Assembly (NCBI RefSeq): GCF_001194135.2
Contig: NC_068984.1
Span: 39,417,891-39,481,890 of the forward strand
Source of the DNA: Octopus bimaculoides
Lineage: Eukaryota
DNA length: 64,000 nucleotides
Direction: 5' to 3'
Shown in pieces: positions 1 through 64,000 of this stretch. Position 1 is the stretch's first letter. Each line of letters opens with the position of its first letter. A program made the translations under genes and the position numbers. Under the pieces are notes generated by a model. The model was given only the letters and a program-made list of their open reading frames with translations. It had not been told where the DNA came from and did no database searches.

Positions 1-185
1 TTCGCCTCCCACCACCGCTTGACAACCGGTATTGCTGTGCTTGCGTTCCAGCAACTGAGCGGTTCAGCAAAACAGGCGGATAAGCTTTAAAAAAATAAAC
101 CCTAGGGTCGAATTGTTCAACTAAAGCCCTTCAAGGTGGTACCCTAGCATGGTGGTGCCCCAGCATGGCCGCAGAATAAAAGAAA
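1..185 (+). mobile_element. 3' half of tRNA-derived SINE (long family)
   Basis: Ends in the same 3' block (ggtcga...actaaag...ccagcatggccgcag...aaaaga) as copies at 31016-31125, 47100-47280 and 54910-55145. Confidence 0.75.
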
Positions 186-1273
186 TATAATATATGCATA
201 TCTTCTTTTCATTTTGTCGTTGCTGTTGTTATTATCGTCATTATTGTTGTTGTTGACATTGCTTTTCTTCAGTGTCATGTTTTTGTGTTTGTAGGGGTTC
301 GTTAAACTCATTTTTCTTCTATGTTATTCGTTGAAGTTAGTTCTGTTAGAATATTTTCCAGATGGATTTTTAAACACTTCTAACCTTGAGTGTACCATTG
401 AAACATAGAGGCAGGCATTGCTATTCATCACCCCGCTTTGGCCACCCTATTATCGTCCCATACTTCTTCAACGCCCTCTACTTTTTCAGCCCCCCTCCAC
501 CTTGGATCTTTCCACTGTCCTAGAGAGCAGTACCGCTAACTTTGGGAATCACTGAATTAGGACTTTGCTTTTGATCTTTTTCAGTGTTGATAACATAGGT
601 CCAATGAAATTCTAGGTTGATATATAATCCATTATATTTCTCTCGTAATTCCTGTTCCTGTATCTGTTATATATCATCATCACGACGATGACATCGTATT
701 CGTCGTCGGCGTCGGCGTCGCTGTCGGCGTCGTCATTATCATTGCAAATAATATGTACTTAAAAATGTTATGTATAATATAGCTTTAAGTGCTTATTTTC
801 TACTTACATATGTTGAGAAAAAATCTGAGAAAGCCTTACCCTGGTTCCATTGAATTTAATTAGAGTACCTGGAATCATATTAAGATAGTTATTGAAGTAA
901 AACATTTAATGTTAACGATGTGCTGAAATATTTAAAATTTAAAAAGAATTTACATTATAATTGCAGATAATTTCACATCAGTTTTTGTATAGCAGATTTG
1001 TACTCCTATATGTATATATAGAGTCATCAGATAAGATCCAAAGATGTTCAGTATAGAACACACGTAGTAATGCTTAAATGATACTCAAATAATTTGAACT
1101 TACACTCCGAAGCCTTTATCGAAGACTGAGTCTGCGGCGTAAAGAGTGGCTATGAGAGAAATCCGGGTGAGCTGATATGGAGACAGTGATGTAGATAAAC
1201 ACCCTCTTTGTTTTGGGCTTGATATACAGAATACACATACATACATACATACATACATACATACATACATACA

Positions 1274-1530
1274 TGGGGCAGAGATGCAGGAAAGCAGTAA
1301 AATGTGACAACCGATGCAGACTTTGTGGAGTTAATACCGAAGATATCACCCACATCGTAAGCAATTATCCGAAAATATCTACTGATGAGACATGATGTTG
1401 TAGCTAGGACACTATATTGAGAAAGGATAACCCCGAGGACAAAGAAATAAGACCCCACAATATGGTGGAAGTCATAGCCACTTATAATAAAAAGGAATAC
1501 TGGTGGTATGTCCAAGTGAAAATCTCAATA
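1274..1530 (+). mobile_element. RLE LINE family B fragment (C-terminal CCHC region), 5' junction in (CATA)n
   Basis: Translates to KAVKCDNRCRLCGVNTEDITHIVSNYPKIS...RHDVVAR...EYWWYVQVK; near-identical to 34720-34990; preceded by (CATA)n 1231-1273. Confidence 0.85.
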
Positions 1531-1539
1531 CTACCACCA

Positions 1540-2400
1540 CTCTTCCTGTCCTTTCAGGCCTGTATATTCCCTCTGATGGCCCTTGTCAACTACAATGAGC
1601 CACAAATTTGGTCTGTGGCCCTCAGTAAATTGTTCCTAGGAATTTCAAGTTGTGTTCTATGTTACATTTCTGTAACTCCTCCTTCTCGTCAAATGTTCAA
1701 TTAGGACGTCTCTGTATATCTGAATATTCAAAGGATCCTTAAGCTTCCAAACCCTTCTTTTCCAGACTCGTCTGCGCTTTGAAATCCTTCTAGACTGAGG
1801 TCTGAAGTCACTAATGACGAACCTGTGTTGAGGGGTACATTCTTCACCCGAGAACACCTTTGCATTTATGAGCAACCGTGTAATTCGCTTTCTGGTGATA
1901 ATGTAGACAATCTGGTTAGGCTGGTCACCAGATCGATAGGTTATCAGGCAATTGGTTGGCTTCCTGAAATTGGCGTTGCAGATCATTAAGTTATTTGCAT
2001 CACAAAACTCCAGTAGCCTTCTCTCCCCAGTACAGGAACCAACTTCATGGCCATCTCGTACACCATCAGGATGCTGTCCATGTTCATTGTAGTCACCAAC
2101 CACAAGGTCACTTTCATTTGTCTTGAGGTACTCTGCAAAAGAATATCATAAAATTGATCCTTCTGTTCATTTGGCAGACTCGGTTGCGGGGCATGGACAG
2201 AAAAAATTGTTGCTGTACTACTTTGAAAAACTAGTCTAAGCTTAAGTATTTTATTGCTCATTCTGTCAACCGCAGTCACCTTATCTACCCATTTCTCAGC
2301 TAGAAAAATGCCCACACCACGTACTCCATCATTGTGGCGTTCCCAGAATGTTTCTTGCCTGTGAGGAACCTGGCTGAAGCTCCTCTCTGCCTTACTTTTT
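1540..2400 (-). mobile_element. RTE-clade LINE, APE endonuclease region, frameshifted
   Basis: ORFs 1986-2411 and 1657-2103: GVGIFLAEKWV, SVHAPQPSLPNEQKDQFYDIL, VGDYNEH, RLLEFCDANNLMICNANFRK, ECTPQHRFVISDF. Confidence 0.9.
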
Positions 2401-2578
2401 GAATGCAACATACATCGACATTCCTCTATTCAAACATCTCAACAATCTCATCAGTCCTACCTTTCAATATATCTACACTGACAGTGTCAATTGTAATGAA
2501 ATGAAAGGGGAAGCGGCGAGTGGAAACAAGGAGAAGGGGATTGACATTCAGCATACATGCACACACACACACACACAC

Positions 2579-2613
<35 letters not shown>

Positions 2614-4099
2614 CACACATATGCTCACACGCGCATACATATACACAATAAGATGCTTGGATTTACAGAAACGGCTAATCGTATATGATAAAACAAGGAT
2701 GAAATAGAAATAAACATAAGCATAAAATTATAAAGTATATTAAAGGATATGAAATAACTCACTTTGAAAATGTAACAGTAGTTTTGCAATAAACCCTATT
2801 ATAACAATTATAGCAAAAGTCATATGCAGCTTCTTAATTGAGACCATTTTATTTATCTAAAAAAGAAGAAATAACGTGAAAATTTTGAATGTTAATCATG
2901 ATAATATTTAAGAATGATTATTATTTTTTAATTATTTAACTTGAAATAGGAGTCAAATCTTCAAGTTGTATTCTATCACCTTTAAAAGGGAAGGACAGTA
3001 GAAGACTATGCAGTCTTACAGCCTAAAACTACAGAATGATCATGGCTGGAACACGTCTAATAATAGGTCTGCTGGATCAACAATAAAATCATTATCAACA
3101 AATTCAAACATGAGTAGGGAGGGAATTTTCAAGAGAATCTGATCTCAGGGAAAGAAATGAATATGCAGCATCTTTAGCATGACTTTTGTGGGAGGAAGTG
3201 TTTGACTTATTAAGAATAATGATAAAAGGACATGTAATATAGAGAGTGTAAGCAGCCTTCTAATCCAGACATTAGGAGGCTGCTACAGTAGGAGGGGAAG
3301 AGGTAGAGAGGTAAAACATTGTATGTGTGTCCAGTGGGTACAGCATGTTGAGTTAGTCTTTTCAAATCATCATCAGTGTGGTCTATATTGGATATCACTA
3401 ATATAAAACCGGTACTCAATGTGTATTGCACTTGAGCATTTTAGAGGGTCAGCATCCGCTTTGAGAGGAAATATTTTCTAGCTCTGGAAAGCAAGTCTAG
3501 TGAGATGGCTATGAGAGGCCATTGGAAATTGTGAGTACTAACATCATTGCGTTGTGCTCATACATAAGTTAGTGCAGTGCAAGAACTATTTACACTGATG
3601 TATGAAGAAATTGTTTCTTTGTAATATGAAGGCAAAAGTTGTATGATCTCATTGGACAGTAGTTTAAAGGTCTCTTTTACTCTGGATGAATCTTAAAATG
3701 TGGAATAAAATCTCAGATATTTTTATCAGTATAAAAATTGCTTCGTATGCATGAAGTAAGTCACAAATGGCTGAGTTAATAAAGTGACATATGAATATAT
3801 AAAGCATATATGTAGAGCTCCAGTAGTCTATATAAACTTTAATTTACACCCAGTTCCTAGTATTGATGGGAGATTTAGTGTTATGGCTTGTGAGCCACAG
3901 TATTCTCATGTTGAATTTATAATGCATAATTAATAAGAAGTCATATGCAGCCCACAGACAGGAGGATTTTGATATTTGAGAAAAGAGAAAAGGAGAAATT
4001 GTGACAATTATGCTCTTTTCCTAAGGATATCAATAATGGAAGTGATGTGAGTCCAACGCAAGATTGAATTACAGTCAGACACAGTTTGCCTGCACTTTA

Positions 4100-5420
4100 C
4101 TGCTGACATACAATTGCTTGTGAAAAGGCCATTGGATTCACAATCGTCACCTCTTCCTTGGGAGATGGGACAATTGATTTCTACACAGATTTCTGAGTTA
4201 CACACATACACTTCGAACATCATTGATCTTTATTTTGACTCTAAATGTAAACTCGACCAAACAGACACCATCTCTACATCAATAAGGTCGTCTCACTACT
4301 CTATTACGTCTACCCAACTGCATACCCATATATTATGCAATCTTCCACCCATACACTCTGGCACTTTAAGTCAACTGATTGCTTGAAGCTCTACCAGTTT
4401 TCTACTAATCCTGGCAGCACAAGAAACAGTTAGGTAGATAATTGAAACCGCCCGTTTTCTTTTTTGACAAACGGCCATGCACAACCAAAGCAGCCATCTC
4501 CAAATTTCTAAAGAGGTTCTCTCATAGCTACACTGCAGCGATTCAGGCTAAGAATATAGACTATTACGCTTAGAGGAAACCATCAATTCCTGAACACAGA
4601 ACGACTCTAACACAGCACTACAATTTCTGCAACATCTACATCTAAACCGCACAGTGCTCTTTGTGCATTACTCAGTACGCACACACACATGTCTTTCAAG
4701 CTCCAGTTAATCCTACTTTTAGTTTTGAGTTTAACAAATACTCTACTAACTTGTGGAATCTTTCTTTCATCTACTTTTCAACCATGACAGATCAGCACTC
4801 GAAGAAAGTATCCACATTTACTCCCCACTTCGCAACCAACTGCACACTGCACACACTATGTGCAACTCCTCTAAATAATTTCTTTCCGCAGCACAGGGTT
4901 CATCACTATGCATGCCAAGTGAGAAAATACACTACTTCCGTTCATTTGAAACCAATAACTCTACTGGTTCTGACAATAACACCTTCAACCAATCTGCACC
5001 AAAACTAGCCTCTAGTCTCACCAAACTGTTCAACATCACTTTCTCTATAAGAATGTCTGCTGATTTGGGGGATAACCACAGTATATTCCATTTTCTAGAA
5101 GCATAACCCTTTCGACTTCGCCTACTTCCATCCTGTCGCACTCACTTCCAACATCTCAAAGGTGATGGAGACAACAAAATCTCCTTCAGAGCTTTGAATT
5201 TCTTCTTAATGACCTCCATTACAAGTTTCATAACGCTAGAGCTACTGGAGAGACCTATATCCTATGTCACTCACCAATACGTAGTTACCATCGAGAAATT
5301 CGATGAAATCAGTGATTGGACCTTTAACATCAGCAGAGCTTTTGACTGCATCTGATACGAATCTTGTGGTAAAATTGCCCTCCTATAGTATCCAGGAGAT
5401 TCTGTCGATTGTCTACACTT
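4100..5420 (+). mobile_element. Highly decayed Jockey/CR1-group LINE (end of APE to RT)
   Basis: NIIDLYFDS...SSHYSI (APE end), APKLASSLTKLFNITFS, and FNISRAFDCI (LDISKAFD-like) in decayed frames. Confidence 0.65.
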
Positions 5421-5489
5421 ACACATGTTCAAGTTCCATGTCGGTGTGATATTATTATGGAAGATGCTTTTATTTATATACCTTTGCTT

Positions 5490-5797
5490 TTATTAGTCAA
5501 ACTAGTGGTTATGTGATAGTGTTTGGTGGTTTGAATGCACGGATGGGAAATGAGGAAGTAGAAAAAGTAGTAGGAAAATATGGAATTCCTGGTTAGAATG
5601 AGTGTGGAAGGAGGTTGTTGGAAATGTGTATGGAGCAGGAGTTGGTGGTGGGGAATAGTCTTTTCAAAAGTTCACGTGGTTGAGGGTGGAGGGAGGAACA
5701 GTAGTGGATAGGGCCTTGATGGACTATATATTAATTGATAAGAGAGTGGTAGGAAGGTTGGTGGATGTGCATGTAATGAGAGGTGGAGGTGGAGGAG
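5490..5797 (+). mobile_element. RTE LINE endonuclease fragment
   Basis: VIVFGGLNARMGNEEVEKVVGKYGIPG*NECGRRLLEMCMEQELVVGNSLF...RALMDYILIDKR. Confidence 0.85.
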
Positions 5798-5960
5798 TAT
5801 ACTTAAAAATACTCACCTCCTCTGACATCTCACCATTTATACTCACATCCATCCTACCAGCCCTTCCATCTCTCGAACATCTCATCACCTTACACTTAGC
5901 TACATTCACTTTCAGTTTCCCCCTCTCACACACTCTTCCAAACTCTACCACCAGTCTCCT
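5798..5960 (-). mobile_element. RTE LINE RT C-terminal fragment, convergent with the previous fragment
   Basis: ORF 5724-5951: EFGRVCERGKLKVNVAKCKVMRCSR...INGEMSEEVSIFKY. Confidence 0.85.
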
Positions 5961-5964
5961 CAGT

Positions 5965-6397
5965 TGATTGGGTTATGGGTATTTTTGCCAAATTTGGTGA
6001 AAAATATGTAGTGGTGTATTGAACAGATTTTCACCCTAACCTTAACCCTAACTCTAAAACCCGAACCCTAACCCTAGAACCCTAAAGCTAAAACCAGTAC
6101 AAACGCACGAATGATGTCATAAATAACAGTACCGCCGATAGTTGTTGTTGACAAACAACGGGAGTAATTTCATTCAAGGGAAAAGATCCCATTACACGGC
6201 CACAACGTGTTGTTGACAAACCACAGCAGTAATTGTTTTCACCTCAATAGACGTCAGTGATTGGTTGAAATTACCGAAATACGAAACTTTTGACATGAAA
6301 TAACTTCGAATATAAAATTTTTTCTCTGTTCTATAAGACAAAATATACAAGTATACGAAGTTTTAAAGAGTTTCGGTAGAAAATACACTAAATAAAA
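5965..6397. repeat. Probable non-autonomous DNA element carrying degenerate (CCCTAA)-like repeats
   Basis: ccctaaccttaaccctaactctaaaacccgaaccctaaccctagaaccctaaa at 6034-6095; weak imperfect inverted ends (gggtatttttgcc / ggtagaaaatacac). Confidence 0.4.
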
Positions 6398-6499
6398 ACT
6401 AGATAAAAAATGGTATCCGCCAAATCAGAAAGATCCCCTATTTTTCCCGTACATTGAAAAATATGTGGTGAAAAGATCAATGTGTGGGGGGAGTGAAAT

Positions 6500-7191
6500 T
6501 CCGAGGATTTCAGCACACCGGTGGCAGGCATCCATTCGGGGGAGCCATGCTTTTCACATGGGCAACTTTATGTGGCCTGCTCCCGTGTGGGTAGTAGAAA
6601 CGCTCTTTTTGTGTATGCTACTCAGATCAGAACACGCAATGTTGTCTATAGCGAAGTTTTATAGACAAGTTTTCATTGCAGCCGATGTGGTTATAAACAG
6701 TGATCCGGAAGCATTGGCCGGACATATTCTCAAACCATTGCAACATGACTTATGGACTCTTCCTCTTTTTTATTGGACAATGCTGACTTCTCCAACAACA
6801 ATGCCCACTCGGCTGATATCAGTGATTGGCTAAGTTGCTCATAGAGTTAACCTAGAAGAGACAGGCTCCTTATTTTTTGGTTAAGGCTGTTGGTAAGTTT
6901 TCCTAAGTTACTCCAATCCAGATCCCCAATGCAAACCTTCAGATCAACCTTCTCCTATGCAGATCTCTAATGCAACTTTTAAAAAAACAGTCAATGAGTG
7001 GAAATAACCGATAAACTAATTCCTTATGGGATTTCCCAATCAAATTGCCAGCAAACCATTTTCAGCCAAACCAATTTCAACGGATTTCGCTAAAATCTGA
7101 TGTCGATGTTACTTATTTTGGTTTGAAATAAAGCACTTGATCACTTAATAATCCTAGCTTAATCCCGGGCAACACCGGGATATACTGCTAG
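6500..7191 (+). mobile_element. Helitron 3' end: PIF1-type helicase C-terminus plus terminal hairpin and CTAG
   Basis: 6521-6664 translates VAGIHSGEPCFSHGQLYVACSRVGSRNALFVYATQIRTRNVVYSEVL*; hairpin tcccgg-gcaaca-ccggga 7163-7180, then CTAG (7188-7191) followed by T. Confidence 0.9.
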
Positions 7192-7259
7192 TTACCTATA
7201 TTTCTGTCTAAATTACTCTTATTTACCATAGGTAGTTAATATATATACTCATAGACATA

Positions 7260-7618
7260 GCATGCTGGATCATAGACATAGCATGTCCAGCTGACAACAA
7301 GATATTCGATAAGGAAGAAAGAAAACTCTATAGATGACAGGTTAGCTTGGGAGGTTACGCAGTTGTGGACAATGAAAAAGGTGGTAGTGGCACCAATAAC
7401 TGTCGGAGCTCTGGGAACAGTGAGTAAAAATCTTGAGAAGTACTCGCAACAAATAGGGCTGCAATAAGGGTGGAGCACTTGCAGAAAGCAGCAATGCTTG
7501 GAACTGCTTGAATACTCGAAAAATAAGAGGTGTTACCTTAGTTCACTGGTAGCGAGCAGCTGACACCGTAATACATCTCCAGTGTTAGAAGCTGTGCAAA
7601 GACAATAAAATAGTAGTA

Positions 7619-7667
<49 letters not shown>
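7260..7667 (+). mobile_element. R4/Dong-type RLE LINE 3' end with (AAT)n tail
   Basis: IIDIACPADNKI...APITVGALGTVSKNLEKY...HLQKAAMLGTA, short 3' UTR, then (AGT)/(AAT)n 7612-7667. Confidence 0.85.
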
Positions 7668-7669
<2 letters not shown>

Positions 7670-8400
7670 GGAAGGAAAAGAATTGTACGGTCAGTTTGCA
7701 AGAGATGTGAATGCTAAGATAGATACAGAGGACGAATGTCTATGGATGAGAAGTGACCTGAAGATAGAGACTGGAGCATTCATATGCGCAGCTCAGGAAC
7801 CAACTATATGAAGCGCAGAATAGACAACATTACCGATAGCGACAAACGCAGAATGTGTGGTGAGAAAGGTAAAACGTTATGGCGCATCGTGAGGAAATGC
7901 CCGAAATTTGCACAACGCGAATAAAAAAGACGCATGACAATGTAACAAGAATGATCCATTGGGAGCTGTGTGGAAATCACGGCCTACAAAGAACAAAGAC
8001 ATGTTATGAGCAAACCCCTGAAGGAGTTACCGAAAATGAGAATTGCTAAATCTTGTGGGATGCAATGATCCAGTGCGATCACCCGACCAGACATCGGAAA
8101 CCGGATATTATTGTGGTGGATAAAAAAAGAAAGAACATGTATGATAATCGACATACCATGCCCCGGTGACAACAGGATCAATGTGATAGAAGAAAAAATA
8201 AATAACTATGACGATTTGAAGTGGGAAATAGGAAAGTTGTGGTCAATGAAGAGAATAAACGTGATATCTATAGTAATTGGTGCACTGGGAAGTATCAGCA
8301 CTCAACTACCAGCATGGCTAAAAAAGATTGGTGCAAATTCTTGCTTAGAACTGCAAGAATTCTTCGCAGGATGCTTGAAGTATGGCCAGTAAACAAATTC
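7668..8400 (+). mobile_element. 5'-truncated R4/Dong-type LINE (CCHC + RLE domain)
   Basis: WKEKELYGQFARD...RMCGEKGKT...RHDNV...RKPDIIVVDKKERTCMIIDIPCPGD...IVIGALG; begins immediately after the (AAT)n tract. Confidence 0.9.
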
Positions 8401-8439
8401 AGTTAAAAAAGTAATCGCTGTAAAAACGAAGAGAAAGAG

Positions 8440-11260
8440 AAAGAACGGTGGCCAGATAATCTTAAATACTATGAAATAGATGATTTATGATTTACACACA
8501 CTACTATGCAACACTCTTCCAAAAACATACAAAAATAAACTCGTACCGTAAATACCCAACAAAATAAACAAAGCCCACATGTGCCATAAAAGGCACAACC
8601 TGCGCTGCAGAAACAACATGCAGTACAAAAACCAATACAACAGAAGACTAAAAAAGCCCATAACAAAGCATACTGATACAATAAAACATGACCCCATCAA
8701 AAAATAAATGCTGCATATCCCAGCGCAAAGGTTCAACAAATGATGCAAAATGAAAGTCGCTTGAAATTTTCAGATGTCGGAAAGTAATAGAGATGATGAC
8801 ATCGGCAACGAACTTTACCTTACCTCAGTTTATGAGAGACAGGAGTTTCCGAAGAAACTCTGATAGTAACTGCGAAAATGAAGCTGGACCATTAAAAGAA
8901 TGCTTCTCACTCAGCAGTGGTTCAGTAAAGATGCAGACTGACCACAACTGTTATCCTAATGCAGCATCAGCAGTTAACAGAGTAAAGAGGGGGAAGTGGA
9001 CCAGCGAAGAAAACAAGATAGTGATACAGTGCTACTTGTAAAATGAACATAAAAGAAAGGGCTATAAAAAACGGATGTTAACACTTTGGGTAGAGAAGGA
9101 CATGTTTAAAGTGACTGAACAGAGATTAGTAGATCAAGCTATTGCTATTTGAAGAAAGTGGATGACAGAATTAGAGGTAGAAGAGATCACAATAGAACTG
9201 GAAAGGAAAGGCCAGGCAGTAGGAAAGACAAACAACAATATCAGAGATACAGCTCAAACCAAAGCAGAATCTGAAGGAAAAAATAGTAGCGCTACCAATA
9301 AGAAAGGGGAAACTGGCACCAGCGACTTTAGTGATTTAAGTGAGGAAGATCAGAAGATTTTTAGATGAGTTGCATAACGTAATGAGTAAACAAGTATGAA
9401 AAAGATTGCCAACACCAAAATGCATCATCAGTAGAAAGCTATAAGAACTGACTAGTAAAGTAGATTTTGTTATCAATAGGATAGATACTAAAAATATAGG
9501 AGAAACTAGCTTATTGATCTCTGCAGGAGGCGTAATAGTCGCTAGAAGATTAGATATCTCACGGGAAAAGATTAAAAAAGAGCAAATGTGGGAAAAAGAC
9601 TACAAAATAAAGTGAAGATTTTAAGACAAGATCTGAGCAGAATTGAAGCCTGGAATCTGAACAAGTTAGGAAACACAAGTTACAAATCTTCCCTTCATAA
9701 AAGATAGTTAGGCAAAGAGAAAGGATTTGGGACAGAAATAAAATAGATCAGTATCAACAAAATAGATTGGAGACAGACCAGAGTAGATTTTATAACCAAA
9801 TAAATAGTGGAGAACGAAGTACTGAAGATGAGAAACCTAATGCAGAAGAAGCTAGAAAGATCTGGAGTAATATTTGGGATAAGCTAGTCAATCATAATGG
9901 GGATGCAGTATGGTTAAAGAAAGTGAGTAAGGAGCAGCCAGGTCTAAGATTAACTAGTGCATTAATAAGTAAAGTGTTAAGAAAAATGCCGAATTAGAAG
10001 GGCCCAGGACCAGATATAGTTCAAGGGCACTGGCTAAAGAAATCCAGTAGTTTACATTGGAGGGTGAGGGAACAACTTCAGGATTGCCATAATGGGAGAA
10101 TAATACCAGATTAGATTATTAGATTATTACATATGAAAGATAAGAGCAAGCGTAACACAGCTAGCAACTGTAGACCAATCACTTGCTTACCATTAGCGTG
10201 GAAGCTGTTAAGAGGAATGCTTTGAGAAAGCATTTACGAGCAACTTGACAACCAGAATTCACTGCCAGAACAGAATGGTTGCAGGAAGGCTAGAGGAACG
10301 CATGATCTATTATACATCGACAAAGCATTTTTAAATGAAGTAAAAGCTAGAAAGAAAAATCCACCAATAGCATGAACAAACTATAGGAAGGTCTATGACA
10401 TGATCCCACACTCATGGATAAGTGAATGTTTTAGTACATACAGTATCGTAGACTGCATAAAATAATTAATTAGCTTTAGCATGAAGAAATGGAAAGTAGG
10501 TCTCTGCTCAGATGACACTCTTAGGGAAATTAATATCAAACGAGGAATTATTCAGGGGGACTCGTTGTACCCTTTAATATTTGTCTTTAGTTTGATCCCC
10601 CTCAGTTTAGTATTAAGGAAAGAAAATGTAGGATGTCAGCTCAGAAATAGTAATGGAAAAATTAAACATTTGCTCTACATGGATAATCTGAAGCTTTTTA
10701 GTAAGAATGAAAAGAGATATATTCCTTAATACAAGCAGTAAGACAATTTAGAGCAAAGATGTAGGTATGGAGTTTGGCATAGTTAAGTGTGCAATATTAG
10801 TCATGAGACGGGGACAGGTAGTCAACAGCGAAGGCATCCAATTACCATATGGCCTGACATTAATATCATTGAAAAGAGGAGAAAGTTATAACTATCAAGG
10901 AGTATTAGAATGTGACAGAGTACTAACTATAGAAATGGAAACGAAAATTGAGAAAGAGTACATCAGAAGGGTGAGGAAGCTAACGAAGTCAAAGATAAAT
11001 GGTCCGAGTCTAGTGAAGGCTGTAAATACTTGGTCGGTATCATTACTCAGTAGCTTTTGTAGGTTGGACAAAAACTGAATTAGCAAAGCTAGACAGAAGA
11101 ACTAGGAAGCAATTTGATATGAATGGAGGACTCCACTCAAAGGCAGGAGTAGCAAGATTATACTTACCTAGAAAGGAAGGTGGAAGAGGGTTAATATCAG
11201 TAGAAGACTGCGTGGAGTTATCTAGAGTAGATATAGACTCCCATGTAGGTAATAGTGAAG
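8440..11260 (+). mobile_element. R4/Dong-type LINE with 5' UTR, N-terminus and RT; 3'-truncated, many stops and frameshifts
   Basis: KWTSEENKIVIQCY, VTEQRLVDQ, GPGPD, RPITCLPL, RGIIQGDSLYPL, HLLYMDNLKLF, AVNTWSV, RLYLPRKEGGRGL. Confidence 0.92.
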
Positions 11261-11264
11261 GGTT

Positions 11265-13290
11265 AACCCTAAACAGACAGATCCGTCCCCTAATGTCAAC
11301 GTCTAAGCTCGTCATGCCTCAATGATAACAAAACAAATACAAACCAGATTAGCCGTCAACTGGAACACCAAGGACCGCGTACTCGAATGATGAACCATGT
11401 TGGGTATGAAAAAATCAGCTACTGGTTCAAATTTTCCCGAAACACAGCAGCTGAAAGTAGCCCACAACCAGAATATTCCAACAGATGGCCATCCATGGTC
11501 GTGATCAAATAGCCAAAAGAAAAAAAAATGAAAATGGTCTAGGGGAGATAATAAAAAAGTTCATAAGCCATTCTAACATGTCATGTATTTTTCCACAAAT
11601 AAATCAAATACTGGACAAACTTACTTAAATTGGAGACAGAAACAAACATTATGAAAAAGAAATTACTAACTGAATCAGAGATTGACCAAATTAAACAATC
11701 AGTTAAAGATAAAGGGAACGAAGTTGTAGCTAAAGAAGATACTACAGAGGAAATCATTATAGACCAACCCAAGTTTGATGAAAACGCAATAATGATTGAA
11801 AGAGTTAATGTAACTGATAAGCAAAGTGAAATACTCTCTGAACCAAACAGAAACACTAAGGCAGATGAAAATCAAATAGATGAAGAAAGCCACACAGAAA
11901 TTGATCTAAAACATCAAATCATGATTGAATGCCTGAAAACTAAAGAAACCAGTATGAATGAACGCGACATTCTCCCAAAAATTCGCAATTCTAACCAAAA
12001 CATGAAAGTAATTGGTAAAATCCGCCTTGCGCTTAAGGATATAATTTCAGCTAATGATGTTGATATTAAAGATCTCAACCACCTGTACTATGCATCCGCG
12101 AAAATCTCAACGATTCTACGCGCATTCAACACCAAATTAAGCTACTTAAGTCTGACATAGATTGTTTAAAAAAACCATAAGTTTGACAAGACTATCAAAC
12201 CAACAAAAATCCGAAACTTAAAGAAAAATATATAATGTGAAAACCATACTTGACATCGATACCACCATAGAAACTATCAATCAAAAGGTATGTGCTAAAG
12301 CTGCGCACGTAGCTTGGTATGAAAAGCGCGTTAGACTCTTCAAGAACATGTTAAAAAATAACCCAAAAATTTTTTACACGAAGATAGGGAAAATACCAGT
12401 TACAGTAATGTCTGTCCTATCAAAAGAAGAAATGCAGGAATTTTGGAATAAAATTTGAGCAGAAAAACAACACACAGTGAAAAGGCCCCTTGGATTGATA
12501 GAATATCTACAGATTTAGACTCCTTAGAAGAGCAAAAGTGGGAGGGCATCAAGGTAGAGGATGTAAGATCTGCTCTCAGAAGTCAAGCAAATGGAAGTCT
12601 CCAGGAAAGGATAAAATTCCTAACTTCTGGTTGAATGAATGCCTTCCTAGAGAGCCATGAACTGCTAAAAAAAACTTTACAATAATGTTTTTGCAACAAC
12701 CTAGTATGATTCTCACTTGGCTAGTTAATGGTGTAACATTCCTACTTCAAAAAAAAATGAAGAAACAAATTAACCAAAAAATTATAAACCCATAACCTGC
12801 TTAACAACAATGTATAAAATACTAACATCTGTCTTGACTGAATATACCTATAGTTTTTAATAGAAAGGGGGATATTCCTAATGAGCAAAATGGATGTAAA
12901 CGCGGGTCCTATGGTTGTAAAGATCAGCTACTCATCAATAAGATGAATTTGGAAAATTGTCACAAATGACACAAAACTTGTCGATAGCCTGGATAGACTA
13001 TAAAAAAGCTTTTGATAGTCTACCACATAGCTGGATTAAGAAATGTCTGGAAATGTATAAAATAGCACCTGCTCTGCAAAACTTCTTGTCAGTAAGTATG
13101 AGATCATGGATAACCACACTGACTTCGAACAGTGACAATGAATCTCACAGTGCTGGAGAGGTAAGAATTTCATATCGCATTTTCCAAGGTGACTCTCTAT
13201 CACCACTCCTCTTTTGTCTAGCCTTAATGCCTCTTTCGAAATTGCTCGATGATGTACAATACAGCTATAAAATCTTTGATAAAAATTCTG
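11265..13290 (+). mobile_element. Second R4-type LINE family: N-terminus and RT to just past QGDSLSP; 3'-truncated
   Basis: ORFs 11630-12160, 12237-12458, 12957-13313: AWIDYKKAFDSLPHSWI, IFQGDSLSPLLFCLALMPLS; also WKSPG and NYKPITCL. Confidence 0.9.
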
Positions 13291-14290
13291 CACTTCATAT
13301 AGTTGGCCCTTAATACTTGTTCTTGAGCTGAGCACGAGTGCTTCTGTTACTATCTTCAGGTCACTCCTCTTCATCCATAGCTACCGGTCCTCTGTATCTG
13401 TCTTCGCGATCACGTCTCTTGCAAACTGACCGTACATGTGCTTTTCCTTCCGCGCTTTTTCTTTTCTTTTTTTGTTCATTTCTTGTTTAAATTTTTCTTT
13501 CGTTACACACTTTTCAGTTTTGAAGACGCCGGCCTTCTTCGTATATTTCAACAGTGACTCCATGGCATTTTTATATATCACCCTAGGCTGTTTTCCTCTG
13601 CTTCGATACAGTCCTGGCAACTGATCAACCTCTTCTATCCTTTCTTCTAGACAAGTACAGCCTATCGGTGTTACTGTTAGGGTGGAAGGCTCCGTGTACT
13701 GTCAACATTTTTCTGGTCTTGGTCTCCATTTTCTTCCTTTCTCTCTTTTGCCATTTAATAACTCCCGCTCCATACCGAAGTGATGATATCGCCCACGTAT
13801 TAACTGCTTTGATGTTATTCCGTTCAGTCAGTTTTGAGCGCAACACCAACCCCAGTGTTTGAAAATACTCCATCCTCAGTTGCTGTCATTTCCTTTTCCA
13901 TTATCTCGTTGAACTCTAGTACACCAAAGTATTTGATTCCTTTCGTTAGAATTTGTTTAATCAAGTATCTGTTCGGTAATTCTATCCCTGCTATGGACTG
14001 TACCTTGCCTCTTTTTTGGTAGATTATTCCGCTTTCTTGAGTCCAAATTCTATTCTAACATCAGTACTAAAACAGTGGACCGTGTTCACCAAGGAACTCA
14101 CTTGAGTCTCATCCTTGCCATACAGTTTCAAATCATCCATGAAGAGGAGGTAGTTAAATGTTTGGGATTTTTCCTTTAGTTGGCACCCCAAGTTAATTTT
14201 CCTAAGGTCAGAGCTATAATGCAGAAAACAAAAAGCAACGAAGATAGGCTATTACCCTGGAAAATCTCTCTTCTGATACTAGGGCGAGTG
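13291..14290 (-). mobile_element. R4/Dong-type LINE RT C-terminal fragment
   Basis: YLLFMDDLKLYGKDE, IKAVNTWAISSLRYGAG, FHPNSNTDRLYLSR, HMYGQFARD. Confidence 0.9.
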
Positions 14291-14339
14291 AAGGATAAGA
14301 GATGCAACAGTTTGACTGAAAGCTTGAGGAAGGGAAGTG

Positions 14340-16260
<1,921 letters not shown>

Positions 16261-16379
16261 ACGCCGGACTTCTTCACGTTTCAACAATGGTTCCACGGCA
16301 TTTTTTTACATACCACTCTAAGCTGTTTTCTTCTGCTTAAGAGTGCGATACGATTTGTGATAATTAGAGTTTGATTCTG

Positions 16380-18443
16380 TTTATTGAATTGAACAATATT
16401 TCGGCCGTATGTCTGTCGTCCATGGTTTCAAAATGAAAAATGAAAAATAAAAAATAACGCAGAAATGCGTTCGCAAGATACTATTAATTTTCATAACTGG
16501 TAACAAGGTAAAAGAACACACGAAGAAAATAGAAAAAAGGCAAGAGAACACTTAGTCAAGAAGTTATGTGCAAATATGTGTAATTCTTCTGTTATTCTGC
16601 TCATTCCTCCAGGGCGTGACGTTAGTAATTCACAGATATATTTATCCTCATGTATTTTAAGGTCTGGAAGTGGAGTGGAGTCAGAATACTTTCTAAAGAT
16701 GTGCACTTTCAGATGTTCCTCAAATTTACTACTGTTTGATGTAAACTGTTCGGCAACTTCCCTCGAAGTATTGCTATTGTATCCGACGTTATACCTATGC
16801 CCATTGAATTCTTTCTTTCTTTTTTTTTGTGGTGCAGCCAACATAAATCAAGTTTTATTTGGTGCATTCCGATGTGTACATGGAATCGGGATCCTTACAG
16901 TCCCACCTTCTGTATAAATTATAACATTTCTGTTATAATTTGGAGTTTATTTGACTCATGTTGTTGTACAACGAACAGAGCTTACCTTTCTTGCGGTTAT
17001 TTTTTGGGGTACAGCATTTAGAAGCTCTAATGTAGTTTTTAAAAGAATTAGAGCTTTATTACGATTATCTGGGGCTTAAGTTTAATACGAGGGGGATTAG
17101 ATTAATATTTTGTCGAAATATTTTCCTTTGTTACTTATAGCTAATAGCAACGATATTATTAGCTCGATTCGAAGTAGATGAATAAGAAAGTTTAACGGTG
17201 TGTTAATGAAAAATTTTCTTGTATCTTCGAGAAGGGAAATTCTTTCTAATGCATTGAAAAAACTTAGGGTTATTATTTATTAAATTTGATGCAGAAGGTG
17301 GATTATACCATGTAATTTTTCTATTATGCAATCTATTCTTATTTCTCCTAAATCTGATAGGTTTAGAATTATTTGTATTAAGGCCAAAATTGTATAGTCA
17401 TTTGGTGATATCGGTGGCTTATTGTGTGAAGATGCCATGTTATATGCGTTATTATTATATTAAATCTATCGAACGTACGTATTTTATGTTTGTTCTTACG
17501 ATCTATTTTAGCAGAATCAGCCGGCTTAAGGCTGTATGATTAATATTTTTGTTGGATTCTAGTTTGTTACTGTTATCACTGTACATTTTCATAATATTAG
17601 AAGTTATATCAGAAGAATTTTAGAAGTAATTTTAGTGTCAAGTATATTTCTAACTTTATTATAGCAATAATGAGATTTAGTTAAGTGTGAATCATCACCT
17701 ATACAGGTTTTTGTGGAAAGGATATTTCCTGAGGGATATACTGAATTTTCTAGTTACACTCAACTCTACTAAGGACCTTATTATAGTAATTAGCGTACTG
17801 ATTGAAAATTACTTCATTAGTGGATAATTTAGAAATTTTATAGGGAACACTATCAATGATTAATTTAATTACAACTCTTGGACGACCTAAGTTTTTTCTT
17901 TTTCATAATGAAGATGTTCATCTGGTTTATGGTTACGGATGAAGCATTTCTGTGTTCAACTCTAGTGTAACATTCAGAAAGTTATTTACATCATGATCAT
18001 TTCTAATTGTAATAGAGAGATTTATGTGTTTGAAGAATTTCCTAAGCTTTTTACATAATTTTTCTTTATATACATTAGTACAGTTACGGAAAGAGAATAG
18101 AGCATCATTCCTATAAATAATAATAACCGAAAATCATTATTTAAGTTATATAATATAGAAATACCTATTAAATCTGTTATCTGCGCTGAGTAGCTAGATC
18201 CTACCGTAATATCAAAGTTATCTACTATCTTTTAGTTGTTTCAGTCATTAGACAGCGACCATGCTGGGCCACCGCGCTGCAGAATTTTAGTCGAACGAAT
18301 CTACCCTAGTACTTATTATTTTCTAAGCCTGGTATTTATTCTATCGGTCTATTATTTTTTTTTACCTAATCGCTAATTTACGAGATAAACACGTCAACAT
18401 CGGTGTCAAGCGGTGATGAGGAATAAACACACGCACGCACGCG

Positions 18444-18510
<67 letters not shown>

Positions 18511-19640
18511 CGGGCTTTTAGTTTCCGCCTACCAAATGCACTCACAAAGCTTTGGTCAGCCCGAGGCTATAGTAGAAAACACTTTCCCACGGTGCCACGC
18601 AGTAGGTCTGAAAGCGGAACCATCTGGGTGGGAGACAAGCTTCTTATTACGTAGCCAACTCTGCGTGTTACCATCAAAATCTATAACCGTTCTTCTAGCA
18701 GTAAAAATAATATTACCACCCTTGTTAGTTAAATTAGGAGTTTCCATGGCAAAGATTGACGATTCATTTAGAAGGATAGGTGTAATACAAGAATAATAGC
18801 TATAATTATCTCTCTAGATAAATTTGCAATGTTTCCTATTTTGAATATTTTTAAACCACCAAATAACTTCGACGGTATTTGTCCGTAGATCCAGTTTAAT
18901 ATTAGACTAAAGACTGAGCAAAATATTATCCGATATTTTCTTGCATATTATAACTATATCAGATTTTGAAGGAAAGATAAGTCTAACTGGAGGTTTGCAA
19001 ATAAAATTAGGCTTGTGGTCCTTTAGATTTATCCTAGGAAGTCTAGGTAAGAAAGGTTTGATCCAATTCTCTAGTTTAAGCTTACAATCAATTTTCTAGC
19101 TTTCTTTATCAGATTGATAAGCAGTATGTTGCTATTTTGTTATCGTCTTTTAGGATGATATTCATATAGTGCTCCATTATATAAATTTTCAGTTTTGTCC
19201 GTATGGACAAGTATGCCTATGGATTGCTTTAAAGTCCTCGATCAAGTTACTTAACTCCCTTAAGTTTACCTTTGTCCCGTTGAATTTCTTTCAAACCTAA
19301 CTTTTTAAACCATGCTCATAAAGTTCTTTTCAAAAGCATGAAGGTATGAATTATGAGGTGGATTCCTCATGAATTGGAAATTTTATTTAAAATTTAGAAC
19401 ATTACCAGATCTATCTATAGTAGCTACATTTTCGTAGTAGTGCATCTCCAATGCAATTTTCTAATGAAGTCATTGATACTCAATGCTCTTAGGTATTGGG
19501 ATATCTTTCAGTAATTTATCTATTTACCTATCAATTTATCAATTGATTTGTCAAATTTATCAATTTGTCTATTCAAGAAGTTAATAACCTAAAAAGGCCT
19601 TATGCCGTAGAGGAACAAGATGATCCAAGTAGTAGGGATC
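16380..19640 (-). mobile_element. Decayed near-complete Penelope-like element (RT + GIY-YIG), interrupted by a SINE
   Basis: RINLKDHKPNFICKPPVRLI, WWFKNIQNRK, LYR(D)D-like, RKITWYNPP, IYVGCTT...NGHRY, KIHEDKYICELLTSRPGGM. Confidence 0.85.
18227..18663 (-). mobile_element. tRNA-derived SINE with internal (TG)n
   Basis: Same head, body and 3' block as the other long-family SINEs; inserted within the PLE. Confidence 0.85.
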
Positions 19641-19715
19641 TTTATGATTTAGGCAATTAATTCAGTAACACTCTGAGTATATGGCTACACACATGCACAC
19701 ACACACACATACACA

Positions 19716-20248
19716 GATGTGCGTTACTTAGAGAGCCTGGAGACATTCTTTGCTTTTGTAACGGCCTTGATCTCATCCTTTTTCTTCAGAATGGTGCAGA
19801 TCGTCGGTGTGTTTCGGTGGTATTGACCTCCTATGTCCACTACACGCACTCCTCTCACATGTTTATTAATGATTTCCTTCTTCAATTCTATCGTAATCAA
19901 CTTTTTCTTTTACTCAGCACTGTCCTTTGCACTAATCCTCTTAGGACCCATGGCTAACACAACTAATTATTATAAAATGATAGCAAAAAATGCACAAAAC
20001 TAACCAAAAACACTGGAAAAAACTTAACAGGGATACCACCACAACGAGATAAACACGTGAACTGAGCGAGCGGAGACTGCACTTGTTGGGAGAGCGTATG
20101 CGAGCTCAACGCTGACTAGCGGTCGCTTAGATGAAACTCGTTCGTATTGCGGATTTCCGCTCATACTTCAAGACAAAATTCGCACGAGCCTCGGCTCGTA
20201 CAGCAAATTACTCGTACAATGGTGCACTCGTACTGCGTGGTTCTACTG
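19716..20248 (-). mobile_element. Tigger/pogo (TIGD-like) transposon 5' end
   Basis: Terminus TA|CAGTAGAACCACGCAGTACG at 20250-20229; MGPKRISAKDSAE*KKKLITIELKKEII...TICTILKKKDEIK (CENP-B/psq HTH). Confidence 0.8.
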
Positions 20249-20249
20249 T

Positions 20250-20280
20250 ACATACACACATACATACATACATACATACA

Positions 20281-20312
<32 letters not shown>

Positions 20313-20470
20313 CACACACACACATACATACATACATACATACATGTGTGTATGCATGCACACACACACAGATACACAAATACACACAGATACACACACG
20401 CACATATACACAAAAATACACCCCCCCCCACACACACACAGATACACACACATACACATACACACACACA
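20250..20470. repeat. Compound (TACA)n/(CA)n microsatellite; similar tracts at 28790-28895, 32325-32560 (CT), 32950-33026, 36245-36415, 37712-37810, 39293-39357, 41839-41933, 54444-54526, 56890-56988
   Basis: Direct reading; source of the YIHT/MYVC/CV/HT ORFs. Confidence 0.95.
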
Positions 20471-21249
20471 CTCATCTCAGTAAACTCAGTCGCTGTAAAG
20501 AGACGGTGATCTCTCGTAAAATAATATTTCTTAAATTACATCGAAGTTTTGCTATAGAGATATAATTTTAATTGTATGTGAAGTATTACATAATTATTTG
20601 TCAAAATAGATCAGGAAAGCAAAAGTTTGCTGAAGTGCACTACGTAGATTTATATGAATAAAGAGATTTCGAAGTGTATATTAAAATAAGTATATCATTT
20701 TTTCATTCCGGAATATAAATGTATGACTGTAAATGTAGTGTACACGCACGAGCGCGGACATACATACACGTATGTACTCATACGCATACACGCATATATG
20801 GAGACATATATCCGTGTCACTGTGTATGTTGTCTTCCGTTATGACCCGTAACTCAAGTGTTAGATAAACAGTTACTGATAAAATGTGCCACTCAAATAAG
20901 TGCTGAAGCCTACATAATCAACTAAAGACCTCAAAGGCGATGTTCCAGCATAACTGCAGTTCAGCGATTGAATACAGAAAAAAAAGAAAATATAGAGTAC
21001 ATGCAAAATTTATTTTATGTCACATATAGGTGTAAAATATATATTTTAATAATGCTTACACAAATACGATATATTATATATATATTCATAAAGTATCTAG
21101 ATGTATTTCTTTTTTTCGACAATTCGTTGATTCACCTATCAAAGATAGTACATATACGATCTGATAACATTGTTATATTATCTTTGTTACTAATCTTATA
21201 ACACAGGTTTATATGAACGGGGTACTAATGAACACTTAATTAGCTGTAT

Positions 21250-22300
21250 ATTACTCACTTCAAACCTAGTAAAAAAGTTCTATTTCTTTCAGATCCTCAT
21301 GGTAGATAAAATTCGAACACAAGAAATGAAAAGACACGCCGTCATTGTTATTCTATGTGCGGAACACAGCGATTTAAAAATTGACAACTTTCTAAATATT
21401 GAAAGATATTTTGTACAGAGTTCAGATGGAATTGGAAACCTCTGGCGGGAATGCTTCAACTATATCAAAGAGAAAAGAAAAAACAAAACATTTTCAATGT
21501 TAAGGAACTATAAAGGCATCTCAATTCATCCGACTGGTTAAAACTGTTATCGATGATGACCCCGGAAAATTAATGAGGGCAATCACCAAAGTGTAGATTA
21601 TCAGAATTGTGGTTCATGAGGACATTGGACACAAGTCGTATGCAATAAGGATAGACCAATTTGTGTCTATAAACGTCAGGGAAACCGTTTGGATGTGTCA
21701 AGTGATTACTTAAGGTTTAAAAACTCCACGAATAATGCATGCATTGGTTCTTCTCTGATAAGAAAAACTTTGACCAAGATAGGAGAACTGACAGATGAGC
21801 AAGTGCAGAAGTTTTTCATGTCCCAAAAGTGATGCACACTAAGTTTCCAGCAACATTAATTGTTTAGGAGTGTTGAGTAACAAAGGTCATATCATACCAT
21901 AACGCATCTTACTGCAGTGTTTTAAATACGTTGAGATGAAGGTGGCAGTTGCTGGGCCCCGATTGGATGAAATATGCCGTGGAAGGCCATGTATGTTTCA
22001 ACAATATTTATTACCTTCTCAGAAATCCCACCTAATCCAAGAATGAATGTCAAATAGTGAACATACCAAACCTGTGACCTCCAAACTCATCAGATTTAAG
22101 TTCTATGGGCTACTGGATTTGTTGATTGAGAGACCAATTAACATCTTCGCAATATCGTAGCTTCACAGAAGGCCACCACTGTCCAGGTGATATCCGAAAT
22201 GAATAAGGACCATTTAGTGAAGTCATATCAATGATTCTGTCCCTGCAATGAAACACTCATCAAAACGAAAGCAGACTCGTATATAATAATTTCATAAGAA
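21250..22300 (+). mobile_element. Decayed maT/Bmmar1-like (DD37D) transposase
   Basis: QEMKRHAVIV, FFSDKKNFDQD, VMHTKFPAT, GRPCMFQQ, *PPNSSDL. Confidence 0.85.
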
Positions 22301-22439
22301 AGCTTATCGAGAACATGTATAAATTTTTTTAATTAAAAACATTTGTTTTTTTGGTTAGATTAGTTGTTTTAAGTGGATATGATATATCTTCATTTATTTC
22401 TTGCACCCAATAGTTTTTGCGTATTTTATATGTTTAACA

Positions 22440-23900
22440 CATTATATCATGTGACTCAACATGATGATGAACACAATTTAACATGGCTACCAGATGTCAA
22501 AGAGCTTGGATAATAAGTTAAATAATAGTAAAGGACAACAATTAGATGTCAAAGATCTTAAATAATAAGTTGAATTATTTTAGAAGTAAAGGACAAAATA
22601 TCCGTCCAACACATGTGTCGGATGAATACTTTGTTGTGAGACTACGTCACTAAATTTGAACAGTTACTTACTGGACTTATTACAGCTTCCTTCTTGATGG
22701 TTTAGCAGCTGTTAAATCAGCTTTTTTCTTAATTACAACGACACGGCTATGATGCTGCGGACCACTATCAATGAACTGTCACTTGATTATCCAGATATGA
22801 TGGATACATGGCTGTTATTTCTTTGTCGCTACAACAATTATGTAAAAAATAAAAACTAGGCAATAATGGTGAAAAATCAAGAACAGTTTTTTTTTTAATC
22901 AAGAATTATACAAAAGCTTCTCTAAAATGTCTCTGGAACTTAAATAAATTTTAATAATAACATTTGCAAAAATCATAAATTCGTTCCATAGAAAAATTGA
23001 TATTTGTTGAAAGGGGCAGATAATTATTTCAAAATCAGTCTATCAACTCAATAATCTTCTCAGAAATTACGTAAGAATTTTAAAAGACTGGAACGAAAGG
23101 ACAGAGTGCAGATGATAGGATTTAAACGAGACACATTGATATCACGATTAGAATATCCTTCAATCAATTGATCTAAAGCATAGTACTGAATTCATTCAAG
23201 AGCTTAAAATGATTTCTAAATTTCAGATAGCTAAGCTGAAAAAACAGCTGAATTTAATGTCACTGTGTTATATATCAGTATAATCAAATATGTCTGATTC
23301 TAAATGTTTCTTTTGAGAATATAATCATATACAGTCCTGCATTTGGTTGATTTCTATCAAATGGGAGAAATGAATCAATTTCAGGCACCACGTCAAACAA
23401 CAAAATTGTTTGATGGAATTGAAAATGAATATTGTGCAAGTGCTTATAAAATTGACATTGAGAATCTGCAATAATCAATGTAAAACTTAATACCCTTTAT
23501 ATTAAGATGTAAGCTTACACTGCCAGTCATTTTACTGTGATAACTCAGAATATCTAGATAGATATGAATAAAACAACTTTTAATTGGTGTGATCTCAAAC
23601 TAAAACAGCTTCATGAACCGCTCGTTGAAATTTTGGTTAAGTCTGATACATAAATGGAAACTGATAGATGTGTTATTGTTGATGAATGTAATTAACACAA
23701 TGAATTGCTTGGTACGGATACAATGGCTGTTGATCTACTTTTCAAGTCAGACTCTCGAAATCATGTCTAGCTCCAACATACCAAAGAGAAGCTCTCCAGA
23801 AGTGGGATAGCCATTGTCTTTCTTTAACACATCCACAAATGTTAGCTTCCAAGTACCGTAATTTTAACATGTATGGGATCTCAGAGGACAAATCTTGAAA
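22440..23900 (+). mobile_element. Probable very old hAT (ZMYM1-like) transposase relic
   Basis: Scattered motifs in the expected order: LQRHGYDAAD (cf. GQGYDNGA), FFNQELYKSFS, ILQSIDL, YKIDIENL, SLTHPQMLASKYRNF (cf. LTxPVTVASxERSF). Confidence 0.45.
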
Positions 23901-23999
23901 CGTTGAGATCAAGATACTGCACGTTATAGCTGGCAAGCGTCATTCTCTTTCATCGAAATGTTGTTGTCACAATCAGAAGACCAGCTTAGAGGTCAGTAC

Positions 24000-24425
24000 T
24001 GCTCGTGCTTTCTACCCCCGAAGCATCCAGGCTATAGCACCCGTCCAGTTATTTCTCGTGTCCAGTAGTTAATAGTCACTCCTCTCCCCATGCAGTAAGA
24101 TAGTTTCCACGACGAGGTTGCGCTTAATATTCTTGCTTGTACTCAATTCGCCATATATTTTTCAAGTCATGCAACGCCTTCCACGGTAATTACCCTTCCT
24201 AAGCATTGATTCTTTCAACGAAATAAGATCCAGACATTAGGGTTCCAGAAATCATCCACCACACTGATAGTACTTACAACTGTGTCATGGCTCACCCTAA
24301 AAAAAAAAAAAAGACGTTGAACCTTTTTTGGTTGATATGAAACCCCACTTTAGGCATTCTGCTTTAACTGCAAACTGAAACTTAAAGGAATGCTGCGTTG
24401 AGTGAGATGATGCTGCCATAGGTAT
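24000..24425 (-). mobile_element. DUF4817-type Tc1/mariner transposase N-terminal relic
   Basis: MAASSHSTQ...FAVKA...KKVQR...HDTVVS; decayed. Confidence 0.55.
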
Positions 24426-24879
24426 GGTTAACAACTGTATCTGCTGGCACACGACTCCTTATTCTGAGCACCAAAGTAATCCTGAGCTCTTCCTTATGAC
24501 TATCAATGGTTTACTTTGAAGACTGAAATCTCAGAACAATTTAAAATTAGCATTCTTCTCAAAGGAAATACCAGGTCAAGTTATTTTGAAGCAAGTTTAT
24601 TGTTCTTAAAACCATTTGTCATAAAACTTAAAAACTAATTAATGATTGTCTTTTAGAAAAGATTCCCCTTAGTGGAGATAAATGCTAACGTATAGATAAA
24701 AAAAAACATTCAGATTCTTATGCAACATTCTCTTTCTGAGATAAATTATTTTGTTAAATTGTTTTTAAGGGAAGTATATCATTAACTAGAAATATATTCT
24801 AAAGCAAGAGAAGTATAACAACAATTAATACATTAAATGAGTCTTTTAAGAAGGACATTCTTCCAAAGGAAATAAATTT

Positions 24880-25474
24880 AGCGCTATATTACAAGGAGTA
24901 ATCAGACATAGTGAAAATTACTTTAATAATATTATTTATAGTATGGTGTAGTGGTGCTAAAACGTTTGACAGTTGAGAGTAGGAGTTATCATAAAAAATA
25001 TTGGATTTATCAGACAGGATAATCAATCGAACAAAGACAGGATGATCAATCGAACAAAGTGACTGATGAAGTGTCTTTTTGAGGATATAAATTGACAAAG
25101 GAGAGTATAGTAGATTATCGATTAGTAATGAGGATTATGAATCTAAAATTATTATAAGCTAAAAATAAATAGAACCATTTACTGGACTTGCTAATTTCTA
25201 TGGGAGATAGATTGATCATTATTGATATCACATGTCAACACTAACACCACGTTGAGTCCCATTTTGTGAGGTATCCAACAAAACAAGTCATTTGAAGATA
25301 TAAAACTTATGTTAGTATCAAAACCAGTGCTCCAGGTTTATGACGTCAGAAAAGATTATCTTAACAATTGATGCCAGTGAAAAGGCTATACCAGGAATAC
25401 TTGCACAAGACAGCTATATTGCACAATATTTTTCAAGAGTCTTAATCACAACTGAAAGAAGACACTCAAATTGC
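24880..25474 (+). mobile_element. Gypsy pol fragment (RT end / RNase H)
   Basis: FTGLANFYGR, FEDIKLMLVSKPVLQVYD, LTIDASEKAIPGILAQ, YFSRVLITTERRHS. Confidence 0.8.
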
Positions 25475-25637
25475 TACTCTTTTACTTGTTTCAATCATTT
25501 GACTGCGGTCATGTTGGAGCACCACCTTTAGTCGAGCAAATCGACCCCGGGACTTATTCTATCTGTCTCTTTTGCCGAACTGCTAAGTGACGGGGACATA
25601 AACACATCAGCATCGGTTGTCAAGCAATGCTAGAGGA

Positions 25638-25688
<51 letters not shown>

Positions 25689-25919
25689 NNNNNNNNNNNN
25701 NNNNNNNNNNNNNNNNNNNNNNNNNNNNNNNNNNNNNNNNNNNNNNNNNNNNNNNNNNNNNNNNNNNNNNNNNNNNNNNNNNNNNNGGGCTTCTTTCAGT
25801 TTCCGTCTACCAAATCCACTCACAAGGCTTTGGTCGCCCCGAGGTTATAGTAGAAGACACTTGCCCAAGATGCCACGCAGTGGGACTGAACCCGGAACCA
25901 TGTGGTTCCGGGTTCAGTC
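25475..25919 (-). mobile_element. tRNA-derived SINE spanning a gap; head ends in a fold-back palindrome
   Basis: Long-family SINE body; N-run 25689-25786; palindrome 25884-25919. Confidence 0.85.
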
Positions 25920-25924
25920 ATTAT

Positions 25925-27330
25925 TCAAACATTAAGATTTTACTTAATTTTTGTTTGATAATTTGCGGAAAGTGCAACTTCTGATGCAAAAACTTTTCTT
26001 GCTAGTAAAGATTAACTTGAAAAGTTTAAGCAGTTTCTTAATAGGCACAAAATTGAAATGGTTCATAAAGCTGTCAGTACTGATACAGGAGTGGTTACAA
26101 TTATTCTGAGGAACTGAAGAAAATTATTGCTGAATGAGGACATAATATACCAGAATAAATGTGCAATGCTGATAAACCAGCTTGTTTTGGAAGCGCGTAC
26201 ACAATAATAGTTACATTCCTAGCGAAGAAAAATCAGCATCAGTTTTCCAAAAATCGTCTGACGTTTCTTGTCGGAGAAAATACTACAGGTGATATCAAAT
26301 TAAAACTCCTTTTTGTCAAATATTCCCTAAATCCAAGAGCTTTCAAGTGATATGCTAAGTTTAATTAATCTATGATTTGACGCTCAAATAAGAATGCTTA
26401 GATAACTTTGAACCTGGTTAGAAAAGGTTTTTAACCAAGCAGAATTTTCTCATATTTTTCTTCTTTGTCCTGCTGTTGGAAGGTGCAGTACCAGGTATAA
26501 TATTTCTTTACTCCTTTCAGACAATGTACCAAGCGATCCAGCGTACTTAAAGCGATTTTTCTGAAAATGTGAGTGTAGAATATGACTCAACAATACAATT
26601 TCTTTGCTCCAACCAATGAATCAAGGTGTGATAGCTATCTGCAAGGTACATTATCTGAGAACTTTGAAATAACTCATATAAGAACAATTGATTGGGAGGA
26701 TACATTTACACTTAGCGACTCCTGGAAATAGTTCGACATTATAGATGCAATGGATATGTTGTCAAGTCATGGGATAAAGTGAAATCCTCACTTATAGAAG
26801 GTGTTAATGAAACATTTGTTTTAAATATTTTCGTGACTTTACATGCTTTCTATCCGCAGAAATTCTGCATAAAGTTGAACAAGGTATTGTGATATCGGCA
26901 AATTATGTAGGTTTTGAAGAAACCAGAAGATGATGTGGTTAAGTTGCTGGGGTTTCTTAGAGAAAGCCTGTCAAGTGATAAAATATTGAATGTTAGAACA
27001 AGAAAAGTTGCAGGGCAAGAACAGAATTGAAAAGCTATATCCACTCCGTTACTGTTGATTGTAAGGAGTGCAGCTACAGGTTTGACATTTATAAAGGAAG
27101 ATCTGCACATCACTTTGTAGATAGCGATCCATTTCGTGACTGCAACAGAAATTACAAGAGGAGTTCTCAGTTCCTATAATGAACTGTATAAAAAGATGGT
27201 GCGCTGTAAACGCCAAATGACTTTGAAGATCTTCATACCTGCAGCAAATGCTGCTACTGTTAATCCATAAGACAGAAGATAACACCATTCTTCCTTCAAG
27301 TAACTCATATTGCACAACCACCTATCATAC
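25925..27330 (+). mobile_element. Decayed Tigger/TIGD1-like DDE transposase
   Basis: CNADKPACFG, RLTFLVGENTTGDIKLKLLFVKYSLNPRAFK, LQPMNQGVIA. Confidence 0.85.
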
Positions 27331-28894
27331 AATAATCACCATAATTTGTGGTGAATACATACCATACTAATATATTACTTTATTCTTATCTACGCCGCCT
27401 CCGGGCGGTTTCCTCGTCGTATTACATTTACACAATTGCTTTCCAATTTGTGTAACTATTCGATATTACGTATTACTTTCCTTTGTATCCCTTATTTACC
27501 TAATTGTACTTACTCGCTCAGTAAATAAATTTAAGGCGCAACTACAGTGCTCTGTGGACATTGCTCATAGAAATGGATTTTTGTTAATGAAATTTTCTAC
27601 AAATACATTTCAGATAGTTGTTGATTATGATTATATCGAAATTTGTTGTGAATAATTTGGGGGAAGGGAGAGGAGAGGAGTTTCGGATAATTCACGCGCC
27701 GTGATTTTGTTTTCTCATAACTTTCAGAAAAATTAGTATTTTCCTACATTTTAAATTTTCTATAAATACTTTTCAGATGGTGTAGATTACAGTTATATTG
27801 AAATTCAATGTGAAAAATATGGGTGGGGAATATTTCATATATGTTAGCTTTGTTTCCTCATACACTTTGATGATTTAATTACAATTATGTTCAAAACATA
27901 CTTTTTAGGCCCACGTGATCCCTGCTATTTCTAGAATACTAAACAACCACATAGAGGATGGGTCGCCTATGAGTGTTTAAAAGAGGGAGATTAAGCTTGC
28001 TGTTGATATTATTTGATGATGAAATATCATCTGTAAAATTATTTGAACAACCCATTTTGATGTTTTACCACGGGTGGAACTTACTTATAATGTTGAGTCT
28101 GTTCGCAAAGGTAGTTTCTCTTTTCCTTCTTATGGCTGTTAAACGTTCTGGATTCTTTCTAATAACATTTGTTATGATTGTCAGTAACATAGCTAGGGGT
28201 AAGGTGCGGGGGCTGTGATCCGCCTCGGTGACGCTTTTATGTAGGCGGTACTGTTTGGCCTGCTGTATAAACCTGCATAGGCTGTATTGCTCCGGGCTAG
28301 GTGTAAGGGAAAACTGAAGAGCTTCTCCAGGCAACATAAGCTTTAGCTATTCCACTGATGATTAAGTAGTTATATTTTACTCATTTTAATTAGGAATGTA
28401 ATCACAAAATAGCATTTATTAGTCAGTGTGTAATTAAATTTTGGTTTTGGTCGATTGAAACTATGAATTCTCTCACTTACCCCTTTTGAGAATCAATTTT
28501 CATTGTTGTTAATAAATATCTTTTTGATTAAGGTTGTAATTTTAATTAATTCAAAACTATTTATAATAATTATAAAATTATTCACCAGGAAAGCACACTT
28601 AGAATATATTCTAAATCATTATTTTGAATTTCCGAATGAGTGAATTTTCTTCATTCTAAAACTAATTTCTCTTAGAAATTATAGCTGTCACTATAGCTAC
28701 CAAACATGAGAGACACTCACTCAACGACAGAAGTATTGACTGATCTTTATCTTGCGTGTGTAAGAAGTTTACTTCTGTGTCTGTTCACATACATATATGT
28801 ATGTATGTATGTAAAACAATTAATAAATGAGTGATAAATGATGTATGTATGTATGTATGTATGTATGTATGTATGTATGTATGTATGTATGTAT

Positions 28895-29850
28895 CTTAAA
28901 TCACTAGAGTCGCTGGTGCCAGTTTCCCCTTCCTTACTGGTAGCGCTATTATTATCTTTTCCTTTAGGTTCTTCTTTGGTTTGAGCTGTAGCTCCTATGT
29001 GGTTGTTTTTCTTTCTCGCTACCTGGTGTTTCCTTTTTGTTCTCTTATGATCTCTTCTGCCTCCAATTCTGTCATCCACTTTCTTCTCCTAATAGCATTT
29101 GCTTAATCAACTAATCTCTGCTCAGTCACTTTAAACATACCCTTCTCTATCCAAAGTGTTAACATCCGTTTTCCATAGCCCTTTCTTTTAGGTTCATTTT
29201 CTAAGTAGAACTGTATCACTATCTTGTTTTCTTCGCCGGTTCACTTCCTCCTCCTTCTTGCTCTATTAACTGCTACTGGTGTATTGGGATGACAGCTGTG
29301 GTCAGTCTGCATCTTTACTGAACCACTGCCGAGCGAGAGGCCACCCCTTAAAGGTCCAGCTTCATTTTCGCAGTTACAATCAGAATTCTTCGGAAACTCC
29401 AATCCCCCATAAACTGGGGTAAGGTAACGTTCGTCACCATCGTCATCAGCGCTATCATTTCTCGACATCTGAAAGTTTCAAGCAACTTTCTATTGCACCA
29501 TTTATTACACCTTTGTGCTGGTGGAGTGGTGTGTGCTGCATTTTATGTGGGACGGGGATATTGTATTGTATCAGTACGTTTTGTTATGAGGTTTTGTTTA
29601 AGTTTTCTGTTGTTTAAGATTTTATAATGGGTGTTGTTTTTGTAGTGCAGGTTGTGTTTTTCTGTCGGATATCGGCCTTCTATGGCACATGGGTTTTGTT
29701 CATTTTGTTGGGTATTTACAGTATGAGTTTATTCTTGTATGTTTTTGGAGAGGTGCTGCATAGTAGTGTGTGTGTGTGTGTGTGTGTAACTCCTAAATTA
29801 ACTATTTTGTAGTATTTATGATTATCCATCTGTCGTTCTTTTACTTGGTT
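28895..29850 (-). mobile_element. 5' UTR and N-terminus of the R4/Dong family seen at 8440-9360
   Basis: Colinear homology (CENEAGPL, SGSVKMQTDH, EQRLVD, GETGTSD); 5' end abuts (AAT)n 29870-30020; ends at (CATA)n. Confidence 0.9.
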
Positions 29851-29869
29851 TTGTTAAGGGTTCCGTTAA

Positions 29870-30020
<151 letters not shown>

Positions 30021-30244
30021 CGTCTTCTTTCAGTTCCTTTTCCTTTTTGTTGCCGATTACCTCCCTAACACCTAGGACAGAGAAACGCACTGCATACATT
30101 TGTAGGCCATTAAAATAATCACACCAGATTGTTCATTTACAAAGTTATGTGACAGGAAAAGGCGGAAGAGAAATAGGAAAAAATATAAAATATAAAAGTA
30201 AACAAAGAAAATAAAGGGTAAGAAAGGAAAGAAAATTCATAGCG

Positions 30245-30480
30245 ACAATGCTCTTTGCAATACGTGTGACGTACCAATTAATACATTCTTTTGCACTCCC
30301 TACATGGATGGTAATCCAGGGATCATTCTTAAATAATTTTTCAGTTCCTTTTTTATCATTCCAAGTGCTCCTACAATCATTGGTATTGTAACCGTCTCGA
30401 GACTACTACTATGTGGTATAATTAAATGTTGTCTTAGTTTCCACTTTTGTTTTGTACTTGAGATAATCATAAATATGTCA
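30245..30480 (-). mobile_element. R4-type LINE 3' coding fragment
   Basis: TVTIPMIVGALGMIKKELKNYLRMIPG...VQKNVLIGTSHVLQRALS. Confidence 0.7.
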
Positions 30481-30599
30481 GGGCTGGAGGAGAAAGAATG
30501 AGAAGGAGAAGCAGCTTGGTGAATAGACCAAATTACACAGGTCTGTCAATAGGTTCGGCAGATGGTGAGAAGGAAATCAACTATGGGGCTTCGCATTCC

Positions 30600-30781
30600 T
30601 TATTATCGTTATTATTATTGTTCAGTAGTTTTATTTTTATAACGTGCTTTCACTTCACTACCGAGCGCAGCTCTGTGCGCCTTGGGTATGTGCTGTGGTT
30701 TGCTGTGGTGCTCTTATGGTTACTGTATTGAAAGTGTTTTGCGTAGGATGTGTGCTGTGCCCAGTAGTGCAATTTTCTGTA

Positions 30782-30783
<2 letters not shown>
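30600..30783 (-). mobile_element. Very short 5'-truncated R4-type copy flanked on both sides by (AAT)n
   Basis: IQKIALLGTAHILRKTLSIQ* + 3' UTR + aacaataataataa tail; upstream (AAT)n 30784-30833. Confidence 0.85.
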
Positions 30784-30835
<52 letters not shown>

Positions 30836-31125
30836 GGCGGTGAACTGGCAGAATTGTTTGCACGCCAGCGGTATTTCGTCCGTCGTTACGTTCTGAGGTT
30901 CAAATTCCGCCGAGGTCGACTTTGCCTTTCATTCTTTCGGGGTCGATAAATTAAGAACCAGTTGCGTACTGGGATCGATCTAATCGACTGCCCCACAAAA
31001 AAAAANNNNNNNNNNCGATAGAATAAGTTCTAGGCTTACAAAGAATAAGTACTGGGGTCGATTTGCTCGACTAAAGGTGATGCTCCAGCATGGCCGCAGT
31101 CAAATGACTGAAACAAGTAAAAGGA
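30836..31125 (+). mobile_element. SINE head/core (MetaSINE-like), then a long-family SINE tail across a 10-N gap
   Basis: A box TGGCAGAATTG, B box GGTTCAAATTCC, core gcctttcattctttcggggtcgataaattaag resembling the Meta/Sauria domain. Confidence 0.8.
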
Positions 31126-31151
31126 TACAACAATTAATATTATTATTATGA

Positions 31152-31375
31152 AGACGGTGAGCTAGCAGAATTGTTTACGCGCTGAGCGAAATACTTAACG
31201 GTATTTCTCCCGTCGCTACGTTCTGAGTTCAAATTCCGCCGAGGTCGACTTTGCTTTCATCCTTTGGGGTCGATAAATTAAGTATCACTTGTGTACTGGG
31301 GTCGATGTAATCGACTGGCCCCCCCTCCCACCAAATTTCAGACCTTGTGCCTATAGTAGAAAGGGTTATTATTAT
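31152..31375 (+). mobile_element. Complete short tRNA-derived SINE (MetaSINE-like core) with (TTA)n ends
   Basis: A/B boxes, core, 3' end ccttgtgcctatagtagaaaggg then ttattattat. Confidence 0.88.
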
Positions 31376-32593
31376 GTTTTTTTTTCTCTTTTTTTTTTTT
31401 TGTAAAATAGAATAATTAATTCATGTATATTTTGTTCTGCAAAATATGAAAATATCTACTGTATTTTTTTAGAGGTTAAAANNNNNNNNNNNNNNNNNNN
31501 NNNNNNNNNNNNNNNNNNNNNNNNNNNNNNNNNNNNNNNNNNNNNNNNNNNNNNNNNNNNNNNNNNNNNNNNNNNNNNNNNNNNNNNNNNNNNNNNNNNN
31601 NNNNNNNNNNNNNNNNNNNNNNNNNNNNNNNNNNNNNNNNNNNNNNNNNNNNNNNNNNNNNNNNNNNNNNNNNNNNNNNNNNNNNNNNNNNNNNNNNNNN
31701 NNNNNNNNNNNNNNNNNNNNNNNNNNNNNNNNNNNNNNNNNNNNNNNNNNNNNNNNNNNNNNNNNNNNNNNNNNNNNNNNNNNNNNNNNNNNNNNNNNNN
31801 NNNNNNNNNNNNNNNNNNNNNNNNNNNNNNNNNNNNNNNNNNNNNNNNNNNNNNNNNNNNNNNNNNNNNNNNNNNNNNNNNNNNNNNNNNNNNNNNNNNN
31901 NNNNNNNNNNNNNNNNNNNNNNNNNNNNNNNNNNNNNNNNNNNNNNNNNNNNNNNNNNNNNNNNNNNNNNNNNNNNNNNNNNNNNNNNNNNNNNNNNNNN
32001 NNNNNNNNNNNNNNNNNNNNNNNNNNNNNNNNNNNNNNNNNNNNNNNNNNNNNNNNNNNNNNNNNNNNNNNNNNNNNNNNNNNNNNNNNNNNNNNNNNNN
32101 NNNNNNNNNNNNNNNNNNNNNNNNNNNNNNNNNNNNNNNNNNNNNNNNNNNNNNNNNNNNNNNNNNNNNNNNNNNNNNNNNNNNNNNNNNNNNNNNNNNN
32201 NNNNNNNNNNNNNNNNNNNNNTGAGCTGAAATATAGAAAAGACAAAGCTGAAGTGATGGGCAAAGGAATGGGATTTAGAGGATCGTGCTACACACGCGCA
32301 CTTATTGATAATCAATTTCTCTCTCTCACTCGCTCTCTCTCTCTCGCTCTCTTTCTTTCTCTCTCTCTCGCTCTCTTTCTTTCTCTCTCTCTCGCTCTCT
32401 TTCTTTCTCTCTCTCTCTCTCTCTCTCTCTCACTCGCTCTCTCTCACCCCCGCGCGCACCCTCCCCACACCCTTACACACCCACACTTCTTTCTCTTTCT
32501 CTCTTTCTTTCTCTCTTTCTCTCTCTCTTTCTGTCTGTCTCCCCCCCTCGCTCTCTCTTATATATCTGTCCCCTTAGCTAGCCACTATTTTTT

Positions 32594-32947
32594 ATGTGTA
32601 TGATTTGTGGGAGGAAATGCTTGAGTCGTGCAAACCTGGTCAGCTATCAGAGAACTCTCGGGATTAGATCCATTGTAAATTGTGATATGGCTATTGTTCA
32701 CAGCAGAACATGTGCAACCAGTGGAAGGGTGTGCCTTTCAGTAGGAGTATTGAAAAGGCATGTCAAAAAAGTTCATACTGTGGCACCTGTTCCTTCTGCC
32801 AGCAAGCGCAGCTGTGGGTTATGTAATAGAATGTGCAAATCTTTCACTGGTCTCAAGAGTCATACAAGGTCCCACATTGTATCATTAATGACTCATTTCG
32901 GTGATCCTTTCTAGCAATGGGTTTGCTTGCATACGAGAAAGCAGCTA

Positions 32948-32950
<3 letters not shown>
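32594..32950 (+). mobile_element. RTE-type LINE 3' end with tandem degenerate C2H2 zinc fingers
   Basis: CMICGRKCLSRANLVSY, CATSGRVCLSVGVLKRHVKKVH, CGLCNRMCKSFTGLKSHTRSH; followed by gcatacgagaaagcagctact and (TG)n. Confidence 0.65.
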
Positions 32951-33032
<82 letters not shown>

Positions 33033-33540
33033 ATTATATATATATGTAGATATAAATATAATTAAGGCTACTGAGAAACAGCACTTCTATGCCAGAGATA
33101 GACGTCAAATGACTCTATATTTGACGTTAATTCTAGATCGTCCGATTTCTGGTTTAGTAATACAATTACTTTACCGTCACCAGTAAAAAATACCAAAAGT
33201 ACATAAATGCAAATGTATATACATACTCATACAAATACATGCGTATATATACGAATAATACATATGTTTACACGTATATACGAGGCAAGTCCGATTATTA
33301 ATCTCAACCACGTGCGTATTTGATCAAACTAATACTGCAGTAAATATAATGATCGGAGTGAATAAATACATTGCACATGCATACATATGACTCTAAAACC
33401 TTTAAATCTTTTTATTCATTTTCCTCGCTTTCAGCCTGTGCTAATGGAGTGTAAATTGAAGTGGTTTTAGAGTCATTTAGCATCTATCTCTAGCATGTAG
33501 GTACTGTTTCTCAGTACCCTTAATTATAATTATATCTATA

Positions 33541-33589
<49 letters not shown>

Positions 33590-33591
<2 letters not shown>

Positions 33592-33900
33592 TGAATCCAA
33601 ACAAAGAAGAACAAACAAGAAGTGAGAATAACGCGTGGACGTGGTACAAGTACTGAATTATCAGACGCTCAGGAAAGGAAGGAAAGAGGATTTAACGTTT
33701 CGAGCCAAGCTCTTCTTCAGAAATAGAGGAAATAGCAAGTAGTGTTTGAAATGGAGGCAGGAACCATAAATGGAGGCAGTAACCATAAATCTCACGTCGG
33801 GAATTTAATAATCCTGGTTTCAGGGAATGTTTGAGGATCTTTGCTCGCTCAGCTAAACATTGCTTGCAGCGTCCGCTCACGTTGATATGGGATCCTAGCC
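33590..33900 (-). mobile_element. Penelope-like 3' end (GIY-YIG C-terminus + tail)
   Basis: CKQCLAERAKILKHSLKPGLLNSRREIYGYCLH, followed by the tail with a hammerhead motif. Confidence 0.8.
33690..33724 (-). ncRNA. Minimal type I hammerhead ribozyme motif
   Basis: ATTT-CTGAAGA-A-GAGC(TTG)GCTC-GAAAC-GTT-AAAT: intact core, stem II, palindromic AACGTT stem III, 4-bp stem I. Confidence 0.7.
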
Positions 33901-34129
33901 GCTCTATGACCTGTGTAATGTAATGATCCAGTGCGATCACCCCACCAAACATAGGAAACCGAACATTGTATGATTATCGACATAACATGCCCCGGTGACA
34001 AGATCTTTTTCTTCTGTACTTTACCAGATGTAATAAGCTGTCCAGAACTTTTTCAAGTGTAATAACTTGTCCTGTAATTCTCCAGGTTTATAATCTTAAG
34101 AATATTATTTCTCTTACTCGCATTTTCCC

Positions 34130-35640
34130 ATTTAATAATAATTGATACACTTGATTTTTTGAGTAAGTGCCTCAGTGACAATCTCGATAAGCAAGGGTTT
34201 TCAGAAAACGAAATCAATCAGCTAACACGTACATTACAAATACATTCTATATCTAATTTCAACAATGAGGATATGTATTTTTGTTAGAACCTAGTTCCTT
34301 CCTTACTGGAAGAGTTGAAATAATTAAAAATAGAACAGAATATACATACATACATACACACATACACACATACATACATATATACATATATACATACATA
34401 CTCACATGCATACACACACATACATACATACATACATACATACATACATACATTCATACATACATACATACATACATACATACATACATACATACATACA
34501 TAGAAGTCGCACGACTCTACCGCAACATATCATCAGATGGAAGGATGAGCCTATATCACCAGAAGACTATGCATGGATATGTTAGTAGAAAGCTATGTGA
34601 TAATAATAACATCGATCATCAAAGCAGTTTATCATGGACGAATAGACGCATTACTACATCCCACTTTAAATGGTACGAGTTTGCAATCCAGGAACAGGAA
34701 ATATCAACCAAGTACCTGATGCACAAAAGGGATGGAGATGCAGAAAAAGCCGTAAAATGTGACAACAGATCCAGACTTTGAAGAGTTCACACTGAAGATA
34801 TCACACACATCATAAGCAGTTATCTACCGAGGAGACATGACGTTGTAGCTAGGATACTCTATAATGATATCCGTCGGAAGGATAATCCCGAGGACAAAGA
34901 AATATAAACCCATAATACGGTAGAAGCCATAGCCACTCATAATAAAAAGGAATGCTGATGTAATGTACCAGTGAAGATCTCAATAAAATGTAAGCACAAC
35001 AGACCTGATATAATGATTTGGGATAGAGAAAAGAAACTGGGCACAGTTGTGGAAATTAGCTGCCCACTGGATGTTAACATAAAGCTGAGGATCTGTGAAA
35101 ATGAGAACATCTACGCTGAAGTATTGAGAAATTTGTAGTTACTCTATCCAGATTACAAGTTCAGGTTTATATCTGTAATTATTGGGGCCCTGGGATATGT
35201 AACACACTGCCTAAATAGCAATTTTGGGAAATTAGGCTTCTCAGAACCAGAAAGGAGAAAGCTAATTCGAAGTCTACAGATCCAATCCATCACTGGAACT
35301 ATAAAAATCTGTAAAACTTTCCAGAAGTTTATCATTTAAATATATATGAGCATGTCTAGATATATATGCAGCTATATGCATGAGAATACATACATAAAAC
35401 ATACAAATTTGCACATACATACATGCATATATACATACATACAAACATGCATACATACATACATACATACATACATACATACATACATACATACATACAT
35501 ACATACATAAATGCATGTTTTACCCCGTAAGGGAGATACGTGAGTGTTGTATACATAAAACCGAATAAGGTATAGTTGGTAGAATTTAACTTGCGCGTGA
35601 AACAATCGAAAACCATGACAATCTCACTTTACTCTTTGAG
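34130..35640 (+). mobile_element. RLE LINE family A 3' end, split in its internal (CATA)n by a family B insertion
   Basis: 34130-34340 and 35527-35640 match 36700-37010 and 37116-37229 respectively. Confidence 0.85.
34503..35405 (+). mobile_element. RLE LINE family B, 5'-truncated, about 0.9 kb
   Basis: FAIQEQEISTKYL, CDNRSRL, RHDVVAR, CKHNRPDIMIWDREKKLGTVVEISCPLDVN, IGALG, SITGTIKICKTFQKFII*; (CATA)n on both sides. Confidence 0.92.
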
Positions 35641-36117
35641 TCAGCCAATCAGTAAACGTTCCGTTGCCATTCTCAAAACTGCTTTTAAATAATCACAAAT
35701 ACATTCGCAGACATACATACACGGATGCACACTCAAATACAATGAAGATTAGAATCGCAAAAAAGTTTTACGATATCACCATTCTTACATATATTTCCAA
35801 AAAACCTATCTACACACAACTTAAATGAAACTTGGAAGCAGTAGAAAATATGTCCCTGAACTCGAAATTCATATGAAGCCAGTAGGGTTTTTAATGACTT
35901 TATTCAAGGTTTGACCTAACCAAAGACATCAAAATGAAATTGTAACATGATTTGGAATTCTCCGTCTGTGATCTCGAAATAATCCAAGCTACGAGTAATT
36001 TGGTAAGTTTTTCATTTTTGGATTCTTCTTGTCTGTATAATTTGAGAAATGATGCAGCGAATATGCAAGATTGAACAAAAGGTCGAAAGATTTGATACAA
36101 ATAAGAAATTACAAAAG

Positions 36118-36149
<32 letters not shown>

Positions 36150-36415
36150 TGGAGCATATCTTGCAAAGGACTGTCATGAAAAATGACTGTTCGAATAAAA
36201 AGATCTTAAAAAAGATCTTGGAAATGAATGTGTATGATTATGCATGCATACGCACGCACGCACACACATACACACACAAACACACACACACACACGCACA
36301 GCACACAAAATATACATAATACATACATACATACATACATACATACATACATACATACATACATGCATGCATACATACATACATACATACATACATACAT
36401 ACATACATACATACA

Positions 36416-37230
36416 GAAAAGCATGCATATAGAAAACCCACCCGTTATTGAATACATACATACACATTCACTCAAAGAATACTGGCGAAACATTCCCATC
36501 AAAACTTCTACTAAGTACAAACAGAACAGGCTGGATATTGCTGTTTGAAAAAGTCAAGAAAAAATATGTACCATCATTAAAGTCAGCTGCTCTGATGATA
36601 TGAATGTCTCTTCGAGAATCAAAGAGAAAGTGAATGATTACGGACAACTGCTTCGAAAACTGCAGCTTCTATGCCCATACTATAAATTCACATTTGTATC
36701 AATAATAATTGCTGCACCTGATTTTTTGAGTAAATGCTTAAGTGACAATCTCGATAAGCAAGGGTTTTCAGAAAATGAAATCTATCAGCTAATACGTATA
36801 TTACAAATACATTCTATAAATAGAACATTTTGAACTTGAAAATGGTCTTGCATACTTTTATATGCAAGACCATTCTCAAGTTAAAAATGTGAATTTATTT
36901 TAATTATCTAATTTCAACGATGGAGATATGTATTTTTTGTAACAAACTAGTTCTTTCCTTACTGGAAGACTTGAAATAATTAATAATAGAATAGAATATA
37001 CATACATACACACATATACACATACATGCATGATGCATACATGCATGCATACATACATGCATACATACATACATGCATACATACATACATACATACATAC
37101 ATACATACGATGTATGTAAGGAAGATACGTTAGTGTTGCATACATAATACTGAATAAGGTGTAGTTGGTAGAATTTAATTTGCGTGTAAAACAATCTAAC
37201 ATCAGGACAATTTCACTTTACTCTTTGAGC
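36416..37230 (+). mobile_element. RLE LINE family A, 5'-truncated, uninterrupted 3' UTR with hairpin and internal (CATA)n
   Basis: EYWRNIPIKTSTKYKQNRLDI, IKEKVNDYGQLLRKLQLLCPYYKF; preceded by (CATA)n. Confidence 0.9.
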
Positions 37231-37711
37231 CACTTTTTTTTCAAATATTATTCTTTTCTAAGTTTTATATTAATCAAAACTAAGCAATAAAACGTGCAAT
37301 ACATACCTAGTTTCTGGAGAAAAAGAGGAGTCTAAAGTATTGTGAGTTCTACACACAATGATTGCCTTTGTCAGAATTCTAAATAAATGGTTGTTTTTGG
37401 TGGTCAATAGCATAGTTTGAACAGCTGGTTGCAGAAAGGACACACAGTAATGCAACTATTAGAGCGTTACTCGCCAACATTTTGACTTATAAAGATTTCA
37501 ATATTTCTTAAATACTGACAGAGGAAACACATATTCAATAAAACAACAGCACTTTATACTTGCATAGCTTTATCGGAACCTACTTTAATATAAACATATG
37601 GACAAGGGCGGTTTATTTCAGCTAAACATCCATAATGATCAATACTTACAATATTGAATCTCAGATTTCTTCAGATTTGTGCATAAATGTGGAAAATATA
37701 TAATTTGCATA

Positions 37712-37808
<97 letters not shown>

Positions 37809-37979
37809 ATAGAGTTTAAAGACATCGATAAAATATATGTACTGGGTACATATATTTAAATTAATTTTAAGTGGTGTGCAGCGGGATTTAAACCATTTTT
37901 AAGTGGTGTCTAACGACTTTTAAGAGGTGTGTAGCGGAATGTTCAGCAATCGCCCGATGTCCTGATTCGTTAGAATATT

Positions 37980-38210
37980 TATTTCTTTATTGCCCACAAG
38001 GGGGTTAAACATCGAGGGGACAAACGAGGGAAGACAAAGGGTTTAAGTCGATGACATCGTCCCCAGTGCGTAACTGGTACTTATTTAATTGACCCCGAAA
38101 GAATGAAAGATAAAGTCGATGTCGGCGGAGTTTGAACTCAGAACGTAACGACAGACAAAATACCGCTAAGCATTTCGCCCGGCGTGCTAACGATTCTGCC
38201 AGCTCGCCGC
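37980..38210 (-). mobile_element. Complete short SINE with 19-bp target-site duplication
   Basis: cctgattcgtta(g/a)aatatt at 37961-37979 and 38211-38229; A/B boxes and Meta-like core. Confidence 0.92.
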
Positions 38211-38479
38211 CCTGATTCGTTAAAATATTGGCCGCGTGATCGACACAATTTGACTAATCACGACTTCTCACCGAATAGTCTCCAGTGACGATCTTTTCTT
38301 TGAATTTCTAAATTCTAAATTAAACCGGAAATATTCAACACCTTTACAAAAAAAGCTTCCACTATATGCATTAGCGCAGAACGCATATTTGTAAAGTTGA
38401 AAAACGAAAGAGGCATTAAAAATTGGTAATAAAATCCATATTCCTTTTACAAATTTATTGAAACAAATTATACATATTC

Positions 38480-39285
38480 TTTATTACATGGGAAAATGAA
38501 AATAAATCTTCATATTTTAACGTAAGAACCGATGGCACCAACCGATTTCCTCAAATAGCCAAGGCTGGAATGAACAACCTTCTGAAGGACGTCGTCTGGG
38601 ATATCATTGAGAACCTCCTGAATCCGTGTCTCCAAGTCCTCCAGTGTGCGTGGTTTTGTCTTGTACACCTCTTTTGTGTAACCCCACAATCACATAGAGT
38701 GAGATCTGGATTTCTTGGAGTTCTGGACTTCTGGACTTCTGAACTTCTGTGGTCACAGTCTTCAGGTGTTAGCTCCTGCATGCAATGGGGTTTCCACGGA
38801 CAAAAATTCAATTCTTTAAGCAACACCGCACGTATTGTGTGTCTTGTTAGTCCACTTTCACAAGCTGCTTGACGTGTTGATTTTTGCGGGCATTTCCTGC
38901 ATAGATACCACGTTCTCCGCTAATCGGGATGTGGTTGAACGGCTACTTGTTGCATCGTTCACAGAGTCTGTGGTCATCAGCTTTGCTTGACAACTTTTTA
39001 TTGTCTCCGGGTGTAGTATTGCATGCTTACCTTTCCATGCACGCCACCATCTCAGACCCAAAACAATGGAATTCCACACTTCATAGCGTGCTTGCTATCT
39101 TAGCTGACTCCTGAACAGTCAAGCGACCGGCCATCTGGAAAATAAGAAATAAGAAATATGACAATAAGAAAATAAGAAATCCCCATTAGCGTTGTCTGTT
39201 TAAAAAGTGTTTTTGTCATGGCTTCAGTGATACTAAAAATTCTATAAGCAATTTCTAATGCCTGATTACTTTTTACCCACCCTAT
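38480..39285 (-). mobile_element. Internally deleted DUF4817-type Tc1/mariner element
   Basis: 5' terminus TATAGGGTGGGTAAAAAGTAAT; MAGRLTVQE..., KELNFCPWKPHCMQELTPED joined to PRNPDLTLCD...VYKTKPRTLEDLETRI. Confidence 0.85.
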
Positions 39286-39289
39286 ATAC

Positions 39290-39322
<33 letters not shown>

Positions 39323-39856
39323 TGTATGTATGTATGCATGCATGTATGTATGTATATTGATTTATTGATTTGGTTATTTAATGAATATTTATTTTTTATG
39401 AAAATCTTTACACCTTCAGTCTGTAATTATGAATAACATAACACTTAACTGTGAAGGTCTCATATGGCTTAAGCATAACCAAAGTCGTCTCTATACATTT
39501 CAAAGATCAGATTGGCTCCTTATTGCTTAAGCCTCACATTCAAGTAAATCAATTTCAATTTCCAAAGTTTCTGTCCTATCTTCCTTGACAATAAATATCA
39601 TTAAACCTAATAACTTTATTCTTCATCACGAATGAAACTTTAATTGCTTGGACTTTGTGGTTCACTCTATCAATTGTACACATAGACATATACCCACGCA
39701 GACACAGGTACACACCTAGTCATACGTATAGATATAGAGGTAAAAAGACATATACATAGATCTATATACACATATATATAGAGAGAGAGACACACACACA
39801 CACACACCTACCTACCTACCTACCTACCTACATACATACATACATACATACATACA

Positions 39857-40380
39857 ACTGACCTGATATAATGATTTGGGATAGAGAAAAGAAACTGTGC
39901 ACAGTTGTGGAAATTAGCTGCCCAGCGGATGTTAACATACAGTGAAAAAGAGAACACTTATGCTGAACTATTGAGAAATCTGTAGTTACTCTTTCAAGAT
40001 TACAAGTTCAGGTTGATACCTGTAAGTATTGGGGCCCTGAGATGTAACACACTACCTAAATGCCAATCTTGAGAAATTAGACTTCCTAAAACCAGAAAGG
40101 AGAAAGCTAATTCGAAGACTACAGATCTAATCCATCACTGAAACTGTAAAAATCTGTAAAACTCTCCAGAAGCTTATCATTTAAATATATGTGAGCATGT
40201 CTAGATATGCAACTATATGCATGAGAATACGTACATAAAACATACAAATCTGCACATACATACATACATACATACATACAAACAAAAATACCTGTTGTTG
40301 ATGTTGAAATTTCAATGAAGGAGCCTTGGATCTAGGTTAGAAATAGGCTCTTCCTCTATTGGCATGAAATCTTGACATAT
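39857..40380 (+). mobile_element. RLE LINE family B, 5'-truncated, with 3' UTR (CATA)n
   Basis: Matches 35005-35420; 5' junction in (TACA)n 39829-39856; (CATA)n 40255-40279. Extension of the UTR to about 40380 is inferred. Confidence 0.88.
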
Positions 40381-40719
40381 ATTTTGTTGGCCTTGTTGCT
40401 TTTGTCGTTGTCGGTGTCTCCGTTGGTGCTGCTACAAACATCGTCGTTGTTGGAGCTGTTATGGCGTTATAGTGGTGGTGGTTGCTGTCATTGTTATTAT
40501 TGTTATCATCATCAACATTATCATTCGTGATGGTGCTGCTGCTATTTCTACTAAAGCTGCTGCCGTTGCTATTATTACAGCTATTCCTGCGACCGCTGTA
40601 GCTGCTGGAAACGCTGCTGCTGCTTTTAGGGTCAGATACCACTTCAGCCTCGTAAACGACTCCCGTGGTTTCACATTAGCCTCCCACTGAGCATCTGCTG
40701 TAGTCCCTGCATGAGCATC

Positions 40720-41085
40720 CCGTCCTGTTCGCGGCCTAGGGGTGTTAACAAAAATACTCTTACTATTAGGGGCGCAGCTAAAAGAGACTCTTAGGTTGTA
40801 TTTGTTGTATAGACGTCCATACCTATGTGCTTATCTATTAGCCTAATTAATATCCTACCTAGACATGTTTTTACGCTAAGGGAGTAGGTTGGGGTGGGGG
40901 CAAACAAAACGATATTTCTGTGGCGCTTCCTTCTGCGGGTGTTAGGGCCCGGCATCTAAGAGATGCAGTCTCTAAACCCGCAAGCATCTAGGGCCTCGTT
41001 ATAGTAGGAGGCTGCTGCGTCAGAAATTTCTTGGCTAGAATACAGATTCGAAATCCTCTTGCAGACACCCTTCACCAAGTTTTTG
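40720..41085 (-). mobile_element. Penelope-like RT C-terminal fragment
   Basis: KRISNLYSSQEISDAAASYYNEALDACGF...RKRHRNIV...YSLSVKTCLGRILIRLIDKH. Confidence 0.75.
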
Positions 41086-41089
41086 AAAA

Positions 41090-41765
41090 CACGGGGAAAG
41101 TCTTAAATGGAATAGAACGCGCCAAAGCAATAAATATCCATAAACTACGACAAGCGAAAAACGTTCTAGATACATCCAATACTCTACAAAACACAACCCA
41201 AGAAACATAGAGGTTTACAATATTATCCACCAGACAGACCCAAGATTGAAAGAAGCATTCGAAATACACAAAATAATCAAAAATAATCAAATAATCAAAA
41301 ATAAAAGACAAAGTCCATCAAAAAATTCCTCATCAATGCTAAATTACTTTCCACAATTCCCACACTAACAGTCAAAAAGTGTGTCCGCCCTAACTGTGGG
41401 ACTTGTATCAACCCTATTGAAGACACAACATACAAATTCAAATCAGGACAGATTTTTACCATAAAAAATCATTTTACATGTTCTTCAAAGAATTTAATAT
41501 AGGCTATCAAATGTCAAGATTGTAATGAAGATTATATAGGTCAAGCAAAGCTTACTCTAAGAAATAATCTGACCATTCACCGACAACAAATACGAGAACC
41601 CAGTACTAGACAGATACTACTGAGTATACAGACATATGTGCAAAAAATAAGTCCCCCAAATTCCAGGTCTTCCCACTCTACTTATGTTAAGTGAATACTA
41701 CAGATGAAGCACAGATAAACAAAGTACTTTCATACAAAAGTACAAACTAAGACTTAACTAACTTT
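41090..41765 (+). mobile_element. Penelope-like GIY-YIG endonuclease fragment
   Basis: KKCVRPNCGTC, FTCSSKNLI*AIKCQDCNEDYIGQ, IHRQQIREP. Confidence 0.88.
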
Positions 41766-41853
41766 AACAGAGTACATACACAAATAACTATTCATACACA
41801 AAACTCATTCTGCCACTTAATATGAGCAACCTACACAGCTAACAACCTATATA

Positions 41854-41935
<82 letters not shown>

Positions 41936-43191
41936 TTTGTAAAAATTTCTTGATACAGTTTTATTAAGTATAAATATTTTTAAAATCATTTTTATCAGAA
42001 CGTTACTAACCTTTTTGGAAGTTTCTTTCCAGTGTGTGTGTGTATGTGTGTGTATTTATCTCAGTAATACTAAAACTCTAGGGATGTTTGTTTGTACCCG
42101 AAATAGCTCAGAAATAGTATATTTTATCTTATTATTTTTTTTTTGTTGCACACCTATTTTTACACAGTGCAGTACAAACTCTCGTGACATTTGGACTTCT
42201 ATTTATTAATGAAAACGAGTAAACACAATTTTTGTTTATTTCTTGACGAAAAGAAAAGCATTGCTTCCCTGACGTCAACACACATACAGAATACACACGC
42301 ATATAATGAATGTTATGGAGTGTCAATCAAGAAAAACACACGTCTGTTATCTGTGACATATACACACGCATAGTCTTCGCCCTCTCTAAGAAAAAAAAAA
42401 CGTTGACTTTTTGACGTACACAATATTTTAATCTTTTAGAAATATTTTTAACTGAACATGATTTCAAAAATGTAAGTTGTTTGTACAGTAAATATTTATA
42501 TTTTAGCTTTCTTTACAGAGACAATAAATTTAATGGGTTTTAAAAAATTATTTTCAAGTCGTTAATTTCCGTAAAAAATTTTATTTATTTACTTTTGTCT
42601 TAAAGTGAAAGAAAGGAGAAAGTGAAAGATGTATGTACGTGNNNNNNNNNNNNNNNNNNNNNNNNNNNNNNNNNNNNNNNNNNNNNNNNNNNNNNNNNNN
42701 NNNNNNNNNNNNNNNNNNNNNNNNNNNNNNNNNNNNNNNNNNNNNNNNNNNNNNNNNNNNNNNNNNNNNNNNNNNNNNNNNNNNNNNNNNNNNNNNNNNN
42801 NNNNNNNNNNNNNNNNNNNNNNNNNNNNNNNNNNNNNNNNNNNNNNNNNNNNNNNNNNNNNNNNNNNNNNNNNNNNNNNNNNNNNNNNNNNNNNNNNNNN
42901 NNNNNNNNNNNNNNNNNNNNNNNNNNNNNNNNNNNNNNNNNNNNNNNNNNNNNNNNNNNNNNNNNNNNNNNNNNNNNNNNNNNNNNNNNNNNNNGCATCT
43001 AGTGGTAATACAAACTAAATTTTTCGCAACCATGATCATTTTTAATCTCTGCTCAATCTCCCATTAGTGGTATGCGCATATTAGGCGAAAGAAGATTGTG
43101 TAGGTTTCTTTGTGAAAAACTACTTCCAGTAGTTATCTCGAGTATTTTGTTGAGTGCTGCGATTTTCGCAGCGTGTTGTTAAAGCCCTAAG

Positions 43192-43662
43192 ATGCCGCCC
43201 AAACGCCCTACACCTTCTAAGGCTTCTGGAAGTGAACTAAGCGCCAGAAAAAGGTTATGACACCCTATGAGAAGGTACAAATGCTGGATATATTCCGGGA
43301 AGATAAAAGTTATGTCGCTATTATCTTGTCAACGAAAGCAGCATATGCTACATAAAAAAGAACAAGGTGGCGATCAGGACTACCGTCGCAGTAAGTTTCT
43401 GTGAAAGTACCGAAAAGATAACAATAGTAAGAAATAAGCACTTCGTCAGGATGGAATCTGCTTTGGCATTGTGAATCAGTGACTGCAAAAAGATAGATAT
43501 CCCTTTGGGCGATAGCATTATCCGCGAGAAAGCGCGGAAATTATACCAGCAGTTCGACAGAGGAGACGGAGCAGAAGGTACCAAAGAACCGCAACCAGTC
43601 CCATTGACAGCACCGGTGCTCGAAGATTTTTAAGCCAGCAAGGGAAAGTTTGACGGTTTCCA
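43192..43662 (+). mobile_element. Tigger/TIGD1-like transposase N-terminal fragment
   Basis: MPPKRPTPSKASGSE, EKVQMLD, RMESALAL, SIIREKARKLY, FKASKGKFDGF. Confidence 0.85.
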
Positions 43663-44014
43663 GAATATTTTCATTATGTTTTAAATATGTTAAATTTCTT
43701 TGTAATCCTTCCCTGAAGATATTCTCACTTGCAATAATTAACTAAATTGATTTAGTTAAATAAAATTAAATTTGATTGATTTTATGCTGCAAGTGATGGA
43801 TTGAAACAGTTGTAGGTCTGATCTTGTCAATGTATTAATAAACTTTTATTAATCTTATCTCCATCTTCTCTCTTGCCATAGTAACGAAGCTAAAGCACGC
43901 AGAGTAAAGTTGCTTGGCAAAGATTGATCTTAAACTTTGCTGTGCATGTGCACAAGGTTTTAATGTTTTAGCTCACTTCCACTGTTTATAGCAGTGCTTG
44001 GAATGAAGGTGTGT

Positions 44015-44205
44015 AACGTGTGATTGTCGAATCACCATCCATGAGTTATCAGAGGATGTGCAGATTAGGTACGGTTCAGTTTTGTCCATTATCACTAAAG
44101 ATTTGGGTGTGGAGACGCTTGTGGGTCAAGTTTGGGCCAAAACTGCTTTCAGCTGACCAAAAGGACACTCTACTTTCAGTTGCACAAGATCTCATTGAAT
44201 GTATA
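44015..44205 (+). mobile_element. Mariner transposase fragment
   Basis: DCRITIHELSEDVQI...IITKDLG...KFGPKLLSADQK. Confidence 0.75.
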
Positions 44206-44864
44206 TATCTTTACTGAGCGTCTGTTAAAAATTTCCTGTATTTATGATTTATTGGAAAATGCTTATCTAAAAGAGACAGGAATTTCTTGCCTAAGTTAGT
44301 CTTAACATTAAGGTGGAAAGGAGGAGTGAATCAAATTATTTTCCTAGATCTATGTTTAGGTCTATTTTTGTGATTCATATTTATGAGGAAAAGAGAGAGG
44401 GGAGAAAGATAAACAAAACCTGAAAATATTCAGAACACTCGTGTATAAGCATAGAGATATTTATATATTTACAGAATAAATAAATTTACATGGAGTACAA
44501 AAAATGCAGAAAACGAAGTATGGTGTTTAAAGTCCGACAGTATTTTCTGGAGGCACGGAATTAAATAATACTTGTAATTCAACTTTACAATGAAAGTAAA
44601 CAAAGTTTGTTTTTAGAAGCGTTGAGGTGTATTGTAAGAAACAGAAATAAATTTATTTCTGTTTCTTACAATACTTGTAATATTATCCAAGTATATGTTA
44701 CCATTGGAAGATGCGTATAAACATTACCGTAGAACCAGCTTCCTTCGTCAAGTCCTCAATAAAGACTTTGGGGTGCAAGTTCAAATCATTTGAGCTCAAC
44801 TACATATGTTCTATATTGAGCATCTCCGGGTCTCACAGGTTGACTCTCTCTTTCTCCCTCTCTC

Positions 44865-44901
<37 letters not shown>

Positions 44902-45169
44902 NNNNNNNNNNNNNNNNNNNNNNNNNNNNNNNNNNNNNNNNNNNNNNNNNNNNNNNNNNNNNNNNNNNNNNNNNNNNNNNNNNNNNNNNNNNNNNNNNNN
45001 NNNNNNNNNNNNNNNNNNNNNNNNNNNNNNNNNNNNNNNNNNNNNNNNNNNNNNNNNNNNNNNNNNNNNNNNNNNNNNNNNNNNNNNNNNNNNNNNNNNN
45101 NNNNNNNNNNNNNNNNNNNNNNNNNNNNNNNNNNNNNNNNNNNNNNNNNNNNNNNNNNNNNNNNNNGAG

Positions 45170-45209
<40 letters not shown>

Positions 45210-45247
45210 TGATTGATTGATTGATTGATTGACTGATTGATTGATTT

Positions 45248-46880
45248 ATGTATTAGCCACGCAGGGTCGAACATAGAGGGGATAATACAACGTAGAACTT
45301 TTCTTTTCGAAAGAGAAAAGAAAATACGATCAAAAGGGATCGAAAGCATTTGGGACGTGTAAACAGCGAAATAACAACGTTCCGTTTATAATAGAGTTCC
45401 CAAAAGGGGGAGTAAAACTGTAATACAGATTAGGTTTATCCGTGGAAAGAAAAGCCTACGAAAAAGACCACAGTAACCTCAGGCAGGGAAAGAAGCACAT
45501 GAGAGCAAAGTGCTCCCTCTCTCTTTTAGATTTACAGGATTATGCTCAAAGTGGTTTCGTCATTCACGTGTACCATCTTTGCTACATTCACCCACCTTTT
45601 ATTGAAACTTTTATGAGACAAAGCTTCCCTCTCTATTCTCAACTTCTTCTTCAAGTGATACTTGAAGAAGTTGATGAGAGGTTGGCCAGAGAGGAAACTG
45701 TCTGTCTCTAAACCTTTCGCACGTGTCCACCTCGCACATTCTTTCACCATGGCCACCAGTACAATGAAAACTGCCTTGCCTTCTCGGTTAAAGGAATGTG
45801 GCGGGGCAATATTCACGATAGACTCGGCCGATAACCGAATTCGCCCTACACGTGACAACAGCTGTTTGACATAAGCCCACAGGTCTGAAATGGTTGAACA
45901 CTGCACGAGTGCGTGCAGAACGGTTTCGTCGCTCTGACCACACCTCGGGCAGGTCGGTCCGGTGTTTCTTGAACCGTGTCTGTAGAGCTTATCTCGAACG
46001 GGCAATGCTTCCCGATAGCACTGCCAGGGATCTCTGGTGATTGTCCATAGGTCCCGGCCCGAAAGTGGTCCTGAAGAGGTGGGTCAGGTGTTCCTCGTCG
46101 ACGCCCAGATTCTCTCCAAGAACGTCGTCATCCCCCACCCCCACTAATCTTCTATAGAACGTTTTTGTGGAAGTAGAGTTACACAAGTTTGGTCCCAGAC
46201 GGCAGAGTTGCTCGAGAGCATATCGACAATCGCGGTGCCATTCGCTTAGTCTCTGATTTTGTTTGATCCATGACTGCAGTTCGGCCAAAGAGACGAGTTA
46301 CGGGAAAGCGCTTCTCACAAATGGCGACCACACCTGTTCACCGTCGTCTATGAAGCGCTGGAGATGTCGCAGTCTCAGCACATGTCTGCGCATCATCAAC
46401 CAAGGCATACCCAACTCTCCATTTAGCTGGTGTTAACAGCAAATAGATCGCCTAACCATCAGAACGCTTCCCTTCAACAAAAAACCGGAAGAGTATGCGT
46501 TCCAGCTTGGTGAAGGTAGGGTCGGGACAAGGCACGACGGTCAGATGGTAATAGATGACGGAAACGATGTGCGCGTTCGCCACCTCAGCCCGACCTTTTA
46601 GGGATAGCTTCCTCTCGGCCCATTGCTGGGTGGGAGTGGCCACCCTACTCATTATCTTATCCCAAATCTTCTCCATTTGGAGGTCTGGTCCGAACCAGAC
46701 CCCGAGCAATTTGAGCGGTCCGTCGGTCCAGTGTCCCATGATGGAGATACTGTTGGACGGCATGGGCTTGTTTCTCCAGGTGCCGAGCCTCAAACCCATT
46801 GACTTTTCCGGGTTAATTTTCGCTCCCGTTACCGCTTCGTATTCTTTAAGTGTCTCGCCGACCAGGACAATGTGCCTAGG
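45248..46880 (-). mobile_element. 5'-truncated Tx1/L1-clade LINE (RT C-terminus, CCHC, 3' UTR)
   Basis: YEAVTGAKINPEKS, LLGVWFG, KLSLKGRA, CPRCGQSDETVLHALVQC; long open frames; tail (TCAA)n(TCTA)n 45167-45247. Confidence 0.92.
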
Positions 46881-46884
46881 CATT

Positions 46885-47280
46885 GGCGTGGCTGTGTGGT
46901 AAGAAGTTTGCTTCCCAACCACATACTTCTGAGTTCAGTCCCACTGCATGACGCCTTCGGTACGTGTCTCTTATTATGGACTCAGATTGACAAAAGCCTT
47001 CTGAGATGTGGGCGTTGGAAACTGAAAGACTCCTATTGTATATATACATATATGTCTATATATGTGTGTTTTTGAGTCTGTATTTATCCTCCATTGCCGC
47101 TTAACAACTGGTGTTAGCGTATTTATGTCTTCATAACTTCGTCTTCACAACTTTGCAAGGGACTGATAGAATAAGTACCAGGATTTAAAAAATAAGTACT
47201 AGGATCGATTCTTTCGACTAAAAGTTTTCAAGGCCGAGCTCCAAAATGGCCGCAGTTTTGTGTCTGAATCAAGTTAAAGA
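46885..47280 (+). mobile_element. tRNA-derived SINE (long family), diverged
   Basis: Head ggcgtggctgtgtggtaagaagtttgcttcccaacc...gagttcagtccc and conserved 3' block. Confidence 0.85.
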
Positions 47281-47644
47281 TTAAATATACTTACACACTT
47301 ATATATAAGTTGTAATAATANNNNNNNNNNNNNNNNNNNNNNNNNNNNNNNNNNNNNNNNNNNNNNNNNNNNNNNNNNNNNNNNNNNNNNNNNNNNNNNN
47401 NNNNNNNNNNNNNNNNNNNNNNNNNNNNNNNNNNNNNNNNNNNNNNNNNNNNNNNNNNNNNNNNNNNNNNNNNNNNNNNNNNNNNNNNNNNNNNNNNNNN
47501 NNNNNNNNNNNNNNNNNNNNNNNNNNNNNNNNNNNNNNNNNNNNNNNNNNNNNNNNNNNNNNNNNNNNNNNNNNNNNNNNNNNNNNNNNNNNNNNNNNNN
47601 NNNNNNNNNNNNNNNNNNNNNNNNNNNNNNNNNNNNNNNNNNNN

Positions 47645-47705
<61 letters not shown>

Positions 47706-48359
47706 TGCACATGGAGACTCAACACTCAACCAACAGCATACGGCAATCTCCATCTTCGTCGCCTTCATCTTCTTAACGTCGTCAACAACTTCTTGCTACG
47801 TACACAGCAACCAGCAACGCTCGTACAGGTTCTATCTCCACACTGTTTATGAATTAACTTCACCATGGTTAACAGCAAATGCAACCTGCGACAACTTTCT
47901 GTAACAAGAGACTGGCTCTGCATCGTAATCACAACTTCTTATACGACAGTACCTCAACCGGCTCTGCATTGCACCCACAACTTCTTGATACAGCATTTCA
48001 ACTATCGTGTACCTTGACTACGAACTGGTATTTATCATCCTTGTGGCTGAACATTATTCTAACGTCATATTATAGACTCTTTCTATGCTTTTTAATTATC
48101 GCACATGCATACATCCATGTTTGCACATACATACACATTATGTATACATGACGGCCTATCTATTATTATGTTTACATGACGCACACACAGACACACATGT
48201 TAACCTATCAATAAAATCTTCTCTTAAACCTTCTACCCCGGTTGTGTCTCTCTTTTTCTCTTCTTCTGGCACTTATACTCATTTATCCTTTTTCTTATTT
48301 TATTTGTATCGACAGTGCGATATACTAAAGGAGCCATTCTCGTCACTTCTCCTTTCGCA

Positions 48360-48557
48360 CGGTCGTTTACACTTTCATTTTGGTGGACAAACAAATGAAC
48401 AAACACACAAATGGACGGAATCTCTCTTATATATATATATATAAATTATATATACAAGATAAGAAGAAAAAGCATAATAGTTTCCCTTGAACCATTTACT
48501 TTCATTTTGGAGGACAAACAAATGAACAAACAAACAAATGGACAGAATCACTCTTAT

Positions 48558-48615
<58 letters not shown>
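48360..48615 (-). mobile_element. Two tandem Helitron-like 5' heads
   Basis: Duplicated block actttcattttggNggacaaacaaatgaacaaac...aaatggacNgaatcNctcttatata at about 48368-48435 and 48498-48560; on the minus strand reads ...tatataagag(a/t)gattc. Confidence 0.45.
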
Positions 48616-48616
<1 letters not shown>

Positions 48617-48750
48617 CGACAGGCTTTTTTCAGTTTCCGTCTACCAAATCCACTCAGAAAGCTTTGGTCAGCCCGAGGCTATAGTAGAAGACACTTGTCC
48701 AAGGTGCCTCGCAGTGGCACTGGACCCAAAACCATGTGGTTGGAAAGCAA
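48617..48750 (-). mobile_element. SINE head fragment (long family)
   Basis: Matches 25787-25905 and 18510-18650. Confidence 0.8.
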
Positions 48751-48759
48751 ACTTCATCA

Positions 48760-49330
48760 TCATTATCATTTAACATCCGTTTTCCATGCTGGCATCGGTT
48801 AAACTGTTTGACTGAAAACTGTTAAGCTGGGGAGCTGCATCAGGTTTCAATCTGATTTGGCATGATTTCTACAGCTGGATGCCCTTTCTAATGCCAATCA
48901 CTCCAGGAGTGTAGAGGGTGTTTTTTACATGCAACCAGCATGGGTGCCAGTTATGTAACACTGGCATTGGCCACGACTATGATTTGACATGGCTTGACAG
49001 ATTTTCTCAAGCATAGCATATCGCTAAAGGTCTCAGTCATTTGTCATTGCCTCTGTGAGGCCTTACGTTCAAAGATCATGTTTCACCACCACATCCTATA
49101 TCTTTCTCGGTCAATCTCTTCCTCAGGTCTTCACTGTTAGAGATTGGCACTTCTTCACACAGCTGCCCTTGTCATGTGATGTATATGGACAGGGACAGTC
49201 TATCTTAAATTTCTCTGTTATTGCCTGGAGGACTATGATGAACAAGAGGGAAAAAAGGATTGATTCTCAGTGAACTAGTTGTAGCTTGAATTCATCACTA
49301 TATTCATTGTTAACCTTCACCTTACTGATT
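48760..49330 (-). mobile_element. RTE LINE 3' end with (GAT)n-type tail; a second tail copy at 49620-49880
   Basis: 3' UTR block ggcattagaaagggcatccagctgtagaaa, ending aaaacggatgttaaatgataatgatg. Confidence 0.75.
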
Positions 49331-49379
49331 GTGTCCCTGTACATGGCTTGTACAGCTCTCACCAACCACTCATCTATTC

Positions 49380-49620
49380 CTATCTCCCTATCTTCCACAT
49401 TAACCACCATGTGTGTGTATATGTTGAACTATTAATCTCTACATATTTTTTCTCTCACATTTTTTTTCATTCTCTCTCTGTTATTTTCCTTTTAATTCTT
49501 TCTGTCGATGAGTGTAGGCTCAAAATGTAAAAGACATTTCCATTCTTCTCGAGCATTAAACTAATTCACCTGCTTGTTGTTCCTACACATGTTTTCATCT
49601 TTTGTTTTCTGTAAATTTGA
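49380..49620 (+). mobile_element. Penelope-like tail with decayed hammerhead motif
   Basis: ttctgtcgatgagtgtaggctcaaaatgtaaaaga (49500-49534), homologous to 51841-51878. Confidence 0.6.
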
Positions 49621-51699
49621 AATATATCATCATCATCATTGTCATCATCATGATGATCATCGTTTAACATCTGTTTTTCCATGCTTGCATGGATTGGACA
49701 GTTTGACTGAGGTCTGGAAAGCCAGCAGCTGCGTGGCAATGTTTCTACAGATGAATGCCCTTCCTAATGCCAACCACTCCGAGAGTGTAGTGAGTACTTT
49801 TTACATGCCACCAGCACAGGAGTCAGTCGGGGAGCACTAGCATCGACCATGTTTGGATAGTGCTTTTTGCATGCCACTATACATAGCCAGTCAGGGCTAT
49901 TATAAATATCAGTGCTATAGAAGGTAAATTTCCAAATTTGGTTGATAGGGATATACAATCCTAGCGGGTACGTATTCGCTTTTACCAGACAATAATGCTG
50001 GTTAACCTCAGTCAGTATAGAAAATCTTCAGTTAGTTTATTTTACTATCCTCAGAAGATCTTCCCATCAGTAAAGCAATATGCCTCTAAAGAGACTGCAT
50101 GTTGTCCGTAGAGAAGAAATAATAAATTAATAATTAAGAAAAACAGATATTTATATATTCAGTTTGATTCTGCAGTTAATCAAATCAACCTCTGTTCTCC
50201 TTAATTTTTAATCTAATATATATATTCAGAAATATTCTTTTTTTTAATTCTCAAACGCGTGATAATGCCAATAAATAGCGTGATCGGGATAAATTATTCA
50301 TACATTGCAGAAAAATACGTTGCCGGACCCAAAAATATTTCTCAATCTTTCAATACATCTCAACGCTTCTAAACAAACTTTGTTTACTTCCATCGTAAGT
50401 TGAAGTTAACGTTAGCGTCATATATATATATATATATATATATANNNNNNNNNNNNNNNNNNNNNNNNNNNNNNNNNNNNNNNNNNNNNNNNNNNNNNNN
50501 NNNNNNNNNNNNNNNNNNNNNNNNNNNNNNNNNNNNNNNNNNNNNNNNNNNNNNNNNNNNNNNNNNNNNNNNNNNNNNNNNNNNNNNNNNNNNNNNNNNN
50601 NNNNNNNNNNNNNNNNNNNNNNNNNNNNNNNNNNNNNNNNNNNNNNNNNNNNNNNNNNNNNNNNNNNNNNNNNNNNNNNNNNNNNNNNNNNNNNNNNNNN
50701 NNNNNNNNNNNNNNNNNNNNNNNNNNNNNNNNNNNNNNNNNNNNNNNNNNNNNNNNNNNNNNNNNNNNNNNNNNNNNNNNNNNNNNNNNNNNNNNNNNNN
50801 NNNNNNNNNNNNNNNNNNNNNNNNNNNNNNNNNNNNNNNNNNNNNNNNNNNNNNNNNNNNNNNNNNNNNNNNNNNNNNNNNNNNNNNNNNNNNNNNNNNN
50901 NNNNNNNNNNNNNNNNNNNNNNNNNNNNNNNNNNNNNNNNNNNNNNNNNNNNNNNNNNNNNNNNNNNNNNNNNNNNNNNNNNNNNNNNNNNNNNNNNNNN
51001 NNNNNNNNNNNNNNNNNNNNNNNNNNNNNNNNNNNNNNNNNNNNNNNNNNNNNNNNNNNNNNNNNNNNNNNNNNNNNNNNNNNNNNNNNNNNNNNNNNNN
51101 NNNNNNNNNNNNNNNNNNNNNNNNNNNNNNNNNNNNNNNNNNNNNNNNNNNNNNNNNNNNNNTATATATATATATATATATAGTGTGTGTGTGTGTGTGT
51201 GTGTGTGTTTCTAAGTATGTAAGATGTTTATGGATGTTTGATACTGCTTGTAAGAAAAGTGATGTTCCAGTCATCTAAATTATTCGCCTTTATGAACTAT
51301 AAACTAGTGAAATTAAATTATTCTCTGGTGGAAGTTCCTCAGGAAATCATGAAATGGCACATACTCAAGATTCGTTGATATGTTTTGCTTTTTTAAATGT
51401 TTAATCCGTGCATAAAACAGTTTTTTTTACATGATGTAATAACTCTCTTCACCAATTTTAAAAAATCGTTTCTGAAACAGCTGTAGTGAGTGAACTACTA
51501 TCCATCTGGTATGGTTAATTGCTGAGGTTATTGAGTGCATTGATACATAGATATATATGCATATCCCTGTTTGTTGTGACATGGATGAGTGTAGTTTTGT
51601 TATTAGTGATATACATGTATTAGCATAGTAATGCAGTGGTTTTAATTATGTAAGTACAGTTTAGCATTATTTACATATATATCTAAATTATTGTGGTGG

Positions 51700-51900
51700 A
51701 TATAATTATTATTCATATGTATGTGAGGGTGTAGTTTATTGTCTGTATTCATGTGTGTATTCATGTATGTATGTTTTTAGATGTAGATCGCTAGCCACTA
51801 CACATTCTTTATTTTCTCTCCTTGTTTCTTTCTGTGTTCCTTTCTGTGGAAGAGCGTAGGCTCGAAACGTTAAAAACTTTTTCACTTCCTGAGCGTTATA
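51700..51900 (+). mobile_element. Penelope-like tail with hammerhead-like motif
   Basis: ttt-CTGTGGA-A-GAGC(GTAG)GCTC-GAAAC-GTT-aaa at 51841-51874, then ttcctgagcgt as in the 33.7 kb copy. Confidence 0.65.
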
Positions 51901-51902
51901 CT

Positions 51903-52722
51903 TGTGGTGTATGCGTGCGAGTAGAAGTAATCGGCTTTCCTTCCTTTGCACGAGTTTGGCCTGCGGTTACCGATCCTCGCGGCTCGCCCGACCCGAAGAA
52001 CACTAGAAATAGCAGCTGCTTCTCCCAACACCTAGACGATCGCTTGGCACGTCCTCTCCTCACAACAACCCCGTTCGAAAAAGGACACGAAATCCCGATC
52101 GNNNNNNNNNNNNNNNNNNNNNNNNNNNNNNNNNNNNNNNNNNNNNNNNNNNNNNNGACGCGGCATTCCATCCACGGATACATTGTTTCTGGAATTGACC
52201 GCCGTCACTTCTCCCCTGACCCATTGTGATGTGCAGCGTGCCTTTGGCGGCTTGACCCAAACTTCCTCCCCTACTTTCACGCCGGCGGGTCCCTTCTCTT
52301 CCTCGCAGTATTCCGGCGTCTTACTGGGATGCCTCCATTCATACTTGAACACTGCTCTGTGCAGCACAGATTCTTCCGCTTGTCCGGATCGGGGAGACAT
52401 GTTATACCAGAAGACCGCTTCCAGCGGCGAAATGTGCCCCCTTTCTGCCATGGCCTTGATCGTCCGATGCCACTCAGCCTATACGCCGCTCTGAACAATC
52501 GTCGCACCTTCCACCGGTCAAGCATCTCTCCCAACGCTTCCGAACGAAACGCCGCCCCGTTGTCCATTAGCAGTTTTTCCACGGGACCCCTCTCCAAGAA
52601 TATCCCGTTCAAATTGCGGGCAATTTCATCAGCAATGCCTGTCTTCAACTCCCTCCAAATGGCCAGCCGGCCCGGCCCGCAGTCGACCATGGTGTGATAT
52701 ATTCCCTGACGGTAGTGCGTCA
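51903..52722 (-). mobile_element. Gypsy retrotransposon: integrase core/C-terminus and candidate 3' LTR
   Basis: VDCGPGR, LLMDNGAAFRS, FRAAYRLSG, VKVGEEVWVKPP; candidate LTR 51903-52067 with ends TGTTGTG...CACCACA. The remainder is probably in gap 52723-53366. Confidence 0.88.
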
Positions 52723-53369
52723 NNNNNNNNNNNNNNNNNNNNNNNNNNNNNNNNNNNNNNNNNNNNNNNNNNNNNNNNNNNNNNNNNNNNNNNNNNNNNN
52801 NNNNNNNNNNNNNNNNNNNNNNNNNNNNNNNNNNNNNNNNNNNNNNNNNNNNNNNNNNNNNNNNNNNNNNNNNNNNNNNNNNNNNNNNNNNNNNNNNNNN
52901 NNNNNNNNNNNNNNNNNNNNNNNNNNNNNNNNNNNNNNNNNNNNNNNNNNNNNNNNNNNNNNNNNNNNNNNNNNNNNNNNNNNNNNNNNNNNNNNNNNNN
53001 NNNNNNNNNNNNNNNNNNNNNNNNNNNNNNNNNNNNNNNNNNNNNNNNNNNNNNNNNNNNNNNNNNNNNNNNNNNNNNNNNNNNNNNNNNNNNNNNNNNN
53101 NNNNNNNNNNNNNNNNNNNNNNNNNNNNNNNNNNNNNNNNNNNNNNNNNNNNNNNNNNNNNNNNNNNNNNNNNNNNNNNNNNNNNNNNNNNNNNNNNNNN
53201 NNNNNNNNNNNNNNNNNNNNNNNNNNNNNNNNNNNNNNNNNNNNNNNNNNNNNNNNNNNNNNNNNNNNNNNNNNNNNNNNNNNNNNNNNNNNNNNNNNNN
53301 NNNNNNNNNNNNNNNNNNNNNNNNNNNNNNNNNNNNNNNNNNNNNNNNNNNNNNNNNNNNNNNNNNTGG

Positions 53370-53900
53370 AACAAAGAATGCCAAGATTTTGGTGGGCTTC
53401 TTTTGTTGGGAGGAAAAGTAGTACCCATAGCTTTTTTTTTTTTTCAGGTCGTTTTGGTGAAGCGTTGTGATGTATAACTTTAAAGAAGGTTGTTGTGTAA
53501 GGCTGGAACAATGTGAGAAGGTACAAAGTAAGCTATAAAAGAAAAAGAAAATAAAACAAAGTTTACTTTGTCTTTCTATATTTCAGGGTGAAGGCACCCT
53601 CTTCAGGATATTTGGAAAAAGCAGTATTTGGGAAAAGTCGTTGCTCAGATGTATGGAGGGGAAGGAAGTAGGAGAAGTAGAGGAGAAAGGTGACATGCAC
53701 AAACTGGTGTTGCTATAGCAACCAGTCTGCTTCAAGTAGTTTCTTCCTGTTGTTCATGGCTGGTCTCAATTTGTTTATAAGGAGGCTTTTCATAATTCTG
53801 AGATTGACCTTCCAATGCAACAGGGGCAACTGAGGGAAGTGGCTTCATGCCAGGTGAGAGTTTAGAGTATTATAGAGGGATAAAGTTAGGTGTTTTACTA
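53370..53900 (-). mobile_element. Penelope-like 3' end with hammerhead-like motif
   Basis: NLRIMKSLLINKLRPAMN; CTGAAGAGGGTG(CCTT)CACCCTGAAATATA at 53574-53609. Confidence 0.6.
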
Positions 53901-54442
53901 TAGGGAAGATACTTTGCTACCCCAGTAGGAAAAGAAAGGAAAGGAAGGAGTCATAAGGTTAGAGAGAAAGACAGAGAGACAGTCTGAGTGTGAGAGAGAG
54001 AGAAATAGATAGTGTTGGAAACACATCAGGATCTAATCACAGGGATCAGTTGGGGTGGGTAATAGTGGTACAGAGGGGATAGAAGAGGACGCTCCATAAG
54101 AGTGTGAAGGGAGATGTTTCGAGAAAGGGGATGGAAAAAATGTTTGAAGGAAATAAGAGATAACAGGAAACAGTAGTAATTATAAACATTGTAAAATAAG
54201 CACAGAGAACTTAATTATTTACACTGCATGTAAAAAGGAATTATGGAACACTAATTATTAAAAATTATTCATATGTTGGCAGACATGAATAAACACTGCA
54301 TTTTTATTTCTTAAAAGTATGATACAATAATTTTATCTTTCGTTTGCCTTATTGCCCAGTAGTTCGCATCAAGGCGTATGTTATATTTCCATATCTTAGA
54401 TTCGTCAATTCCCTAGGAATTTCTGTCTGAAACAACCTCCCG

Positions 54443-54529
<87 letters not shown>

Positions 54530-54674
54530 TAAATGAATAAATAAATAAATAAACAAATAAATAAACAAATAAATAAACAAATAAATAAAATGACAGTTAT
54601 AAAAAGAAACTTCTGAGAGATAAAATCTCTAAAGCTTTTTGAAATCACTTATTTCAGAGAAAAAAAATTATAAA

Positions 54675-54865
54675 ATAATGTGAATGACTGTGTGGTTAAT
54701 AAGCTTGCTTTGCAACCATATAGTTTTAGGTTCAATCCCACTGCACAGCACCTTCATAAAGTGTCTTCTACTAACCCTGGGCTGACCAATGTCTTGTGAG
54801 TGAATTTAGTAAACAGAAACTGTGTCGAAGCCTATCATGTGTGTCGTGTGTGTATGTGTGTGTGG

Positions 54866-54908
<43 letters not shown>

Positions 54909-55145
54909 TACCCTCACCACTTGACGACTGGTGCTGGTTTGTTTTCATCCAAATAAATTAGTAGTTCAGCAAAAGAGACTGACAGAATATGCACCAGACT
55001 TAAAAAGTTAAGTAGTGGGGTCAATATGATTGATTAAAGTGTCGATTTGATCTGCTAAAGAGTCAATTTTTTTTTTAATTAAGACCTTCAATATGGCGTC
55101 CTAGCATAGCAACTGCTCAATGACTGAAACAACAAAAAGATAAAA
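54675..55145 (+). mobile_element. tRNA-derived SINE (long family) with internal (TG)n
   Basis: Head, aggttcaatccc B box and 3' block present. Confidence 0.85.
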
Positions 55146-55650
55146 GATGAAAACAGAAGAGATTAATTAGTGGAAAATGTGAAAGGTGACTCTATGAAGA
55201 TAAGAACTTAATGTTCAGATTTTATAACAAAAAAACTTAAGCATAAAAGCTCCCACTACTATCCTCATCGTCATTTTAATGTCCATTTCTCAAAGCTAAA
55301 ATTGGTTAAATGAGTCCAACATACAGTATGTTATCATTTATTTTAATCTTTTCCCACCTCGTTTGTGAGTCCAAGGAACCTGAAATCAAACTGCAAGTTT
55401 TTTTTTATTTTCTCATGTTTCCCTTCGTCCATTTTGCATTTGAGGCAAATCATCATGTCAGCCATGAGGGGAGAAGAGCCCTGCAAAAGGGCTGCATCAA
55501 GGCAGAATCAAACAATGGTCTGGAATGTGGTTCAAGGAGTCACCATTACTCAATAAATAAGGATTTATAGTATACACTCAAACACTCATGGAGAATTCTT
55601 CTATACAATTCAATAAATTTTTGACAAAACAACATATTCCCCAAAAAAAC

Positions 55651-55726
<76 letters not shown>

Positions 55727-56996
55727 GAGGCCACAAAGCAAATGAAACATAATTCCTTCCAAACACTTTTAATAAAATTGTTGGCCACTCTAAAATCCAC
55801 TTAACACTATATATATATACGCAGCTGACAATATTCTCAATAGAAAAGGAATTTGTCATGCATATTAAATGCTTAAAACTACAAAACGTGTTGTTTACTT
55901 ATTTTTTGCTTATCAAATGCTTAAAAGCTTAAAACACATGCTATTGTGATGTTGATACTGCTTTGTTGTCTTATGATTGCAGTCATGCACAAAATGGGTA
56001 GAAATTATCAAACTTCTGAAACTTTCTTTATAAACTTTTTCTAGAACAAATGAATCAGGCTCTGAGATTCGGAGGGAAAAATTACATCAATAACACCAAA
56101 TTTGAAAATTTTTACTTAATTTTAAAATTACAAAATGTGCAGCCAAACAGAAAAGCTACAAAACAGATATGTTATATCTGACAGGCTGGTGGGGAATTCT
56201 ATCAATAAAAACACATGAACTGCTTCTAATGTTTAAATTGTATGTACTGTCAATTTATACTTTGCTTTCTTTGATTTATTGTATTGCCTACATAATACAA
56301 ATATTGAAGTCAATATAGCAATGACATGTAATAGTTAACCCAGGGCTATAGTAGAAGCTACTTTCTCAAGGTGCCATATTGTGGGACTGAACCTGAAACC
56401 ATGTGGTAAGAAAGTAAAATTCTTACTATACAGCCACATCAATGCCTATACCATGTCTGCACCTATGATATCTTTAAATCCCAGCTGTCTTCCTAGCTCC
56501 TCCCTGTGATCTGCCTTCCATAAGTTTTAACATAAAATGTCCAATGGTGCCTGCATGTCGCATTTTTCACCAGCCTCAGAGCAGTTCCCACATTCAGTAA
56601 CCATACTTCATTTCTGTGTAGCACTACAAGTATGGTATATGCTTCATATTAGTCTACCATTTCCACAGAAAAAGTCTTTGCTTCCAAATTTCCATCACTC
56701 TCTTTTACTGAAATAACAATACTTTTATGACAGATTTTACTACAATACTCCTCAAGTAAAATCAGAAAACTATGTTTGCTTTTGTTATTTTTTAACTTGT
56801 GAGTTTGGAAACAATATATATATTTCACTCACACACACGGAGTTATATACACACACACATATATAAATATATGCATATATAAATATATGCATATATACAT
56901 GTGTGTGTGTGTGTGTGTGTGTGTGCATGTGTGTGTGCATGTGTGTGTGCATGTGTGTGTGTGTGTGTGTGTGTGCGTGTGTGTGTGTAATATTTG

Positions 56997-57137
56997 TTAA
57001 AAATCTTGGTTGTTAATATCACTTTGTATTGACGTTGCCTCTGACATTTGAGAGAAATCCCCATTACAATTTTCACCAGTATTTATTATCACAGAACCAC
57101 AAGTGGCATTCTCAAAGGTTATATTACAATTGGGACA
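56997..57137 (-). CDS. Putative terminal coding exon of an unidentified host gene
   Basis: Strong acceptor ttcttttattttctcttccAG; phase 0; CPNCNITFENATCGSVIINTGENCNGDFSQMSEATSIQSDINNQDF*. Confidence 0.7.
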   Translation of the reverse strand, partial: CPNCNITFENATCGSVIINTGENCNGDFSQMSEATSIQSDINNQDF

Positions 57138-57761
57138 CTGGAAGAGAAAATAAAAGAATTTCAGAAATTGCATATTATTTTACATCTTCATTAAATTATC
57201 TAAAATAGCTATATGAAAAAATTATGAAAATATTAATTTAAGCAATGTAAACAGTAAAACTGCCATGTTATTAAGTAAGTGAGAAAAGCGAGCTGCAAAT
57301 CTGACATTGTGAAGTCATACGATACACATCATTAGGAAGATTAGTTAAATGAGTCTTTATATGTGCAGTATGGCAGTGTAAACTTAAGCAACATGAACCA
57401 AATTCCAGAGATATAACTGCTGATATAGACAGGCAATACAATTAGTAGTAGTGGTAGCATTGGTGGTAGTGGTGGTGGTGAGGATGACGACGACGAGGAT
57501 AGTGTGATGCTTCCTTTCATACACTTAAACATTACTGTTTTTTATGCTCACCTCATATTATTTCTGTAGAGAGATGCTCTTTCTTGCCTACAAAAACTGA
57601 TGGTCTCTTATTATTCAAACTATATGACTACACTACAGGTGCAGAAGTAACACTTTTTTTTATTTGTTTTTATAGTTTTCTACTGTAAAAATTTCTATTT
57701 TTTTTAGTTTTATTTTATACAATTTTGTATATATTTTATAATGCATCATTTCTTTGTGTGA

Positions 57762-58090
57762 AAGCATGTGGCTTAGTGTTTAGGATATTTTGCTCATAAC
57801 TGTAAAGACATGAGTTCGATTCCTGGTAGAGCATTGTGTCCTTCTGCAAGACACTTTATTTCACATTGCACCAGTCTATTCAACTGGCAAAAATAAGTTC
57901 TACTTGTAATCCAAAATGGCCAACCTTGTCCCATTCTGTGTCACACTGAATCTTCCTGAGAACTACGTTAAGGGTATGTGTGTTTGTGGAGTGCTCAGCC
58001 ACTTGTGCATTAATTTCACAAGCAGGCTGTTCCATCGATTGGACCAACTGGAACCCTCATCATTGAAACCAACGGAGAGCCAGGCCATCA
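57762..58090 (+). mobile_element. tRNA-derived SINE with CORE-like domain, intronic
   Basis: gtggcttagtg A box, gagttcgattcc B box, gtgtccttctgcaagacactttatttcac core. Confidence 0.75.
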
Positions 58091-58119
58091 TTTTTTTCTC
58101 TTTATTTCAGGAATTTTGA

Positions 58120-58552
58120 ATAAATGTGGCTAAGTGATTAATAAAAGAACAAAGAGTGAAAGCAGTTCATGTTCATTACCAAAATAACAACAATGGAGTA
58201 AAGCCACTCATTTGTTACCAGCAGAATTTAACATTCAGCAAGTGGAGAGCTGAAATATCACAAGCTTGATTAGAAAATGTGAAAGAACAGGAAGCATAAC
58301 TGATGCCCCAAGAACAGGAAGGCCAGTTTCAGCAACAAGTTTAGAAAAGTTCAATGAAATAAAAGATTCATTGTTGAGCACTCCTCAAAAATTTAGTGCA
58401 TTTTGAATATATCAATTAGTTGATTAATCATAACAGATCATGTTGTTTAAATGAGACAATACTTATAAACTTCCTTAAATTATTATAGTTCATTTTCATT
58501 CAATAAAAGTTAATAAATATAAAAAGGGCATTACTTTTGCTGCACCCCGTTT
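58120..58552 (+). mobile_element. DUF4817-type Tc1/mariner remnant, intronic
   Basis: KEQRVKAVH..., LIRKCERTGSITDAPRTGRP; terminus ttttgctgcaccccgt. Confidence 0.65.
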
Positions 58553-58774
58553 TACTGTATCGCCCCCTAGTACTAAATAAGTCATTTAAACATACCATCT
58601 GACCCATAAGAGAAGAAAGAGCACTCTCTGTATTTCATTTTATGGTTGTTCATATTTTGGGCTTCTTTAAAACATCTGCTTGAGATTCTATAGCTCCTTT
58701 TATACACCTACCATTTGCAATGCTGAGTTTCTTCGTGCATACAGTGATAATTGTATACATTCTATTTTACTTAC

Positions 58775-58978
58775 TTCTTGAAATAATGACTGGTTAATTT
58801 GGTTTTCAAGGTGTTTCAACTTTTTATCTTTTTCCTCTATAATCATCTTTAACTGGTTCACAAAATTATCATTGTTCTGTTTTTTCACAACCATCTCACC
58901 CATCTGCTGATGTACTGATTCTGGCTTTGAGATACAAATGTTATTTTCAATCATCTCTTTCATGCGACCATGCTGATT
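58775..58978 (-). CDS. Putative internal coding exon (coiled-coil) of the same host gene
   Basis: Acceptor ttttattctAG, donor GTAAGT, 204 nt phase 0-0, no stops: NQHGRMKEMIENN...LKMIIEEKDKKLKHLENQINQSLFQE; joins the terminal exon in frame. Confidence 0.8.
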
Positions 58979-59069
58979 CTAGAATAAAATTAAAGAAAAT
59001 TAATTATATTTCATATTGTATTTTTATGAACAATGTCATTTTTGCTTCTGTTGAGCTAATGGAATTTAC

Positions 59070-59085
59070 ATAACTACGTTCATTC
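59070..59085 (-). CDS. Possible 16-nt microexon
   Basis: Long polypyrimidine tract + tttaaAG, donor GTaaat; in frame with the next exon (NERSY); 91-nt intron. Confidence 0.3.
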
Positions 59086-61735
59086 CTTTAAATAAAAAAA
59101 GAAAAGAAAACTGCATGTTGTTGACCAAGTTCATCTGGAACCTCAAAAGGAGGAATATAGACCATTCTATTTTGTGGGTTTATTATAAGTAGTGCTCTTC
59201 TTTATGGAGGGGGAGCTGTAATTTGTGCTTAATGGGAATGACTGAATTTCTCAATTGTAAATCTAACCTAATTAACAAACATAACAAGTTATTAATTCAT
59301 TGTTCTGACTTATTTAACAAATCATCCTTCAAATTTCCAAACAAAAATCTCACATAACTAACTTTCCTGGGCATAAATCAAATTGATGCCTATGTTATCT
59401 TATTAGAGATTTTCCTTTTTTCTTAAATTACTTACTATGCGATATACCAAGTACTTTTTTCCTAATTTTTAATCTTTAATTATTTAATTGAAGTCACTTT
59501 AACCATAGTAAATCTTCGTTTTAGGATTTTGTTTGCAAGATTCTTTATGTGAGTTCGTGTATTGAAGCATATTTTGCTGTCTGGAGAGAGTCATTCTCTT
59601 TTAGTGCTTTATTATTTAACTCACTCACCAGTAAAATTTCCACTCGTTTACTTATTTAGTAGATCTGATATTTCACAAAAGGAATAGAGAGGTGGCTAAT
59701 TAACTTACAAATTCCACATTTAGTTACTATGCACCCACTTGACCTTTCCCTTGTTCCTTTTCCTTCTTTTTCTAGGTGATTTAATTGCCTCACTACTACA
59801 TACTGGTCAGCAAATAAAATTGTTAGACAGTAGTAATCTTCTCTAAGCTACATTCTCACAGACTAACATACAAAAATGAAGCTAAATTACAATAATTTAA
59901 TCTATTTTCATCAATTAATTAATTTATTTATTTATTTTATAAACATCGTAGTTTAATCTTATTCTAAATATGTAATATATCCTTTATAATCTCGTGCTAA
60001 TTTATACACATTCTACTATTGCAAACTATAACTACAACAATTAGTAACATAAAATAGGGTTTATATAAATACATAAATCGGCTAAACTTATTATATAAGT
60101 AATTTAACTTATGTCTGCATTTAATTTTTCGTTCATCTAGGGAATTAATCAATTTTTTATTATCAGTTAATAATATCTCCTAAGTTTGTTTACAGTTGTT
60201 AGTTTAGTGTCAATTNNNNNNNNNNNNNNNNNNNNNNNNNNNNNNNNNNNNNNNNNNNNNNNNNNNNNNNNNNNNNNNNNNNNNNNNNNNNNNNNNNNNN
60301 NNNNNNNNNNNNNNNNNNNNNNNNNNNNNNNNNNNNNNNNNNNNNNNNNNNNNNNNNNNNNNNNNNNNNNNNNNNNNNNNNNNNNNNNNNNNNNNNNNNN
60401 NNNNNNNNNNNNNNNNNNNNNNNNNNNNNNNNNNNNNNNNNNNNNNNNNNNNNNNNNNNNNNNNNNNNNNNNNNNNNNNNNNNNNNNNNNNNNNNNNNNN
60501 NNNNNNNNNNNNNNNNNNNNNNNNNNNNNNNNNNNNNNNNNNNNNNNNNNNNNNNNNNNNNNNNNNNNNNNNNNNNNNNNNNNNNNNNNNNNNNNNNNNN
60601 NNNNNNNNNNNNNNNNNNNNNNNNNNNNNNNNNNNNNNNNNNNNNNNNNNNNNNNNNNNNNNNNNNNNNNNNNNNNNNNNNNNNNNNNNNNNNNNNNNNN
60701 NNNNNNNNNNNNNNNNNNNNNNNNNNNNNNNNNNNNNNNNNNNNNNNNNNNNNNNNNNNNNNNNNNNNNNNNNNNNNNNNNNNNNNNNNNNNNNNNNNNN
60801 NNNNNNNNNNNNNNNNNNNNNNNNNNNNNNNNNNNNNNNNNNNNNNNNNNAATACACAGAAGCATACAGGATAACACACACACAATAAACATATATGCAC
60901 TTACCGGTGGTACTTATCAGAAATAGAGACAGAAGTATAAACAAAGTAAATAAATAAATAGATAAATAAATAAATATATAAACATATCTGTCACATACCT
61001 GTGATAAATGTAAGACAGAGATAGATAAAATAAATAAAACTATATAAAGGGCATGCATACATACGAAGCAAACCCATACACACACAAACACACACACATG
61101 AAACTTCATAGACGGCCAAAACAATGTCGACAACACAACTAACATGGCCAGAAGCAGCGGTGGTGCCAATGATGGTAATAACAACAACAACTACTATGAC
61201 AGCAACACTATGGGAGAACACACATACTCAGAGGAATACAGGAACTGTACCATATTCTTTTTAGGCCTTAGGACAGCAGCAGCACAATGGGGTGAGAGGA
61301 TGGGGCTGAGGGGAAGGCTACACTGCTGCTAAAAACTATGATGCACACACAAGCATACATACACACGTACACACACATGCACACACAACGTACACGCACA
61401 CAAACAAGGGCACAAATGCATGTGCACATAAGGATACACATCTTTGAAGAACAGAATGAAGTAAGTGGAGCATGAACACACACGAAAATGAAAAGTGTCA
61501 CTGAAGAGGTCACAGATGTGCGACGAAAGATTTCTGGACAATGGACAGGGGTTAAAATAATAAAATAAGAGCAGTAATAAATGAGTGAAAAATATATATA
61601 TAGTGCGTATATTTATTTGCCCTCCCCCCACAAAAAAATTGAGCATCCTGAAATACAATATTTGTTTCAACACACGATTTCACGTCAGGAATCTTGCAAG
61701 ACAAATTGATAAACGTGTGTGTGTGTGTGTATATG

Positions 61736-61769
<34 letters not shown>

Positions 61770-62744
61770 NNNNNNNNNNNNNNNNNNNNNNNNNNNNNNN
61801 NNNNNNNNNNNNNNNNNNNNNNNNNNNNNNNNNNNNNNNNNNNNNNNNNNNNNNNNNNNNNNNNNNNNNNNNNNNNNNNNNNNNNNNNNNNNNNNNNNNN
61901 NNNNNNNNNNNNNNNNNNNNNNNNNNNNNNNNNNNNNNNNNNNNNNNNNNNNNNNNNNNNNNNNNNNNNNNNNNNNNNNNNNNNNNNNNNNNNNNNNNNN
62001 NNNNNNNNNNNNNNNNNNNNNNNNNNNNNNNNNNNNNNNNNNNNNNNNNNNNNNNNNNNNNNNNNNNNNNNNNNNNNNNNNNNNNNNNNNNNNNNNNNNN
62101 NNNNNNNNNNNNNNNNNNNNNNNNNNNNNNNNNNNNNNNNNNNNNNNNNNNNNNNNNNNNNNNNNNNNNNNNNNNNNNNNNNNNNNNNNNNNNNNNNNNN
62201 NNNNNNNNNNNNNNNNNNNNNNNNNNNNNNNNNNNNNNNNNNNNNNNNNNNNNNNNNNNNNNNNNNNNNNNNNNNNNNNNNNNNNNNNNNNNNNNNNNNN
62301 NNNNNNNNNNNNNNNNNNNNNNNNNNNNNNNNNNNNNNNNNNNNNNNNNNNNNNNNNNNNNNNNNNNNNNNNNNNNNNNNNNNNNNNNNNNNNNNNNNNN
62401 NNNNNNNNNNNNNNNNNNNNNNNNNNNNNNNNNNNNNNNNNNNNNNNNNNNNNNNNNNNNNNNNNNNNNNNNNNNNNNNNNNNNNNNNNNNNNNNNNNNN
62501 NNNNNNNNNNNNNNNNNNNNNNNNNNNNNNNNNNNNNNNNNNNNNNNNNNNNNNNNNNNNNNNNNNNNNNNNNNNNNNNNNNNNNNNNNNNNNNNNNNNN
62601 NNNNNNNNNNNNNNNNNNNNNNNNNNNNNNNNNNNNNNNNNNNNNNNNNNNNNNNNNNNNNNNNNNNNNNNNNNNNNNNNNNNNNNNNNNNNNNNNNNNN
62701 NNNNNNNNNNNNNNNNNNNNNNNNNNNNNNNNNNNNNNNNNNNN

Positions 62745-63420
62745 TGGGTGTGTGGGAAGGATAGGGAAGGATAGGGAAGGATAGGAATGTGTAGGAGTGG
62801 GGTGGGCTTATGAGGGAGGGTTTGAAGAGGGGAGGAGAGTTGAGCCCATGTGGCACAAAGGAGCGAAGAGAGAAGATTAATCCCTGTTCACAGCGCAAAC
62901 AAGAGTCTAGATGGCCCCTGTGCAAGGACAATCTGAACACGGACAGGTGTTGCAAAGAGTGACCGGTAGAGCAGAAATGGCGTGAGACCGGTTGACATTG
63001 CTGAGGCAGATGTCTCGGAGGTGTTCTGCAAACCAGTCGGCCAAGCGGCGTCCCGTTTGTCCGATGTACAGAGAATGGCAGAGAGAGCAGGAGATGCAAT
63101 AGATGATATTGGTAGAAGTGCAGGTGAAGGAATCAGTGATGTGATAGGATTGATCATAGGTGCCGGTGAGGAGGGTGGTGTTGGAGAGGTAAAGGCAAGT
63201 GCGACAGCGTGGGCGGGAGCAGGGAAACGAGCGAGGTTGGGAGGTTGGGTTGGGGAAGAAGCTGTGGACCAAGAGGTCTCATTGGTTGTGGGCTCGTTTG
63301 AAGGAGGGGAGGGGTCAGTTAGGGAAGATGTGTGAAGTGGTGGGGTCGGACTGGAGACACCGGAAAGCTCGGAGAATGGTGCGTTGGAGAGGTAGGATGG
63401 TGGGGTGGTAGATGAACTAG
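62745..63420 (-). mobile_element. Penelope-like GIY-YIG fragment and 3' tail
   Basis: ORF 62907-63272: PCSRPRCRTC, FTCTSTNIIYCISCSLCHSLYIGQTGRRLADWFAEH. Confidence 0.92.
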
Positions 63421-63424
63421 CTAG

Positions 63425-64000
63425 GACTCTTGAAAATAAAAATTGTCTTATTATTGATAATAATACAAATAACTACCAAACTATTAATAACACCAACGCA
63501 ACCAATAATCATGCACGTGTTAATGAACATATTAATACTTCAACTGTTAACATAGTTGATGAGATAAATCTTCCTAGCTAAAACAATATCAATTGCATAT
63601 CTAATAATACAACTCCAGCAATATTGATGTAACTAATTTAGATACTTGTATCAATGATCAACATAACAATATATATATAGCTAATAAGCCCCTTAATTGC
63701 AATTGTAGAATTAAAGCCCACTGTCCGGTATCTGGCCGTTGTTTAACCCACAATGTAGTCTATAAATGTACAGTAACTACTCCAACTAATAATTACATTT
63801 ATGTTGGTTGCACAATCAACCTTAAACAACGATTATATAACCATTTTTCTTCATTTAGACTTAAACATAAAGCCAATAGCACATCATTATCTAATAAAAT
63901 TTGGGAATTGAAGGAAAATGGTATCGATTTTAATCTTAAATGGGAAATCGTCAGGAGAGCACAACCTTATAGAAATAATAGATATGGCTGTGGACTGTGC
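63425..64000 (+). mobile_element. Penelope-like GIY-YIG region, open to the window end
   Basis: 63698-64000: CNCRIKAHCPVSGRCLTHNVVYKCTV...IYVGCT..LKQRLYNHFSSF..STSLSNKIWELK..LKWEIVRRAQPY..CGLC. Confidence 0.92.

What the first reader, a model, noticed from the sequence alone, without database searches (positions are those of the whole stretch)
34130..37230. RLE LINEs that carry their own target: family B nested in the (CATA)n of family A's 3' UTR, with an empty-site control in the window
Seen: the family A copy at 36416-37230 reads RLE end - UTR - (CATA)n - post-repeat block (gtaagg.agatacg...tttactctttgag, 37116-37229). The copy at 34130-35640 has the same left part (34130-34340) and the same post-repeat block (35527-35640), but 0.9 kb of family B lies inside the (CATA)n. 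Family B also has (CATA)n in its own 3' region (35405-35508, 40255-40279). Inference: each new copy creates a new landing pad, giving a self-feeding cycle that could help explain the abundance of (CATA)n. Known: Dong (R4 clade) targets TAA repeats. I know of no described RLE element that targets CATA, but I could not search.
Basis: partly seen in the sequence, partly recalled or inferred. Interest (0 to 1): 0.78.

Follow-up and report, generated by a model that had tools for sequence, protein, structure and literature searches.

The report
Octopus LINEs that insert into CATA repeats
Dead copies of two related jumping genes that land in, and end with, the simple repeat CATACATA sit here one behind the other; this is a new target for a known kind of repeat-seeking element, and the idea that the first element carries the repeat inside itself does not hold up.

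Summary
The sequence observation is correct. A1 (36416-37229) and A2 (34125-34341 plus 35527-35640) are 88-91% identical, and a 0.9-kb family B copy (34503-35404) sits in the CATA tract of A2 only.

Both families are LINEs with a C-terminal CCHC knuckle and a restriction-like endonuclease (RLE). B has a few thousand copies.

The (CATA)n targeting is well supported:
- Four of five 5' ends in the window abut (CATA)n directly.
- Every intact 3' end runs into (CATA)n.
- Relatives from other organisms are embedded in (CATA)n or (ACTT)n on both sides. One pair of relatives is 86% identical in protein yet uses different repeats.

One part of the reading is probably wrong. The 114-bp "post-repeat block" has two copies in this species and one in each of three related species, while A's distal UTR has tens of copies. 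The block is therefore most likely flanking DNA that was copied together with A, so A ends in (CATA)n just as B does. B1 simply landed in the tract behind A2. This is the only one of four 5' tracts that belongs to an earlier copy, so the "self-feeding" idea rests on little here.

Microsatellite-specific RLE LINEs are already known (Dong on TAA, Togen on TG). This is a new member with a new target.

The parts
34125..34341 (+). A2: 5'-truncated fragment of LINE family A (last ~50 codons of the RLE ORF plus the 3' UTR)
   Evidence: 88.8-91.3% identical to A1 36687-36997. No similarity upstream of 34125. Translation is ..DFLSKCLSDNLDKQGFSENEINQL..LQIHSI.
34342..34502 (+). (CATA)n tract: tail of A2 plus the remainder of the target, and the 5' flank of B1
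   Evidence: TRF period 4, 40.8 copies. B1 begins at 34503, directly after ...CATACATA.
34503..35404 (+). B1: 5'-truncated dead copy of LINE family B (thumb end, CCHC knuckle, RLE domain; stop codon at 35338-35340; ~65-nt 3' UTR)
   Evidence: The translation contains in-frame stops and a deletion at 34821. Best named protein hit is O. bimaculoides LOC106878562, 67% identity. tblastn to P0019 aa 362-647. Read depth rises from ~300 to ~2450 toward the 3' end.
35405..35509 (+). (CATA)n tail of B1, continuous with the rest of the interrupted tract
   Evidence: The loose-end consensus of B reads across the genome runs from the UTR into ..GCACATATACATACAT.
35527..35640 (+). Post-repeat block, A2 copy: low-copy DNA, most likely flank copied together with A
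   Evidence: 87.7% identical to 37116-37229. Exactly two contigs in organism A. No A2-type copy in organisms B, C or D.
36312..36415 (+). (CATA)26, the 5' flank of A1 (free compound microsatellite with (CA)n at 36253-36307)
   Evidence: TRF, 96% matches. A1's ORF similarity starts at about 36420.
36416..36997 (+). A1: 5'-truncated dead copy of family A (RLE domain end plus 3' UTR), carrying an 88-bp palindromic MITE-like insertion at 36818-36905
   Evidence: Translation ..EYWRNIPIKTSTKYKQNRLDIAV*..IIKVSCSDDMNV..KEKVNDYGQLL... tblastn to P0019 aa 513-637, 49%. The insertion is absent from A2.
36998..37108 (+). (CATA)n tail of A1, uninterrupted (the paralogous 'empty site' for B1)
   Evidence: TRF, 28 copies. 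Orthologous contigs of organisms B and C read (CATA)n-CGATGTG in front of the block.
37116..37229 (+). Post-repeat block, A1 copy: single-copy flank conserved in all four organisms
   Evidence: One raw read at about 0.7x coverage. In organisms B, C and D it is the only block copy. Where the loose end is listed (C and D) it runs straight into A1's 3' flank CCACTTTTTTCAAATATTATTCC.
39790..40284 (+). B2 with its flanks: (CCTA)n(CATA)n at 39790-39856, B2 body at 39857-40253, (CATA)n tail at 40254-40284, then unique DNA
   Evidence: There is no block after the tail.
1235..1530 (+). B3: (ACAT)10 at 1235-1274, directly followed by a family B fragment (CCHC region) that is cut off at 1530
   Evidence: 85.8% identical to B1.

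Best explanation
What is there:
- A and B are two related families of non-LTR retrotransposons of the R2-like group. They have a single ORF: RT, then a CCHC knuckle, then a C-terminal restriction-like endonuclease. They most probably correspond to what RepeatMasker calls Dong-R4 in octopus.
- They integrate into (CATA)n microsatellites, and their RNA ends in (CAUA)n.

Inferred mechanism:
1. The endonuclease nicks within the repeat.
2. The exposed (TATG)n 3' end pairs with the RNA's repeat tail and primes reverse transcription.
3. Copying usually stops early, giving 5'-truncated copies.
4. The new copy ends up with the repeat on both sides.

History of this locus:
1. An A copy landed in a long CATA tract whose downstream flank is the 114-bp block (this is A1).
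2. Its 3' 0.31 kb, together with the tract and the block, was later copied 1.5 kb upstream. The route was either DNA-level duplication or read-through (3') transduction. This is A2.
3. A B copy then landed in A2's tract.

All copies in the window are dead: they are truncated and carry stop codons.

Shown versus inferred:
- Shown: the anatomy, the homologies, the copy numbers and the junction contexts.
- Inferred: the nick site, tail-to-target pairing, and the route by which A2 arose.
For: RLE LINE identity:
- CCHC and RPD..E..K motifs are present in B1, A1 and all homologues.
- Full-length relatives carry RVT_1 upstream.
- Their RT and CCHC regions align to solved R2 proteins at E 1e-24.

Family behaviour: B read depth climbs from about 300 at the 5' end to about 2450 at the 3' end at roughly 0.7x coverage. 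That is a few thousand copies with a 5'-truncation gradient.

Targeting in the window:
- The 5' ends of B1, B2, B3 and A1 directly abut (CATA)n, each at a different truncation point. Three of these tracts are free microsatellites.
- The tails of B1, B2, A1 and A2 are all (CATA)n in sense polarity.

Targeting in relatives:
- L006: (CATA)50 | element | (CATA)3.
- L003 and L010: UTR followed by (CATA)44-60.
- L010 and L011: a second copy, with its 5' UTR and ORF start, begins right after the CATA tract.
- L004, L007, L008, L009: the same architecture in (ACTT/TTAC)n.
- L004 and L006 have homologous 3' UTRs and 86% identical C-terminal protein, but different repeats.

The block is flank:
- Two copies in organism A, one copy in B, C and D, and one raw read.
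- By contrast, A's distal UTR has about 30-130 copy equivalents and its ORF end about 100-200.

B1 is an insertion: the paralogous tract in A1 is uninterrupted.
Against: - No genome-wide census of 5' junctions could be made. The loose-end tables were dominated by indels and Hi-C bridge adaptors.
- A2's own 5' end is not in CATA. Three relatives' 5' ends are not in a repeat either (L001, L003, L010 copy 1).
- Two copies that share a 3' end but differ in 5' end is also the classic signature of independent LINE copies, so the block could be A's real terminus in a very small subfamily.
- The copy-number contrast partly rests on an AT-rich, low-complexity stretch (34300-34345) and on summed contig depths.
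- Divergence is even across the ORF end, UTR and block (8.7-12.3%), so it does not discriminate between the readings.
- Assignment to the R4/Dong clade was not tested by phylogeny.
Confidence: 0.65

Rival explanations
1. Family A's 3' UTR contains an internal (CATA)n followed by a 114-bp terminal block. A1 and A2 are then two independent retrotranspositions with different 5' truncation points, and B landed in the internal repeat of one of them.
For: A1 and A2 end at exactly the same base (...TTTACTCTTTGAG) and start at different points (36416 and 34125). There is no similarity in the DNA beyond either end. That is how two 5'-truncated LINE copies look.
Against: - The block has only two copies in the genome, 1.5 kb apart and in the same orientation, and one copy in each of three related organisms.
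- Tens of copies share A's distal UTR.
- Neither 3' junction would lie in CATA, although A1's 5' junction does, which does not fit insertion at a single nick site.
- B and eight relatives all end directly in the microsatellite.
Confidence: 0.2
2. There is no target specificity. (CATA)n would be only a 3' tail made by slippage of the reverse transcriptase, as in CR1, L2 or RTE-like LINEs, and the CATA tracts at 5' ends would be tails of earlier, eroded copies or coincidence.
For: LINE tails are a known source of microsatellites (PMC3812793, PMC2887409). One of the four 5' tracts (B1's) is indeed the tail of another copy. A2, L001, L003 and L010 copy 1 lack a 5' repeat.
Against: - Four of five 5' ends in the window and seven of eleven in related loci abut the cognate repeat within 0-2 bp, at different truncation points.
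- The 5' tracts of B2, B3 and A1 are compound free microsatellites, such as (CCTA)n(CATA)n and (CA)n(CATA)n, with no LINE upstream.
- The 5' tracts are often much longer than the 3' tracts (L006: 200 bp against 12 bp).
Confidence: 0.05
3. The A2-B1-block arrangement is not an insertion. It would have arisen by ectopic recombination, or by repair using another template, between CATA tracts of separate A and B loci.
For: Long CATA tracts (100-160 bp) on both sides of B1 are good recombination substrates. The whole segment is absent at the orthologous place in organisms B and D, so this region is structurally unstable.
Against: It needs two exchanges that restore A's flank exactly. B1 has the same structure (CATA | truncated body | UTR | CATA) as B2, L006 and L009, which are ordinary insertions.
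Confidence: 0.07

Closest known systems
Dong (R4 clade RLE LINE; Bombyx mori, Anopheles, Biomphalaria), specific for (TAA)n
   Same: Single-ORF LINE with a C-terminal CCHC knuckle and restriction-like endonuclease. It is embedded in a microsatellite on both sides (PMC3812793, PMC4640811). Dong-R4 is the abundant RLE LINE class annotated in octopus genomes (PMC13282606, PMC8967140). Dong-like pieces next to (TAA)n lie in this same window.
   Different: The target and tail here is the tetranucleotide (CATA)n, not (TAA)n. The C-terminal protein is only about 30% identical to the window's TAA-associated elements. Clade membership by RT phylogeny was not tested.
Waldo (R1 clade, APE-type LINE; Anopheles, Forficula), specific for (ACAY)n
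   Same: The same or an overlapping microsatellite target, since ACAT is a form of ACAY (PMC3812793).
   Different: Waldo has an N-terminal APE endonuclease and belongs to the R1 clade. The octopus elements have a C-terminal RLE and align to R2 proteins. Any shared target is convergent.
Togen (NeSL-related, (TG)n) and the microsatellite-specific HERO families
   Same: RLE LINEs that target microsatellites (PMC4640811).
   Different: Different repeats. The relationship to A and B is untested, so HERO membership cannot be excluded with these tools.
R2 (28S rDNA-specific RLE LINE)
   Same: The RT, CCHC and RLE architecture. P0022 aligns to R2 structures 9nl2 and 9dou at E 1e-24. The insertion mechanism is target-primed reverse transcription.
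   Different: R2 targets a unique rDNA site and has N-terminal zinc-finger and Myb domains. In the D-type Dong-like element of this window and in relatives L010 and L011, the N-terminal region shows a Myb/SANT-like stretch but no zinc finger. The target here is a simple repeat.

Membership tests
RLE-type (R2-group) non-LTR retrotransposon | Reverse transcriptase domain upstream of the endonuclease in one ORF | tested here: met
   Full-length relatives P0022, P0068 and P0027 carry Pfam RVT_1 (E 3e-27 to 9e-37) N-terminal to the region homologous to B1. The window copies themselves are truncated downstream of the RT.
RLE-type (R2-group) non-LTR retrotransposon | C-terminal CCHC knuckle followed by a PD-(D/E)xK-like restriction-like endonuclease | tested here: met
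   CRLCxxxxEDxxHIxxxC, RHD, and NRPDI..W..(x)..IExxCPxDxN..K.EK motifs are invariant across homologues and recognisable in B1, B3 and A1. The CCHC region aligns to R2 structures. No Pfam model covers the RLE part.
RLE-type (R2-group) non-LTR retrotransposon | Shared 3' end with variable 5' truncation across many copies | tested here: met
   Read depth rises about 8-fold from the 5' to the 3' end of B1. B1, B2 and B3 start at three different points.
R4/Dong clade | RT-domain phylogeny groups the element with R4, Dong and Rex6 | not testable with these tools
   No reference sequences of R4, Dong, Rex6, HERO or NeSL were available. The assignment rests on octopus repeat annotations that list Dong-R4 as the abundant RLE class (PMC13282606).
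R4/Dong clade | Dong's own target, (TAA)n | tested here: not met
   A and B are flanked by (CATA)n. Other RLE LINE pieces in the window (7285-8392; 30452-28895 on the minus strand) are the ones next to (AAT/TAA)n.
Microsatellite-specific LINE (functional class) | Both junctions of individual copies lie in the same microsatellite, with fixed polarity | tested here: met
   True for B1, B2 and A1 in the window, and for L004, L006, L007 and L009 elsewhere. All have the repeat in sense polarity.
Microsatellite-specific LINE (functional class) | Genome-wide majority of junctions in the repeat, compared with control elements | not testable with these tools
   Only 5 window copies and 11 related loci could be read. 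Summaries of laid reads did not expose 5' junctions.
Waldo (R1 clade) | N-terminal apurinic/apyrimidinic-type endonuclease | tested here: not met
   The endonuclease is C-terminal and of RLE type. Pfam finds no Exo_endo_phos domain in P0022, P0068 or P0019.

The most novel reading that the evidence does not exclude
In this clade, the choice of target is set largely by the few repeat units at the 3' end of the RNA, through pairing with the nicked repeat, rather than by the endonuclease. A change of tail would then retarget the element from one tetranucleotide repeat to another.

The main evidence is one pair of relatives. L004 uses ACTT and L006 uses CATA, yet they have homologous 3' UTRs and 86% identical C-terminal protein.

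Because every copy lengthens or seeds a tract, these LINEs, at a few thousand copies, would be a real contributor to the abundance of (CATA)n in octopus genomes.
Probability: 0.3. Interest if true: 0.62.

Novelty: new member of a known kind. Interest (0 to 1): 0.4.

Why it matters
This gives the abundant, reportedly still active octopus 'Dong-R4' LINEs a concrete integration rule. They go into (CATA)n and come out flanked by it. That rule explains why these copies stack in tandem, and it affects repeat annotation and microsatellite marker design in cephalopods.

The comparative set offers a natural experiment on how site specificity evolves in RLE LINEs. It holds the same element architecture in CATA, ACTT and ACAG tracts, including a pair that is 86% identical in protein but uses different repeats. 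This group is currently of interest as a source of programmable insertion tools.

The finding does not reveal a new kind of system.

Tried and rejected
All later stretches had to stop at the repeats, so no read or contig spanning a junction could be examined.
2. I tried to read genome-wide 5' junctions of B from 'loose ends'. The few rows shown were taken up by indels of B1 against the family and by a palindromic bridge adaptor (GGTTCGTCCATCGATCGATGGACGAACC) of what are evidently Hi-C-type libraries.
3. Pfam gave nothing for the RLE region.
4. Two protein searches found only one octopus protein (P0006), and its locus L001 has uninformative junctions.
5. I considered that the absence of the A2 segment in organisms B and D was a 29.5-kb deletion joining 6143 to 35663 at a GTTG microhomology. 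I dropped this because 6092-6450 is a repeat with 1e5-1e6 summed depth, so the 21-mer only marks a copy of that repeat.
6. I looked for A homology upstream of A2, behind the SINE-like repeat. There is none; 33900-34001 is a fragment of a different Dong-like family.
7. Uniformity of A1/A2 divergence across the ORF end, UTR and block (8.7%, 11.2%, 12.3%) does not separate duplication from retrotransposition.
8. Literature searches found no (CATA)n- or (ACAT)n-specific RLE LINE. Repbase and Dfam could not be searched.
Full report
**1. The observation**

- A1 spans 36416-37229. It holds the C-terminal part of an ORF, a short 3' UTR, an imperfect (CATA)28 at 36998-37108, and a 114-bp block at 37116-37229.
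- A2 is split in two. Its left part, 34125-34341, aligns to A1 36687-36997 at 91.3% (ORF end) and 88.8% (UTR). Its block, 35527-35640, aligns to 37116-37229 at 87.7% without a gap.
- Between the two halves of A2 lie (CATA)40 (34342-34502), a 0.9-kb family B copy (B1, 34503-35404), and (CATA)~26 (35405-35509).
- The window holds two more B copies: B2 (39857-40253, 90.9% identical to B1) and B3 (1275-1530, 85.8%).
- A1 carries an 88-bp palindromic insertion (36818-36905) that A2 lacks.

**2. What the elements are**

- B1 translates, through three stop codons and one deletion, to a CCHC knuckle (..CDNRxRLxRVHTEDITHII..) followed by NRPDIMIWD..VVEISCPLDVN..EN.Y... A1 shows the same endonuclease motifs.
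- Homologues found by protein search share these motifs as invariant columns.
- A profile search found 6316 relatives at E up to 0.001. The full-length ones (about 1,000-1,200 aa) carry Pfam RVT_1 upstream of this region.
- One full-length relative (P0022) aligns over its RT and CCHC to solved R2 retrotransposon proteins at E 1e-24.
- Pfam has no model for the endonuclease part.
- The only named close relative is an Octopus bimaculoides protein (67% identity over the BLASTP alignment; 75% over shared alignment columns).
- Published octopus repeat annotations list Dong-R4 as the abundant and recently active RLE LINE class: 5 families and 1129 recent insertions in O. vulgaris (PMC13282606; also PMC8967140). 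Assigning A and B to that clade is an inference. I could not run the RT phylogeny.

**3. Copy number**

- Raw reads of the same species were laid at about 0.7x coverage and at least 80% likeness. Depth on B1 rises from about 300 at its 5' end to about 2450 near its 3' end. Two other runs give about 3900-4300 at 85% or more.
- That corresponds to a few thousand copies with the usual 5'-truncation gradient.
- The consensus of reads leaving B's UTR is ..AAACATACAAATCTGCACATATACATACAT, so the family runs into CATA genome-wide.

**4. Targeting of (CATA)n**

In the window:
- The 5' ends of B1, B2, B3 and A1 lie at four different points of the ORF, and each directly abuts a CATA tract in sense polarity.
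- Three of these tracts are free compound microsatellites with no LINE upstream: (CCTA)n(CATA)n, (CA)n(CATA)n, and a plain (ACAT)10.
- All four intact 3' ends run into (CATA)n.
- Seven of the ten CATA arrays in the window, holding 75% of the CATA bases, touch an A or B copy.

In relatives fetched from other organisms, the same architecture recurs:

| Locus | Context |
|---|---|
| L006 | (CATA)50, then the element, then (CATA)3 |
| L003, L010 | UTR followed by (CATA)44-60 |
| L010, L011 | a second copy (5' UTR and ORF start present) begins right behind a CATA tract |
| L002 | ends in (ACAT)2(ACAG)n |
| L004, L007, L008, L009 | embedded in (ACTT/TTAC)n; L007 has a UTR-only copy stacked behind the first |

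The 5' ends of L001, L003 and L010 copy 1 are not in a repeat.

L004 (ACTT) and L006 (CATA) have clearly homologous 3' UTRs and 86% identical C-terminal protein. The repeat used can therefore change between very close relatives, and the tail changes with it.

The mechanism below is inferred by analogy with target-primed reverse transcription in R2 and was not tested here:
1. The endonuclease nicks within the repeat.
2. The exposed repeat end pairs with the RNA's repeat tail.
3. Reverse transcription is primed from that end.
4. Copying aborts early in most events, which gives the 5' truncations.

**5. The post-repeat block**

- Raw reads put only one read on 37098-37340.
- Assembled contigs of a deep run of the same species show exactly two block copies. 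One is identical to the A2 locus (depth 38.6) and one is the A1 type (depth 54.4).
- Three related organisms each have a single copy, the A1 type. The contigs of organisms B and C show (CATA)n-CGATGTG in front of it, and those of C and D run straight into A1's 3' flank.
- By contrast, A's ORF end (34175-34249) sums to about 100-200 copy equivalents and its distal UTR (34275-34345) to about 30-130. Consistent consensus differences and several length variants of the proximal UTR are seen among these copies.
- A LINE's 3' terminus cannot be rarer than the UTR in front of it. The block is therefore most likely unique DNA that flanked the microsatellite hit by A.
- It follows that A1 and A2 are two copies of one insertion locus, produced by DNA duplication or by read-through transduction.
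- This also fits the geometry of insertion at a single nick. A1 then lies between two CATA tracts, like B1, B2, L006 and L009. If the block belonged to A, A1's 5' junction would be in CATA while its 3' junction was not.

Caveats:
- Part of the distal UTR is AT-rich and of low complexity.
- Summed contig depth is only a proxy for copy number.
- Two copies with a common 3' end and different 5' ends is also what independent LINE copies look like.

**6. Order of events and cross-species check**

- Orthologous DNA of organisms B and D differs from the window by about 3.6%, while A1 and A2 differ by 9-12%. The A1/A2 split therefore predates these species.
- Even so, B and D lack the A2-type block. 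Directly upstream of 35663 they read the end of a hugely abundant repeat instead. The A2 segment was either lost there or lies in a rearranged context.
- As a result, no orthologous empty site for B1 is available.
- A1 still serves as a paralogous uninterrupted tract, which makes insertion of B1 into A2's tract the simplest reading. Ectopic exchange between CATA tracts cannot be excluded.

**7. The 'self-feeding' idea**

- Tandem stacking inside one tract is real (B1 behind A2; L007, L010, L011). The window's TAA-associated Dong-like elements do the same (7285-9340; 30452-28895 on the minus strand).
- In this window, though, only one of four 5' tracts is an earlier copy's tail.
- Whether the elements create tracts or only exploit and lengthen them remains open.

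**8. Comparison with known systems and novelty**

- Microsatellite-specific RLE LINEs are established: Dong on (TAA)n, Togen on (TG)n, and some HERO families (PMC4640811, PMC3812793).
- ACAY repeats are the known target of APE-type Waldo elements (PMC3812793).
- Seeding of microsatellites by LINE tails is also known (PMC3812793, PMC2887409).
- I found no description of a (CATA)n-specific RLE LINE, and no statement of this rule for octopus Dong-R4 elements. Repbase and Dfam could not be searched.
- Verdict: a new member of a known kind, with an interesting comparative hint that the RNA tail may set the target.

Noticed in passing
window 7285-11300 (+) and 30452-28895 (-): Other RLE LINE pieces, about 30% identical in protein to A and B, are associated with (AAT/TAA)n, the classic Dong target. 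On the plus strand: an RLE end at 7285-7458, (AAT)21 at 7604-7667, a truncated copy at 7677-8392, then a 5' UTR, Myb-like N-terminus and RT from 8455. On the minus strand: an RLE end, (AAT)50 at 30020-29869, then the 5' end of another copy. This is tandem stacking in a different repeat.
   Followed up: partly
window 28841-28895 (-): The Dong-like 5' fragment (29850 down to 28895) breaks off in mid-ORF exactly at an (ACAT)13 array. Its paralogue at 8455-9340 continues through this point. No A or B body is attached, and the cause is unexplained.
   Followed up: no
window 36818-36905: An 88-bp palindromic insertion in A1's UTR that is absent from A2. It is flanked by TA and its read depth is about 35 at 0.7x coverage. 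It looks like a small MITE.
   Followed up: partly
window 6092-6450, 33600-33732, 34012-34137: Extremely abundant short repeats, with summed contig depth of 1e5-2.5e6 against a unique depth of about 50. They are probably the octopus SINEs. The one at 34012-34137 ends at 34136/7 in most copies and forms A2's 5' boundary.
   Followed up: partly
window 33900-34001: A fragment of yet another Dong-like family (..CMIIDITCPGD..). It is 86% identical to 8054-8109 and is cut off at 34001.
   Followed up: no
window 33750-35662 compared with organisms B, C and D: Related organisms have no contig for 33750-33774 and no A2-type block. In B and D the unique DNA from 35663 onward is preceded by the end of the abundant 6123-type repeat. 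This is a lineage-specific structural difference that covers the whole A2-B1 composite.
   Followed up: partly
L004 5789-5995 compared with L006 4897-5085: Two relatives have homologous 3' UTRs (core CCTTGTTCTATGGTTTAGAACCGG...AATAATGGAATATAT) and 86% identical C-terminal protein. One ends in (ACTT)n and the other in (CATA)n. This looks like a recent switch of repeat.
   Followed up: partly
L007 5690-5860; L010 3017-3800; L011 5111-5600: Tandem stacking in other organisms. L007 has a UTR-only copy behind the first copy within (TTAC)n. In L010 and L011, the 5' UTR and ORF start of a second copy begin directly behind a (CATA)15-44 tract.
   Followed up: partly
L003 2990-3330 and 4130-4420: The 3' UTR of this relative holds a 16-bp minisatellite (GTCTATATTGTCTGRG)n. 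About 400 bp past its CATA tail there are (TTAGGG)n telomere-like arrays.
   Followed up: no
L001 4100-5900 (O. bimaculoides CM046628.1): The one annotated octopus B-like ORF (LOC106878562) is a truncated copy lying inside a decayed array of C2H2 zinc-finger repeats. It is probably annotated as a gene by mistake.
   Followed up: no
runs X21-X23: Many reads carry the palindrome GGTTCGTCCATCGATCGATGGACGAACC. These 'GENOMIC OTHER' libraries are proximity-ligation (Hi-C-like) libraries, so chimeric reads are to be expected.
   Followed up: no
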